Source: Bigelowiella natans CCMP2755 (Eukaryota > Protista > Cercozoa). From it: a stretch of 64,000 nucleotides of DNA. The translations under genes and the position numbers were made by a program. Shown piece after piece: positions 1 to 64,000 of this stretch; position 1 is the stretch's first letter, and each line of letters starts with the position of its first letter. Below the pieces are notes generated by a model. That model saw only the letters and a program-made list of their open reading frames with translations. It had not been told where the DNA came from and did no database searches. Where the stretch lies: contig ADNK01002094.1 in NCBI GenBank assembly GCA_000320545.1, positions 58,878 through 122,877 of the forward strand, read 5' to 3'.

Positions 1-163
1 CCACAAATGCTATGCGTTGTGCAAAGTAGTCCTTTGTCAGTCGCCTCCCATTCGCAACCTGCGACAACCTTTTTTGATTATTTTACTAAGATTTCTTACT
101 TTCACGGACTGATTGCTTTCATATTCCAAGCGCTGACCTGTTCGTTCTCGCAACGTGAGAAGA

Positions 164-2037
164 ATGGAAACTATCGTAGATACGAGGCGCCTTCGCCATC
201 GTAGAGGAGGAAGAGGAAGAAGGGGAAGAGGGAGAGGGAGGCAACATAACGTAAGAAAGAGAACTATGGAGAGAAAGCTTAAGCGCCTTGAGAAGAAGAA
301 GAAGAAGCACAGTAAGAAAAGAAAACGTGATTTTAACGACGAGGAGAGGGAAGGGAGTAGAGTCGTCGACACCCATGAAAGTAGTAGACTTGAGCAACAT
401 GATTCAGCTAATCGAAATGAAGACAGGGAGAAAAAAATAGAAGAAAATAGACTGCGGCGACGACGATCTGAGAGGGTTGGTACTGTTGCCCGAGACGGCA
501 TGGTAAAAGCAGCAGCAGTGCCAAAAGAAGAACTAGAAGAAATTGAGTATTTGGAGAAGAAACTTGGAGTTGAGTCCCAATCTGGGCGGGACAAATTACG
601 GTTTACAATACTACTACTTACTACTACTACTACCACTGTATTTACTACTACTGATGGTAGTAATGTCATTATTTAATGATGATGATGATGATAATAATGA
701 TGATGATAATGATGGTGATGAGTTTTTCCCTGGTTTATGATGTACATGATGTGTTATTTTATTTAGATGATGATTGTTCTTTTCCTGGCTTGTGATGTAC
801 ATGTGCGAGAAGGATGATCAATTCCCTCCTCCTCTCTTCAGAATACTTGTGTGTATGTACAACAAATATGACTAGTCTCCTCGTCCTCTCCGTAGTGTGA
901 ATTTATGTCTGTTGCAGTCGTGAGCTTGAAGAGATTGGATTAGGGGACATGGATGACTTTCTGAATGGCCTCATCAGCACCAATCTTGGTCGTCGTCGTT
1001 CATTTTCCTTCTTCTTTCATACATCCATTTCATTATTTACTGATGATAATTTCCATCATCTTATAATTTATCCTTCTAGATGCATGCATGCTGCTGCGTA
1101 TTTAAACTTCATGGTATATCAGATGATCCAGATATTACCATTGTTATCAATTAACGACTCACCCAGCAGCGCAACCAACCAATGTGTTAATAGCCTGTTC
1201 TATCTGCCTCCCACCCAACCCACTCTTTTGTAGGAATCAACACCTTTGCAGGAATAGAATCTGAGCAGCACTCTCAAAGAGTGCTACAACGACAACAACA
1301 ACAACAAAAATCAACCAGAGATAGCTATGAGGGCATTACATCCAATGCTTACGAATACGATGATGTTGATTATGAAGAGGGTGATAATATTGATGATGGC
1401 CGACGAAACGATGAGCACCACGGCGCAGTCAATACAGTTGATGGAGAACGCCACTACCATAGTAACAACAATAATGAGGAAGATGATAATGGTGATGCTC
1501 AAGGAGGCAGTAGTGATGAAGCTAGCAAGTATACTCAGGATGATGATGAGGAGGAGGAGGACAATGCTGGCAATCATAATGATGATAAGGACAGCTGCTT
1601 TGATAACAGCGAGGATTCTGATTTTGGTGTGTTCAGTACACCTCATTCCCATCATTCTTCAGTTGCTGCTGCTGCTGCTTCTTCTTCTTCTTCTTCTTCT
1701 TCTTCTAATACATACACTAAAAATAGTAGTTCTACCGCTACCTCATCATCATCATCATCAGCATCATCACTCACCACTGCTGTAGCTGTAAGAAGTGCTG
1801 GTGGTGGCCAAACACAAGCATCTAAGTATGTACCCCCTCATCTGAAACGCCGCCTCCTCAAAAATGATGAATCTGAACTCAGAAGGCAACGGGTAGTAGT
1901 AGTAGTAGTAGTTTTAGTAGTAGTAGTGGTTGTGGTAGTGATGGTAGTGGTAATGATGATGTCAGTAGATCTGTATCGTCTTTGCTAACAGTAGGCGAAT
2001 ATATGGAAAAGTTCATTATAATGACTAATAATTGTAT

Positions 2038-2069
<32 letters not shown>

Positions 2070-2178
2070 TTTGATCATATCCTCGTCCTCCTGCTCCGCC
2101 TATGGCAGACAGCATGTAGTACTTATATTTCTTCTTCTTCTTCTCCCACTAATTCCCATCATCATCATCTCCACCACC

Positions 2179-2209
<31 letters not shown>

Positions 2210-4802
2210 AAACCATCGTTAAACTACTCAGATTCGTCGAGAAGTGAATGGTCTATTGAATAGGCTAAGCTACGACAATATTCAGCCTATTTTCTCGTCT
2301 CTCAAGACGATATACATGGACATTGATTATTCAGCAAATGGATCTCCTTCATCAATTAGCCGTGGTGATCTTACTCAGTTACTCTCGGCTATTATCCTTA
2401 AATCATGTTTGGACTGTGGGCAAACGAGTGTGTTACTATCTGTGGTAGAACCTCAAGCTGCTCTTATCGCTGGTAGCATGCCATTCATATGATGATGATG
2501 ATTATTATTATTATGATCATGATAGATACTTATTCTTATATATGATGTCATCCTTAGTATTATCTAGGTTATACTTATTATTATTGGTATTATTATAACA
2601 AGTCCCTATCCCTATATATTGCTACTAATATTAGGTCTCCACGTGCATCCAAAGATTGGAGATCGCACCAACATTGGTGCTGTTGTTCTAGAAAGCTTCT
2701 GCCTTCGCTTGGATGCTCTCCTCCTCTCACACGGTGCTACTACTACAACTACTACGAAAGAAGAGGGGGGGGAGGGCAAAAGTACTAGACAGCAGCAGCA
2801 TTCCTTGATTAGTGATAAAGGGATCCACAATGTGCTACTTTTTATTACGTGCTTATACAACTTCAAAGTCACGTACTGCGGCCTCATCTACGAGGTGATA
2901 AGGCGCTTGTTGGATCGGATGTTAGGCATAGACGTAGAATTACTTCTTTTATTGCTAGAAAACTGTGGATGGCGACTTCGTAACGATGATCCTGCCGCTT
3001 TGAAAGATATCATCAGACTTACACAGAAGAAAGTTAAACAAAAAAATAGCAATGGCAAGGATGAGGTCACTGGCGGCATAAACACACATAATAAGAATAA
3101 GAATAAGAACAATCAGCCCACTGCTCGCATACGAGTTCTTCTTGATAAGATAATCGATTTGAAGAACAACAAACGTCGCAGGGCTGCAGCAGAGGGCAGG
3201 GACTTAAGGTCGCAACCCTTGAGATCATGGCTCCTTAGCAAACAAACACTCAAGTCATCATCATCAGCAAAAGCTACAAACGAATTACAGGTAGTTGGTC
3301 GTGTTTATGCGGCTCCTACATACACTACTACTACTTACTACGGCTACTAATTACAATTACTAGTAATAGAATGATACGATTATTATTATTATTATTATTA
3401 TTATATGACATGCAGGACAGTAGTGAATAGCATCTCTACTTCATCAATATTGTACCTGTTTACGCAACATCTGTAAGTAGCTTTATCATATGCCCTATTT
3501 TTAAATGTGCCTTCATTATTTTATTCCTCTCTATCATCACTACCATCATCATTATCATTATCATTGTTATCGCTGTTGTTATTGCCATCATTACATTATT
3601 TCATTCATTTATGTTCTTCTTCCTCCCTCATTATCATTTTCTTTCTCTTCTTCTTCTTCGTCTTCTTCTTCTTCTTCTTCCATCAGATTCGTTTTGAGGA
3701 CTTCATCAACATTGAAACTAAGGGACGATGGTGGATTACAGGTGCTGCATGGAGAGGAAAGACAGATGATACAGCTTCTTCTACACAACAGTCACAAGGC
3801 TTGTATTCCAACAGTAGCAGAGCAAGTGCTACATGGGAGAGAGGAGGAGGAGGAGGAGGAGGAGGAGGAGGAGGAGGAAGAAAAACAACAAATGAGAGTA
3901 ATAGCAGTAGCAGCAATCTGATGTATTTAGCAACATCAATGCGAATGAATACCGCATTGAGAAAGAGTATATTCTGCGTCATAATGGGGGCAGATGACTT
4001 TATTGATGCCTATGAGAAGATCGTTAAAATGAGACTTTCAACAATTCAATCTCGAGAGGTGATAAGGGTACTGGTACGATGCTGTTCTTCTGAAGCAGCG
4101 TACAACCCTTACTATGGCTATCTTGCAGGGAAGTTGTGTTCAAATCATAGAAATCACAAATTCACGTTGCAGCTGGTATATTGGGACATGTTTAAACAAT
4201 GGCAGGACAAGGGAGGAGGAGGAGGAGGAGGAGATGATAAAGATGACAAAAACGAGTACCTGATGCAGACAAGAAAAGCAACAAATTTAGGGCTATTACT
4301 TGCACATCTCATCACGAGCTTTTCTACATCTCTTTCAATATTTAAGGTGCTGCTGATCGTAGGTCAATGTTGTATTATTAGCAAGACTGTAACAATGGTG
4401 GTGCTGATGATGATGATGATGATGATGATGATGTCTTCCACGTGATGTGCTATTACTACATGTATTCAAAAGGACCTCATATATACATACATGCAAACAT
4501 ACATATGTAGTACACATAATAGCACTTTGATTCATAATGATTTCAAAGTTAAGGTCCTTACCATTGTTTTGTTGTTCAAACTACTACGAATTTATATTTT
4601 CACTCATGACTTTAAAGATGTAGATGTAGGAGTTTGATATTCATTCGGCCTCAAATACTCATTCTGTCCTTTTCTTCTTCTTCATCTTCTTCTCTTCTTT
4701 TTTCTCATGTTCTATCTGCATGCAGGTGGTTGATTTTAATAAGTTACCAAACGATACCGCTTCTCTCTTCTTCTATACGATCTTTCGGTGAGAATATACA
4801 TG

Positions 4803-4843
<41 letters not shown>

Positions 4844-5670
4844 TCCTTCGGTGACAAGTGGTGTAATGATAAGAAGTACATACTTTGATGAGAGGACAGA
4901 AAAACAAAACAACTACTACTATACAACACTACATATGTAAAAGTCTGGTAATGCGTTTTTGTGGTATAATAGAAATGATTTATCACTATGTTCAAATTGA
5001 TTCAACTTTTATATACCGTTGTTGTTGTTGTTGCTGTTGTTGTGTTTTCCAGGAAAATCATGGACGCAAAAGAAGGTGTGATCGTGTCTGTGTTTGAAAG
5101 GATATCAGGATCGATGGAGCTAGAGCCACTTAGGTATGATTGACCGATTGTTTGTCCAAGTAGTTGCACTAGTATCTAAGTAAATACTAATATCATTCTA
5201 GAGACGGCATTTGGTTCTTCTTCCGACGATATCTTGTCGTAAAAACAAAAGCGGAAAAATCACTTCCACCAGAGGAGAAAAAAATAAAAAAGGTTTGATT
5301 TTGATTCTAGGCCAAAGGACAGACATCGTAGTTATTATTGATGTGGTCCTTCATCATCAAATTATACTAACTTAAGGATCACCATAAATGTCGTACCAAT
5401 CATATTTGTTTTTAAACTGATAACCACTTATGGCTAGTACAAGTTATCGCTGACTTGCACCATGACTCACCTTTACTCATGATTATCATTATCATTAAAA
5501 ACTAACACATTCGTTTTAAAGACTCTTTACGCGTCATCATTTTGACACACATGATGCACATATGTATATCTACAAATGTATATGTGTGGATGGTGTATGT
5601 GTCATAGATTGAAAGGGCTAAACTGAGGAGAAGAATTAAGTTAGCTGTGAAAACAATGAAGCAAAGTTGA
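164..5670 (+). CDS. NOM1: Nucleolar MIF4G/MA3-domain protein (NOM1/Sgd1), multi-exon
   Basis: Basic and acidic N-terminus, then SKYVPPHLK, VNGLLNRLS..NIQPI (MIF4G), LLLENCGWRLRNDDPAALKDII, KGRWWITGAAW, MRMNTALRKSIFCVIMGADDFIDAYEK and EAAYNPYYGYLA..HKFTLQLVYWD (MA3). The last exon reads IERAKLRRRIKLAVKTMKQS*. Confidence 0.9.
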
Positions 5671-5789
5671 AAGCATTCAGTCCAGAAGAATAAAGGTGAC
5701 ATCAGGCGTTAAGTGGTAGTCAATGGGAGGCAGGCAACTTGATTCCAACTATACTCATGTAACACATAATAGTAGCTACTACAAATGGC

Positions 5790-8700
5790 ATACATTTGTC
5801 TAAAGCAGGCTAGCAGGGCCGGATTCTTCGGCTTTTCCTCGACTTTTTTAGTGAATGTGGAGATCATTCTGGTGGAAAGTTTGCAAGAAAAACCAGCACA
5901 CACGAAATAGCGCTAGAATGGCAACTGAAAGTTCGCTCACTGGAGTGAGCATGCGTATGTTGCTCGCAGCTCGCAGGCAAAGAAGCACACAATGCATTGA
6001 TCACAGCTGCGGATTGTTGCGCACAAAAAATCTAGAACTAGAGAAGTGTGCACGCATGCGACACGATGATCGCATGCAATGTGCACGCATCGCATGTGGA
6101 CTTTGTGTGCATGCCACAACTGTGTCAATCCCGGTAACGAGTGGGTTTTGAACAAACTGTGCTTTGCGCGTGCGGCCTGGCGCGCTCAATCGTTGCAATT
6201 GGACATTGGAAGCACACTGGAGCCTGTTTGAGGTTCAAATTTGATTTTTTTTTTTCGAATTTCAGCTTGAAAACCTCATTTTTCAACGCCTGCCAGCGGG
6301 CGAAAATTGAAAAATTCTTGCCACTTTTGAACACGCTGGCACACTTGCATTTGCGTGCCACAAGATTTGCAAGCTCATGAGGGTGTGTGCACACTAGCTT
6401 CATGGACGTGCGAAGTTTCAGCACACGCACGCAAAAAGCACACACCTGGGCGCGCGTGGGCGCGCAGGTGTGTGCTCAATGACCCTCAATTGTGCCATTC
6501 GTTACACATTTGATGCAGTTGTGGCATGTGCGCGCGCGCGTGCGCAATGTCATGCACAATGACGCAATGCGACACACGTGTCATGCACATGCATCATGTC
6601 ACTGCACGTCTAGCTGTGTCCATTGCAAACACAATGGGCAACAGTCAAGCCTTTGACAATGCCAGAACGCTCGTTTGCATGCATCTTTGATTCAATTGCA
6701 AACACTAGAACACCTCACATGCCGTGATCTAGCATTCAATTTTCACAGCAATCAACTTGTCCAGTGCGCTAGATTGCTAGGTAGCTGAAGTAGCAGTTGT
6801 GCGTCTTCCAATTGCATGCAATGATGAACAATGGATTGGGTTGAGGGTCACAACATTGCTGGATTGTCCACAAGCACAAGCACCAGCAGAAACCTGGCGG
6901 TGACACTTCAGCAGATCTAGCTGGGTGCAGTGCGCAGCCATCAAAACCTCGCTCAAATTGCAGAACCGCGGCCTCGTCTTGGAGTCTTCAGTGTGCTCGC
7001 GACAGTCCTAAGCCAAAGCTAGCTAGCCAGCAAAGCGCGCCATTCTCCAAGTGAGGTGAACTTGGAATTTTTGTCACACGATTTTGCAAATTTGTTCATT
7101 GCATGAGGAATCCACTTTGATCATGTTGGGAGACCACCCTTCTAGTCTTCTAGCCTTGCGGGATTCGTCCTTCCTGTCTGTTCTTGCAAATCGAGGCGTT
7201 TTGGCTCAGCAGTGTCGCATCCCGAAGCTAGGAAAAGCAATGATCCCTGATCATGAGGGTTCACCACTGTCTTCAGCTCATCCATGAGGTCCGGGTGAAA
7301 GTTGTCCAATGTTTGTTTTGGTCACCTCTAGATCTGCTGCGTTTGCCTCGAACCGTTGTGTTTTTGTGGTGAGGCTTTGACTTTCATCGCGTTGTCACCA
7401 CGCTTTGACCCCTTGGGAAGACCAGGGGACTAGCTAGACTAGTGGAGGAGGTGAAATTTTCACGTTGGCCGGGTTCCCAGAGTGGCAAAATCGTTGTCAC
7501 CGTCTTCGTGTTTGTGTGCGATTTAGCCAGTGTCGTCAACAGTGCGAAGATCCCACGCACGCCATGGATGCAATCTTCATCGATGCATCTCTACCGTGTG
7601 TCCATGGCCTCATGCAAAGGGCCATGTAGCGTGCGCACGTGTGAACACACGTAGTTTCTACACCTGTTCTCAAGTTCCATTCCTGTGTCTTTTGTCCACC
7701 ACATGTGTCAAATTGGAGCATTCATGCATGTCATTTGTTGACGTGTCACACGCATCTAGACACATCCCACAACACTGAAGCACGCACACAAAGCACACAT
7801 GAGCTCAGTCACATGTGTCCCAGAGAACAGGTGTTCTGAACCCGGGTACGCTCTGTGGCCTAAAAGGGCTACATGTGCACATGCACGTTGGCAGCGTTTG
7901 GGTGTACGTCTTCCGCCTCTACATGACGCAGTGCCTCCATTGGCACCTTTCTCAAGCCCTGGAACATTCCAGCATCGAAAGGCAACCTGCCTCATGAACC
8001 TCTTCAAGTTGCCAATCACAAAGAATTCGCAGGACAACAGGTTGGAGGGGAGTGCTGCTGCCCGCAGCACGGACATGGTCTGCATGTCTAGATGTGTCCG
8101 CGTCCAAGCACGGGCTAGCAGCCAGCTAGCTACGTTTCCCCGCATCGCACTGCCACATCCTAGACGCCTCCGCCCAATGTCAATGTCTCCTACCAACCCA
8201 AACGCGTACGTTGCCACGTACAGCATGCAGGATGACATTGCGTGCGCTGCATCATGCATGCGCAGCTAGCCTAGAGCCTAAACGTGCGTGCATGTGTCAC
8301 ATGTGCAGAGTCTACATGCATTGTGTGCATGCTGCAGGGCTCGTCTGGGCGTACCCACAAATTTGACATGTGACGCTTCCACACGTGTGCGTACCAAAGT
8401 GAACATGTTGTGAAGCACGGGCACAGTGCGCCCGCCAGAGCCCAAATGTGCACGTGTCGTGCACGGAGTCCACACGCACGCGTCATCATGTGCGTGCATC
8501 GCAGGGCTCTGGGCTAGCATGCGCACTGCCTGATCGACCAATCACAGCGTGACACATGCGGCTGCTAGTGTCTGCAGCTTCGCCTTGCTGCAACCTCCAC
8601 TTGCAGCGGTTTCACGCCTGCATGCTGCACACATGTCATGCCACGTGCGCACACGTGCACACAAATGAAACGCTCTGCGTGCACACCACGCACGGCCCCA

Positions 8701-8900
8701 TGGCGCACGTGCCTTGTCGTGCAATCGAAGCTAAGATTAACATGCTACTACTAAGGTCATTGCACACAACTGCTTTATTACATCCGCAGGTCGGTCAGTG
8801 CATGCCAACGTAGATCTAGGGAGCGATTGCCTCATGCTAGCCTGTACGCATAGCGCACCGATCGCACTCATTTTCAGCGTCCACAACATCCTAGTTATCA
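5790..8900. repeat. Island 1: TpA-depleted degenerate transposon debris between convergent genes
   Basis: Abrupt switch to TG/CA/CG-rich, TA-poor sequence. Contains a MITE and NNNN-CTAG-NNNN motifs at 5806, 6034, 6701 and 8084. Confidence 0.8.
6115..6523. mobile_element. MITE family A (CAC...GTG ends, 2-bp TSD; CMC/EnSpm-like, non-autonomous)
   Basis: TIRs cacaactgtgtcaa / ttgatgcagttgtg. gc is duplicated on both sides. Highly similar to the reverse complement of 42179-42608. Confidence 0.88.
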
Positions 8901-9069
8901 TCTCAACGCTTATTTTTACACATAAAATGCCTACATAGGACATATCTTCCTTCCTTCATAGGTGCAACAAGATTTATTAAACTAATAATGTAAATAGAAT
9001 CACGCCCAAGCTTACTCAATACATCAATAGCGGTAGAACATATGATTTGTCATATAAGCAAATAAAAAT

Positions 9070-11348
9070 CTAAATCCTTTCAATGAGACTAAAGTCTAGA
9101 GGGAAACCGAGCAGCCTTCTATGCTCCATATATTCCTCTGGGTTAGGGAAAGCATATGTTTCGGTTCCTACTTTTCCATCCTCAGCCCACCATATGGTAG
9201 CCTCCCCGTTTTTCCCCCAGTAACATCCCTTAACAACCTTAATGTCAGACCCGTCTAGTGGCGCTCCGTGCTTCGCCCTGTGCTCTAAATATTCTCTTGA
9301 ATTTTTAAATGTGACTTCTGCAGGTGGATAAGCAGTTTTTAGATTCCAATGGACATGTGGTAGTTTCTCTGCCCTCCAATAAAATCCCTTTGGTAAAATC
9401 CTTTGAATGAGAGTACCATCCTCAGGAAAACCGAGCAGCTTTCTATGATGCAAATATGTTTGTGCGTTGGGGAAGGCAATTGTCTCGGTTCCTGCTTTTC
9501 CATCCTCAGCCCACCATACGGTATCCTCCCCGTTGTACCCCCAGTAACATCCTTTAACAATCTTAATGTCAGACCAATCTTCTGGCATTCCGTGCTCCGC
9601 CCTGTGCTTCATATATTCTTCTGAACTTTGAAATGTGACTTCTGCAGGTGGATAAGCAGTTTTTTCATTCCAATGGACATGTGGTAGTGTCTCTGCCTTC
9701 CAGTAAAATCCCTTTGATATCCTTTGAATGAGAGTACCATCCTCAGGAAAACCGAGCAGCTTTCTATGATGCAAATATGTTTGTGCGTTGGGGAAGGCAA
9801 TTGTCTCGGTTCCTGCTTTTCCATCCTCAGCCCACCACACGGTATCCTCCCCGTTGTACCCCCAGTAACATCCTTTAACAATCTTAATGTTAGACCCGTC
9901 TAGTGGCGCTCCGTGCGCCCTCCTGTGCACTAAATATTCTCTTGAATTTTTAAATGTGACTTCCGCAGGTGGATAAGCAGTTTTTTCATTCCAATGGACA
10001 TGTACTAGGTTCTCTGCCCTCCAGTAAAATCCCTTCCGCATTTCAACGATTCCTTTCCAGTCTTTCTCGAAACCATGATTGAAACGGTGTTCCATATACT
10101 CTTTCTCATCTTCAAAAGCTACATGTTTGACACCAGGTACCGATTGTGAGAAATAGACTGTGACATCTTCCACGTGCTTCCAATAGCATCCAAATGTTGG
10201 GATATTAATAACCTTAACCGAATCATCTGTCCAACCTTGGTTCTTATAATGAACAATGAAATCGCGTGAATTTAAAAACTTAATATCTGTCTGATCAGGT
10301 TTTCCCGTCATCGACCAGTAGACCCAAGGTGCCTTTCCAATGTTGAAGTAACAGCCCTTAGCAGGTGGTAGTGTGGTTATAGCACTCCAGTCTTTTGGCC
10401 ATCCATTTTGAGCACGATGTTTGAAGTATTCTTCCGGGCTATAAAATTGGACACTACACAACACACACAAGCACAAACACAAATTAGAATGGTGTGATCA
10501 ACTAGAGACAACAAAGGTATATTCTCACTCTTTGGTGCCTGCTTTATCGGCTGCTGAGGCCCAGAAGACCGTTGGAATATCTTCGTATTTCCAGTAGCAT
10601 CCTGCCTTTTCCACCCCCTCGGCTTTGACTTCTGCTTTGACTTCTGCTCCTGATTTGGTGTCGGTGATGGAGGGTTGCACTGCCTGCATTTTTTGCAGAC
10701 GGAGTTGCTCGAGCTGCTGAGCGAGCAGGTCAGCCTAAAGAAGGAAGAAAAGTAACAAGTAGTAGTATCCTGGTTGTCAGCACAGCTGTATTCTTACATC
10801 AAGTACACAGTAAAGAATTTTCAATTCAATTCAGTATTCATCGGAAATCTAAATCTATCCATTCATTTCACCTGTAATTTGGCTCTTTTGTCTGCCTCGG
10901 CCTTTTCTTTGGCAAGTTTCTCTGCTTCGGCTGCGCGACGAGCTGCCTCCCTCTTCTGTCTTTCTTCCAGTAATGCTTGAGCTTTTGCAGCAGCATTTTC
11001 TAGGACCACTTCTGTGTCTTCGTGACATTCCCCAATAATTGCTTCATTGACGGCGCCTATTATATATGATGATGATGATGTGCAAAAGAGAGTGATAAAG
11101 GGGTATTATTTTCTACTACTACTTTTCTATTCAATCCAAAGCTACTATGTATCTATTTTTTTTTACCACTACTTTCCTATTCAATCCAAAGCTACTAGGT
11201 ATCTACTACCTTCCTTCATGTATCGTATGATCAGATTTTTGCCAGATTTGTGGTTATTTAGAGGATCAAATCCAAAATATTGGCTACAATCCATGCCCTT
11301 GGCAAATTTAAGGGTTCCATTGTCAGCCTAGGGTAGAATAGAGAGGGT

Positions 11349-11381
<33 letters not shown>

Positions 11382-12106
11382 GGTTATTTGCTTCATTGAG
11401 CTGCTCCACGATAATGGCAACAACACCCTATGCTCTATACATACCGTAGCCTGAGCTTCAAGTAGCCCGGATACATCAACCGTTGGTACTGATCCATTTC
11501 CGTATGTAGCCTGCACAATGCCCCACTGAGGAGCTTTCAACTCTGGCAGGCCGCCTGTCCCTTCAAAAGTTGCCTTCAAGAGAATTTGGCCAGCCTGCCT
11601 CTTATGACCTTCTTCCTAAAATAAATCGAAGCAACTAAAGTAACCACAGGCAACAGAGGACTGCATCTCCTGCTTTCTTACCTTGAAAAGAGGATACCAC
11701 TTTTCCTCTCCTGGCCAGGACAGGAGAGCAAAGATAGGGAACTTGACAATGCAGATCTCGTCATCAATACCGAAATTGTCGTTCTTCACGATGATTCTGA
11801 TATCCTTCTCGGCCGAATCCTTTGCTTCTATGCTTAACTCCTCATTCCAGACTGGATTCTTGTCACCGTCCTTTGCAGTCTGAGAATGACATAAATCATC
11901 ATCAAAATTTCGCAAACCCGTACTGAAACATTCTGGCTTCTCATTCTGAAACCGTTTGTAAATACCTTAGATTTCGCCTTAGATGAACCGTAGGAGATAC
12001 GAACGTAAGGATCTTGCTTGCCCATCATTTGCTTGCGGGGTATGCCTGCAGCCCTCACGCATGTGATCTTAATGGTTCCGTTCAAGTTTGCAAGGTGGGA
12101 AGACAT
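9070..12106 (-). CDS. C2-domain protein with a central small beta-domain, a coiled coil and about 9 C-terminal ~53-aa aromatic repeats; multi-exon
   Basis: GTIKITCVRAAGI..MGKQDPYVRI..KDGDKNPVWNEEL..IRIIVKNDNFGIDDEI is a C2 domain. The last exon (9070 to ~10454) encodes G[CF]YW..V.W..F..Y..HR..G..D repeats. Confidence 0.85.
9075..10035 (-). repeat. Three coding tandem copies, period 321-324 bp (107-108 aa)
   Basis: The segment encoding KGFYW recurs at about 10021, 9700 and 9378 with high nucleotide identity. Confidence 0.9.
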
Positions 12107-12792
12107 ATTTCTCCAATTCTGTGGAAAGGTATCTTGTCACTACATTTGATCGAATGACTGTGCTCACATGCAACGTGATGTTTATCTTCTACGCGTTTGG
12201 GGGTAGGTAACCTGTATTTTGGTATTTGCGCTAATCGAGATATTTTTGTCGAGCGTTTCAGTAGAATCTTTGTTATAATATTTCATAAAAATATAGTAGT
12301 TACGTTAAAAACGGAATCGTATCCTATCAAGAGACAATTTTATATTATTGTCGAAATGTGCAAAATAGATAATAAAACTTTTTCAAAAATCAAAAACAAA
12401 CTTATTTCGTACGGACCATTCTGAAACTGGAAAATTTCTTCCTTGAATAATTTCAAACGACATCCATTCTTCCTAGTCGCCAAATAAAAACCCTATCCCA
12501 AACGAAAAGTCATAAAGTGAGAAATGATGGACAAATTATTTGAGCGTCATGAGAATTTGGTGCCATGATTAATTAAATAGTAGTGCAGTTCGGCGAATAC
12601 GAGCCCTCTCTTCGGCATTATTATCATCTTCCATCTTTCCATCCATCCATCCATCCATCCATCCATCCATCATTACGAGTGAGGAGGAGGAGAGGGAGGA
12701 GGACCACCACACCCCACACTCTCCGCTTAAGAGAAAATTATCAACAGCAACATCAAGAAGAAGAAGGTAGATTGAGAAAGGAGACCTCCACG

Positions 12793-12941
12793 ATGCGGCC
12801 GCTCACAGAGGAAGAAACAACAACATTCTTTGAAAAGTTGGCTAAGTACATTGGTCGTAACATAAGATTTCTTCTCGACAGAAAGGTGCTATATATTGAT
12901 ATGATTATAACAATACCATAATCTAATGATCGCCTTATCCC

Positions 12942-12982
<41 letters not shown>

Positions 12983-14654
12983 CTTTGTGTCAGGATGAGA
13001 ACTACTGCTTTCGATTGCACAAAGATAGGGTGTATTACGCTTCAGAGAAACTCGTTCGAAAAGCTCAGAGTGTACCAAGGGTAGTGTTAGAGTATAGAAT
13101 AGCATTGTATATATGGTAATGAACATGGTGAGCGATGAGGATCGGGGGGGGGTGAGTTGTGTGCCGAAGGTATAATAAAGTAGTAAATAATATTTAGTGA
13201 GATGAAGCGATACCTGTCCATACTTATCTTATCACTAGAAAACATTTTAACTGCTTATTTTCCTTATCAGGAAAACCTTGGCTGCCTCGGTACTTGCTTT
13301 GGTAAATTTACCAAATCGAAGAAGTTCAGATTAGAGGTGTATTTATTTTTAAACAACATACATGATAAGTGCATAAGAATAAATATAGTAGTAGCATACA
13401 GCGTTATATTGCACTGCGCTATGTCATTCTCCTCCTTCATCGGACTAACCAATATTTTTTGTAAAAATTGACCGAAAATCGCCATTAACACCATAATTAT
13501 CATCCATCATCATCATCATCATCATCATCGTCGTGTAAATCTTTCAACTATTTATCATCATTTAGATTACATGCTTGGAATATTTGGCGAGATTTGCTTT
13601 GTACAAGATTTGGATAAAACCGGCGGGTAGTTTAGTTGAATGATGATTGAATCTTAGCAGCAGCATAGTGATCATTCACTGGTACGTGATGAATGGATGA
13701 TCACGATAGTAACAACATGTGAACCACCCTAATCCTACTACATTTGTCACGTAGTACCAGTGAATGATGATCACGATAGCAGCACCCTAATCCTACTAAA
13801 TTTGTCACGTAGTACCAGTGAATGATGATCACGATAGAAGCAACATGTGAACCACCCTAACCCTACTACTACTACATTTGTAAGAACGTAGTTTACATAG
13901 CCAGCCGCAATGCTGTTTTCGATTAATTTAAGAACAACAACATCTACCAAATAAGCCCATCATGTGTTTTCGGAAGCAGGAGCATCGATACATACAAAAT
14001 TTGGATAACATTGAGATAAGATTTGTGGATGGTGTGTGTATACTGCCAAAATATTTCATGGAGACAATACTACAATTTTTGTTAAGATTTACTAATGATT
14101 GTGTTATTAGGTGTCATGTCGTATTTGTATGGAAATCATGTCCTCAAAGCCCATCTTGGACGAATAACTGAAAACACGCCTAAGTACCTTTAGACATTTT
14201 CCTCCTCCTCAGACATCTTCCACATACATACTTACATACATACATACGTGCCTACTACTATCTTTCACATACATACATACATACATACATACATACGTGC
14301 CTACTACTTCTCTTTGGGTAGAGAAACAGATAGCAAGGTGGTATAATAATATTCCTCTCAAATGGTCATGTTTATTTAGACATCAAGGTGTGATATTTCT
14401 CTCAATGAGTGATGTTCCGTTGGGATTTGGAGTTGCTGCATATTCTACGAAGGAATGCCGAAAACTCGAGGTGATAATTAATATACAAGACAAATCAAAT
14501 CTACAGCATCATCATCATTATCATCATCAATCATATTCGTATTCTACATTCATATTGTCATCATGCATCTTATCCACATTGCAGTGTCATCTATACGATT
14601 AATTATAAACACTGATAAACAGCATGTAAACACACACACACACACACACACACA

Positions 14655-14705
<51 letters not shown>

Positions 14706-14880
14706 GTGTGTGTGTGTGTGTGTGTACATATATTTGACCAAATGATATTCGATGAATGGCCCTTGTCCGTATTTATTTGTATTTCATTTCTAGGGAACAG
14801 CAATTGTGGCGTTTCATCAGGCCGATGTTGGCCAGTATCTAAGAAATGAAGACGACCTAGCAGCGTACTCTAGCGGCTAG
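12793..14880 (+). CDS. NIP7: 60S ribosome subunit biogenesis protein NIP7, multi-exon
   Basis: Exons read [21 protein letters not shown].., [75 protein letters not shown] and [17 protein letters not shown]. Confidence 0.96.
13690..13880. repeat. Intronic minisatellite, about 3 imperfect 60-70 bp units
   Basis: Repeated gatcacgatag...caccctaatcctacta...tttgtcacgtagtaccagtgaatgat. Confidence 0.75.
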
Positions 14881-14989
14881 CATAGTAATATTAGAAGTAT
14901 TATATCTATTGTAATGTAAAGCAAAATATATTATATACATATATATTGAATGATCAATTGATTCTAGTGCGATAAAAAGCTTTGCAGCA

Positions 14990-15620
14990 ATCCCGATGTT
15001 GACAATATGAGTGGTGGTAACATAGTCAGAGCTAGAGAGGGAACCTCTTAGATGATTGGCTGTTCTCTGATAACACGCTACGCTGCCACTGGTACGAGCG
15101 GCAATAGCGTCATGCTAGCATGGTGATTCGCGCGACAGCAGCCAATATCTAGATGTGTTCATAGTTGTGCATGCATCGTACTTGCTATAGCGCACACATA
15201 GCGCCCCATCTAGTTATCTAGTTATGCCTAACGATACCTAAATCTGGAGATGTCTTTGCTAGCTAGCATGTAAGTCCGCGGACAAACATGGAGAGGCATC
15301 AGACGACGTAGGCTATATTAGCTTTTGACACTGATTAGTGCATGTTGCCTTGTCTTTTCTAGTTATTCATTGTGCTTCGAACGCAAAGCGAACATCGGAC
15401 GATACATACCTACACCTAGCACCTAGCTACCTCTAGACATACGACTGTGTGTGTTGTATATTTTTGAAACTTTCTAAAACGTGTACATGAGCTGTGTGGT
15501 TATCACATCTCTGATATGTGCTCGCTGGGCCGAGCTATTACCTAATAAGCGGTGCCGGTTAAGCTACGTGCAGGCTCTGCTCTACCTTCTGCGTGGAGGC
15601 GGGTTTGCAATGTGCTTTGG
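14990..15620. repeat. Island 2: CTAG-rich degenerate sequence between convergent genes
   Basis: NNNN-CTAG-NNNN at 15028, 15111 and 15214, and many other CTAG sites. TpA is only mildly depleted here. Confidence 0.55.
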
Positions 15621-15639
15621 AGAATCCACACGCACATAT

Positions 15640-17159
15640 ACATCTTTAACTGAGCGAGTGTTATTATGGAATCAGTTGCAGTACATCTGATGCGTAAATT
15701 AGAAATAAGATGGCTTTTACGTTTTTCGCCAAGAATCCGAACTCTATATGGGGATCCTTGCTCCCATATTGCAATGATCATTCCCTAAATACCGAGCTAT
15801 ATTAGATATATTGATAACTATAAGAAAATTTTCCACTTACTTCCATCCATGATTTGGTCTCCGGCACATAAACGTTAACCTTGGATCCAAGCTTGAACCT
15901 CAACGGCAGGTCATAGGACTAGAACATATTCATTTAAAGAAATAACATGGCAATCATTTCTGGTGCAAATCGCAACCTTAACAATTCGGTCTATTCGAGC
16001 TTGACGATTTTTGGACGCCCGCACAAGTGCCTATATATATATGATGATGTAATGCCGTACTGCATATAGGTGTGCGTACACCTTTGTTAACTTGAGTAGG
16101 CGTTCTACTCTTGCAGGAACCATCCCTGGATGCAATTCACGTTTTAACTGTGCAGAAGTAGTGAGATTACTGTCAATTACCATAATCACTTAGATTGATG
16201 ACTCACCTTCTTTCTCAGCTCTTCCTGACCTATTTTGAGTTCATCAGTATCTCTAGGCAAATTTAAACCCTACGTAGCATTTACATGGAACATATCTTTG
16301 GAAAGCAAGTGAAAAATACTAATGAGTTTACCTTCAAAAGATCCATTTGCATATTAGCAGATATGACACCTTTAGAAAGAGTAAAAGGTTAAGCCGGTTT
16401 GCTGGCGCGCTTTTGAAAATTACATGCTTCAATGCTCTGTCTTCTGTATTCACGAAGAAGATTACGACGTTCCCTAAAATATGTAGTTGAATTATTTGAA
16501 GATAAAAATCTTTGCTAAGTGCTCAAACTTGAAGTCGTTGAGAAATTCGCCGACTGTTTGACTAACTTCCTTGTATTTCTCCCGCCATAGAAAGGGAGAA
16601 GCATTCTCTTTGGCATATCTACAATGACACATCGATATTGCTTTTAATTACATGAATTGAAACAAAAAGAACCGTTTCGCCTGTTGAAGATGAGAGTTAA
16701 ATTGAGCAAAACTCAGGTATGGGATTTTTCCCAGTGCTTCCAAAGTCTGCCATAATACAGAATGCTTCATAATATGCCATGTTATTAACAGTAAGCGTTG
16801 TACTTTGAGCTTCATGTACTCAGCTCTTGTGTACATTCTTGCGTTGTTCCGGTTCCATCTTCCTAAACTTCTTTCCAGTGACACTGCATACTCTGGAAGT
16901 CCTAGGAATGACAGGCTATGACGAAGGAAAATCATTTTTTCAGAGAAGTACGGTTGATACACGGACCTTCATCCTCTTTCAAATTCATATTTCCAACTAG
17001 GGAATGCGATAGAATGGGAGCTGGCTGCGGTTGTGCTTGAGGCATCATGGTGGAATCTGTCAGGGTGCTCTTGTTATCATCCTGTAAATTTCAAATTTGT
17101 ATTCTCACTAGAGATACATTGTACACACATGTGCTCATGCATATACAACTAAAATTATT

Positions 17160-17200
<41 letters not shown>

Positions 17201-20200
17201 TTTATATATACCTCTTGCAGAGAGTGAATGGCTGCACGAATATCCTGAAGATATGAAGTATGTAAAGCAACATAGGATTATCATCCATTAGCATTGACCC
17301 CTTCCGATGTGATAAGAGCAGCTGCTGCTTGTGAGGCTGAGTATCCTACAAAACGAATGGTGCAAATTAGGCTTAATTGTAACGGGGAGTGCTTCATTAT
17401 TAAGGACCGAGAGCCTGTAGCAAGTTCAAACTAATTTTGTCCACAAGCTCGTTTCCTCGTGATTGGAAATTGCAGAGTAAACCATCCGTCCACAGTTTTA
17501 GTAACGTTAAGCTTTTTACTACTACCCTTGTTTCTCATCTGCTTTGCATAGTCATTAGGGTCGAAGATTTTATTTGGAAGATTTATGAAGAGCTCGAAGC
17601 CATCGGGATCATCCTAATATTTATTCACAGCTTTTTCAAATAATCGAGTATGAATTTCTGAAGAAAGCTAATGTTACTTACCGAACTCCAAGAAATGTCA
17701 GGGGCTGACTTTACTCTCGAGGCTCGAAGTCCACGTGTATTTTCACCTAAACCACAAAAAATGAAACTCGTATATTTCCAAACTAAATTATCCCAAGGCA
17801 GTGTCCACACCACAATCGTAAAGGCAATGCTCCAGTGGATGATCCACACTTGTACTTGATGCATGCATATGCTGAACGCAGACCAATCGAGAGAGAACCT
17901 CTGCGTGGCATCCATTGAAAATTAGATTAAAATATTTAACATAATACAACAGCAATTAGATCATATTACCTTTTGGTGCCTCCCATGCATTTGTAACATC
18001 TTTAATTGTAGCTGGATTCCCCGCGGCGGTTAGATTGAGACTTCGACCTGGACGATCATAAGGAAAGTTACGATTGGTATGATTATACATGTGATTCGAA
18101 CCAACCGGCTCCCAACCGTTCTAGTGGGTATGCAAGAGGCCGTGATGTTGCCCAAAATGTCTTCGGGTGATTCGGATCCCTTATGTGTACACTAGTAGCA
18201 GCTGCCGCAAGGGTTGGTACCTGAGTATTGCAACACATGCGTAGACCTATTTAATTTAGTTTGGATGCCAAATGCGCCAATTTAGATGTTTCCGTTGACC
18301 ACGTAATATGGCACATCAAAATGTCCACGGGAAGAAGAGGCTACTGGAGTTGATTCTTGAGACTTAGAGGATAGAATGTTTAGGTGATGTCCAGTAGAAT
18401 TCTTTGAAGCTGAATTTGAATTTTTGGAAGCAGAAGTCTTGGATGCCTCACTTTTTACATCATCAGAGAACGCATGTTTCGGTACATCCCTCTCGTCTGC
18501 ATCATTTGGGTTGTAGTGGAATAACCGAACAAATGTTTCTCCCTAATGACACGTAAATATTTATACATTTTGTTGATCGATATCATATTATTGCAAATTG
18601 CAAATATGCTCTGTGCTCATAGAGGGAAAATACCTTGAGGATAATGTGAGGGAATGTCTGGACAGTTTGATAAGATGCACTTAAAGCACGTCCCGTCTAT
18701 ATCAACGATGAACCATTAGTATTTACTCTAAAACGAGTAACGTTTGTGATGTAGTTACAGAGTCAAATCTGGAGTTGCTGCCATTATCAGGGGAGAGTAA
18801 GCTCGCTACCGTCGCCATTTTCTGCACGAATAGAAGAAGCCAAGTATAAATTACATGATGGAAAGATTAATCGGAGATATATACCTCCTGGTGGTCTTTC
18901 CAACTTTCGACATTTCTTTCTTGCATTGCAGATTCCTCAGCCAAACGCTAGAAGAATAAAATAAGTTTGCATTCTTTATTAATTGTAACTTGCCTTACCT
19001 TCTTCTTTTCTTCCATGGCCTTTTGCTCCAATTCTATCATCCTACAAAGTTTAGGATTAATGGGAATGGATGGGAATGGTGTAACAGATCTTCTTATTTA
19101 TTAGTTTATTAGAATACTGTCACATACTTCTTTTGGTTTGCCAACTTCTCCTTTTCCTCTCGAATCTTCTTACGTTCCAGTTCGACCTGAAGTATTGATA
19201 CACAGCCTAAAATCGACTTGATTTCCATGTAATACATAACCCTACTTTTTTCGCTTCTTTGACTAATTTTGTCAATGCCTCTTTGTGCCTCTCTTCACGC
19301 TGCTCTGTCTCCTCCTACATTTAGATGTTGTCATATTTCCTAAATGTAATAATTTTTTGTAAGTAATGCACATACCCGCATCTGCTCAACGATTTTTTTG
19401 CTCCTCTCAACCTTTATCAATTCAATATCACAAAAGAAATAACAAGTGAATTCAACGAGCGTCGAACCGCATCTGCTTCATTTAAAATTCTTTTTCTCTC
19501 GTCCTCAAGTCGGTCTTCCTCCTTAGAGTCAGTGTTAAAATATCTATCATGATAATTTGCTTCGTGGAGCAACTCGCAGAAAACTATGGATTAAAGATGC
19601 ACTAACCTCCCTTTTACGATCAATTTCACTCGAGTCTTCATCATTCAGAATACGAGCAACTCCCAACATCTTGTTCATCAAAAGGGGTGAATCAAATACA
19701 AAAATCTTGCGATGGCTTCGAACAACTTGTCTATGAACCTTCTCGATTTCGTCCAATGTGTTTTCAAGGAAAGATGTACTTCCCGTATAAGGGCGATCGT
19801 CGTTACTAGATTTCATTTCATTGTCTAGCGGCTGCGAATTTCTCTCTGCATATTTTTCTTCAAGAGCTGTGAGGAATTGCGCCTTACTAATCCTGTCATC
19901 CACGATTTGACCCCCTATTTAACATGGTAATCGTATCAACGAGGAAAAACAACATCTATAACACCTACAACCTTACGCACCTTGAATATTTGCAATAACC
20001 TTTTGAATGACCTTCGGGAATTCGTGATAAAACACGAATCCGTCCCTGAATAATACTTTACGTCGAACACTCGTTTTATTTCATGTGAAACTGGTTAATA
20101 ATTACGCATTTTGGTCTAAATTGTCAAATAGCCTCATTGCACGTCTTTTGGTAGCTTCAGGAAGAAGATATTTACTCCTTTCCCCCCTCAGAGCTGTCTT

Positions 20201-22430
20201 GCTATCAGCAGATCGAATGGATTTGATTGACCTCATCGACTGATAATGACAGTCAGGCAAGTAAATATGCAGTTAAGTATAATTAATCGAAAATCACTAG
20301 TATTAAAGTTATGCCAAGCACATAAAAAGTTCGCAACTGGTGATTACCTCTTGGGGAACTAGACTCCGAGGGACTTTACTATAATGTGAGTTAGTGACAG
20401 AATATCTACATTCAAGAAACATAATGTCAAACAATTTCCATTGCTGCAGTTCCTATTTTTAAGTACGAGGTTGCGGTCCGTAAGTTGAAAGCAGGGATAG
20501 GAAGCTGCGGAGAAGGAGAGTCAAATGGACCTCCGGGTATTACTTCCAATTTATACTGATAAATAGGCACGTCTGATTTAATTTCTAAGGAATTTTTAAA
20601 CTGAATCTACCTTTTCGTCAGCAACAGCGTCCTTTTGAAAGGTGAATCCTCCCTTGTATCTTGGACTCTCACGATATCGTAAAGGACCTTTAACAACTAA
20701 TGTGAATAACACAGCAACATACTGTATACTAGATCTACCTCCCTTGGGCGTCGAAGACACTATGGTCGAGTTCCTGGGTTATGGAGTATTATTTGCTACT
20801 TGAATTTATGTAATTAGTTGAAAATAATTACAACGTAGATGATTCCGGCGAAGAAGGTTCTTCTCTGGGTACATGAACTTTTGATAGGCTTACATTATCA
20901 TCGAAAGGGTTCCTAGCAGCAGCTCGACAAATTATTTTAAATTGGTAATACAAAATGCAATGAAATCTCACTTTGCAGTGATGGCCCTTGCGCGAGGGGA
21001 TAGTTTCTAGAAACAATCACAGACAGTCATTTTATTTTAGCATGGAAGTAACTCTGTTTCGCACCTGTACATCTCGGATTTTGACATTGATAACCTATCA
21101 ATGGGAATTATTTTAGGTCGTTAAATAATCATCAATCGGTAAGATGTACGCAGAGCTTTATTTATAAACAACTTCTTCCAATAATTTAAACCTTATTGTC
21201 ATCCTCGAGCTTGACCTTAACCCAATGAGTACCGTCTTCTCCCAACCAAATTTTCCCGACTCTGCCAATCTAGAATGTGTACTTCAATGAATGCTAAGAT
21301 ATATTCATAATGTTTCATTTACTTTCCCTTTTGCCTGCCCAAGAGCTGGAGTATAACCCAAAACCACACGAGAATTTTCTTTGAGAGTCTTAGCTTTTGT
21401 CTAAATAATCATAATTTGCAGGAAGAGGATCGTTAGTTTTTGGAAACACAATTGGAGGCACTTGGGACTGCTCAAGTTTGCAATTTTTGCAATGTTTGAA
21501 GATACATATTTTGATATCACTTCGTCTAATTCCGCATTATTCTCTGCCATTTTCATCTGTGCCTGAGAATAGAAACATCTATGAGTGCAAGATATCAAAA
21601 TTCGTTTTAAGAAACCATGGTATCCTTAGTCTCTTCAATTCCCATTGTTGCAAGGGATAGAGATGGCAACCTATACACGATGAAATTCAAATGCAGAGGG
21701 GGGAAATTGGTACTATCAAAGATCACGATGCATTCATAAGCTTTTGAGCGAAGCTTTATTTTCTAACTACCTTGCTTCATAATGCAATATTTGGCCCCTT
21801 CCCTTTCGGCTTGCAAATTTGAAAGATTTCATAACAAAAATAGATGGTGAGTCTGTATCGTCCACATTCTTGCTTAAGGCCATCTCAATTTCGCTAATAT
21901 CTGGACTCTTCTCCATAGACCGAGCTTTCGTAGAATTGTCAGAATTTACAGTGACTTGTGTGTTGTCGGTGGCCTGGGTACTTACATCTGTTAATTTCAT
22001 GTTGTCGTTCCCTGCATCTCTTCCCATAGATTTAGTGTTGTACAGCATTGTTCCACTGGTTGCCACTAACGAAAGCGTATCATTTAAAAGATTAGTTAAT
22101 AAGTGTTACTGCTAAAAAAGATTGGGAGTCTGAATCCTGATTGGCTAAGACTTCCCTTCCAATACTGTGATCTATTTTCCCTTTACATTTACGTCTCAGT
22201 TCAACGTGCATTGAGACATAGAGATGGTCGGACGACATTTTTCTGATGTCACCTAATTTCTCATCGTAATTGAGACGCTCAAGCGAAGCAGATGATAAGT
22301 CCGGTAGTTGTTCATTCGAAGCAGTCATTACGGCTTTGTCGTCGTTGATGGAGTCAATAGTTTGAATAGTTTGTGCATGCCAGTTTTGTCTGACTACAGC
22401 ATTTTTTGGTTTAAAATGTGATGGTATCAA
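15640..22430 (-). CDS. Large hypothetical protein (or two genes) with many short introns: EF-hand-like motif, coiled coil, C-terminal SH3/Tudor-like segment
   Basis: Open exons at 22092-22430, 21767-22066 and 19547-19903. RLFDNLDQN|.DGFVFYHEF near 20000-20140 is EF-hand-like. E/K/R-rich exons at 18880-19520. The end reads LPLRFKLGSKVNVYVPETKSWME|GMIIAIWEQGSPYRVRI. The start is uncertain. Confidence 0.6.
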
Positions 22431-23468
22431 GGGTTATGGATTACATTTTCTTGCGGTGAGATTTACTCGGTCGCTATTTTAAGAGAATGCCAGTTGCGTT
22501 GTAGATGCAAATTTAGAGTGGCGACGTGGTGACATGGTGACATTGCTACTACATGTAGTGCTACCCTTGGAAATGTAAAAACGGGCATTGTGCAGCAACT
22601 GTGGTGGAGTCAGTCTGTGTACAGCAACATTAATGGTTTTTTCGCCTATCTGGCCGAGGCAAAGGGCACATGCGTCGCATGTAGTGTAGTGGCAGACTGC
22701 TAATCTGCTAATTTGCTGCAGGGTGCAGTACTAGTTCAACATAACTTCTTAACGAGAGAGAGAGGACAACTGAAAACTAATGATAAGTGTATCATGTTAC
22801 GTTGTCGCACAACAAAAACTCTATGTGTTATCACTATGATCTTCATTCGATATCCGATACCAAAATCTAATGTGAAGGACGTGTGCGACAACACTACCTA
22901 AAAAATAACGATCATCTTCTTGTTACACTACAGCAAAATATCTGGCGTCAGGTCACCATTCTTACAATGTTTTCCCAATTGTTGCTCCTCAATTTTCTGA
23001 CACCGTCATTGTTTCCATTATTATTGTTATCAATTATTCATTTTGTTTTAAAATCGACCAAGAAATATTGGATATCATGATCCAATCTGAGTATAATTGT
23101 AGTATCAAATATCTCCCAGAGGCAAGAAGAAGAAGACGAAGAAGAAGGAACACAAATCAAAAGGAGGAGGATGAGGAATGCCGTTACAAGTGTAGTATCG
23201 ATAGTGGTAAGTTAAACATGATTTTTGGAGGAGGGGCTCATTGTCATCCTCCCTTTCCCCCTCCTGTCCCATCAGCACGATGTCAAATAGAAGTACTCAT
23301 ATTTGGTACTCGTAGAGTGGAATGGGTTCCTATTAACTGTTTCGGACTCTTCGTAATGAGTTTTAGCTGCTCCGAAAATAATTAACGAGTTCTAGAGTGG
23401 GCAACATGATTTCACAAATCCTACTTCAAATCTCAGGGAAAGATATAGAAGTTGGCTTCCGGAGCAGC

Positions 23469-26400
23469 ATGGATCATAAAGATTCTGAAGAGAGGAACCA
23501 GCCATCAGAAGAAAAATCTCCTTCACAAGGAGAGAAAGGTCGGGTAAAATTTGAAATTTGCAAAACTGGATGAAGAAGACACTCGCTTACTACATCTATG
23601 AGTATATATTCAGCTTTCCCCAGGAGAAATTCATTTGGAACTCAAACATGCCTTAATATTGAGGATCCTGAAACTGAATATGCGTTATTATCTTTAGTCG
23701 CGACCAGTATCAAAGACGATGATACCGAAGGCAACGAGGTGCCAGGAGAGCAGAAACAAAGATCATCAGATCAACAGCCAATTGTGAGTGCAAACTCGGC
23801 AAATACTCCTCCTCCCCTTAGTGTTAACCACCATCTAAAACCGGTGAAGGACGCTATTATTAAAAAACAAAAGAAAATCACAGAAAATACCCAACAAGCA
23901 TTCAAGAAGGGACTCACAGTCGTCAAAGAGATCGACTCTGAACACAAGATTCTGGAAAGGGCCACTGATATCTTGAAGGAGGGAGCTCGAAAAGTGGGCG
24001 AAGTTGTAAACCCTACAGAGGAGATAGAAACTAAGGAGCTTGCAAAGGCAAGTAAGAAAGTTAAAAAATGGATTCAAAAAAATGATCAACTCAACAAGGT
24101 TGTAAAAGCTGTCAGTGATGGCACCAATGCCGTCGCTACAGCGTTTGAAGAGAAGCTCCTTGTTTCGGAAGAAGGAAAAGAGTTCATGGACAAAAGCAGG
24201 CAAATAGCAAAGGCAGGCAAGAAGATTCTGGAACAGAATGCAGAGAAACTTCTTCGTGCTGAAAAGAAACATAAAGTCTTGAAAACTGCAAAGAATTTCG
24301 TTCAAGATGGGTTGCTTCAAGTAGAGGAGGTAGAGATAATAATAATAATAGTCTTATTATTATTCGCATCAATGTGCTACCATGCACATGCCAAGACTAC
24401 TACTACTACTACTGCAGATTTTATTGAGGCTACTACCCAAAATCTTGAAAGAGAGGAACCACGAATACGCTACTAGTAGTATCATTCTCTTTTTCAAAGA
24501 TGATACTCGAACTCAAAGTTTTGCTTCTGAATTAGTGTAAAGTCAACATTCTCCCATGTTTCTTCCTGACGTATATACTTTTAGTTCATAGGTGACAAAA
24601 ATAAGAGGCGAATCAGTAACGCTATAGATGCAGGTAGTAGAGAAAATTATTACAAAGGGTAGGAATTATTGTGTTAAAGTGTGCATCATCAATTAGACTC
24701 CAATTGCATATAACATACTGCAACACGCTCTCAGGAAAACAAGCACTGTTTGAAGTGTCTCATGAATTGAATCTTGACCAAGTTGTCAACAAAGCAAAGG
24801 ATCAAGGCATCGACACTGTTGATGCTGCAAAGGATTTCATGGGTTCGCTGCTGTTGTTGTTGTTACTTCTATCTACTTCCACTCCTCGCTCACATCATAT
24901 CCAATAATACGAGTACTATTCGTTCATAACGAACGAGCTAATCATATCATACGCAGCAGCAACAACAACAACAACAACAACGACATTTAGAATTATACAG
25001 AGCTACTGTACAATAATATAGGTACCATGGGAAAGTTTCTTGAAGGAAAGGATGATGCAGGATTGAAAGATCTCCAGGTAATAATCGAGGCGAACGGTGA
25101 GATGAGCAAAGGGAATCAACACGTTTACATATGCGTGGTTGTGGTTGCGTTTGTGTGTGTGTGTGTTTGTGCGCGCGAGAGCGCCCTCTTATAGTCGTGG
25201 TGAATGTGATTTCATTAATTGAAGAGTTTTGAAGGTTGTGATTTGTATTCAGAACGCTCGGTCGAAGTTGATGGATAAACTGAACAACATTGGGCAAGAA
25301 GGCTTTAAGAGAATACAGCAGGGCAGCGCTCTCCGTAATATCTATGATGTTCGAACACGCATGGAAGATTAATTAAACTTAAAAGAGCACAATAATATAA
25401 ATAAAAAGAAATACCTCTTTTAACAACAGTCTCAACAAACTTCTAGGAACAATAGCATTGATGCAAAAAACTATAAATTCAACCCAAATTGAATCTTCAT
25501 CTCTCACCAATACTTCTGTGATTATAATACCTTCAAAATTTCATTTTTATTCTCATCATTCTGTGTTGCTGCTGCAAAAAGGCAATGTCTTGTTGGAGCG
25601 CTTGGACAACGTGAAAAAAAGTGTGCAAGATACGTTAAGTCGTGAGATTCAAGAAGGGGCTGTTGATGCATTGAAAATTGCTACGGACAACAACATGTCC
25701 ACAAGGGGACTTCCATGGGTAATAGTAAGTAGTAGAAGAATACTATCAATCTAGTAGAAGAAGAAGATAAATGGTAATGATTTGATGTTGGTTCTTCACC
25801 CATGTATCTTCTATTCGTCGATGACAATTTGTATGATAAACTCTATCTAAAATTCCAGTCAGTAAGTTCTGTTAACCATTTGTTGTTCTGCGGTGGTACA
25901 GTTGTGTCGTTAGCTCTCATATGATATATAATGATAAGGCTATTGGTGATGATACACTACATGATGAAATGTTTTCCTTTTGAAAAAGAAATGCTTTAAT
26001 ATGTATATGTCTATACATATGTGAGTGTTTGTGTGTGGTAAAATGTTGTAGGAATTAGCAGTACCGTGTACATTGGCTCCTCTGATGCTAAAGTCTTCCC
26101 AAGTGAGCTATCGGTGTACCCTCTACTTCTACGTCCCGCAAATATTCATCATAACAATGTTATTGATAGTTAACAGCGCAAATCCATGTTCATTTCAACT
26201 CAACGCTTACGCTGGTGCACGTATAGCAATGGATTCTGTGTTTGTAATATGCTCCGCCATACTAGACATGCGTCTTAATGCCTGGTATGAACTTAACAAT
26301 GGTTGGGAAGCTACTCCACAAACAGCACAAAGGTTACTATGGAAAGAGACTGTGGTCAATAATTTCGGTATCTCGGCTTTATCAACGGGCAAGGCTACTT

Positions 26401-27275
26401 TACTTTATTACGATTTAGAGTATGAGTCCTGCCTCAACCTATTTACGTCCTCCATCGTAGCACCAGGGGTTGCTGCCCTTAACATTGCTGGAATAGTTCT
26501 TTCCTTCCAATGGTATTGTGATGAATGTGACAAGGATTCGTTGTTCAACTACATTCTGCTATTGGCCGCTGTTTATACGGTCACACTGGCTTACCATTTG
26601 GGCAATATTTTGTTCCGTTCAATTTTGTTCTGTGCGTTCATTAATTGTTGTTGGTGCTGTAAACCTTGCATGAAGAGAACTGCACAATATATAGATTATG
26701 GCCTTCCAAATCCGGTATGTATGCTTCATGCATAAGAACGAAATAACACATAGTTTTCGATAAGTTATCAAGAATATTTTGAATTTCCGTCTTGTTTGTA
26801 TATCTCTTCCTTACTGTGCAGCATGATATCTATCATCAACTTCACTTTTATTTTGATGAGCAAATTATCTTCGTAGGTATTTCATTTTATGATGAAGCAC
26901 TTTGTGTTGCGAGAAAGTCTTGCCACTACGATCACAAAAAATAGAGAGATGCGGCGACGAGAGCGAATGCGTCTAAGAGCTAGAATAGACGATCTTCAAG
27001 CACAAATACTCCGGAAAAAGTCTGCACTGAAAGATTTGCACCGTTTAGATGTGAATGAGATAAAAGCTCGTCAAGCCATCAACAACGTAATTGGCCTCAC
27101 AGACAAGATATTCAGGACTGATGCCTATGGTAATGAAAAGAAGGGAGGCGGAGATCAGAAGGGAGTTTATCAACCATTGAGCCAACATGAAGCTAAGCAT
27201 GAATTAAAATCTGCAGCAACAAACAGGAAAGGAGAAAATAGTGGGATTGAGGCATTGCATACAGTCGATAAATGA
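23469..27275 (+). CDS. Hypothetical membrane protein: helical K/E-rich N-terminus, multi-TM Cys-rich segment, C-terminal coiled coil; multi-exon
   Basis: ATG gives MDHKDSEER. ORFs at 23598-24476, 26073-26735 (hydrophobic helices) and 26889-27275 are joined by GT-AG introns. Confidence 0.7.
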
Positions 27276-27289
27276 TCAAGATTTGAAAT

Positions 27290-27372
27290 GCTATGTGTGT
27301 GCAAGTACAAACTCACACAAATGCAGATGGCTAGATGGCTAGATGGTACGAGCGAGCATGCATGGAACAAGC

Positions 27373-27413
<41 letters not shown>

Positions 27414-29720
27414 TGTTTGTGTGTGTGTGTGTGTGTGTGTACATTGACCGTGCAGCGTGTGGCCAACCTGCCCGACCACCCGTCCACAAATGATGCACCA
27501 ACTCCGTCAAACCTGTAACGAATCGTGAGAGTGAGCATTTCGAAGCTTTTGCGCGCGACCAAGCGCGCAGCACGAACAATGTCTCCTGGACTTTCTGGCA
27601 CAACACCTACTGTTAGCGTTTCTCGCAACCACATTGCGCTAGAATGGATGCCACGCACACACGCGCTGCGAATGTTAGCCGCAGCACTGGTTTTCGATCC
27701 AATGCGTCAAATTGATCACAACTCCGACAAATGTGCAAAACTGCGTGGTGATGTGACATGCGAGCCAATGTTTAGTAGCAATGTGCCTAAATGACTAACA
27801 ATCACACTGCGACATGGCCTAGCTAGCTAGCTAGCTAGCGCTTGTCGTCCTGTCATTGGTGGCTGCAAGCAGTGGCCGCTGCATTGCACATGCAGCTACA
27901 TGCATGAGGATGACCATGGCATGTTCAACGCAATTTGCAATCAATTGATCAACAACATCCGTCTTGCATGTGCGTCCAGACTTTGAGCTAGCTAGCTAGC
28001 TAGTTAGCTAGAGACGTGCTGCAGATGCCATTAGCACATGGTTGCATTCAATGCATGACGATGATGATGCAAGGCAGAATGAAACCTGGATGGCTCAGCT
28101 TCCACATCTGTGTGCAGTTTCATTGCGCAGCACTTGCAACACAATCGTGACAATGTGGGCCATTGCAGATTCATGTCCACAAAACTGATGCCCTGTCAAA
28201 GAAATGACATTTGCCGAGCATGCACGAGCAAACAAGCGAAGGAAAAGGCTCACACCGCTTGCATGCTTGCGGGTCGTTCCACATCGAGGCCAAACCCGGT
28301 CACAAATGGGTTTCGCATGTTTGCAGAGCGCTTCAAGGGCATTTTTTGCGTGCAATCCGTCCGCAACCGTCGAAAACACTTTCTGAGTCGGCGGAATGTC
28401 GAAAAAATGAAAAAATTCAAAATCTCAGCTCAAAAACCTCGATTTTTTGACCCCTCACAACGTGCATTGCGGAGAAAATTCTCATGATTTTGGTCAGAGA
28501 TGCAGCCGACGCACGTGTGCAATGCGAGCAAGTGAGGACATGTCCGTTTGCAATGGAACTAGCTTTGCAGACAGCCGGAAGCGCAATGCTCAAATGTCAA
28601 AATTGATCGAGATGTGACGCGTTGAAATTTTGAAATTGGGGCATCACTGCTACATCTAGACATGCATGCAACCACAGGATGCACATGACGTGTCATGAGT
28701 GCAGAGGGGTTTTGACGCATTGGAGACACTGCGCAGCTGGTTTTCGGTCAAAGAAATTGGTCGTGTGCAAACGCGCGCGCAGAATTTTGGTTCAAAACGC
28801 CGAGGTGTGGTGCGCACAAGCGGCGCGTGGTGCGGGGCAGCGCGATCGAGCAGAAGTCGCACCTCGGGGGGGCCAGGGGGGGGGGGGGAATGCGAATGAA
28901 AAAAATTCAACCGTGCCAAAAGTTTCCAAAGGACCCCTGCTTGACATCTAAATCGAGTTTGCGCGAAAAAAATGGGTCAATTTTTTTTTTTTTCAATTTT
29001 CGCAAAGTTGTGACCGGTTTGCTAGTTTGGCCTCGATGTGTCAGAGCATGGCAAACTAGCCATTTGCGCGCCAACACACATCGGCCATGCGCTGGGCACA
29101 CAGCATCCCAGCTAGCCAGCAACATCCCACTGCGCAGTCACAGTCTAGCAGTGGCACAAAATTCGGGAAAAATGCCCGACATTTTCCCCTGACAATTGCG
29201 ACAATCTAGCACTACTAGCTTGAAGCTAGACTGCATAGCCCGACTGCATGTCGCGGAACGATCACCGAGGCAATCTAGCAATGCTCCTGGACCAGTGGAA
29301 GTTGCAACTAAGCGTTGCAACCTCGCATGCTCTAGATGCTAGCATGCCCCCTGCTAGCCTGCCATCATCATGTCATTGAGCATGCAAGTTGCATGCAAGC
29401 CTCCATGTCTAGATGTGACTTACCAAACTGTAGACAAGTGTAGTAGATGTGACCTAACCCTAAGCAACCATGCTAGCATGCCTGCATGAAAACACGAGAA
29501 ACAATCTAGCAATGAAGCACAACATGCACACCCATGAGCGCGCATGCTAGCATGCGCATGCGCGTTCGCACCTGCATGTGCTCATAGTGGTCGCACACAA
29601 ACTGACTAGCTGACCACGCATCGCTTCTGCGCTGCCTCACGAATTGACGCGCATGCGATGCCAAAGAGTTACGCGTCACAATTATCAACAAAAGCTATAG
29701 CTGGGCGCCCGTGCTATAGC
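27290..29720. repeat. Island 3: TpA-depleted transposon debris between convergent genes
   Basis: Contains MITE B, (CTAG)5 at 27819, and at least 12 NNNN-CTAG-NNNN motifs. Confidence 0.85.
28280..29040. mobile_element. MITE family B (CAC...GTG ends, 2-bp TSD tc; CMC/EnSpm-like, non-autonomous)
   Basis: TIRs cacatcgaggccaaacccggtcacaa / ttgtgaccggtttg[ctagtttg]gcctcgatgtg. tc flanks both ends. The second copy is inverted at 41431-42623. Confidence 0.9.
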
Positions 29721-29976
29721 TGCTGCAGCATCCGCAACAATAGACCTTCATGTTTGCGTGAGAATGCTGGGATCAAGATCAGATATGAGCAAAAACACTG
29801 TATATAATGATGCTATGGCATCAACGAAATAGTCTTATTCATCATGCCAAAGTCAATTATTGCTTTACAGCAGGAAATCATATCCACTTTCACAGTTTTG
29901 GCCGGTGCACGAACCACGTAATGTTGCTAATCTTCGAAGTTTGATATATACATATGATACCGAGAAGTAATCTCGA

Positions 29977-32900
29977 TTATTTTTTCACACGAGTAGCAGG
30001 TTCATCAATGCTAGATCCATAACCAGGTTGCAGACCGCCCGGAGAAGTTTCGGACTTTCTGCTTACATCGGCAGCTTTTTCATCAATTTCAACCAAAAGA
30101 TCTCCTCCTTGTACCTGGTCACCACTCTTAACCATAATTCTCTTTACCAGGCCTGTACATGGAGCTGTCACAACCTGCATTTAAATATATGTACATATAA
30201 ATATGTGCGCGCGCGTGTGTATGTGTGTGTGTACATCAGGACAACGACGATCATGATGTTAAAATAAATAGAACTAACACCATACTACTATCTAACTTTA
30301 CTGCTCTACTTCACACGTAGTACGTACAGTTTCCATCTTCATCGCACTCAGAACTACAAGGTTTGTATCTTTTGCAACGCTTGTCCCCTCTTTAACTTTG
30401 ACAGAGAGTACTTGTCCTGGCATTGGTGCTCCGACCGATCCCAGCTCTGCTTTATCTGCCTTCTCACGTGCCATACTGCCATCTGTAGATGATTTGTCCC
30501 TAACGGTGATGCTAATCGGTGTTCCATTCACATCAAAGAAAACGTGCTTGTTCCCTGCATCATCTACATCAGTCATAGCAACCAGCTTGATCACGAATTC
30601 TTTGCCTTTCCTTATCGAAACTGTTAGCTCCTCTCCAAGCTTCATTGGTGAGAAATATGCGTAGCTTGGAATCTTCTCCACTCGTCCAAATTCTTCTTGA
30701 AAAGCCATGTACTCCTTGAACACTGCAGGGTAGAGAGCTGAAGAAAGAACATCCTTAAATGTGATACTATTCCCGTATTTGTATTCAAGTTTTTTCCTTT
30801 CTTGATCAAAATCGTAAGCATCAAGATCTGCACCGGGTCTTCCTTGTACAGGAAGGAATGCATTGGATGTGCCTGTTTTCAATACTTTAGAACGCAAAGG
30901 TTCAGGAAATCCACCTACAGGATGACCAAGGTATCCTTGAAAGAATTCGATAACAGATGAAGGAAAAGAGAGAGTTTCTGCTTGTGCAAGAAGGTCTTCT
31001 TCTGTTTCAATGCCGTTCTGAACCATAAAGAGGGCTAAATCGCCAACAACTTTCGAGGAAGGAGTCACTTTTACGATATCTCCCAACATCATGTTCGCAT
31101 TTCGATATGCTTTCTTGATCGCTGGCCATTGATCTGCTTGTCCCATTGAAAATGCTTGAAAATGTAAGTTGGTATACTGACCTCCAGGAATTTGGTGTTG
31201 ATAGACATCTGCAGATCCAGATTTCATCGTGACAGTGCATTCAAACGGAGCATATTGAGGCCTTACTCCTTCCCAATACTCGCTTAAGGCTGTGATTCCT
31301 TCGTTATTCATCCCAGTTTCAATCCCTTCAGCAGCTAAAGCAGCATTCAAAGCTCCTAGAGAAGGCTGTGCCGTCATTCCAGACATTGAATCTATACTAG
31401 CATCTATTGCATCAGCTCCTGCTCGTACAGCCTCCAGCATAGCAGCAACACCATTACCAGAAGTATCATGACAATGCACGTGGATTGGAAGATCAGGGAA
31501 TTCCTTCCTTATTGCACCTACCAACATATTAGCTGCCTTTGGCTTCAATAACCCTGCCATATCTTTAATTCCAAGGACATGAGTGCCTCCCTTCACAAGT
31601 TCTTCAGTAAGACCAAGATAGTAATCGAGATTGTACTTGTTGGCATTTGGGTCAGAAACATCCCCAGTATAAGATATTGCAGCCTCAATAATGCCTCCAG
31701 CTTCTCCAACAGCATCCATTCCTAGTCTCAGATTGTCAATGTAGTTGAGCGAATCAAAAACCCGGAAAACATCCATTCCTGATCTGACAGCTTGATCACA
31801 GAACTTGAAGACAACATTGTCTGGATACGCTGTATATCCGACAGCATTAGCTCCTCTTAGAAGCATTTGAAATGGAATATGAGGCACTGCTTCTCTCATC
31901 TCCTCTAATCTATCCCAAGGACATTCACGCAAAAATCTAAGAGCAACATCGAAGGTGGCCCCTCCCCAGTTTTCAATGGAGAATGCATTCCTCATGATTG
32001 ATCCCGTAGCAGGAGCTATAGTCATGATGTCTTTGGTTCTTACTCTCGTAGCAAGGAGAGATTGATGAGCATCTCTCCAGGTAGTGTCGGTGAACAATAC
32101 ACCCTTATTCTCTCTTACAGCCTTGGCAAATGCTACAGCTCCTCCTCGTACATAAACATCCCTTAGACCTGTCAGTTTACTACTCTCTGGATGCTGCTGT
32201 TGGCTACTACTACTACTACTATTACTACTAGTACCACTTTTTGAATCAATTTCTGAAGTGGAGAGGAGGCGGGGAATAGGGGGGAGTGTCCTTGCAGGAA
32301 CTGCATCTGTTCCAATTGGGGTAAGAGGTCCATTAACCACTTGCTCACCGAGAAACTTCACTATTGACATAGCCATTGAAACTTGATTGTCGACATCGAA
32401 TAGATCAGGATTTTTCTCGATAAAACTTGTATTAACGGTGCCGTTTCTGAACTCCTCGTTTTCCAATACCTTCTTCACAAATTCAATATTGGTCTTGACA
32501 CCTCGTACACGTGATTCACTGAGAGCTCTATGCAGCTTGACACAAGCATCTTGATGATTTCGTCCCTTAGCTGTGATTTTTGCCAGGAGAGAGTCATAAT
32601 AAGGACTGATAACTAGACCCTGGTACCCACTCTGATCTATGCGTATTCCCATTCCCTCTCCAATAAGATAAAGTTCCAATCGCCCAGTGTCAGGAGCAAA
32701 GTTAAGGTTAGGATCTTCTGTTGTCATTCTACATTGAATTGCACAGCCAGACATTCCAACGACATCTTGAGATAATCCCAAATCAGGGAGAGAATAACCC
32801 TCTGCGACTCGTAGCTGTGTTTGTACAATATCAATACCTGTGATCTCTTCTGTTACTGTATGCTCAACTTGTAAACGAGCATTCATCTCAATAAAGTAGT

Positions 32901-34612
32901 GATTTCCATTCTCATCCACCAGGAACTCGCATGTTCCAGCATTTTGATAAGAAGAGGCTTTAGCGAGGGCAATAGCATCATTACAAATATTTTTTCTTTG
33001 CTGTTCAGTGATGAGAGGGGCAGGAGCTACTTCCACGATTTTCTGATGTCGCCTTTGCACAGAGCAATCTCGCTCAAAGAGATGAACGTGATTTCCATAT
33101 CTGCCAAGAAAATAGAAGAAGAAGAAGAAGAAGAAGAAGAAGAAGAAGACCAAATAAGTGTACACAGATTATATTTTTCCATCGTGTAGAAAATCTATAG
33201 TATTCAAAGACTATTAGAATACGTTTGTCGTACAAAAAGGAGACGATGAAATCATTCTATCTTTTGTTGTTTGTCCCTCTTCGTCTTCTTCTTCTTCTTC
33301 TTCTTCTTCTTCTTTTTCTCTTTCAACACACAGAAATGTTGGATAGAATACATACTTATCTCCGATGATTTGAACCTCAATATGTCTTGGGTTTTGCACG
33401 AATTTCTCAAGAAACATGCTGCCATCACCAAAAGCAGCTCTAGCTTCTGAGGATGCTGCAAGAAATCCCTCTGAAAGCTCATCTTTATTCTGACATAGAC
33501 GCATACCACGACCCCCTCCTCCAAAGGCAGCTTTAGCCATAATTGGATATCCAACTTCATCAGCAAATGCAAGAGCTTCCTCGACATTTCTTACTACACC
33601 ATCACTGCCAGGCACAACAGGAACATTAGCCTTAAATGCAAGGTCTCGAGCTGCTGTTTTGCTTCCCATTTGATCGACAACTTGGCTGTTTGGACCAACA
33701 AATATGATACCCGCTTGTTCGCATGCAGCAGCAAAGTCACCGCGTTCAGAGAGAAACCCTGATTATTACATAATGTTGCTTTTCTTATTTTGTAATTTTT
33801 TGCAAACCATAGAAAAGATGCTACTGCCTTGTGACTTTACTTTGTGTCTTCTACGCTATCTTATTTGGACGAAGGGAAAATTTTGTATTATAAATGATAA
33901 TGATAGTAAGTAATCCTGTTTGTTACTACCATATCCAGGGTGAATAGCATCAACTCCGTGAGCAAGAGCAATCTCAATCAGCTCATTTATGTTTAAATAA
34001 GCATCGACTGGGCCTATATAGTATAGTATTGGGATAATAAGGGATCATCAAATGTTAGCAAACAGGAAAATATATCTTCATTGTTGTTGAAATGATGATG
34101 ATAACAATATATTTTCTTCATGATAGAATGGATTGACGACGGTTACGATGACCATGATTATAGATTATGTGAAGTAATGATGCTGATAACCGTGAAAAAT
34201 AAAAAATAATAGCTTGCTAAGATACTATGTGAGGAATGATTCATGGCTAAAATCAACAATTTGATCATTTTGAGTTCAAGACATATTATGTTGATATCTG
34301 ACGACAAAGCAACCTAGATCTCCGTTGGCATTCAACTGAAAGGATTCGTTCGCTTTTCGAACATGAAGGTTTCTTCGATCTTCTTTAGGATATACAGCAA
34401 CCGTCTCCATCCCGAGCTCCCTGATAGACAGAAAGAGCTACAAGGTAAGCACTACGATGTCCGTATTCATGTTTGAGTACGACAATAACCATCATCACCT
34501 GGCAGCTCTGAAAATACGAATGGCAATCTCTCCACGATTAGCCGCCATAATCTTTTTGATAGGGCGAATTTCTCTTCCCGTTGACATCTGTCTTGCCACA
34601 AGTCCACCTAAA

Positions 34613-34659
<47 letters not shown>

Positions 34660-34808
34660 ACACGCACACCATCACCACAACGGTATCGAAATCTCCAAAC
34701 TCTCTATCTCTTTCCTGATCGTGTACCCGGTACGAAGGTGCGGGTAGCATGGAGACTAGAGTGAGGTAATCGATTATTTCGTCTCAAGAACCATCTCGAG
34801 CAGCTCAT
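29977..34808 (-). CDS. PC: Pyruvate carboxylase with a probable mitochondrial presequence; multi-exon
   Basis: [18 protein letters not shown]|[12 protein letters not shown] and [12 protein letters not shown] mark the biotin carboxylase domain. [29 protein letters not shown] and HVHCHDTSG mark the carboxyltransferase domain. SAMKME carries the biotinyl lysine. The N-terminus [14 protein letters not shown] is Arg/Ser-rich. Confidence 0.98.
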
Positions 34809-35673
34809 CTTTCGGTGTGTGCTAGCTGAGTGGTTAGGGGTAAGGGGGGGGATGTGATAAAATTCCTCTTCTGTGCCAGGTCACTCTTCTTTATTTTGTC
34901 ATAAAAACAGTCCTTTTCCCTTCTACGACATCAATATTATACTAATTTTTGACTCAGAAACCTTTCTCAACGCGGCAGAAAGAAGAGCCGTATGCCACTG
35001 TACAAGGTTCTAAAAGAGGGTATACACGTGGTGTCGCAGAAGTTGTGTCGTATTGACACAGATGGCGGGCTTTTTCAATGTGATTTCCAGGATTTCCTGA
35101 TTTCACCTATTACAAACCACAAACCAGGAACTAGCAATGATAAAAACAGCAAATACGGAAAGTTTAGTTTTGATAAAATTGATGGTTATGATTACTCCTT
35201 TTTCCAGGAGCATTGAATAGGCATATATCTTGAGATTCTCAAGAGAACTTTGTTTTTCTGGCTACCAACGAAGTACTTTCGCTTCGTATTTTACCATTAT
35301 TTTGCCTATTTCGTTAATTAAGGATTTTAATTGCCTGCGTTTTTGGAAAAACTTCTTCCTTTTAGTCGGCCGAAGATAGAATCTACTTGTATTGAATTTG
35401 AGGAGGTTTTATTAAAACGTCTAGAAAAATGAGGTAAAACGTTTACATAAACGGGCAGACGGCTGTCACTCGGAAGTTGATGATGGGGTGCCAGCGGTTG
35501 ATGACAACTACAACTTGCTACTGCTACGCACCAGTATGAATGACTGACGATGGTGATGATGGGACACTACAAGTCATACTTACTACTCCGACAATAATTC
35601 CACAACCACACGCTATTACACGTGGTCTGACTTTAAAAGCAGCAGCTAGCTGCTTACATAATAACTCATAAAC

Positions 35674-37347
35674 ATGACCGCTGCTGGAGTCAGCAGCTCT
35701 GCCATTCATACGACGACGACTACTGGCTCTCCCCCCCTCACATCAGTCGCACCCGGAGTTGTTCATGTCCCTTTAAATCAAACTGACTTAAGTGCTCCTC
35801 CTCCTCCTCCAAATTCCGTTGTTCAAAGGCGGCGGCGGAGGCAGCAGCAGCAGCAGATACCACGACCATCATCAGAGTCGTCAATGCAGGCATCACAACC
35901 ATCACTACGACAATCATCAGCATTGTTATCATCATCAACAACAACATCTTCGTCGTCATTATCTTCATCGGTATCGGCTGCTACTTCTACTACCACTACT
36001 ACATCTCTGCTCATGCGAGGGCGTTTCAGTTATTACGAAGTATGGATGTGGAGAGGCTGGTACTTGGTAGTTCTGCTATCAGTTCTTGTCAAGAGGTCCC
36101 TCATAAACCAGCAAATCGAAGTATTTTGGCAATATCTTCTTGATAGAGGGTAGTAAATACGCTTGAATCCCCGTCATGAGAGAATTAGAGTCATTGCTAC
36201 TACATGAATCTGCTAACGTGTGTGCATATCTAGTATATGATGATGCGTTGCAATATCTGTTTTGTAATCATATATGTAAGATTCACATATATCGTACATA
36301 TGATAATGCGTTTGCAATATTCGTGTTATCACATGCTAGTTTCACACACATACACACAGGACACACACACATACATACATAGACATGTAGTCAACGGATA
36401 TAAAGACAGACACACGAATACGTATATACCCTTTATGCCAAACAATAACAGTACATGTTATTTATTGATATTTGCTATCATCAGCTGTTGGTGCTACTAT
36501 ATAATATATGAATCAATTACACATAATAGCATCTTTATCATGTGTTACCTATTATACTAATCCACAATATAATAACTACCGGTAATAATAATACGCAACA
36601 ACCGCATTACACATCAGCACCAACAGCAGGAGGCTTGTTATTATCATCTTCAAAGTATTATTTGTACTTGTTGATGATCATCATCATGCACTGTACTACC
36701 GCTGCGTTTTTGTTGATGTGCATTCCACTTGTTTGCCTCCTCCTCCTCCTCCTCCTTGCTTTAGACTTGCCCAGTTGGATTCATTTGAGCCTATTGTGGC
36801 ATCTGCGTGTAATAATACAGATACAGAGAAAGAGAGGAGGGGGGGGGGGGGGGGGGGGGTGATAGTACACTGTACAGAAAGAGAGAAAGGTGATGGTACA
36901 GAAGAGAGATGTGTAAATAATACAGAAAGAGAGAAAGGTGATGGTATAGAAGAGAGATGATACATCAACAAATTAAAAAGAAGCATCCTATTCTTCTCAT
37001 TATTATCATTATTAATATTGTAATTGTTAATAGTTGAAGTTGATTGCCTCTTGTTATTGTTAGCATTCTACATGTGGATTGGTATGTTCAAAGTGGTGGA
37101 CTTGATGTTCCAACAACAATTTAGACGATTCAAAATTACGCCAGGTGAGTGCAGTAATAAACATTATCATTATCGTCATCATCATTATCGCTGTCTTGTT
37201 CTTAGAAAGGGGGGTACTATACTATGAAATGCTGTTTATTTATTACTATTCAATTTGTGTAGGAGGGGGAGATTGATACAACTACTATTCCTACTACTAC
37301 TACTGCTACTATATCATATTGTGTACGAAGACGATAATCCTACTACA

Positions 37348-37379
<32 letters not shown>

Positions 37380-38717
37380 AACTACAATCCTCACTGCTAC
37401 TACCACTATTTGGGTGTAATCATGCAAGTGAACACAACGTATGATCTACTTGATGCTTTAGATCATGACCCTGTCAAGGCAGAGGGTGGCGTTTTTCAGT
37501 TTTTCTCACCAATCGGTAAGAAAAAACAACAACAAGACAAAGAAGATGTAACAATATGGCCATCACCATCATCATCATCATCATCATCAATTATCTAATA
37601 TTCTACTTACATGCCCCATGCTGCAGGATCAAAGGATACGCCGGGATTCATGGCACTATTTGCGTATTTAGTCCCACTCTTTATATTTGATCTTCTCGTT
37701 CCAAGGTCATACTACTGCTGCTACTACTATTATAATGATGATGATGATGATGATTATTATTATTATATCGAGTTTCAGTGGAACTAATCTTCTTCATCCT
37801 CTCGATCGATGTTCCTTATTTTAATCGTTTGTTTGCATCCCTTATCTTTCTCTTTTTCCTCTTCATCGATCTCATCATGTCTTATTCTTCTTTCTTCTTC
37901 ACGTACGTGCTACTACTAACTAGGAGAACATCAAGAAGCTACTTTAACTTACCCCCTCCAACGATTTTCCAGTTGATGGTATCTTCCTCTAAACAACGAA
38001 TGATATTAATAGTTGCGAAGATGACAATAATAACCATCACGATTGTACTACTTAAGCAGGTGCAGCAACTTATTATTTTTGCAATGACAACTCCTCTGCT
38101 CATTCTTCCTGTGCTTTTTTGCCGTATCATCTTCTTCCTCCGCATCACCCCCACCCTCCTTATCATCTAAATTATATACCTTTGGTTATGAATATTACTT
38201 AGGGGAACATATCGATGTCTATTTTTGTGTATGACTTTCTGTTCTACTTTCCTCACCTCATCATGCACAGGTGGTAGATAGTGATATTATCATTGATTAT
38301 TATCATGGTGGTGTGCTGGTGGTGGTGGTGACGGGCATCAAGCTTGTGGATATGTTACTTCTGCTACGAGTAGTACCCAGTGTTATCAGCATCATCAATG
38401 GCCATCATCGTCGAGACCGTCTATGCCAATAATACGAATATTTTTCAACCAGAAATAGATATCTGTTTAAGCACGTCCATAGTAAGCATCACTCAAGAGA
38501 GAGGTGGGTTGTATTATTACCAAACGGCTATGCTTATCATCATTATCATTATCATTACCATCATCATCATCCTCACTTCTTCCGATGAGGAAAAGATTGT
38601 TAATTTGGTTTCCAATCAATGAGTTTTACGAGATCAATATTGATGATTCTCCTTTTCCTCCTCCTCCTCCTACCCGTCCTCTTAATATTGATGATCTTCC
38701 TCCTCCTCCTTCCCCGT

Positions 38718-38762
<45 letters not shown>

Positions 38763-40771
38763 TTGTTGTGATTCTACATCATCAGATTATGTTCTGTGGA
38801 GGTGGTGCGCCATAGTTTTATCGACGGCACATTGCAGGTATGCAAGAATGATATATATAATTATATGCAGTAGTGCTAAATACTAAGAGATCACATATGT
38901 GGTCAAGCAACACGAAGGTACTCATGATAGAAATCGTTGTGAGATCGATCTATTTTGATGATTTTTATGTATAAGACGAACTACTACTACTACTACACGC
39001 ATAATAGACTTAATCTCTATTTCAATGATAACCACCGTAACACTAACCAAGTAAATACCTACTTCTCCTCCTCCCCCCTTTCTGTCATGACTATCATTAT
39101 AAAGCCGACATCATAATCTCTCCCTTCTTGCTTCCCTTTTCCTTTATCGTCTTCTTCTTCTTCTTCTTCTTCTTCTTCTTCTTCTTCTTCCATTGTATGA
39201 AGGTTGTGGCCAATATCGTCACCCTGAATCTACTTGGGCTTGATGCATTCTCAAGGATGGTACAACTATTATCTACCCGATGATGTCTGAATATTTAGGG
39301 ATGATGATGATGAATGATGATTTCCAGTTGATTAAAAATTGTTAGCATAAAATAGCAATGGTACTACATGCTCGAAAAGCAGGGATGAGCGAGACACACA
39401 CACACACACCTACCTAATTATTTATGTTAGCGGTGAGAGCTGTAGTCGACATGATTTCCTCCTCAGGTGCATAACATTGTTGTGACCTTCTTGCTTACGG
39501 AAACTCACAGGTGGCAATATTATTAATGAAAACAACAACAATAACATATTATATAATTAGCATCAAATTTAGTATAATCATCATCATCATCATAATCATC
39601 ATCATCAACTTTATCAAGAAAACAAACTGCTGCTTGCTGCTGAAATGATGTAATATTAGTTGTTGTTGTTGTTGTTGTTGTTGTAGCTGCAGTAGCCATG
39701 GATTTTAGATTACTATTGGTTGTTGAAGGACATGATAAAACATCATCACCATCATATATGACAATGATGATGATATATGACAATGATGATGATGATGATG
39801 ATGATAATAATAATAATAATAGTAGCCATGGATTATTCAGATTACTATTGGTAATTGAAGGACATAATCAGACATTATCAATAATACTAGTAGTACATGT
39901 GGGATCTACTGCTGCTATTGCTGTTTGTTTCATTCAAGTTGTTTACTACATTATTCGTATTGATACCACTGCTGCTGCTGCTACTACTACTACTACTACT
40001 ACAACTACTGTATCATTAGTGGTTACGATTTTCCATGGGCTATTCATAATATCCTTCCAGGTAGAGAATTATCATCATCACCATCATCATCATCTTCTTC
40101 TTCATTATCATCTTAATTATCACCATCATATTTATCTTTTTTATCATCATCATATATGTGCTGCTATTATTCTCGATACCGACAAGTTGTCTCCTATCTT
40201 CTACTCCTAAATGACTGAATAAAGGGATTAAAATTAATACATTTACTATGTTTAGAGCACCACAGTAGTAGAGTGACATTCTATGTGATAATAGCAATCA
40301 TTGACGTCGTAGTAATTTATTGCTATAGAAATTATATGATAATGATAATAATGGCGATGATGATTATGATGATGATGATGATGGTACAATTATATTTGTG
40401 AAAAGAGGGGGTCATGGGAGGAGCTCCTGCTCACGAAGCTCATCATCGTTATGGTAATACAAAATGGACTGACTAGATAATATATCACAAAGCTGAGTAA
40501 TTAATTTTGACGTGTTTTCAATGATGCGAAGTCAATTTTTTTTCTTTGCCACCGTTTATCCATAAGCACAGCATCATCTAACGGAGTAATTTTGTACTAC
40601 GTTTATCCATAAGCACAGCATCATCTAACGGAGTAATTTTGTACTACATCAGGAAACCTGGCATATCACCAATTTTTCACATACATTGATAACTACTTCG
40701 GGTATTATTACTATCTTGCTGGATCATCTAATAGCAGTAGTTGGTTATCAGTAGAAACACCTAAAAAATGA
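35674..40771 (+). CDS. Fatty-acid hydroxylase/sterol desaturase superfamily protein (CH25H-like), split into many small exons; start uncertain
   Basis: His boxes were reconstructed from small exons: YDFLFYFPHLIMH (~38230), YLFKHVHSKHH (~38460), FIDGTLQ (~38820), FLLTETH|SGYDFPWAIHNILP (39490/40020), GVMGGAPAHEAHH (~40410) and AYHQFFTYIDNYFG (~40660). Confidence 0.82.
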
Positions 40772-41430
40772 CGATTACCATGCCGCAGTAGTAGCTACAG
40801 GTGTCTTCATAATTAGAGAACATTAACCATGATAGCTATAAATATCATCATACATGGAGAGCATCACCCGTCGCTGCACACATTCTAGCATTGTTCCAGC
40901 CGAGAAAGAACACAGCAGATGCCATGAACCACTCATTGATGAGCAATTTGAAGTATGATACCTGCTACATTGCATGACTTAGCAAGAATGTTCATCAAAA
41001 CTGTAGTGGCTCGACTTTAACACAGACTCATTCTCACCATGCTGCACGTTGTCTTCGCATTTGTCTGCGCACACATTGCAAATGATCGAATGTCGTACTT
41101 GTCATATCACAACGTTGTGCGACATCTGCTACACAATTAGCTACTTAGGCATGGCCACTGCTTCTAGACTCATCATGATTAGGCATTGCGTGCAGCCTCC
41201 GGCGCCGGCTAGACAAGCTAGCAAGCGCATTGTCATTGTGTGATGTGCCCGAGTTGCACGTGCCATGATGTCTAGATGTGTGAGAGGCTCCATGACTAGG
41301 GCTGTCCTAGTGTCTTCCGTTTCGCATGCTAGCAACTGCTAGACTGTGCTGCTGGTTGCGATGCTTGCATGCATGTCTAGATCGATGTGTGCGGCGTCTG
41401 CTGACAGATCACGACATGCTAGCATGACAA

Positions 41431-42623
41431 CACATCCAGGCCAAACCGGTCACAACTTTGCGAAAATTGGAAAAAAAAAGAATTGACGCATTTTTTTCGC
41501 GCAAACTCGATTTAGATGTCAAACAGGCTAGCAGGGGTCCTTTGGAAACTTTTGTCACAGTTGAGTTTTTTCCATTCGCATTCCCCCCCCCTAGCCCCCC
41601 CCTAGCCCCCCCGAGGTGCGACTTCTGCTCGATCGCGCCGCCCCGCACCACGCGCCGCTTGTGCGCACCACACCTCGGCGTTTTAAACCAAAATTCTGCG
41701 CGCGCTTTTGCACAAGAATGATCTCTTTGACCGAAAACCAGCTGCGCGGTGTCTCCAATGCGTCAAAACCCCTCTGCACTCATGACACGTCATGTGTGTC
41801 CTGTGGTTGCATGCATGTGGCAGTGATGCCCCAATTTCAAAATTTCAACGCGTCACATCTCGATCAATTTTGACATTTGAGCATCGCGCTTCCGGCTGTC
41901 TGCAAAGCTAGTTCCATTGCAAACGGACATGTCCTCACTTGCTCGCATTGCACACGTGCATCGGCTGCATCTCTGACCAAAATCATGAGAATTTTCTCCG
42001 CAATGCACGTTGTGAGGGGTCAAAAAATCGAAGTTTTTGAGCTGAGATTTTGAATTTTTTCACTTTTTCGACATTCCGCCGACGCAGAAAGTGTTTTTTG
42101 ACGGTTGCGGACGGATTGCACGCAAAAAATGCCCTTGAAGCGCTCTGCAAACATGCGAAACCCATTTGTGACCGGGTTCACAACTGTGTCAAGTGTGTGA
42201 CGAATGGTGTGAATTTTCAATTGAGGGTCATTGAGCACACACCTGCGCGCCCACGCGCGCCCAGGTGCATGCTTTTTGCGTGCGTGTGTGCTGAAACTTC
42301 GCACGTCCACAAAGCCAGCTAGCCAGTGTGCACACACCCTCATGAGCTTGCAAAACTTGTGGCACGCTCATGCAAACAATGCGCTAGCGTGTTCAAAAGT
42401 GGCAAGAATTTTTCAATTTTCGCCTGCTGGCAGGCGTTGAAAAATGAAGTTTTCAAGCTGAAATTCGAAAAAAAAAAATCAAATTTGAACCTCAAACAGG
42501 CTCCAGTGTGCTTCCAATGTTCAATTGCAACGATTGAGCGCGCCAGGCCGCACGCGCAAAGCACAGTTTGTTCAAAACCCACTCGTTGCCGGGATTGATG
42601 CAGTTGTGTTTGGCCTCGATGTG
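41431..42623. mobile_element. MITE family B copy (inverted relative to 28280-29040) carrying a nested MITE A; TSD aa
   Basis: Ends are cacatccaggccaaaccggtcacaa and tttggcctcgatgtg, with aa on both flanks. 41431-42178 aligns to the reverse complement of 28290-29040. Confidence 0.9.
42179..42608. mobile_element. MITE family A copy inserted in the TIR of MITE B; TSD tt
   Basis: TIRs cacaactgtgtcaa / ttgatgcagttgtg. The empty site ggccaaacccgg is visible at 28288-28299. Confidence 0.9.
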
Positions 42624-42999
42624 AAACACGATGGAGATTTTGGTCCGCCATCGATCATTGCAACGTGCACAAAACAACAAATCCTCGCAACATTTGACGT
42701 GCATGTGTTGCAGCCTCTGTGCTGGAGTGCACTGCTGTGCAATCTAGCTAGCAATCCTCGGCGTGCTGCGCATGCTTTTTGTGCGTAACGCGTTCGATGA
42801 TCAATTGAGCTAGTGAGTCCAAACATCTCTGCATCACGTACAGCCAATGATGCATGAGGATGCAGCGTCTAGATGTGTGCTCATCCAGTCTGCTCATCAT
42901 CACACAAGGAACTGTCTGAAGATGCTTGCCGCATCAATGACTACACAAGACCTTGCAGGGGCCTAGGGGCGGCTGCTTATCTCTCAATTACACAGTAAA

Positions 43000-43775
43000 C
43001 GCTGCGGGCTGCGGATTGTTCAAGAGGTTGCTCCACCATTTCCACATCACCGCCTGGAACTCTGAGCACGCGTTGGCGTCATTCATTCACATTGGCCCGT
43101 TTTCATCCTATGTAGCATCGCAATGCTGCTCAGCTTCACGTTGATGGTCATCGTGACGATCTGTTGATTGTTTCTTCAACAGGCTGAGTTCCATTTCCAT
43201 TTCTTGACACTTTTGCATGAATTTGATCGTTGTCAACTCAGCTTCTCTTCCTCTCTGAAAGAAATAATGTGACATGTGTAATAGCGTGGAAAAACAACTC
43301 ATCGGCGATGCAAGAAGCAGCTAAGATGCATCATCGAAAATTTGAGCAGTGCATCGTCGCAATATCAATAAAACTGCTGCTGTTGACAACAGCTCTGAAC
43401 CATTTCCACCACAACTCTCTCAAAATCAATGACACCTGGAATGTGATTCGCAAATTTTGTTTCGTTTCAAGGAGGCTTTTCTCTGCTGCATCCTTTTGAG
43501 TTCTTAGTTCGATATTTTCAATTTGCAGGTCTATCGACAGTTGTACAAACATTTTTAGTTTTGAGGAGGACAAGCAGATGGTGAATCATTGTATGATTGC
43601 TGCTGCTGCTGCTTCTAAATCATCAACCCTTAATTCGTTGATCAGTAGCATCTGACGTCGTAGTAGTCTCCTCCCCCTCCTCATTCAACTGAGAGGATAA
43701 ACGAAGGAAGAGTCAAAACTAGTGCTGGTAGGTAAATCATGTCGACAAGCACCACTTCATGAATGATATTCGTAG

Positions 43776-43810
<35 letters not shown>

Positions 43811-45495
43811 ATATCAATGATTAAAAAGAATAATGATAGTGGTACACGTCAAGGGATCAGCCAAGCAAGTTTCTCGTTAATGTACTACCGCTCGTTGTTC
43901 TTTCAATCTTTGCACGTACTTCCTGCACATTAACGAATCAATTTAAGCATCAAAGTCGGGTTTCTTTCTATCTTTCTCACCACCATCATCATCTTCATCA
44001 TCATAATCATCATTTGAGAAGCTATAATGATTTCTCTCTTCTGCCTCCACATGATCACCATTTAAGCAGCGGAAGTATTGGATGAATTTTAATTACACGT
44101 TGAACAAGCAACAAATCAACTATGAATCAATTGAGTAATACTTGAAGGCCTCTCTCTCTATTTCCAGAGTTTGTCTTTCTTCTCGTATTTGAGCCTGAAT
44201 TTCTTTAGATTTTGTGATGAATCTGGTGATAAAGAAAACGAAACAATAAAACGTTAACAATCTTGACATGATGACGTGAGGTAATGGGTAATGATGGACA
44301 TGATGGTATTATATTTCTTATCATTAATACAATCTCTAGGATGATGATATCATAATAGGCTGGAATGAAGTATGCTTCTGAATAACTTCCAGGGTGGTGC
44401 ATCATCATATAGTAGCTGGAGGGCTTTTCCCATATCAGTAATACAGAAGAGGAGGAGGAAATATTAGGATGGTGCTGTGATTTAATTTTCATCATTGACG
44501 TCAACTTGTAGAAAGAACGGATAAATCTCCTACTAACTGTGCTCTGGGTATCGGCTGCTAAGTACTACTCTCGAGTCATAATGGGTATAAATTATATATG
44601 CAATTACGCTATCATCCCCTTTTTCTCTGAAGTTAGAAGTGCTTTCTCCTATATTGTTATCATACACAACAAGTTTATTAGGTAGTTGAGAAAGTAATCG
44701 CTTCATGTGTCACCCCCTCAATGTGATCAAAAAGATATTATAATCACGAAACGACGATGATGCACAGACGAGAATGCAAGTATTTGTTGCAATTATGTCG
44801 ATACATCTACGATGATTTCAGTATTAATATCATCACCATTTTATCATCATAATTATTATTATTCTAAGTATTATCCTCGCATTTGCATCGCTCATCTGTG
44901 ATCACATCCTACTTTCATTTGCTATAGATGAAGTATAAATGTAGCCAATCTAACCAAAATGCTAAATACCAACCTACCTACTATGTAGGGTTGTTACAAA
45001 TGGTTGGAATGTGCATGTTTGTGCGTATTGTTACTACTTTCCGTAGCAGTATATCCTGCTCATCCTTGCTACTGCTGCTACTGTGCTGCAGTACTCGTGC
45101 TTGCTGTTATTACAATAGACAAAGCATATCAAATTAATGATAAGTAAGAACGATAGTACCAATCATACTTCTTCATCAGTACTACTAGTAGAAGTAGTAG
45201 AGAAGCTGGCAAAAGTATCAATAAAGTATCAATAGGGTTTGGTGCTCCGTAGATAAAGACGCACATGCTCTATGTTATTGCATACTCTTTATTACCTCTA
45301 CTACTACTACTACCACTACTACTACTATCATCTTTTTGTAATACTCTCACCACCATTGTCTTCTAACGGTAAACAACTAGTGATAGCAGTGATTGTTGTT
45401 GTTGTTGTTGTTGTACGAGTTGGCGACGGCGTTCTTTCTCCTGCAGTGCCTCCTTTTGGTACAACTCTACCTGTTAATGGTATACAAAGTACAAT

Positions 45496-45531
<36 letters not shown>

Positions 45532-46187
45532 TTAATGTACACGTGAACATAGGCATTTGATATTACTACCACTATCATCTTGAGTAGCAATTCATACTGA
45601 TACATACATACATAGATGCATACATACGAACTGCTGCTACTATTACTGTTACTGCTGCTGCTGCTAAATTTGATGAAGAGGGTGATTAGTATTTATCAGG
45701 GTTATTATGTCGTCTGAAAGCACCTTTTGCTCAAGTTTCCTCCTCTTAAGTTTTTCCTCTGATAGCCTCTTCATGTAATCAGCCATCATTTTTCTACCAA
45801 TAGCAGTTATTTTTGGACAACCGAGTTGGTGGTGGTGTTAGACTCAAGAAAGAAAGAAAGAAAGAAAGAAAGAAAAAAAGAAAAAAAGAGATCCCCATGA
45901 ACCATGAGAAATAGTAATAAGAACAAAAACAATATTACTAATAATACAATACAACATCACACACATACAATGACGGAGAGGGGGGGGGGGGGAGGAAGAG
46001 GAGGAAGAGGAGGAAGAGGAGGAGTAGGAAGAAGAGGAAAAGTGCAAAAACGAATAATAATAGCAATAATCGGAGTATGGGTGAATACAAGTCTCTATTT
46101 CTTCTTCTTCTCCATCCTCATCATCATCGTCATCACCATTATTATCATTCTAGTCGTCTTCTTCTTATTCTCACACTTTTTACTTAT

Positions 46188-46224
<37 letters not shown>

Positions 46225-46238
46225 ACTCTCCCCGTCAT

Positions 46239-46270
<32 letters not shown>

Positions 46271-46509
46271 GTCATCACCCACTGGCAACCAACCAACCAA
46301 CTAACACTCTCATTATCGTAAATTGTAGTGGAAGTACTACTAGTAGAGTAGTCCTCATACTTTCTACCTTGTGCTGGCCAAGTTCTTTGTGACATTTTCC
46401 AACTTTAGTTCGTATGATTGAGTCAGATTCTTGACATTTGACTGCTTGTTGGCAGATTTCGCAGCGACATCACGAGCTTTCGTAGCCTAATGCACACATA
46501 TATAAATCA

Positions 46510-46575
<66 letters not shown>

Positions 46576-47619
46576 ATCTGCTTTCACTAAAGCTTATCTT
46601 TGACAAGATGTAATGCTGCTACTGCTGCTGCTAATAGTGGTAGTACTACTAATAAAATTTCAATAATATGAAAAGAAGGCACACACCAAATAATGACCAC
46701 ATTTACTTATTCATCTTATCTCTTACTTACTTCTTCACGTAGTTTGTGCATTCTGTCTAATATCTTTTGTTTCTCGTTTTTTCTGATAATGATGATGAAG
46801 AATAAGAAGAAGATGAAGATATAATAAGCTGCTTCTTTGCTATATAAGCTCCTCGCGAATATTTACTAACTTATCTATGTTCCTAGTTGGTAGTAGTATA
46901 ACAAGTGCTGCCTCCTCCTTACATTTGCATGAGTTTTTTCTTTAATTCTTCTGAGGCCTTTTTATTTTCCATCTGATTATGACGATGATGATGATGATGA
47001 TGATGATGATGACTACAATACTTGAGCTTGATAGTACTACTACTATTACTAATAATAATAATAATAGTAATACCTTAATCCCCTGCTTCTCTGAATGATG
47101 TCTCTTTCTCAGTTCTAACACTCGCTTCTCGTACATAGATTTTATTTTGTCCTCACGTTGAGATACTCGTTTTTCGATTTCTTCTTTTAATAGAGTATGT
47201 TCCTTATTATAGTTAATATCATTGATAGACAGAAAGATGAAGAATCAAAGCCAGAAGCAACAAGTGGACAATGACGAATCAAAGAATATACAAAAGAAGA
47301 AAAAGAAGAAGAAGAAGAAAGAATTGCCAATAAGAATACAGGATACCATTTTAATTATATACAGCATCACTGTTACTATTAGTTTACTACTACTGTTTTG
47401 TTTTTGTTCTTGTTATTGTTGTTAATGTTAATGTATTTGAAGACGAGAACTACTACTACTGCTACTATTACCTCATGAATAGTAGTCTGAGATTTCATAT
47501 CTTTAAGCTGCCTCTCCAATCTATACACCAACCACTCATATCAGTGTAAGTAAATAACTAGTACATCTGACAACGGTTTAGAGGAATGGATTAAGAATCG
47601 TGGAGTGGTGCTACTGCTG

Positions 47620-47652
<33 letters not shown>

Positions 47653-47741
47653 GTCAATGTCCTGTTTTAATGAAGAACATTGCAGGCACCCTGGTGATGA
47701 CGGTCGTGTTGTGACTAATAACACAAAGCACAAACACACAC

Positions 47742-47781
<40 letters not shown>

Positions 47782-48320
47782 TATGTATTCGTATTTTGGT
47801 TTCTGCATAATATTCGGAAAAGACTGCTAAACAAGAAAAGCATGTTTCATATTATCATACAAACTATTCCCATGAACATGATTAATAATGTTATCATCAT
47901 TATTATTATGTTATTATGACAGGAGGTGCTGCTTTTACCTATACATAATTCACCATATGTTATCTTCTTCTGTTATGATATCTATGTGATGCTTCTTTCT
48001 AACCCAACGTCTTAGTAGTATCATCGTATTGATGATAATTCATTAACTCATCATCATCATCATACTCATTGACACACTACTTTCTTCTTCCTCTGGAATT
48101 GATTGTTCTTCTCTTTGTTCTGAGAGCAACTTCTGTACTTCCAATGCCTAAAAATTAATGAATTCATACCCATCGTCATCATCAAAATATTTAGCATTTT
48201 ACCAACAACAACAACGACGTACTACAGCTACTTTAGTCATCATAATACACCTACTGCTACTACTACTACTAGTACTACTACTACTATTGTAATGACGACG
48301 AAGTGGACCTACAAATGATG

Positions 48321-48351
<31 letters not shown>

Positions 48352-48672
48352 TAAATGTTATTCTATATTCTTCGCATAAACCCTATTCAACTTCAATCGA
48401 GTTTCATTGTGGGTTTTTCGTTCCTGTGTGTATGTGTGTGTATGTGTGTGTGTGTGTGTGTGTGTGCGTGTGTGTGTGCGTGTGTGTGTGCGTGTGTGTG
48501 TTTGTGTATTCAAAACATGTGTGATGATGAAAGACAATCAAAAACATAATAACATTACAAAATGATAAGATGGTAAACAAGCAGATGAGGATTATCATTA
48601 AAGAACAAAGTCAGGCCGAAAATCACGATGATGGAAATATTTTTGTTTTGACTCATGTGAGTAGGCGTGTAC

Positions 48673-48708
<36 letters not shown>

Positions 48709-50229
48709 ATACACATATACACACGCATTTACGTGTTGCGTAGTATGTGTACATATAACCCACTTTCTCAATTTGCATATCTTTATCTTTTTGGAGTTTC
48801 TTAGCTTGAGATGCCATATTCTAGTCCCATTCCCCCCCGCGCGCCGCCCCCCGCCGGGTAGTATCAAATAAGAATAATGAATCGGTTGTAAATCAACTAG
48901 CTTAATTTTATCCATTATAATATGCAACAACGGTGAGTGCTGTGACATCAAAAACAACGACTTAAGAATAACTCGAGTAATGAAGAGTGTGATACATCAT
49001 CACTTACATCAATGGTAGCGTTTAAATCATCAAAAGCATTCTTGTATCGATTAGATGTATCTTGCTGTGTAGAAATGATGATGATTAAGGAGGAAAACAG
49101 AGTTAATTAGCCATCAAGTGTTGTAAAATTATGGAAGAAACAGTAAATCAAGGAGCTGGACCGCTGCATCTTGTGGCATTATTTTACGGCTAGTTGTTAC
49201 TACTACTACTAGTACTACTACTAGTAGTAGTAGTACTAGTAGTAGTAGTAAAACTACTGATTTGTTGCTAATAATGCTGCTATCTATACCCAGTTGTTAT
49301 TAACGACATTTGCTACTGTTACTACTAGTATCATATTATAATAATCACGATCTATTCTTGACAATAACAACTAACATATAACGAATAATAATGATATTCT
49401 TGACAATAATAACCCACATATAATGATAATGATAATAGTAATAATGATGCTCCAACCACCACCACTACCAACCAGCTGTTGGAAAAGTCTTCTTCCATTC
49501 AGCACCTTTTCCTCGGATTCTATCGTGCACAAAAACATATTATAGCAGCAGCCATTGCATTGCAGCAGCAGTAACTAATACGAATAATCTATTAAAGTAG
49601 TAGCATCCGGCACAATAATGTTAAAAGAAGAGAGATCATCAGAAGACAACACGATAAAGCGGCGTAAGGAAAGCAGTACTACTTATAGTAGTGCCAATAT
49701 TGTTTACATTTCTACACTCTTTTATCCATAATTTGGAGGAATCTATCGTGATTCGAAAATTGTGCACAATCTACAAATAACATACTAGCAGTAGCAGCCA
49801 TAAAAAATCATCATGATTACAACCCTCCAACTTCTTCTTCAAGATGCAAATTTCTTCCTCGAAGCGTGAGACGTCTGAAGGAAACGTGTTGATCATTTTC
49901 AGTGGACGCATCGTTCTATGTGGTGAGATTGGAGAAGTGAGGGATGGTAACAACACCATGGAAAAACAACATCTTCGTTTGCAATCACGCTACATCATAA
50001 TTTATTTAGCAAGATAGGATAACAAATATACAGCAGTATATACTAGCACACTATTTACTAATCCTCGTGCATCATCAACACAAACAAAAACACAAGGAGT
50101 TGCTAAGCAAATTTCTGTTTTCTTTGCGTATATGACCATTGTTTTTGCGGGATTCGTCTAACACTTTCTCTTTTAGCGCAGCTTCAAGCATTCCGATGTG
50201 CTCCTCATGCCTGATGATTGCAAAATGCA

Positions 50230-50273
<44 letters not shown>

Positions 50274-50547
50274 ATATCCTTATTTTTCTCTTATCATCAT
50301 CGAGCACATTCCTTCTTAATACTCTCTTCTGCTAACATCATAACTAAATGATACGTGCTCCTAACCTATCTAATGATGCCCCTCTCTATATCCCATCCTT
50401 CAGCGTTCTTTTTGCAGCAGAACCACACGCATGTAGCAGCAGTAGCTAGTAGTAGTAGTAGTAGTAGTATGTACACAGTAAATACAATATATAATATTGG
50501 AAATTTAACCACCGTTTGAGTTGCCTAGTGATCTTTGATACCTAACA

Positions 50548-50583
<36 letters not shown>

Positions 50584-50967
50584 TGGGGAGGGGGGGGAGG
50601 AAGAGGAGGAGGAGGAGGATTTGCACTTGTAGTAGGTTGATAGATAGTATAGATAGTACAGAAAGATTGAAACACACATGTGAAATGTCATTTGTGTGTG
50701 TTTCGACAAGAACCCTTTTGTTTTTAAGTGGTGGCTTTAGATGAATTAGGCTCTACCCCAACTACTACTACTACTACTACTACTACTATTAAATGCTACT
50801 ATTATGTTTGCTCTTATTACCTTGCCCTCTAAATCTACTACTATTCTACTGCTGCTGCTGCTGCTGTTATGTGTTCTTCTTACCTTGCCCTCTAATTTGG
50901 CCGATTTTTCTAATGCCTCCTTGCGTTTGGAAGTGAATGGTGATACGCATAGCAACAATAAACAAAC

Positions 50968-51042
<75 letters not shown>

Positions 51043-51968
51043 CATATGGCAGTATGCTACACAAAAGCTGAATAATAATTTAACTTATTATTCATTCATA
51101 ATAATAATAATAATAGTGTAGGATTCTACCATCGATTTATTAATAAGAGCTGATTATCGTATTTGGCGTCGGTGTCTACTACTACTAGTACTACTACTGC
51201 TGCTACTACTACTACCTTATCATTTCTGGATATCAAGTGCTGCAAACAAGTGATACATCCATGCCTAAAACAACAAACCAAATCAAATATATTCCAAAAT
51301 ATCAACTGAAATGTTAGATATATCATAAATTCAAAGTGTTCTGTCCTTCTTCTTCTTGTGTGTGCACACCTTCTTCTCACTCTTCTCATCATCATTATCA
51401 CTATTATTAGTATTATCACAACTACACTACCTTGAGCTTGCAACTGTCTGCCGCGTCACTACTAAAGGCCTCTCTCTCTTTTTCTGAGAAGAGAACGAAG
51501 AAGAAGAAGAAGAAGAAGAAGAAGAGGAAGAGTACATCATCAGAAGTAGTAGTAAACTATGAATAATATTGTTGATCCTCTTGCGTGATGAGGAGTAGTC
51601 ATGACTTCACAATTCGTAATTTTGGCTGCTTGTTCTTCGTCGTTAGTTATTCTCGTTAGTTACTCACACATTCATATTCATTCATTCATTTATTGCTCAT
51701 CCTACCGCAGCTGCTCACCGGTTGATAGATAGATAGATAATAGATAGATAATAGATGGATGATAGATGGATATTGACGACGACCAAACAAGGTAGTAGTA
51801 GTAATGACCAAACTAGGTAGTTCGGGGACAGATGCTTTGCCACCACCCAGATGAGATCTTGAGGGAGAAGAACAAATCAAAAGTAGAAGAAGATTATTCA
51901 ATGGAGATGATAGAAAAAGTAGGTATTAGAACAAAATCAATAGCAGCCGATATAATTTCAGTGAGCGC

Positions 51969-51999
<31 letters not shown>

Positions 52000-53320
52000 C
52001 CTGTGATAGCCCTCCATCGTTTGGGAACAGCATGTCGTAGGCACCTCGTGTTGACATTCCAGGAAGTTTCTACAACAAACCGCAGATCTAGTAATAAGTT
52101 GTTCATCATCGATTATGTTTCTGCATCAAACCGCAGATCTAGTAATAAGTTGTTCATCATCGATTATGTTTCTGTAACAAACAGCAGATCTAGTAATTTA
52201 TTGTGTTTTATGTATTATCATGCATGGTCATCAGTAAGTTGTTCATCATCGATCATGTTGCTTCATGTCATGCCTTTGCCCTTCGACTTTTCGCAGAAGA
52301 TGTATGTGCTAAGTATTTCCTACAACAGCAGTATTTAGAAATACACGTAGTGACTGGTCTTAATTCTCTTAACATGGTACTGTTTGAGATATGTTGTAAT
52401 AACAATAAGATTGGTGCTGTTACTACCGAATCAGCAGCCAACTTTGTAGCTGCCATACTTCATTCAGTTTTCGAGCCCCTTTTGGGGACGTTACCCCGTT
52501 TTCACGTTCCTTGAACAACAAATATCGTTACTCGAAAGAGAAAGGGGGAAATTCAGATGAGGGATATTGTTTGCTTGACACTTCTTATTAAACGCATATG
52601 TTGGCAATCACGTTCTACTGTAATACCGGATAAACTTCAAGCACGTGCCGAGCTTCATGAGCAAATTTCAGCTCTAAATTCAAGAGACCTTCTTCTTTAC
52701 AATCCTTAAGCATGGAGAGGATAAGTAATCTCTTGAGGGCATAATGAAGCATGTAAACATTGAATCATTCATGGTGACAATTATCAATACCTATTTTAAC
52801 AAAATACCTTTGCCAAATCCTCTAATAGGAGGTTCCCTGCTTGGATGCTTTCTCGCAGTCCTCCAATATCCTCCTGAAAAATATCGATCGAGGGAGGGAG
52901 GATTATTAACTTGCCTAACCAACATTAGAACTTCCTGGCTTCTTCATGCTCTCTCTCCTTCTCTCTCTCCCCCCTCTGTCTCTCTCAGTAATGAATAGTG
53001 TTGCTAAACACTCTGAAAGAAGCAGTGCTTGAAGAATGGTTCCAATGTGGAGGGTCATTTCTATATTGCAACAGCTCATCATCACATACTCTAGTACTAT
53101 GGAACAAACAAGAAAGTTGGCAAAGTGTGCATGTACACTTGCTTTGTGACCATGCTAGCAGCTGTTCTATTGATAACAGTTTTCCTTTCTCTATCTCCTG
53201 TCGCCGATCCCCCTCCTTCTTCAACCCTCCTTGCAGATATCGCGATTTTGTCGATTATAAGCTCGTCCTCGTCTTCCTCCTCTTCCTCCTCCTTCTCCTT
53301 GCATGACCGTTACCTTTCAT
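43000..53320 (-). CDS. Long coiled-coil protein gene or genes with small exons in microsatellite-filled introns; structure approximate
   Basis: E/K/L-rich minus-strand exons such as IENIELRTQKDAAEKSLLETKQNLRITFQ, MYEKRVLELRKRHHSEKQGIK, VSRFEEEICILKKKLEG, KRKEALEKSAKLEG and EDIGGLRESIQAGNLLLEDLAK. Confidence 0.55.
52076..52260. repeat. Intronic 54-bp tandem repeat (about 2.5-3 copies)
   Basis: caaaccgcagatctagtaataagttgttcatcatcgattatgtttctg is repeated. Confidence 0.8.
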
Positions 53321-53487
53321 TTTTTTTAAGTTACATGCATGGATGATCGATCGATCATCATTTTGTCAGGAGCCAGTAGTAGATCTACCGGTACTACCAA
53401 TTTCTCAAATTTAACATTTTATGCGTTAAAATTGTTGTCGCAAAGTAATAATAGGTCCTGATACTTTGCTACTGGGGCCTCAATCGA

Positions 53488-53595
53488 AATCCAGTCGGAA
53501 TCCAGGTAGTTGTCGTAGCATGTCATCGGAATCCAGTCGGAATCCAGGTAGTTGTCGTAGCATGTACATCGGAATCCAGTCGGAATCCAGGTAGG
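53488..53595. repeat. ~41-bp tandem repeat in a divergent promoter region
   Basis: About 2.5 copies of aatccagtcggaatccaggtagttgtcgtagcatgt(a)catcgg. Confidence 0.8.
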
Positions 53596-53679
53596 TAGTT
53601 CATCTTAGGATTCATTCTCCCACACCACATTTCTTTTCACCACTTGAAGGAGGAGAAAAGGAGAAGGACGAGGAGGAGT

Positions 53680-53956
53680 ATGGGCGATCAAAAACACCTC
53701 CTTCCTATCACTTTGGGAAGGCTCGCAAGCCATCTTAATTCTCTTTCAAACAAGGACAAAGTTATCAAGATTGTGCAGTACACTGCCCAAGCCATTCAAC
53801 ATTACGCCTTCGACGACTTCAAAACAGATCCTAGAGCGAGGAGAAGTGAGTCATACGATAGATTATTATAAAGGGATACGATAGTATTCTTGAATATTAT
53901 AAAGGGATGGAGAAATCACAAGTGATTATCGCTTTTTAAAAAAAAATAAAAAGATT

Positions 53957-53992
<36 letters not shown>

Positions 53993-55725
53993 GGGACAAT
54001 ACAGCTGCTCTTCGGCTGTCTGTGTTTGGACTTATTCCTAGGTCTTGCATATATATATATTACAACAGTCAATACGCTGTTTTGGTCTCTGGTTCTCCAT
54101 CGTAAACTGTTCCGCTACATGAACTCACTATCTGATCTTGTCACGATTCACCGTTTGGTCAATCAGCTCAAATCTCACGGTACGTTTATGATGATAGAGG
54201 AGGAGATGACTAGGGGAAGAATGTTGTATTAAAGTAGTAACTGAATGTGCGATGAAATTTATTGTTCTTGTCAAAAGGAATCATAATCATCATCATTTAT
54301 GTTTGCCATACTTAAAATAATGCATGTCAATCATCATCATTTATATTTGCCATACTTAAAATAATGCATGTCAATCATCGTCATCATCATCATCGATAAT
54401 TAAAATAATGCATCTGATGATGAGTGAAGACTCCAACAAGCTGATGGAGTCGTCTGTCTTTCTACGCTTATGATCATTGCAATTTTATATGTGTGATGAA
54501 TGTAGACTCTTCCGAGACTACTACAGATAAAGTTGATACGGCATTACTTCTGGCAAAAACATGCACCTTCTTCGTTTTCTGGTTGTTGGATAATGCGGTA
54601 ATGGATAAGAATATGTAGTAGTAGTAGTAGTAGTAGTAGTAGTAATAGTGGTAGTTGTAGCAGTATAACAACTCAGTAGAATAAACATCAGAGGCTGCTG
54701 GTTTCAATATCTTTTCAAATCTTCATGGTGTTCTTGTAGCTACTACATCAATCAATCACTGAGATCTGATTGCATAGAGTTATTAATAACAAAGAGACGG
54801 CGGATAATGAGAAGGACGATGATCATCTTAGCTAAACCCATTAGTTCTTATGGTTTGTGTTAATTCGTTTACGCTCTTTTAAACAAAAGGTGTACTTATC
54901 CATGGGCAAGATCGTTGATTTTGATGGTTCTTCATCAGCAATGGTGCGTATTTTGTAAATATGATATTAATATATGTGAATATATGCATGTTTGTGTGTG
55001 TGCGTGTGTGTTATTTGCAGCAAGTTCATTCTTCTGCACCCGCATGCCATTTATATTCATTCTTCATTTTGTTGTTTTCTTTATTCTCAGATATGAGTCT
55101 TTCCTCCCTCTTCATTTAAGCTTAATGATACTTGGGTTGTTGTTTTTGTTGTTGTTGTTTGCTGCATTTACAACAGCTATCCTTCAAGTTATGGTTGTTT
55201 GCCAATGTAATCAATTTAATACGAAACGTGAGACGCTACGTGAAGGAAAAAAGGGATGAGAAGATCTCTGGCGAGGAAAAGTCTCTGGTCATTTGAATAC
55301 ACGATAAATATACATATTTACATTTGTAAAACAGAGTCAGCGATATCACAACAGAAATCCAGTCGAAGCAGCAACAGCAGCAACCTTTTTTGTACCTTAG
55401 CTAGATGTTTGTTCAATCTTCTTGCACAAACATGATGAGTATCATCGATATCACTCATTATTAGGATCTGGAACTGACGATATCGAAAGACATTGCAGAC
55501 ATTGTGGTTAGAATGTGACATACTTGCATGATGAATCGGTTCTGAATCCTCTCAACTTTTATGATGTGTCGTTAGGTTGCTCTAGGTTTCTCAAAAATGG
55601 CTGGTCCTCACATTTCTTGGGGACAAATTGGAATAGCAGGTGTCCTTTCTGCTGTCCTTCACCTTTACCTCAAATGGCCAAGAGGGAGAATGAAGCGCTC
55701 TACACTTCGCGTGAAGCATGAGTGA
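53680..55725 (+). CDS. PEX11: Peroxisomal biogenesis factor 11 family protein, multi-exon
   Basis: LNSLSNKDKVIKIVQY, LVLHRKLFRY, FFVFWLLDNA, ISKDIADIV|VAL..QIGIAGVLSAVLHLYLKWP follow the PEX11 motif order. Confidence 0.85.
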
Positions 55726-55739
55726 ATTTGCCGATCATA

Positions 55740-57160
55740 GAGATGTCTATTGTGCCGTGTAGTTGTGCAACCCATCATCGATATCTGCTTGTCTGTTGCT
55801 AGACGCAAAAGAAGCGCCTGTGATGTCAACTTGCTGCTCCACAATGATGGTCAAAGCTCGAGTGACATGCGTACATGTCAACAGCACATTCCTTGTGATT
55901 GTAGTGCAATGTGACACACATCTAGACATGAACAACATGAATTGCCAGTCAAACAGAGCATTTTCCAAAACACCTACGAAACCACACAATTTCACACAAA
56001 ACAAACGCGCAACAATCGCACAATGCAATTTGGTTTGCAAAGCACACCAATGCTGTTTGCTTCGTCTCTGTGCGTACCATCACAAATTGCTTGGCGACTT
56101 TGCCCACCAAAGCAATTCATTTTCCATCGCACATGCAACATGTGCAATCATTAAGCTTCACTGTGAGCACTGAAATGATATATTTGCTTTGATGAACACA
56201 CTGAATGCAATTTGCTTCACTGTTTACGTGCAAACAAACACTGTCGAGTTGCAAACCGCTTTGACAAAGCTAGAAAGGGTCAGGGTTAGGGTTAGGATCA
56301 GGGTCTACAGTCAGGGTTGGGGTCAGAGTCTCAGGGTCAGGTCAGGGCCAGGGTTGGGGGTGCATGCGATGAAACGAGTGCTTTCACCAAGCAAAGCTGA
56401 AACAAACAGCCCAGAATCGAGTCGTGTGCGTGCATGATTCTACTTCCAACATCGAGAAGATGCACACTCATTGGTTTGCCCTTTCTTCTCAAATCGTTGC
56501 AGATTCACAGCATGGCACGCACAGCCTGATCTAGCTGATGATGAAGCTCATCAAGCCAAAATGGTGATGATGACAACCTGGATGACATCAGTGACAGAGA
56601 TGCATCATGATGATGAGCGAGTCAATGATGTGACAACTCAAGATGTCGATTGTTGCACGGCAATTCCTAGATTCTCGAGGAAGCATCCAATACGCAGCCT
56701 CATCAAGCAAAATGTTGCATGATGATCCGCTAATGCCATGAGATCCATGTAGCGATCTAGTGACGCACTCTGCCAGACCGCCACACTGAACTTCTATATC
56801 CCTAGCTAGCGTCACGTGCACGCATCTGTCCAGGCTAGCAGGGCCTCTGCAGACGATGTCTATGCTAGCAGCAGGCTTTCATGAAATGATGTCCACACGC
56901 GTCACATTGCGTTCATTGCACGCATCATGAATGCCCAAAACGTGATCACATTTTGTCAGCATGTGAATGACTTGTGAATGTCAGCACAACACTCGCTCAT
57001 TGCAATCGCGTCCACAGCTCCAGAGCTGACAGCGCTAGAGCGGCTTGCGCACGCACCTTGCAAAAGTCATGCTAGCATGGCCTGGGTTGCTAGTTGAATG
57101 GATGAAAGCCTGCAAGCACCATCACTCGCATCAAAGCCAAAAAGGGACTAAAACATGTCA
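55740..57160. repeat. Island 5: TpA-depleted debris between convergent genes
   Basis: NNNN-CTAG-NNNN at 55918, 56266, 56663, 56831, 57031 and 57068, plus degenerate telomere repeats. Confidence 0.8.
56277..56360 (+). repeat. Degenerate interstitial TTAGGG array
   Basis: gggtcagggttagggttaggatcagggt...cagggttggggtcag...cagggccagggttggggg. Confidence 0.75.
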
Positions 57161-57347
57161 CAGATACAGGAGCTAATGACGTTCATGAACCATAACAGCT
57201 GTTAAACTTAACACTTTCCGTGCTGTATTTTATTTACTAATTGGAATATTTAGCCTGCAGCACCTATTTCATCATCAATGACCCCTTTTCGCCAAATCGG
57301 ACAGATTTGTGTTTCAAATTTGCAATAATTGATGCCAAATTCTCATC

Positions 57348-57651
57348 TCATTCATCTAACTGTGACTCTCTTAGATGGGAAACGCTGTCGTGTCTCACTC
57401 TACCAACGTTGTACTTCTCCAATCCTCCAAATGTCTGACCAAACTTGCGCTTTTGTTTCTTCATCCACTTTTTTTCACTACATATCCACCCACCAACGTC
57501 AACTCATCATTGTCACAATCACTTATTCTAATATAAAGGTGTGAACAACAATTGTCTAGACTTAAAGTCACACTTTAAAATGAAGTTTGTACAGCAAGTA
57601 AAGATGGCCTTGTCGTCGAAGAAGACATGTGAAATTTGGTACATAACGTTC

Positions 57652-57687
<36 letters not shown>

Positions 57688-59162
57688 CTCATACGAAATA
57701 GCCAAAGCCTAATTCTATGTATATGACATGTGATTGTTTCGGAAGCTCAGCATTCCATCCCCTAGGCACATTGGTGCAAAACAAGAGAATAATTATGAGA
57801 ATTATCATCATCATCATTATTACATACATATTTACAAACTTTAAACGTTATCAACCTAATGGAAGTTGAGATCTAACTCCTTCATTGTTCACCCTTGAAA
57901 GTTCCACATCGATAGTTTTCGCTAACCTTTTGTATGAAAATGTAGCATTATCACACTGAAAATTACGAAATAAAATATAACATAAACTTAGCATTGTTAT
58001 TACAATTGTGAATATGGGGCAATGACAACAAGTATAATGATGTTGAAAATGATGTCTTAAACATAGTCTTTTCTTCTCTCTTACTTTACGTGGACCTAAT
58101 TTTTTGTGATACCTGCCTATTGGTGGAAGGAGTTGCTCTGGAAGTAACTGTTCCCATGACGAAGAAGCAGCAGTAGTGTTGTCGTTGTGGACATTGCTTT
58201 GGATTTGTATCAGATGCAGAGATGCCTGTTATTACGTACACACGCTTCAAGTTAGTCTACTTCCTTGTTATTAATTTAAAATTGTTCTTCGTCTCTCACC
58301 TCAGGAATAGGCGTTGTTTCCCTATCGAATTGCTCCACGTCCTCGTTGGAATAAAGAGCAAATACTCTCTTTTCACTTACGTCTCGGCTTGCTGTGTTTG
58401 TAGAAGACTTATTCAGATTTCTCAAAGGCAATAAACCTTTTATTCGTGCTACTTTATTTACTCAATACCTTTTAGTACATATCCTCTTTGTAGAGCATAA
58501 TTTTGTAAGTCGTTAAAGTATATCAGTTTCATACCTCTAATCTGATGTAACAATAGAATGTATGAATATAAAAGTTGGTGACTACTTGATGAATCATTTG
58601 GACGGCAACCATTTCATTGCATGACACTACCTGTAACCTTTGGAATTCAGGTCCCTTGGACACAACAAAATCTAACAACGCCGACATTACTTCATATCGC
58701 TCCTTTCCATTCAATCGAAGATTCATATTTTGGATTTCAATTATATCACCTGAAGATATTATTTGGATCATATTAGTTAGGGAGTATTCTTCTTCCTTCT
58801 TATTCAGGATTATGCTTGCATACCATACACATCTGTGTAGTTGTAGATATTTAGCCTTTTATCATCGAGTGGCGCTGCCCATAATTCCTTAGCAGCATTA
58901 CCCCCGAACCGAGATAGATCAGAAGGAGATAGCTCGCCACCTCTTTTCCAATAAAGTAACCTTCACATTATCGTGAAATCACAAATTAATAATGCCACCT
59001 TCACATTTTTTTTCCAATAGTATTAAATGACTACTTTCCGCATTTCGATGTCCTCTTCAGTTTTTTGGATGTGCTCTTCAAACCACGCACATATGTTGCT
59101 GTAGCCTCAGTGAGAGGCTCATAACTGCAATGGACCATTTTTCTCGGATGCTATTCGATAAC

Positions 59163-59194
<32 letters not shown>

Positions 59195-59471
59195 GCACAC
59201 ACTGATTATTCCAATGTGTTGTTATACTCAAAATGGAAAATTGATAGCATACCCGTGTCATTATCTCGATTCTCGTTGCTATTAGGAAGGAATATATGAG
59301 TAATAATGCTTGATTCAAGACAAAAGATCTTACGTTTCATATTGCGAATTTCAATTTCCCGGAGGCGCCTAGCTGCCCTAAGATGAAAGGGTACTGAACA
59401 TGTATTTCGCGACTATTCTCTACTAGATGATTAAAAATACTTTCGATTGATCTTTTCCTGAAGTTTCCCAT
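57348..59471 (-). CDS. Hypothetical protein, multi-exon
   Basis: ATG gives MGNFRKRSIESIF. Coding-like exons include 58529-58771 (IEIQNMNLRLNGKERYEVMSALLDFVVSKGPEFQRLQ) and a final WMKKQKRKFGQTFGGLEKYNVGRVRHDSVSHLRESQLDE*. Confidence 0.5.
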
Positions 59472-59621
59472 GCTGTGCAGGTTTTCGCCGTCCCATATGT
59501 AGCTTCGGTGTGGTCACCTTAAGGCCTATGCGTCAACAAACAAACAACACATGGTTGAGGAGTGACAGCTGGGCATGCATGCATCCATCCCCCAGATTCG
59601 AATGTTCACTGTTATTTCAAA

Positions 59622-59659
<38 letters not shown>

Positions 59660-60372
59660 GTGAAATTGGGTGCAACCCAAGTTGCGATGTTCGATTTCTG
59701 GGCCAACCAAGATGAAGACCTCAATGCATAGAATCTAGGGAATAAGAGAACAACAACAGTAGGTTTGAAAATATACTTTTGGGTGTCGGCATGCTTCATG
59801 GCATACCAATACGATGATGATAAGATGATGACAGCGCGTTCGCACAGTGTTCTTAGGGATCATTTGACTGTTGTCCTTATGATATGTTTCTCGGTTTTTG
59901 ATCCCTGCAAGAGTGCAACCAGACAACCTAATCATGACAAGACCTTCCTGATATCAGAGGAAAACATCATGAGCGATAATGCACAGAATGGAAATCAGCC
60001 ATCGGACAATTACATGAACGAATCCGCGCCTCCGAACAAAGGAAACCTTGCCCTGCCCGACAGGAGTTTCACTACAGAGTAGCTACAATTTGCACTGTGC
60101 TAACAAGCAAGTTCCTGGCAAAAGTCACCACGACGTTGTGCTCTCATTCATTCGAACCAACCAACCATTTATGTGGCACGTTTAATTTAATGTGTGAGTG
60201 TGTCGATTTTTGGAATGCGACACGTGATTCTTAAGTCGCAAGGAAGAAACCACAATTTGATTTCATTGTCGCAACCATGCATGCCCCAAGAAATGATTGC
60301 GAGCCTGATCTTTGCCAACAAAAAAATCAAAAAAGAACTGCACGAATTTGAGATTAAAATTTCGAATGACTG

Positions 60373-60622
60373 ATGATGATAATTCGCCTACATCTGATCA
60401 TTACGACATCAAATAAAAAGCTCACTACAACTACTACTAGAATCACCCTGGCTGGCTCAAGCCCAGCTTCGTACCCTGTTTATGAAGTCCATCGCCCTTG
60501 CGATGGGTGTAGGCATGCTGCTTGTCATCTACTTACTGACAGCATCAGATATGGCGAGAGAAAGTTCTGTGATAAACACAAGGTAACATTGAAGGGCCTG
60601 AGTGATGAGCGAATTTAAATAT

Positions 60623-60663
<41 letters not shown>

Positions 60664-61902
60664 CGGAGCCTTCGACTTTTTGTTTTCACAATTTCCCCTC
60701 CCTATCCATTGCAGAGACTCCTTTAGTTCAAACGTATCTGAGAACGTACCTAACGACGTATCTGAGGACGATTTTAAGATGAAGAATTATTCTATTCCTG
60801 GCGGCAAGCAGCTATTCATATCCGTGATTACGACGAAACCCTTACCAGCGACACGCAACCTAATTTCTGCGACGTGGGGTAGCCCTGATCTCGGAGATAT
60901 AAACTCTTTAACTCGGAAAAATGGCAGCGCAGTGAGAGTAGAAATCGTGGGAAGTAATAGTGAGACATCCTTTCCAGGTGATGAGCTTGTTTTTCGGTGG
61001 TGGACAGCACGATTACGATGTATTTATGCAGTCTCGCTTATGTACTTAACTACGTAAAGTACTACGTGAACGCAATGACTCTCCTTCACACCGATACCAT
61101 ATCACCCTTACATTACTCTATACGATACGGTGTCTCATCAGGCTTTGAGAAGGCAGGTTGCGACCACGATGGCTACGCAAAGGTTTGTTGCGATGACTTA
61201 TCACCACAATGAATATTTTAAGAATATCATTAGGTGTAAGCTACACGCAACATGTGTGTCTACATTTGTATGCATAGCCAGCATCCTTCTGATGAAAAAG
61301 CCCTCACCCCTTTTTTTTGATACCACAACAGGGAGTTTGCTGCAAAACTGAGAGATCGTTCACTCTTGGTTACAAGATGGCTCCAGATTATGCCTGGTAT
61401 GCACGCTGTTCCGACGATTCGTTCGTGTTTGTAGACAACATGGTCAAGCAACTACAAATGTACAACCCATCTGAGAAGATTCTTGCTGGACGTATTGGAT
61501 ACGTCGGTGACTTGAGGATAGGTACACTTTCTGCTCACATTATTATGAAGCATTTTCTTCTAGATATTTCCAGACGTGATGTGTCCGTGTTTGTGGCCCA
61601 GCAACGTCAGTAACTTACTTATTTCTACCTATCATCGTCGTCTATTCCACATATATACAAAAGCGCCACATAAATTCTCTCGGAAGACTCTCCATGTGGC
61701 TGGAGGATCATGCATGGTGATGTCAAACGCTCTGGCTCGCGAATTTGCTGAAGTGGGAGAGGACTATGAAAACGAATGTTTACACGACGACTCCGACCTC
61801 GGGGCGTTTGTATGGCGGCGTTTCCGCGTGCTTCCAGTCGAGCTGAGAGGCATCTTTCAGTAATTTTGCCCATGCGTACATACGCATATGCATTAATACA
61901 TA

Positions 61903-61943
<41 letters not shown>

Positions 61944-61947
61944 GCAC

Positions 61948-61986
<39 letters not shown>

Positions 61987-62512
61987 AGGGTCGTTCAATT
62001 GCAATATATCCAGAAAAACAACATGAGAGGATGGAGGACGAGGGAAGAAGGAAGGGTTCACGATTTATGAACCGCACTTTCTTCTTTATTTTCTCCAACA
62101 TATTCTCCGCTCCCCCTAAGTATCGTTTAAATTTGGTGCAAGATACCCTAAGCTTGGAGGCGATTTTGGCTTCCTTCGTCCAGAGAATATCAAAACGTGT
62201 CGGGATGAGCACATTGGCCGCCAATTTTTCACTAAACCCGCAGATTTCGGTGAGGTGTACCCTTACTTCTTTCACAAGCTGAGCGAAGTTAGTGCCTTTC
62301 ATGTCAACATTCCTACCTTACCCATCGTTGTTCAGCGTCTGGTAGATTTGAGAAAGAACGGGCTACATACGGACGACATTTACCTCGGCATTGATTTCAC
62401 GGAGCTTCCCTTCTTTTGGCCAAATCATCCCATTTCTCTCCCAACAATAGCGTGTAGAAAAGATCGCAAGTCGGCCATTGATGCGATGCGGCACTCATAC
62501 AAATTCAACTAA
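60373..62512 (+). CDS. GT31-family (Fringe/C1GalT-like) glycosyltransferase, multi-exon; the start may lie upstream near 59800
   Basis: LFISVITT..RNLISATWG, CCKTERSF..DYAWYARCSDDSFVFVDNM..YNPSEKILAG (DDS, DxD-equivalent), HVAGGSCMVMSNALA and HDDSDLGAFV. Confidence 0.82.
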
Positions 62513-62519
62513 ATGAAAC

Positions 62520-63890
62520 GTTTCATCTAGGAGTGAGGGTGGGGACATGGCTAATTTCCCAACCGACTCCTTCTCGTGTGCAACATGACAAATTAGTGTC
62601 ATGCCACGTGGTTGGTGAGCGTCGAGACTACCCAGGAGAGTAAGACCTGGATCGTCGAACGATCACAAGGACAGCATGTGTGTTTCACAGATTTGAAGCA
62701 TCCATGTCCTGTCACGCGCGCAGCATCTCTGTCGGGGCTTTGAGAGGGGAGGATGTGATGGACTGCTTGTTCGGAAATGGGCGCCGGTGGCGGCATTGGG
62801 CGACAATTCTGTTCCTCTGTTGCGTCGCCTTCGTCATCAAAAACCTGCTGGCCGTCAATCAACTGGAGAGAAGGCCCGAATGTTCTCTGACGGAACACCA
62901 ATCTAAATTTCGCCAATTTCACCAGTTAGACCTCGTTGAAGCTGAGTCGAGGCACTGCGTTTCGCACACTGCAAATGTCTTGTGACTTTTGGGAACGCAG
63001 TTTGTCATCATTGTTGTCATCATTTCAATGATGTGCACACGTTTGCATTGATTGTGGAGCTGGGCACAAATGATTTTTTTCATTTGGAAACACTTTGCTT
63101 TGCTTCTGAACAAGTGTTTGATTTGAACAAACAATGCCTGCATGTCGCGAAACTAGTGTTTGGTTTGTTCAAATGATGTTCGAACAAGAAGCAGCATTTG
63201 CAAATGTTTTCCTGTGAAAATCATTTGCAAATGATTTGAAAATTTTGAAACGTTCCCGCGCAGCTGCGCGCAAAGCACGACATGACAGACCAAATCGCAA
63301 TGCATTTGAATGCGCATTGTGCAACGTGTGACAAAGGGAACAAACAATCGCACAGGCACAACTTCACAACTCATTGTGGATGGACATGGTTGTTGCGTAG
63401 ACGCTGTGCTCGTGTGGATGTGCAGCATCATGGCGCACACATGCTGCCATTGAAAAGGTTCAATCACTTCATTGCATCCGTCTCATGGCCACTCAGGACT
63501 CAGGACTCAGCCCCACAGACTCAGGAACCATTTTTCTCCACTTTGCAACCTCCAGCTGTGCCTTTCTCGTGTTTGAGAACTTTCCAAAATCTGTCCAACT
63601 TTGACAATTTGTTGAGCATTGCCAATGCTTCAGCTGTGTCTGTCGACAATGCACTTCGACGCGCTGTCAGTGTCAAGCCACACAACAAGAAGATGCGTTC
63701 GGACTCGACTGACGCAGCTTCAAATCATCATTTTCCTTTTCATGCCGAGTGATGCTTCTCCAAAATGGAGCTTCATGCATGAAGATGCATTTTGATGGAA
63801 AATGACAAGCCCTACGGGTGGGGTTGTCAATTGCAAATGCAATTTGAAACAGCACCACCATGGCATTTGATTGGTTGTTTTTATAGCAAA
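62520..63890. repeat. Island 6: subtelomeric, almost TpA-free debris
   Basis: By eye there are only 2 TA dinucleotides in 62941-63810. Contains the hAT relic. Confidence 0.8.
63572..63721 (-). pseudogene. hAT transposase relic (C-terminal dimerisation domain)
   Basis: The minus strand translates as EAASVESERIFLLCGLTLTARRSALSTDTAEALAMLNKLSKLDRFWKVLK, matching the hAT S..SER.FS..G...T.RR..L.....E.L..L motif. It is not in the ORF track. Confidence 0.8.
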
Positions 63891-63899
63891 ATCAGGGAA

Positions 63900-64000
63900 T
63901 AGGGTTAGGGTTAGGGTACGGGTTAGGGTACGGGTTAGGGTACGGGTTAGGGTACGGGTTAGGGTACGGGTTAGGGTTCGGGTTAGGGTACGGGTTAGGG
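63900..64000 (+). repeat. Telomeric/subtelomeric repeat, alternating TTAGGG and TACGGG
   Basis: (ttagggtacggg)n continues to the window end, with the G-rich strand running 5'->3' outward. Confidence 0.85.

What the first reader, a model, noticed from the sequence alone, without database searches (positions are those of the whole stretch)
27327..29613. Systematic 8-bp insertions in repeats: a constant CTAG flanked by a 4-bp target duplication (NNNN-CTAG-NNNN)
Seen: about 30 perfect cases with different 4-mers, all in the intergenic islands. They are 5806 cagg, 6034 agaa, 6701 aaca, 8084 atgt, 15028 agag, 15111 catg, 15214 ttat, 27327 atgg (twice), 28652 acat, 29018 tttg, 29108 ccag, 29141 cagt, 29271 caat, 29350 cctg, 29405 atgt, 29469 catg, 29502 caat, 29543 catg, 29602 ctga, 41214 caag, 41268 atgt, 41303 tgtc, 41335 actg, 41415 catg, 41524 cagg, 42315 ccag, 42806 tgag, 55918 acat, 56266 aaag, 56663 attc, 56831 cagg, 57031 agcg and 57068 catg. 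A chance match is about 1/256 per CTAG at uniform composition. I did not notice the pattern at CTAGs in the genes. Inference: this is either the stereotyped excision footprint of a very active, repeat-targeting transposon with 4-bp TSDs (for example CT...AG ends), or a dedicated enzyme doing linker-insertion mutagenesis. Each event is a frameshift and adds a TAG triplet on both strands, which would efficiently inactivate transposon ORFs. I know of no described system with this signature.
Basis: partly seen in the sequence, partly recalled or inferred. Interest (0 to 1): 0.95.

Follow-up and report, generated by a model that had tools for sequence, protein, structure and literature searches.

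The report
CTAG insertion scars past gene ends
The alga Bigelowiella natans has tens of thousands of identical 8-letter insertions (CTAG plus a copy of the 4 letters beside it) in the short DNA stretches behind its genes; they look like marks left by a jumping gene that landed and left, but that gene is still not found and no paper I could find describes the marks.

Summary
In the window, 44 of 220 CTAGs have the form NNNN-CTAG-NNNN, against 1-2 expected.

Copies of one MITE family show that the 8 bp are derived insertions. Thirteen of 18 scars have an intact "empty site" in other copies.

Genome-wide, CATG-CTAG-CATG occurs 3,828 times (control 7). That is 36% of all 256 possible cores between two CATGs. 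A further 1,013 read CCAG or CTGG, which are scars eroded by the alga's published TpA mutator.

- The target has a mirror-symmetric preference (78% of duplications read M-N-N-K).
- The duplication is 4 bp, and 5 bp in about 8% of cases.
- The scar makes a new preferred target, which gives (CTAG)3 runs and double hits.
- About 7% of CATG sites in the islands carry a scar.
- The scars are identical in assemblies of 2021 and 2025 runs.

Best reading (about 50%): excision footprints of an unidentified cut-and-paste element with 4-bp target duplication and CTAG ends. No such element turned up in about 230 kb of this genome. None of the transposon families I detected fits.

"Repeat-targeting" and "ORF-killing" are not supported.

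This scan has reported the same scars before, on other DNA of this genome.

The parts
27327..27346 (.). double scar ATGG-CTAG-ATGG-CTAG-ATGG (same target hit twice)
   Evidence: The same double-hit form is common genome-wide for CATG.
27819..27838 (.). (CTAG)5 run, read as repeated insertion into the CTAG core of an earlier scar (and/or slippage)
   Evidence: (CTAG)3 and (CTAG)5 between identical duplications are seen genome-wide. CTAG fits the preferred target C-W-W-G.
27988..28011 (.). (CTAG)4-TTAG-CTAG run
   Evidence: The 148 bp between the two runs is single-copy, so it is not a mobile unit.
28280..29052 (+). MITE copy (CACATCGAGG... inverted ends, 2-bp duplication TC) carrying two private scars
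   Evidence: Copies and ends. Alignment. An empty paralogous site lies in L017.
28652..28663 (.). scar ACAT-CTAG-ACAT, private to this MITE copy
   Evidence: Absent from the 93%-identical copy at 41442-42178 and from other copies.
29018..29029 (.). scar TTTG-CTAG-TTTG, private to this MITE copy
29108..29119 (.). scar CCAG-CTAG-CCAG
29141..29152 (.). scar CAGT-CTAG-CAGT
29271..29282 (.). scar CAAT-CTAG-CAAT
29329..29342 (.). variant scar with 5-bp duplication: ATGCT-CTAG-ATGCT, nested in an older CATG scar
   Evidence: contig position 88208
29350..29361 (.). scar CCTG-CTAG-CCTG
29405..29416 (.). scar ATGT-CTAG-ATGT
29469..29480 (.). scar CATG-CTAG-CATG
29502..29513 (.). scar CAAT-CTAG-CAAT
29543..29554 (.). 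scar CATG-CTAG-CATG
29602..29613 (.). scar CTGA-CTAG-CTGA
   Evidence: The region 28992-31500 is identical in contigs of a 2021 and a 2025 run.
5806..8095 (.). island with 4 scars (5806 CAGG, 6034 AGAA, 6701 AACA, 8084 ATGT). It holds MITE A at about 6115-6523.
15028..15225 (.). small intergenic patch with 3 scars (AGAG, CATG, TTAT) and normal TpA content, so not hypermutated
40881..42970 (.). island with 12 scars (40881, 41214, 41268, 41303, 41335, 41415, 41524, 41587, 41598, 42315, 42806, 42959). It holds the second MITE copy (41442-42178, minus strand) and MITE A (42218-42608, minus strand).
55918..57079 (.). island with 6 scars (55918, 56266, 56663, 56831, 57031, 57068)
53087..53098 (.). 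isolated TACT-CTAG-TACT outside an island. It may be a chance match.
30298..33165 (-). last exon of the pyruvate carboxylase gene. Its 3' end faces the 27.3-29.7 kb island.
   Evidence: Pfam. A 99%-identical 1220-aa protein sits on a 3,999-nt transcript-sized contig, so its untranslated ends total only about 340 nt. The nearest scar lies about 685 nt past the stop.

Best explanation
The scars are excision footprints of a cut-and-paste DNA element that has not been identified.

Inferred mechanism:
1. A two-fold symmetric transposase or integrase joins the element to target DNA with a 4-bp stagger (5 bp in about 8% of events). It prefers sites of the form S|M-W-W-K|S, such as G|CATG|C.
2. Gap repair duplicates the 4 bp.
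3. The element begins and ends with CTAG. When it leaves, each flank keeps those four letters, either as a 3' overhang (as in Tc1/mariner elements) or as a terminal microhomology.
4. Because CTAG is its own reverse complement, the two ends pair perfectly and are ligated. That gives one uniform product: NNNN-CTAG-NNNN.
5. Each scar makes a new good target (G-CTAG-C), so scars pile up.
6. The events are confined to short DNA stretches just past gene 3' ends.
7. Scars have built up over a long time and are slowly eroded by the alga's TpA-to-CpA/TpG mutator.

Shown here: the insertion polarity, the constant core, the duplication length, the symmetric target preference, the saturation of sites, the erosion and the stability between runs.

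Inferred only: the existence of the element, its CTAG ends and the excision chemistry.
For: (1) Derived 8-bp insertions. Two 93%-identical MITE copies in the window differ by four such indels, two in each copy. In 9 copies of the family there are 18 scars. Thirteen have the unscarred form in 1-7 other copies, and only one site is shared by three copies.

(2) The core is constant and specific. In 166 kb there are 118 cases against 2.2 expected. Genome-wide there are 3,828 CATG-CTAG-CATG out of 10,653 CATG-NNNN-CATG.

(3) The target preference is mirror-symmetric, as expected of a dimeric enzyme. With n=107: position 0 is C 57% / A 31%, position 3 is G 50% / T 36%, T is avoided at -2 and -1, A is avoided at +4 and +5. 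Seventy-eight per cent read M-N-N-K against 25% expected. The mirror correlation is 0.74.

(4) The duplication length is fixed at 4, with a minor 5-bp class of 8 clear cases, while the core does not vary.

(5) The logic matches known footprints. [quoted passage not shown] An example is TACAGTA / TACTGTA for Sleeping Beauty (PMC6943129).

(6) Re-hits behave like independent insertions into preferred sites. About 7% of CATG sites in islands carry a scar. Of the 50 distinct structures listed from 477 of the form CATGCTAG-N(0-30)-CTAGCATG, about 40% are double hits and about 16% are (CTAG)3.

(7) The scars are real, fixed DNA. The densest stretch is identical in contigs of a 2021 and a 2025 run.
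Against: No resident element was found.
- Scans for 4-bp duplication plus CTAG...CTAG or CT...AG ends with inverted repeats gave nothing. These covered the whole 122.9-kb contig, 13 other island loci and 10 transposon loci, and also allowed TpA-eroded ends.
- No recurrent sequence follows CTAG except CTAG itself.
- None of the 50 listed structures out of 477 short CTAG...CTAG structures between CATG duplications holds a recurrent inner remnant of element ends.

Pfam models for piggyBac, Tc1/mariner (DDE_3), MULE and IS4/IS5 transposases find nothing in the genome. The families I did detect do not fit:
- hAT, whose duplication is 8 bp by established knowledge; one was noted by the scan in another window, s1-759506, not checked here.
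- CAC...GTG MITEs with 2-bp duplication.
- An integrase element whose one visible end reads AGAGTCTCC.
- LTR retrotransposons.
Earlier scan notes add Harbinger and RAG1-like relics; their usual duplications are 3 and 5 bp (established knowledge, not measured here).

Real transposon footprints are usually more varied in the core than seen here.

None of the 21 new indels in the published mutation-accumulation lines contains CTAG. By my rough estimate only about one event would be expected there.

Only about 0.25% of the genome could be read directly.
Confidence: 0.5

Rival explanations
1. Element-free scarring. A host-encoded or virus-encoded enzyme, for example a domesticated transposase or integrase working with end-joining factors, makes 4-bp staggered breaks in DNA behind genes. 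Repair always includes the same CTAG. There is no mobile element, and the scar itself is the product.
For: No element, remnant or inverted-repeat end was found anywhere I could look. The core is unusually uniform, while the variation lies in duplication length (4, sometimes 5) and in rare CTAG-only insertions without duplication, such as L010 position 2142. The scars are tightly confined to about 9% of the contig, which looks like targeting by chromatin or transcription state.
Against: No known chemistry supplies a constant four-letter insert without a template; in all known cases the template is the donor element's ends. No candidate gene was identified. Absence of the element rests on reading about 0.25% of the genome, and a few resident copies of a conservative cut-and-paste element would be enough to make all the scars.
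Confidence: 0.2
2. By-product of a retroviral-type (rve) integrase. The genome's active LTR retrotransposons or integrase-bearing virus-like elements make concerted strand transfer with a 4-bp stagger. The inserted DNA is then lost, leaving only its terminal letters.
For: rve integrases are abundant and look recently active: at least 20 copies have a 1,489-residue open frame, and a 366-residue integrase element has copies 96-97% identical. By established knowledge such integrases give 4-6-bp duplications and weak palindromic target preferences. A 905-bp insertion with a 4-bp duplication (TCAC) sits in one MITE copy.
Against: LTR ends are normally TG...CA, which would leave a TGCA core. NNNN-TGCA-NNNN is only about 2-fold over its 1/256 expectation (9 of 1,325), below the roughly 3-fold background of all cores. 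The integrase element's visible end is AGAGTCTCC, not CTAG, and an AGCT core is only about 5-fold over expectation against 54-fold for CTAG. No excision activity is known for these integrases. The LTR ends of the B. natans families could not be read here.
Confidence: 0.1
3. Misrepair of topoisomerase II breaks. Top2 cuts with a 4-bp 5' stagger. Filling in both ends before rejoining duplicates the 4 bp.
For: The 4-bp stagger and the two-fold symmetric preference fit. So does C just 5' of the cut and G at the mirror position (here C 41% at -1 and G 57% at +4), which resembles etoposide-trapped Top2 sites (PMC6813358).
Against: It explains the duplication but not the constant CTAG. Plain 4-bp tandem duplications are not seen among the private indels of the MITE copies. 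In yeast, Top2 cleavage is depleted rather than enriched between convergent genes (PMC6813358). The cytosine preference there is attributed to the drug.
Confidence: 0.04
4. Chance, simple repeats, or an assembly or sequencing artefact.
For: A few cases sit in low-complexity DNA, for example TACT-CTAG-TACT near (TAC)n runs. Plain (CATGCTAG)n tandem repeats occur in unrelated metagenome contigs.
Against: The enrichment is 20- to 50-fold over every control and about 500-fold genome-wide. More than 40 different duplicated 4-mers are involved. Independent runs of 2021 and 2025 give the same sequence.
Confidence: 0.01

Closest known systems
Canonical excision footprints of Tc1/mariner elements (Sleeping Beauty TACAGTA / TACTGTA; Tc1, Tc3, Minos)
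   Same: The architecture is [target duplication][first or last 2-4 letters of the element][target duplication]. It arises because the non-transferred strand is cut inside the element and the ends are rejoined (PMC6943129). From memory, Minos leaves four terminal letters plus TA.
   Different: Those elements duplicate only TA and their terminal letters are not palindromic, so two footprint variants and many deviants arise. Here the duplication is 4 bp of loosely defined sequence and the core is a single palindrome. No Tc1/mariner-type transposase domain (DDE_3) is detectable in the genome.
Laboratory linker-scanning (pentapeptide) mutagenesis with Mu or Tn4430 mini-transposons
   Same: After the transposon body is cut out at restriction sites in its ends and the DNA is religated, a short constant insert remains, consisting of end letters plus the target duplication (from memory). 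The outcome is formally the same as these scars.
   Different: That is an engineered two-step procedure with 5-bp duplications and 15-bp inserts. No natural counterpart is known to me.
NuwaII and IS630-type elements with CTAG-like targets
   Same: They involve the palindromes C|TNA|G or CTAG and a symmetric cut (PMC4482050; IS630 from memory).
   Different: There the CTAG-like word is the pre-existing target and only its inner letters are duplicated. Here CTAG is absent before the event and is what gets inserted.
Topoisomerase II-dependent 4-bp duplications
   Same: A 4-bp 5' stagger and a dyad-symmetric site preference (PMC6813358). The duplication signature itself is from memory.
   Different: No inserted core. 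The genomic distribution differs.
TpA-to-CpA/TpG hypermutation of B. natans (bioRxiv 10.64898/2026.01.13.699255)
   Same: It marks much of the same intergenic repeat DNA and it erodes the scars (505 CCAG plus 508 CTGG against 3,828 intact).
   Different: It is a base-substitution process. The preprint does not mention CTAG insertions, and none of its 21 new indels contains CTAG.

Membership tests
Cut-and-paste transposon excision footprint (general) | Target-site duplication retained on both sides of a short remnant | tested here: met
   4-bp direct repeat on both sides of CTAG. The unscarred form has a single copy.
Cut-and-paste transposon excision footprint (general) | The remnant equals the terminal letters of an identifiable element | tested here: not met
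   No element with CTAG or CT...AG ends was found in about 230 kb. No recurrent sequence lies next to CTAG. Coverage of the genome was only about 0.25%, so this counts as 'not found', not 'absent'.
Cut-and-paste transposon excision footprint (general) | Filled and empty alleles of the same site | tested here: inconclusive
   Only scarred versus never-hit paralogues were seen. Runs of 2021 and 2025 are identical. No other strain was available.
Tc1/mariner | TA target duplication | tested here: not met
   The duplications are 4 bp, more than 40 different words, 78% M-N-N-K.
Tc1/mariner | DDE_3-type transposase in the genome | tested here: not met
   PF13358 gives no match in the 91-Mb assembly, while the control genomes ring.
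piggyBac | TTAA target, seamless excision, DDE_Tnp_1_7 transposase | tested here: not met
   Targets are not TTAA and a scar is left. PF13843 finds nothing, although the control genomes were also silent for that model.
hAT | 8-bp duplication with variable junction letters | tested here: not met
   The 8 added letters are 4 duplicated plus a constant CTAG, not a tandem 8-bp duplication. Three hAT copies exist in the genome.
Retroviral-type integrase insertion | 4-6-bp duplication with weak palindromic target preference | tested here: met
   4 bp (5 bp in about 8%); mirror symmetry r=0.74.
Retroviral-type integrase insertion | Inserted DNA ends TG...CA and stays in place | tested here: not met
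   Nothing stays in place. A TGCA core is only about 2-fold over expectation (9 of 1,325), below the background of all cores.
Topoisomerase II duplication signature | Plain tandem duplication of the 4-bp overhang | tested here: not met
   CTAG always lies between the copies. No private plain 4-bp duplications occur in the MITE alignment.

The most novel reading that the evidence does not exclude
There is no mobile element at all. A dedicated host-encoded or virus-derived enzyme system writes a constant CTAG 'linker' with a 4-bp target duplication into untranscribed DNA behind genes, possibly guided by chromatin or small RNAs. That would be a previously unknown kind of programmed DNA-insertion or genome-marking activity, working beside the TpA mutator.
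Probability: 0.2. Interest if true: 0.95.

Novelty: new variant of a known kind. Interest (0 to 1): 0.75.

Why it matters
If the footprint reading is right, B. natans hosts, or recently hosted, a very active cut-and-paste element of an unrecognised type. It would have 4-bp non-specific duplication, palindromic CTAG ends and near-perfect scar formation, and it would aim at the DNA just past gene ends. It has left roughly 30,000-55,000 dated marks. That is a natural record of insertion-site choice at single-base resolution.

The transposase could also be a useful tool: loose target sequence, a uniform and predictable scar, and a scar that carries a stop codon on both strands.

The scars explain the CTAG / GCTAGC 'palindrome vocabulary' that other readers of this genome took for terminators or modification signals. 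They also give an internal clock for the published TpA hypermutation, because 21% of CATG-flanked scars are eroded.

If instead no element exists, this is a new DNA-writing activity in a eukaryote.

Tried and rejected
(1) Searches for the element.
- Three scans for CTAG...CTAG, CT...AG or TpA-eroded CYRG...CYRG ends with inverted repeats and a matching 4-bp duplication gave nothing.
- The 148 bp between the two (CTAG)n runs at 27839-27987 is single-copy, so it is not a MITE.
- Sequences next to CTAG do not recur.
- Short inner remnants between CATG-CTAG halves do not recur.

(2) Transposase families in the genome.
- piggyBac, DDE_3, MULE and DDE_Tnp_1: none.
- hAT: 3 copies.
- rve: LTR pol genes and a 366-residue integrase element whose end is AGAGTCTCC, not CTAG.

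(3) The two local MITE families have CAC...GTG ends and 2-bp duplications, so they are not the source.

(4) A 905-bp insertion with a 4-bp duplication in L008 has neither CTAG ends nor inverted repeats.

(5) Reads.
- The only raw-read run was 38-nt ChIP reads, too short to show 8-bp indels.
- Run X20, hoped to be another strain, is low-coverage data of the same strain.
- The single '8 left out' at 28652 is cross-mapping of the paralogous copy.

(6) Other organisms.
- The 20-letter double-hit signature finds 22 metagenome contigs, but all are plain (CATGCTAG)n repeats without other scars. It finds no viral contig.
- The closest genomic relative of the neighbouring pyruvate carboxylase gene, a 68%-identical gene on marine metagenome scaffolds, has 0 scars at 48 CTAGs.
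- Other chlorarachniophytes are held only as transcripts, which carry no scars.
- An earlier scan note (s1-750949) says one locus of a second genus shows the mark. I could not test that.

(7) Literature. No paper links CTAG insertions, 4-bp duplications and Bigelowiella. I could not retrieve the terminal sequences of the Sola, Ginger, Chapaev or Academ superfamilies.

(8) Fetching more of the genome.
Full report
WHAT THE WINDOW IS. The window is part of the nuclear genome of the chlorarachniophyte alga Bigelowiella natans. It is positions 58878-122877 of contig C1643, the last 64 kb of a 122.9-kb contig. It has about 41% G+C and many microsatellites. AT-richer gene stretches alternate with short islands of about 50% G+C.

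Of 220 CTAGs, 44 fit: 39 with a non-CTAG duplication, plus five registers inside two (CTAG)n runs. Local shuffles give 1.2 on average (maximum 5). Permuting the right flanks among the real CTAGs gives 2.1 (maximum 9). Among all 256 possible cores only dinucleotide microsatellites score as high.

I then read the rest of the contig and 13 further island loci, 166 kb in all, and removed low-complexity contexts. CTAG has 118 cases against 2.2 expected. The next cores, GCTA and TAGC, are the same scars read one register off.

Pattern counts over the 91-Mb assembly give it for the commonest duplication:
- CATG-CTAG-CATG occurs 3,828 times, against 7 for the reversed control.
- All CATG-NNNN-CATG together number 10,653.
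- So one core of 256 holds 36%.

Scaling by the share of CATG among duplications (14 of 107) gives about 3 x 10^4 scars in the genome. Scaling by density in this contig (75 per 122.9 kb) gives about 5.5 x 10^4.

THE 8 bp ARE DERIVED INSERTIONS. The window holds two copies of a roughly 740-bp MITE, at 28280-29052 (plus strand) and 41442-42178 (minus strand). Their shared core is 93% identical overall by BLAST, and 95-99% within its ungapped blocks. They differ by four indels of exactly this kind, two in each copy.

I fetched the family from the genome and aligned nine copies. For each of 18 scars I asked whether the 'healed' sequence, with the 8 bp removed, exists in other copies. It does for 13 scars, in up to 7 of 8 copies. 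The scarred form is shared at only one site, by three copies. The family's own ends are CACATCGAGG... with a 2-bp duplication. A second MITE in the window has CACAACTG... ends, also with 2 bp. The MITEs are therefore hosts of the scars, not their source.

The sequence is not an artefact. Contigs of a 2021 run and a 2025 run cover 28992-31500 with no difference and no gap.

ANATOMY OF THE EVENT.
- Duplication length. It is 4 bp in the great majority and 5 bp in eight clear cases, about 8%. One example is at window 29329-29342. Three bp occurs at close to chance level.
- Core. It does not vary, apart from forms explained by later mutation. CCAG and CTGG cores are 7-9 times over expectation locally. 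Genome-wide, CATG-CCAG-CATG numbers 505 and CATG-CTGG-CATG numbers 508, against controls of 1-3. These are the two products of the TpA-to-CpA/TpG hypermutation that a 2026 preprint measured in this species (10.64898/2026.01.13.699255). About 21% of CATG-flanked scars have been eroded, and erosion is strand-symmetric.
- Why CTAG seems 'spared'. In islands that have lost nearly all other TpA, CTAG survives because the scars are younger than the erasure, not because they are immune.
- Age. Among scars in TpA-poor DNA, 62 have perfect duplications and 25 have one mismatch, of which about 8 are expected by chance. That is roughly 3% divergence, so the scars accumulated over a long time.

THE TARGET. 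Reconstructing the 107 pre-insertion sites gives a mirror-symmetric preference:
- Position 1 of the duplication is C (57%) or A (31%), and G only 3%.
- Position 4 is G (50%) or T (36%).
- T is avoided in the two letters before the duplication, and A in the two after.
- G follows the duplication in 57%.
- Seventy-eight per cent read M-N-N-K, against 25% expected. The mirror correlation is 0.74.

The optimum is about G|CATG|C or, equally, G|CTAG|C. This has a consequence that earlier notes on this genome do not spell out: a scar creates a new optimal target.

I listed 50 distinct structures from the 477 genome-wide of the form CATGCTAG-N(0-30)-CTAGCATG. About 40% are CATG-CTAG-CATG-CTAG-CATG, which is a second hit in one of the duplicated CATGs. 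About 16% are CATG-(CTAG)3-CATG, a hit in the core. About 8% have two CTAGs. None shows a recurrent inner remnant.

Within islands about 7% of CATG sites, and a similar share of other favoured words, carry a scar. Re-hits at this frequency therefore need no local hopping.

The window shows both forms: the ATGG double scar at 27327-27346, and the (CTAG)5 and (CTAG)4 runs at 27819 and 27988.

WHERE THEY LIE. All 75 scars of the contig sit in 21 patches totalling 11.5 kb, or 9%.

The island of this finding lies between a plus-strand reading frame that ends near 27275 and the 3' end of the minus-strand pyruvate carboxylase gene at 30298. The transcript-sized contig of that gene leaves only about 340 nt for both untranslated ends, while the nearest scar lies about 685 nt past the stop.

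A crude strand assignment from long reading frames puts a gene 3' end on the left of 14 of 16 islands. The flanking pair is convergent in at least seven. This agrees with earlier scan notes but is not a proper gene-model test.

Several patches have normal TpA content, unlike the TpA-erased repeat islands. Thirty kb of young LTR-retrotransposon and integrase-element DNA has no scar.

WHAT MAKES THEM. The architecture is [duplication][constant letters][duplication]. That is how Tc1/mariner footprints are built: the non-transferred strand is cut a few letters inside the element, and rejoining leaves the element's first or last 2-4 letters between the two target copies (PMC6943129).

An element with 4-bp staggered insertion and CTAG ends would do the same. 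Because CTAG is self-complementary, the two retained ends would pair perfectly, which would explain the uniform product. This is my best explanation, at about 50%.

Its weak point is that the element is missing.
- Three structural scans found nothing in about 230 kb.
- Nothing recurs next to CTAG.
- Four transposase models are absent from the genome.
- Every family I could characterise has the wrong duplication length or the wrong ends.

A conservative cut-and-paste element needs only a few resident copies to make any number of scars, and I could read only about 0.25% of the genome. Absence is therefore not shown.

The published mutation-accumulation lines add little. None of the 21 new indels contains CTAG. 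My rough rate estimate predicts only about one event in the few thousand generations they cover.

RIVALS.
- An element-free enzyme that writes CTAG: 20%. It fits the missing element and the extreme uniformity, but it lacks any known chemistry for a constant untemplated insert.
- Aborted insertion by the abundant retroviral-type integrases: 10%. It fits the 4-bp stagger and the symmetric target, but it predicts a TGCA or AGCT core, which is not what is seen.
- Topoisomerase II misrepair: 4%. It explains the duplication and part of the site preference, but not the core or the location (PMC6813358).
- Chance or artefact: excluded.

ELSEWHERE. I found no evidence for the same process elsewhere.
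- Metagenome contigs with the double-hit signature are plain tandem repeats.
- Viral contigs have none.
- A marine picoeukaryote scaffold carrying the nearest genomic relative of the neighbouring gene has none.
- Other chlorarachniophytes are held only as transcripts.
- An earlier scan note reports one scarred locus in a second genus (s1-750949). I could not test it.

NOVELTY. No paper in the searched library describes these insertions, and the hypermutation preprint does not mention them. This scan has already reported the scars from at least nine other windows of this genome.

- the symmetric target logo;
- the 4-versus-5 duplication spectrum;
- the self-seeding of targets;
- site saturation;
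- genome-wide counts against all cores and for eroded scars;
- stability across runs;
- a wider set of exclusions.

I file it as a new variant of a known kind (transposon excision footprints). There remains a real chance, about one in five, that it is something categorically new.

Noticed in passing
window 27493-27567: A unit of about 70-75 bp is a very high-copy interspersed repeat. The own-genome search gave 143 first-look candidates, of which 40 were scored; about 35 of those match this unit at about 88-94% identity. Contig depth there is 30-40 times the flanks. Its ends and kind were not examined.
   Followed up: partly
window 63900-64000 (end of contig C1643) and 56276-56354: A 12-bp tandem repeat (TAGGGTACGGGT, 8.4 copies) runs to the very end of the contig. 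Degenerate telomere-like GGGTTA/GGGTCA units lie inside an island at 56.3 kb. This may be subtelomeric or interstitial telomere-like DNA.
   Followed up: no
window 28280-29052 (+), 41442-42178 (-), 6115-6523 (+), 42218-42608 (-): Two MITE families have CAC...GTG inverted ends and 2-bp target duplications (GA, GA, GA, AA, AC, TC; GC). This is the pattern of the CACTA/Mirage group. Copies are 79-97% identical. An empty paralogous site exists in L017.
   Followed up: partly
L008:596-1500 (G000:C778, about 130765-131669): A 905-bp TpA-free insertion sits inside a MITE copy with an exact 4-bp duplication (TCAC). It has no inverted ends, two internal 50-bp repeats, and no other copy in my sample. 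Its kind is unknown.
   Followed up: partly
L027-L030, L034 (G000:C1612, C175, C631, C1475, C200): An AT-rich element encodes a lysine-rich 366-379-residue rve integrase about 40 bp from one end (end reads AGAGTCTCC...). There are at least 10 copies, 95-97% identical, with normal TpA. It is probably one of the virophage-like or Ginger-like elements of this genome.
   Followed up: partly
G000, many contigs: An LTR-retrotransposon family has an intact 1,489-residue pol frame in at least 14 places with identical domain scores (and near-identical 1,470-1,490-residue frames in at least 20), so it looks recently active. Its LTR ends and duplication length were not read.
   Followed up: no
window 9072-10035: A 321-bp unit is repeated three times in tandem (87% identity) inside a 470-residue minus-strand reading frame. 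This is a repeat-domain protein gene next to an island.
   Followed up: no
window 41584-41612 versus 28866-28889: A poly-C/G tract in the MITE took two scars (CCCC-CTAG-CCCC twice) in one copy. In the other copy the homologous CTAG reads CCAG, a direct example of TpA erosion of a scar.
   Followed up: yes

What the first reader, a model, noticed from the sequence alone, without database searches (positions are those of the whole stretch)
28652..29029. Empty/filled allele pairs between MITE copies show the CTAG motifs are indels
Seen in MITE B copy 1 versus the reverse complement of copy 2: tgctACATctagACATgc (28652) vs tgccACATgc (~41815); ccggTTTGctagTTTGgcc (29018, breaking the TIR symmetry) vs ccggTTTGgcc (~41440); ccCCTGcttgac (~28935) vs ccCCTGctagCCTGtttgac (41524). 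In MITE A the 42315 site is also 8 bp longer than the ~6393 site. Both B copies carry private events, so the changes arose independently after transposition. The TIR case polarises the change as an insertion.
Basis: seen in the sequence. Interest (0 to 1): 0.85.

Follow-up and report, generated by a model that had tools for sequence, protein, structure and literature searches.

The report
Stereotyped CTAG insertions in MITE copies
Copies of two small jumping elements in this alga (very probably Bigelowiella natans) differ by one tiny 8-letter insertion, CTAG plus a repeat of the 4 letters beside it. This shows that the genome-wide mark is a true, recurrent insertion made after the copies landed, most likely by a transposase-type enzyme whose mobile element is still unknown.

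Summary

**The indels are real.** All three empty/filled pairs in MITE B and the one in MITE A are there.
- Among 10 genomic MITE B copies, the ACAT and TTTG (TIR) events are private to window copy 1.
- Among 23 MITE A copies, only window copy 2 carries CTGG-CTAG-CTGG.
- So the family consensus lacks these motifs. They are insertions made after transposition.

**The process is general.**
- In 253 kb, 109 of 710 CTAG sites have a perfect 4-bp flanking repeat, a 39-fold excess. No other core is enriched.
- About 8% of events have a 5-bp repeat.
- The target is weakly palindromic: C|[C/A]A[T/A][G/T]|G.
- The same MITE positions were hit independently in different copies.
- CTAG cores are themselves re-hit, giving X4-(CTAG)3-X4.
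- Scars sit beyond poly(A) sites and are about 10 times denser in TpA-purged DNA.

**Best explanation (about 0.5).** These are footprints of a cut-and-paste element with CTAG ends and a 4-bp target duplication. No such element was found in 360 kb. Harbinger-like and pogo-like transposase genes exist in the genome, but their ends could not be read.

**Prior record.** Earlier agents of this scan noted the same mark on other pieces of this genome. I found no paper that describes it.

The parts
28280..29040 (+). MITE B copy 1 (TIR CACATCGAGGCCAAAC, 2-bp TSD 'tc' at 28278-28279 and 29041-29042)
   Evidence: 16 genomic matches, 10 aligned; termini CAC..GTG; 2-bp TSDs in most copies
28652..28663 (.). 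Filled site ACAT-CTAG-ACAT, private to this copy
   Evidence: the copies without an event here have a single 4-mer (ACAT or a variant); L007 has its own ACAG-CTAG-ACAG at the same position and L008 has a decayed ACGT-TCAG-ACGT
28869..28880 (.). Decayed scar GGGG-CCAG-GGGG, homologous to the first GGGG-CTAG-GGGG of copy 2 (T>C at the TpA)
   Evidence: same 7-G left flank in both sister copies
28936..28939 (.). Empty site CCTG (filled in copy 2)
29018..29029 (.). Filled site TTTG-CTAG-TTTG inside the right TIR; it breaks TIR symmetry and is private to this copy
   Evidence: the left TIR of the same copy and 9 other copies lack it
29100..29615 (.). Unique (non-repeat) island DNA next to the MITE with 9 further perfect scars (29108, 29141, 29271, 29350, 29405, 29469, 29502, 29543, 29602) and a nested 9-bp event at about 29331
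   Evidence: lies about 170 bp and more beyond the poly(A) site of the pyruvate carboxylase gene at 29786
41431..42176 (-). MITE B copy 2, main part; its first 15 nt are at 42609-42623, separated by MITE A copy 2
41524..41535 (.). Filled site CCTG-CTAG-CCTG (recurrent hot spot)
41587..41609 (.). Two G-tract scars GGGG-CTAG-GGGG (minus-strand reading); the second is private to copy 2
41442..41445 (.). Empty site TTTG in the right TIR of copy 2
41815..41818 (.). Empty site ACAT in copy 2
42179..42608 (-). MITE A copy 2 (TIR CACAACTG), inserted into the left TIR of MITE B copy 2 with 2-bp TSD AA
   Evidence: at least 40 genomic copies
42315..42326 (.). Filled site CTGG-CTAG-CTGG in MITE A copy 2, the only one among 23 family copies
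6115..6523 (+). MITE A copy 1 (short form at the homologous site, reads CTAG where 12 other copies read CTGG)
27819..28007 (.). Pair of (CTAG)5 and (CTAG)4 arrays 169 bp apart: products of re-insertion into CTAG cores and/or slippage

Best explanation
The CTAG motifs that differ between MITE copies are true insertions of 8 bp (about 8% are 9 bp). One stereotyped process made them after the MITEs had landed.

The process works as follows. A weakly palindromic target, C|[C/A]A[T/A][G/T]|G, is opened with a 4-bp (sometimes 5-bp) stagger. The staggered bases end up duplicated, and the constant palindrome CTAG lies between the two copies.

What is shown: the insertion polarity, the independence of events, the recurrence at hot spots, the target motif, the precision, and the regional bias.

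What is inferred: the agent is a DDE-transposase-type enzyme, and the mark is the footprint of a cut-and-paste element that inserted with a 4-bp target duplication and then excised. Under this model the 5' strands are cut 4 nt (or 2 nt) inside ends that read CTAG...CTAG. Both donor flanks then keep the same self-complementary CTAG overhang, which anneals and is ligated. That would explain why the core is always exactly CTAG. This is Tc1/mariner-Stowaway-like excision chemistry combined with a non-TA 4-bp target.

The scars accumulate where 8 bp is tolerated or where the enzyme is directed: untranscribed, TpA-purged DNA behind genes.
For: **Insertion polarity and independence.**
- The family consensus lacks the motifs.
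- TIR asymmetry within copy 1 polarises the change.
- Duplicated tetramers carry copy-specific substitutions.
- The tree forces at least 2 origins at one site.

**Stereotypy.**
- CTAG cores are enriched 39-fold, and no other core of 0-7 nt is enriched.
- 8 bp is a sharp peak in the indel spectrum between paralogues: 58 unique events against 11-12 for 6-7 bp.

**Transposase-like features.**
- The duplication is 4 bp, or 5 bp in about 12 of 160 events.
- The target logo is dyad-symmetric, with flexible CA/TG steps.
- CTAG cores are re-inserted into, giving X4-(CTAG)3-X4 in 4 of 7 triple arrays.

**Architecture.** A target duplication flanking element-end nucleotides is the layout reported for mariner/Stowaway footprints (PMC4561436).

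**Candidate enzymes exist.** The genome has 15 Harbinger-type DDE_Tnp_4 hits, several with open frames, and two intact pogo-like DDE_1 genes.

**The numbers are plausible.** About 39,000 scars would need roughly 2e-4 events per genome per generation.
Against: - No element bounded by X4-CTAG...CTAG-X4 or X4-CT...AG-X4 with inverted ends was found in about 360 kb holding about 160 scars. Earlier agents of this scan did not find one either.
- No known superfamily combines CTAG or CT..AG ends with a non-specific 4-bp duplication.
- Tc1/mariner DDE_3, mariner, piggyBac, MULE and CACTA transposase domains were not detected.
- Excision footprints are usually heterogeneous. These are uniform, with no partial or longer footprints.
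- Mutation-accumulation lines showed 21 new indels, none of this type. Only about 0.7 was expected, so this is weak evidence.
Confidence: 0.5

Rival explanations
1. One-step tagging by a host or domesticated transposase-like nuclease. The enzyme is directed to silenced or foreign-type chromatin and opens DNA with a 4-bp stagger. Repair then leaves CTAG, without any mobile element passing through. It could be a second arm of the same defence that purges TpA. Each event adds a frameshift (+8) and a TAG stop on both strands.
For: - No donor element was found.
- The product is extremely uniform.
- Scars are about 10 times denser in 1-kb windows with rho(TpA) below 0.4. Only 1.3-fold of that comes from more CA..TG targets.
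- Those windows carry the signature of the TpA hypermutation reported for foreign DNA in this alga (10.64898/2026.01.13.699255).
- Harbinger-type genes, a family often domesticated, are present.
Against: - No known enzyme adds a fixed tetranucleotide at a break. The source of CTAG would be unexplained.
- Scars also occur at 0.25-0.29 per kb in windows with normal TpA.
- Scars occur in unique spacer DNA, not only in repeats.
- Young LTR-retrotransposon and integrase-bearing copies carry none.
Confidence: 0.15
2. Abortive or reversed integration by a retroviral-type (rve) integrase of the active LTR retrotransposon, or of the integrase-bearing viral-like elements. The 4/5-bp duplication would remain together with a few end nucleotides.
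For: - There are 38 rve hits, including many near-identical 1489-aa pol frames and multi-copy 360-380-aa integrase genes.
- Integrases give 4-6-bp duplications and weakly palindromic targets with flexible pyrimidine-purine steps (titles and abstracts of PMC4422553 and PMC4477651; otherwise general knowledge).
Against: - LTR-type ends are TG..CA, not CT..AG (general knowledge; the ends here were not read).
- No excision pathway is known for such elements.
- Solo LTRs, not 4-bp remnants, are the usual residue.
Confidence: 0.1
3. Mis-repair of topoisomerase-II-type breaks (4-bp 5' stagger) in the zone between convergent genes. Fill-in of both ends would give the duplication.
For: - The duplication is 4 bp.
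- The site is dyad-symmetric, with C before the cut on both strands.
- The scars lie just beyond poly(A) sites between convergent genes.
- Trapped TOP2 is known to give 2-4-bp de novo duplications (recalled from the literature, not checked here).
Against: - Such events give plain tandem duplications. Here the plain X4X4 form is not enriched: 4 of 58 four-bp indels, and core length 0 is only at background.
- A constant CTAG cannot come from fill-in.
Confidence: 0.05
4. The filled state is ancestral and the 'empty' sites are precise 8-bp deletions between the 4-bp repeats; or the differences reflect gene conversion, slippage or assembly error.
For: - On the tree, copy 1 lacks the CCTG event that its sister (L002) and the next copy out (L010) carry. 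One precise loss is as parsimonious as two gains.
Against: - Filled states are singletons among 10 and 23 copies.
- The left TIR of the same copy gives the empty state.
- Duplicates carry copy-specific substitutions.
- The scars show decay (CCAG, CTGG cores), nesting and a regional bias. None of these is expected of artefacts.
Confidence: 0.03

Closest known systems
Excision footprints of Tc1/mariner elements and Stowaway MITEs
   Same: Both target-duplication copies are retained, with a few nucleotides from the element ends between them. This results from a staggered cut inside the element (PMC4561436).
   Different: There the duplication is always TA and footprints vary. Here the duplication is any CWWG-like 4-mer (or 5-mer) and the core is invariably CTAG. 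No Tc1/mariner DDE_3 or mariner domain was detected in the genome, and the donor is unknown.
PIF/Harbinger elements and their bacterial relatives of the IS5 family
   Same: - This is the only multi-copy cut-and-paste transposase family detected in the genome.
- IS5 itself makes 4-bp duplications at CTAG-like (YTAR) targets (from memory), which resembles the CWWG-like target seen here.
   Different: Eukaryotic PIF/Harbinger elements make 3-bp TWA duplications. They excise precisely, by staggered cleavage of the duplication itself (PMC4561436), and that leaves no scar.
piggyBac (TTAA) seamless excision
   Same: A 4-nt palindromic sticky end is re-ligated at the donor site.
   Different: In piggyBac the tetranucleotide is the target itself and nothing is added. 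Here the palindrome is extra DNA between two copies of the target. No piggyBac transposase domain was detected.
TOP2-induced 2-4-bp de novo duplications
   Same: A 4-bp stagger, a dyad-symmetric site, and a location where torsional stress accumulates.
   Different: That mechanism adds no constant inserted tetranucleotide.
TpA-directed hypermutation of foreign DNA in B. natans (Mettrop et al. 2026 preprint)
   Same: It marks the same DNA: TpA-poor, CpA+TpG-rich islands. It also acts on the scars' own TpA, giving CCAG and CTGG cores.
   Different: It is a base-substitution process. The preprint does not mention CTAG insertions, and its 21 de novo indels include none.

Membership tests
MITE (the carriers A and B) | Short, non-coding, terminal inverted repeats, target-site duplication, many dispersed copies | tested here: met
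   - B: 761 bp, TIR CACATCGAGGCCAAAC, 2-bp TSDs, 16 genomic matches.
- A: 409 bp, TIR CACAACTG, 2-bp TSD AA at the nested insertion, at least 40 copies.
Transposon excision footprint (generic) | Both copies of the target duplication are retained around a few extra bases; an empty allele shows a single copy of the target | tested here: met
Transposon excision footprint (generic) | A resident element whose termini supply the extra bases and whose insertions carry the same length of duplication | tested here: not met
   None was found in about 360 kb.
Tc1/mariner footprint | TA target duplication | tested here: not met
   Duplicated 4-mers are CATG, ACAT, CAAT, CCTG, GGGG and others.
Tc1/mariner footprint | Tc1/mariner transposase present | tested here: inconclusive
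   PF13358 gave no hit although the control genomes rang. PF01359 gave no hit, but nothing rang in the controls either, so that search says nothing. PF03184 (pogo-like) gave two intact frames. Their ends were not read.
PIF/Harbinger | 3-bp TWA duplication and precise excision | tested here: not met
   Duplication is 4 or 5 bp, TpA is absent from most targets, and a scar is left.
PIF/Harbinger | DDE_Tnp_4 transposase present | tested here: met
   15 hits, with open frames up to 527 aa.
piggyBac | TTAA target and DDE_Tnp_1_7 transposase | tested here: not met
   The TTAA core is not enriched. PF13843 gave no hit, but the control search rang nowhere, so absence of the transposase is not proven.
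hAT footprint | 8-bp duplication, with palindromic changes derived from the flanks | tested here: not met
   The structure is 4+4+4 with a constant core that does not depend on the flanks.
TOP2-type duplication | Plain tandem duplication of 2-4 bp | tested here: not met
   A constant CTAG lies between the copies, and plain X4X4 is not enriched.

The most novel reading that the evidence does not exclude
No mobile element is involved. Instead, B. natans has a directed enzymatic system, perhaps a domesticated Harbinger/IS5-type transposase. It marks silenced or foreign-type DNA behind genes by opening CWWG-like sites with a 4-bp stagger and sealing them with a CTAG palindrome. It would act on the same DNA as the TpA hypermutator, as a second, insertion-based arm of genome defence. 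Each hit shifts the frame by 8 and adds a TAG stop on both strands.
Probability: 0.13. Interest if true: 0.92.

Novelty: new variant of a known kind. Interest (0 to 1): 0.7.

Why it matters
- **Mutational weight.** If the mark is a footprint, about 40,000 uniform scars make this genome a rare natural record of where a cut-and-paste element has been. In the repeat copies compared here, 8 bp is the commonest indel length after 1 and 2 bp, level with 4 bp. The record would point to an unclassified transposon type with CTAG ends and a 4/5-bp non-TA duplication.
- **What the MITE pairs add.** The genome-wide counts cannot give polarity, independence, hot-spot recurrence or relative dating. The MITE pairs give all four. 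One G-tract scar appears shared by the two window copies, while five others differ between them although they are only 4% apart, and a scar's own TpA has since been purged.
- **The link to foreign DNA.** The scars are enriched in TpA-purged DNA. This ties the mark to the recently reported hypermutation of foreign sequences in the same alga and makes a joint mechanism testable.
- **Practical use.** The scars are abundant, polarised, nearly homoplasy-free at the sequence level, and useful as strain markers.

Tried and rejected
**Searches for a donor in about 360 kb.**
- X4-CT..AG-X4 and X4-CTAG..CTAG-X4 with inverted ends, any spacing, and generic TIR plus 4/5-bp duplication. Only microsatellite noise came back.
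- K-mers following CTAG show no recurrent element end.
- The 905-bp insertion in the C778 MITE B copy has a 4-bp TSD (TCAC) but no CTAG ends.
- The multi-copy 360-aa rve integrase genes end in GGAGAGTCTCC..., not CTAG, and look like parts of larger viral-type elements.

The 'genus' scope is not available for this genome.
- A metagenome scan with a MITE A 20-mer found one unrelated contig with no scars.
- The transcript contig of the neighbouring gene ends at 29786, before the island, so it gives no cross-strain comparison.

**Literature.** Six literature searches found no description of the mark. The B. natans mutation-accumulation preprint lists 21 new indels, none of CTAG type. About 0.7 was expected, so this is not informative.

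**Rejected readings.**
- hAT-type 8-bp duplication footprint.
- P-nucleotide (hairpin) origin: the core would then depend on the flanks.
- 5'-truncated retroelement copies: no longer forms share the end.
- 'CTAG is a protected TpA': CCAG and CTGG cores and the 10:12 CTAG/CTGG split in MITE A show that it decays.
Full report
**What is there.** The window is eukaryotic, intron-rich DNA.
- A pyruvate carboxylase gene on the minus strand matches a JGI transcript contig at 99.2-100% identity across the aligned exon blocks.
- The genome is 91.4 Mb in 3736 contigs.
- Earlier notes of this scan name the organism Bigelowiella natans. I did not test that name independently. It fits the size, and it fits the 2026 preprint on that alga, whose TpA signature I see here.
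- MITE B copy 1 lies at 28280-29040 (TIR CACATCGAGGCCAAAC, 2-bp TSD tc).
- MITE B copy 2 lies on the minus strand at 41431-42176 plus 42609-42623. It is split by MITE A copy 2 (42179-42608, TIR CACAACTG), which inserted into its left TIR with a 2-bp TSD AA.

**Check of the observation.**
- ACAT-ctag-ACAT at 28652-28663, against a single ACAT at 41815-41818.
- TTTG-ctag-TTTG at 29018-29029 in the right TIR, against a single TTTG at 41442-41445.
- A single CCTG at 28936-28939, against CCTG-ctag-CCTG at 41524-41535.
- In MITE A, CTGG-ctag-CTGG at 42315-42326, against an 8-bp-shorter copy 1.

In the window, 44 of 220 CTAG sites have a perfect 4-bp direct repeat on both sides. Chance gives about 1 in 256, and other palindromic tetramers give 0-7 such cases.

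I aligned 10 genomic copies of MITE B.
- The ACAT and TTTG events occur only in window copy 1. The consensus is the empty state.
- At the ACAT position, L007 has its own ACAG-ctag-ACAG, duplicating its own variant tetramer. L008 has a decayed ACGT-TCAG-ACGT.
- At GACACTG|CGCA, L003 and L004 have ACTG-ctag-ACTG. L006 has CAAT-ctag-CAAT, shifted by one base.
- The CCTG event is in L002 (window copy 2), L010 and L003. L006 has a 9-bp version, CTCTG-ctag-CTCTG, in which both repeats carry L006's private T.
- A maximum-likelihood tree on 681 gap-free columns gives (L010,(L001,L002)) with 100/99 and 98/95 support. It forces at least two origins of the CCTG event.
- For MITE A, a pattern search of the genome returned 23 copies of the site. 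Only window copy 2 has the insertion. The 22 short copies read CTGG (12) or CTAG (10) at the single target.

So the consensus does not contain 'CTAG plus duplication' at any of the four positions. The changes are insertions. They arose after transposition, and the same positions were hit repeatedly.

One correction: the first G-tract scar is probably shared by the two window copies. It has the same 7-G left flank in both, and its core decayed to CCAG in copy 1 (28873-28876).

**Anatomy of the process.** I read 253 kb of two contigs, and about 360 kb with the other loci.
- 109 of 710 CTAG sites have a perfect 4-bp flanking repeat, a 39-fold excess.
- Among all cores of 0-7 nt, only CTAG stands out apart from microsatellites. 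One-mismatch cores are not enriched.
- About 12 genuine events have a 5-bp repeat, against 147 with 4 bp.
- Reconstructed empty sites give a dyad-symmetric logo: C at -1, C/A at X1 (G 5%), A at X2, A/T at X3, G/T at X4 (C 9%), and G at +1 (51%). The commonest targets are CATG, ACAT/ATGT and CAAT/ATTG.
- Between paralogous repeat copies, 8 bp is a sharp peak of the indel spectrum: 58 unique events against 11-12 for 6-7 bp. Of these, 33 contain CTAG.
- Several of the others have the same X4-core-X4 build with cores CCAG, CTGG, CAAG or TTGG. These look like scars whose TpA has mutated.
- Four of seven (CTAG)3 arrays are flanked by a 4-bp repeat, as expected if a second event used the CTAG core as its target. 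A nested 9-bp event sits inside an older CATG scar at about 29331.
- The excess of sites with 3 of 4 matches over chance is small, about 8 against 44 perfect in the window. So most scars are younger than the divergence among the MITE copies. Window copies 1 and 2 are 96% identical and differ by five scars.

**Where the scars lie.**
- They form islands of 1 kb or less.
- The transcript of the pyruvate carboxylase gene ends at 29786, and the island starts about 170 bp beyond it.
- Long ORFs on either side of the islands at 5.8-8.1 kb and 27.3-29.6 kb point towards them, so these are zones between convergent gene ends.
- The island DNA outside the MITEs is unique sequence.
- Scar density is 2.3-2.75 per kb in 1-kb windows with rho(TpA) below 0.4, with CTAG masked. 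Elsewhere it is 0.25-0.29 per kb.
- Preferred target tetramers are only 1.3 times commoner in those windows, yet are hit 5.6 times more often.
- TpA-poor, CpA+TpG-rich clusters are the signature of the TpA-specific hypermutation of foreign DNA reported for B. natans by Mettrop et al. (bioRxiv 10.64898/2026.01.13.699255).
- That preprint does not mention CTAG. None of its 21 de novo indels is of this type. From about 39,000 scars and a neutral decay time I expect only about 0.7 new events in its 3132 generations, so this is no test.

**Mechanism.** The evidence bears on four steps.
- *Enzyme type.* A constant palindromic core, a short duplication of variable sequence but fixed length, a dyad-symmetric target with flexible CA/TG steps, and hot spots all point to a dimeric DDE-type transposase or integrase.
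- *Source of the core.* The core cannot come from the flanks, so it must come from a donor.
- *Architecture.* The layout, duplication plus end nucleotides plus duplication, is that of mariner/Stowaway footprints. PIF/Harbinger and piggyBac cut within the duplication and leave nothing (PMC4561436).
- *Uniformity.* The scars are best explained if both flanks keep the same self-complementary CTAG overhang, which anneals and is ligated. This is inference.

I could not find the donor in the DNA I could read.

A transposase inventory of the genome gave:
- no hit for piggyBac, Tc1-type DDE_3, mariner, MULE or CACTA domains (for piggyBac, mariner and CACTA the control genomes did not ring either, so absence is not shown);
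- 15 Harbinger-type hits, several intact;
- two intact pogo-like DDE_1 genes;
- three hAT hits;
- 38 rve hits, from an active LTR retrotransposon and multi-copy 360-380-aa integrase genes of viral-type elements.

The Harbinger-like and pogo-like genes are the candidates whose ends should be read first.

**Rivals.**
- A one-step host enzyme directed at silenced DNA (0.15). It would explain the missing donor and the link with TpA-purged DNA, but not the origin of CTAG.
- Abortive rve-type integration (0.1). It fits the 4/5-bp duplication, but not the CT..AG ends or the need for excision.
- TOP2-type breaks (0.05). They fit the stagger, the symmetry and the location, but give plain duplications, which are not enriched.
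- An ancestral filled state, conversion or artefact (0.03). This is excluded by the family consensus, copy-specific duplicates, decay and nesting.

**Novelty.** Six literature searches and the one directly relevant preprint gave no description of this mark. Earlier agents of this scan reported the same mark on other pieces of this genome and likewise found no donor. One note mentions one locus in a second algal genus. This finding adds the MITE-based proof of polarity, independence, hot-spot recurrence and relative age. It also adds the quantitative link to TpA-purged DNA.

Noticed in passing
window 42177-42178 and 42609-42610 (junctions of MITE A copy 2 in MITE B copy 2): MITE A inserted into the left TIR of MITE B with a 2-bp TSD (AA). 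Both families have CAC..GTG termini and 2-bp TSDs of variable sequence, which suggests one CACTA/Mirage-like superfamily. No Transposase_21 domain was detected in the genome, but that search rang in no control genome either.
   Followed up: partly
253 kb of contigs C778 and C1643 (includes the window): Scars are about 10 times denser in 1-kb windows with rho(TpA) below 0.4. The MITE B consensus has only about 6 TpA in 680 bp. Scar cores decay to CCAG or CTGG, so the TpA purge described in the 2026 preprint also acts on the scars.
   Followed up: partly
window 27819-27838 and 27988-28003; L017-L018 (C778 17984/18190); L032 (C1643 23883/24140/24370): (CTAG)n arrays tend to come in pairs 170-260 bp apart, a nucleosome-like spacing. 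I did not test this statistically.
   Followed up: no
genome, 22 MITE A copies listed; window about 6393: One MITE A position reads CTAG in 10 copies and CTGG in 12. This is a TpA/TpG polymorphism within a repeat family, consistent with one-directional TpA loss.
   Followed up: partly
L008:596-1500 (C778): A 905-bp insertion inside a MITE B copy with a 4-bp duplication (TCAC). It has no TIR, no CTAG at its ends and no CTAG inside. Its nature is unknown.
   Followed up: partly
L003, L010 (MITE B copies): 4-bp insertions of palindromic tetramers without any duplication: GATC and CATG in L003, CTAG in L010. They could be chance or a related minor product.
   Followed up: no
L005 (MITE B copy): An 8-bp insertion with a 4-bp duplication but an unrelated core, TTTG-CACA-TTTG. 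TpA decay of CTAG does not easily explain it.
   Followed up: no
L038-L041, L045 (C1612, C175, C631, C1475, C200): Multi-copy (95-97% identical) 360-380-aa rve integrase genes in AT-rich DNA with no CTAG scars. A shared boundary lies about 40 bp past the stop codon. They are probably parts of the virophage-like insertions known in this alga. I observed them only.
   Followed up: partly
Mettrop et al. 2026, Table S1/S2: 17 of the 21 de novo indels in the mutation-accumulation lines are intergenic. Many of the insertions end in ACA or read CATA or TGTG, which looks like slippage in CA-, CATA- and CAA-type microsatellites.
   Followed up: no
window 29786 (minus strand): Poly(A) site of the pyruvate carboxylase mRNA, taken from a JGI transcript contig (L046) that differs from the window by 0-0.8% across the aligned blocks, so it probably comes from another strain.
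   Followed up: partly
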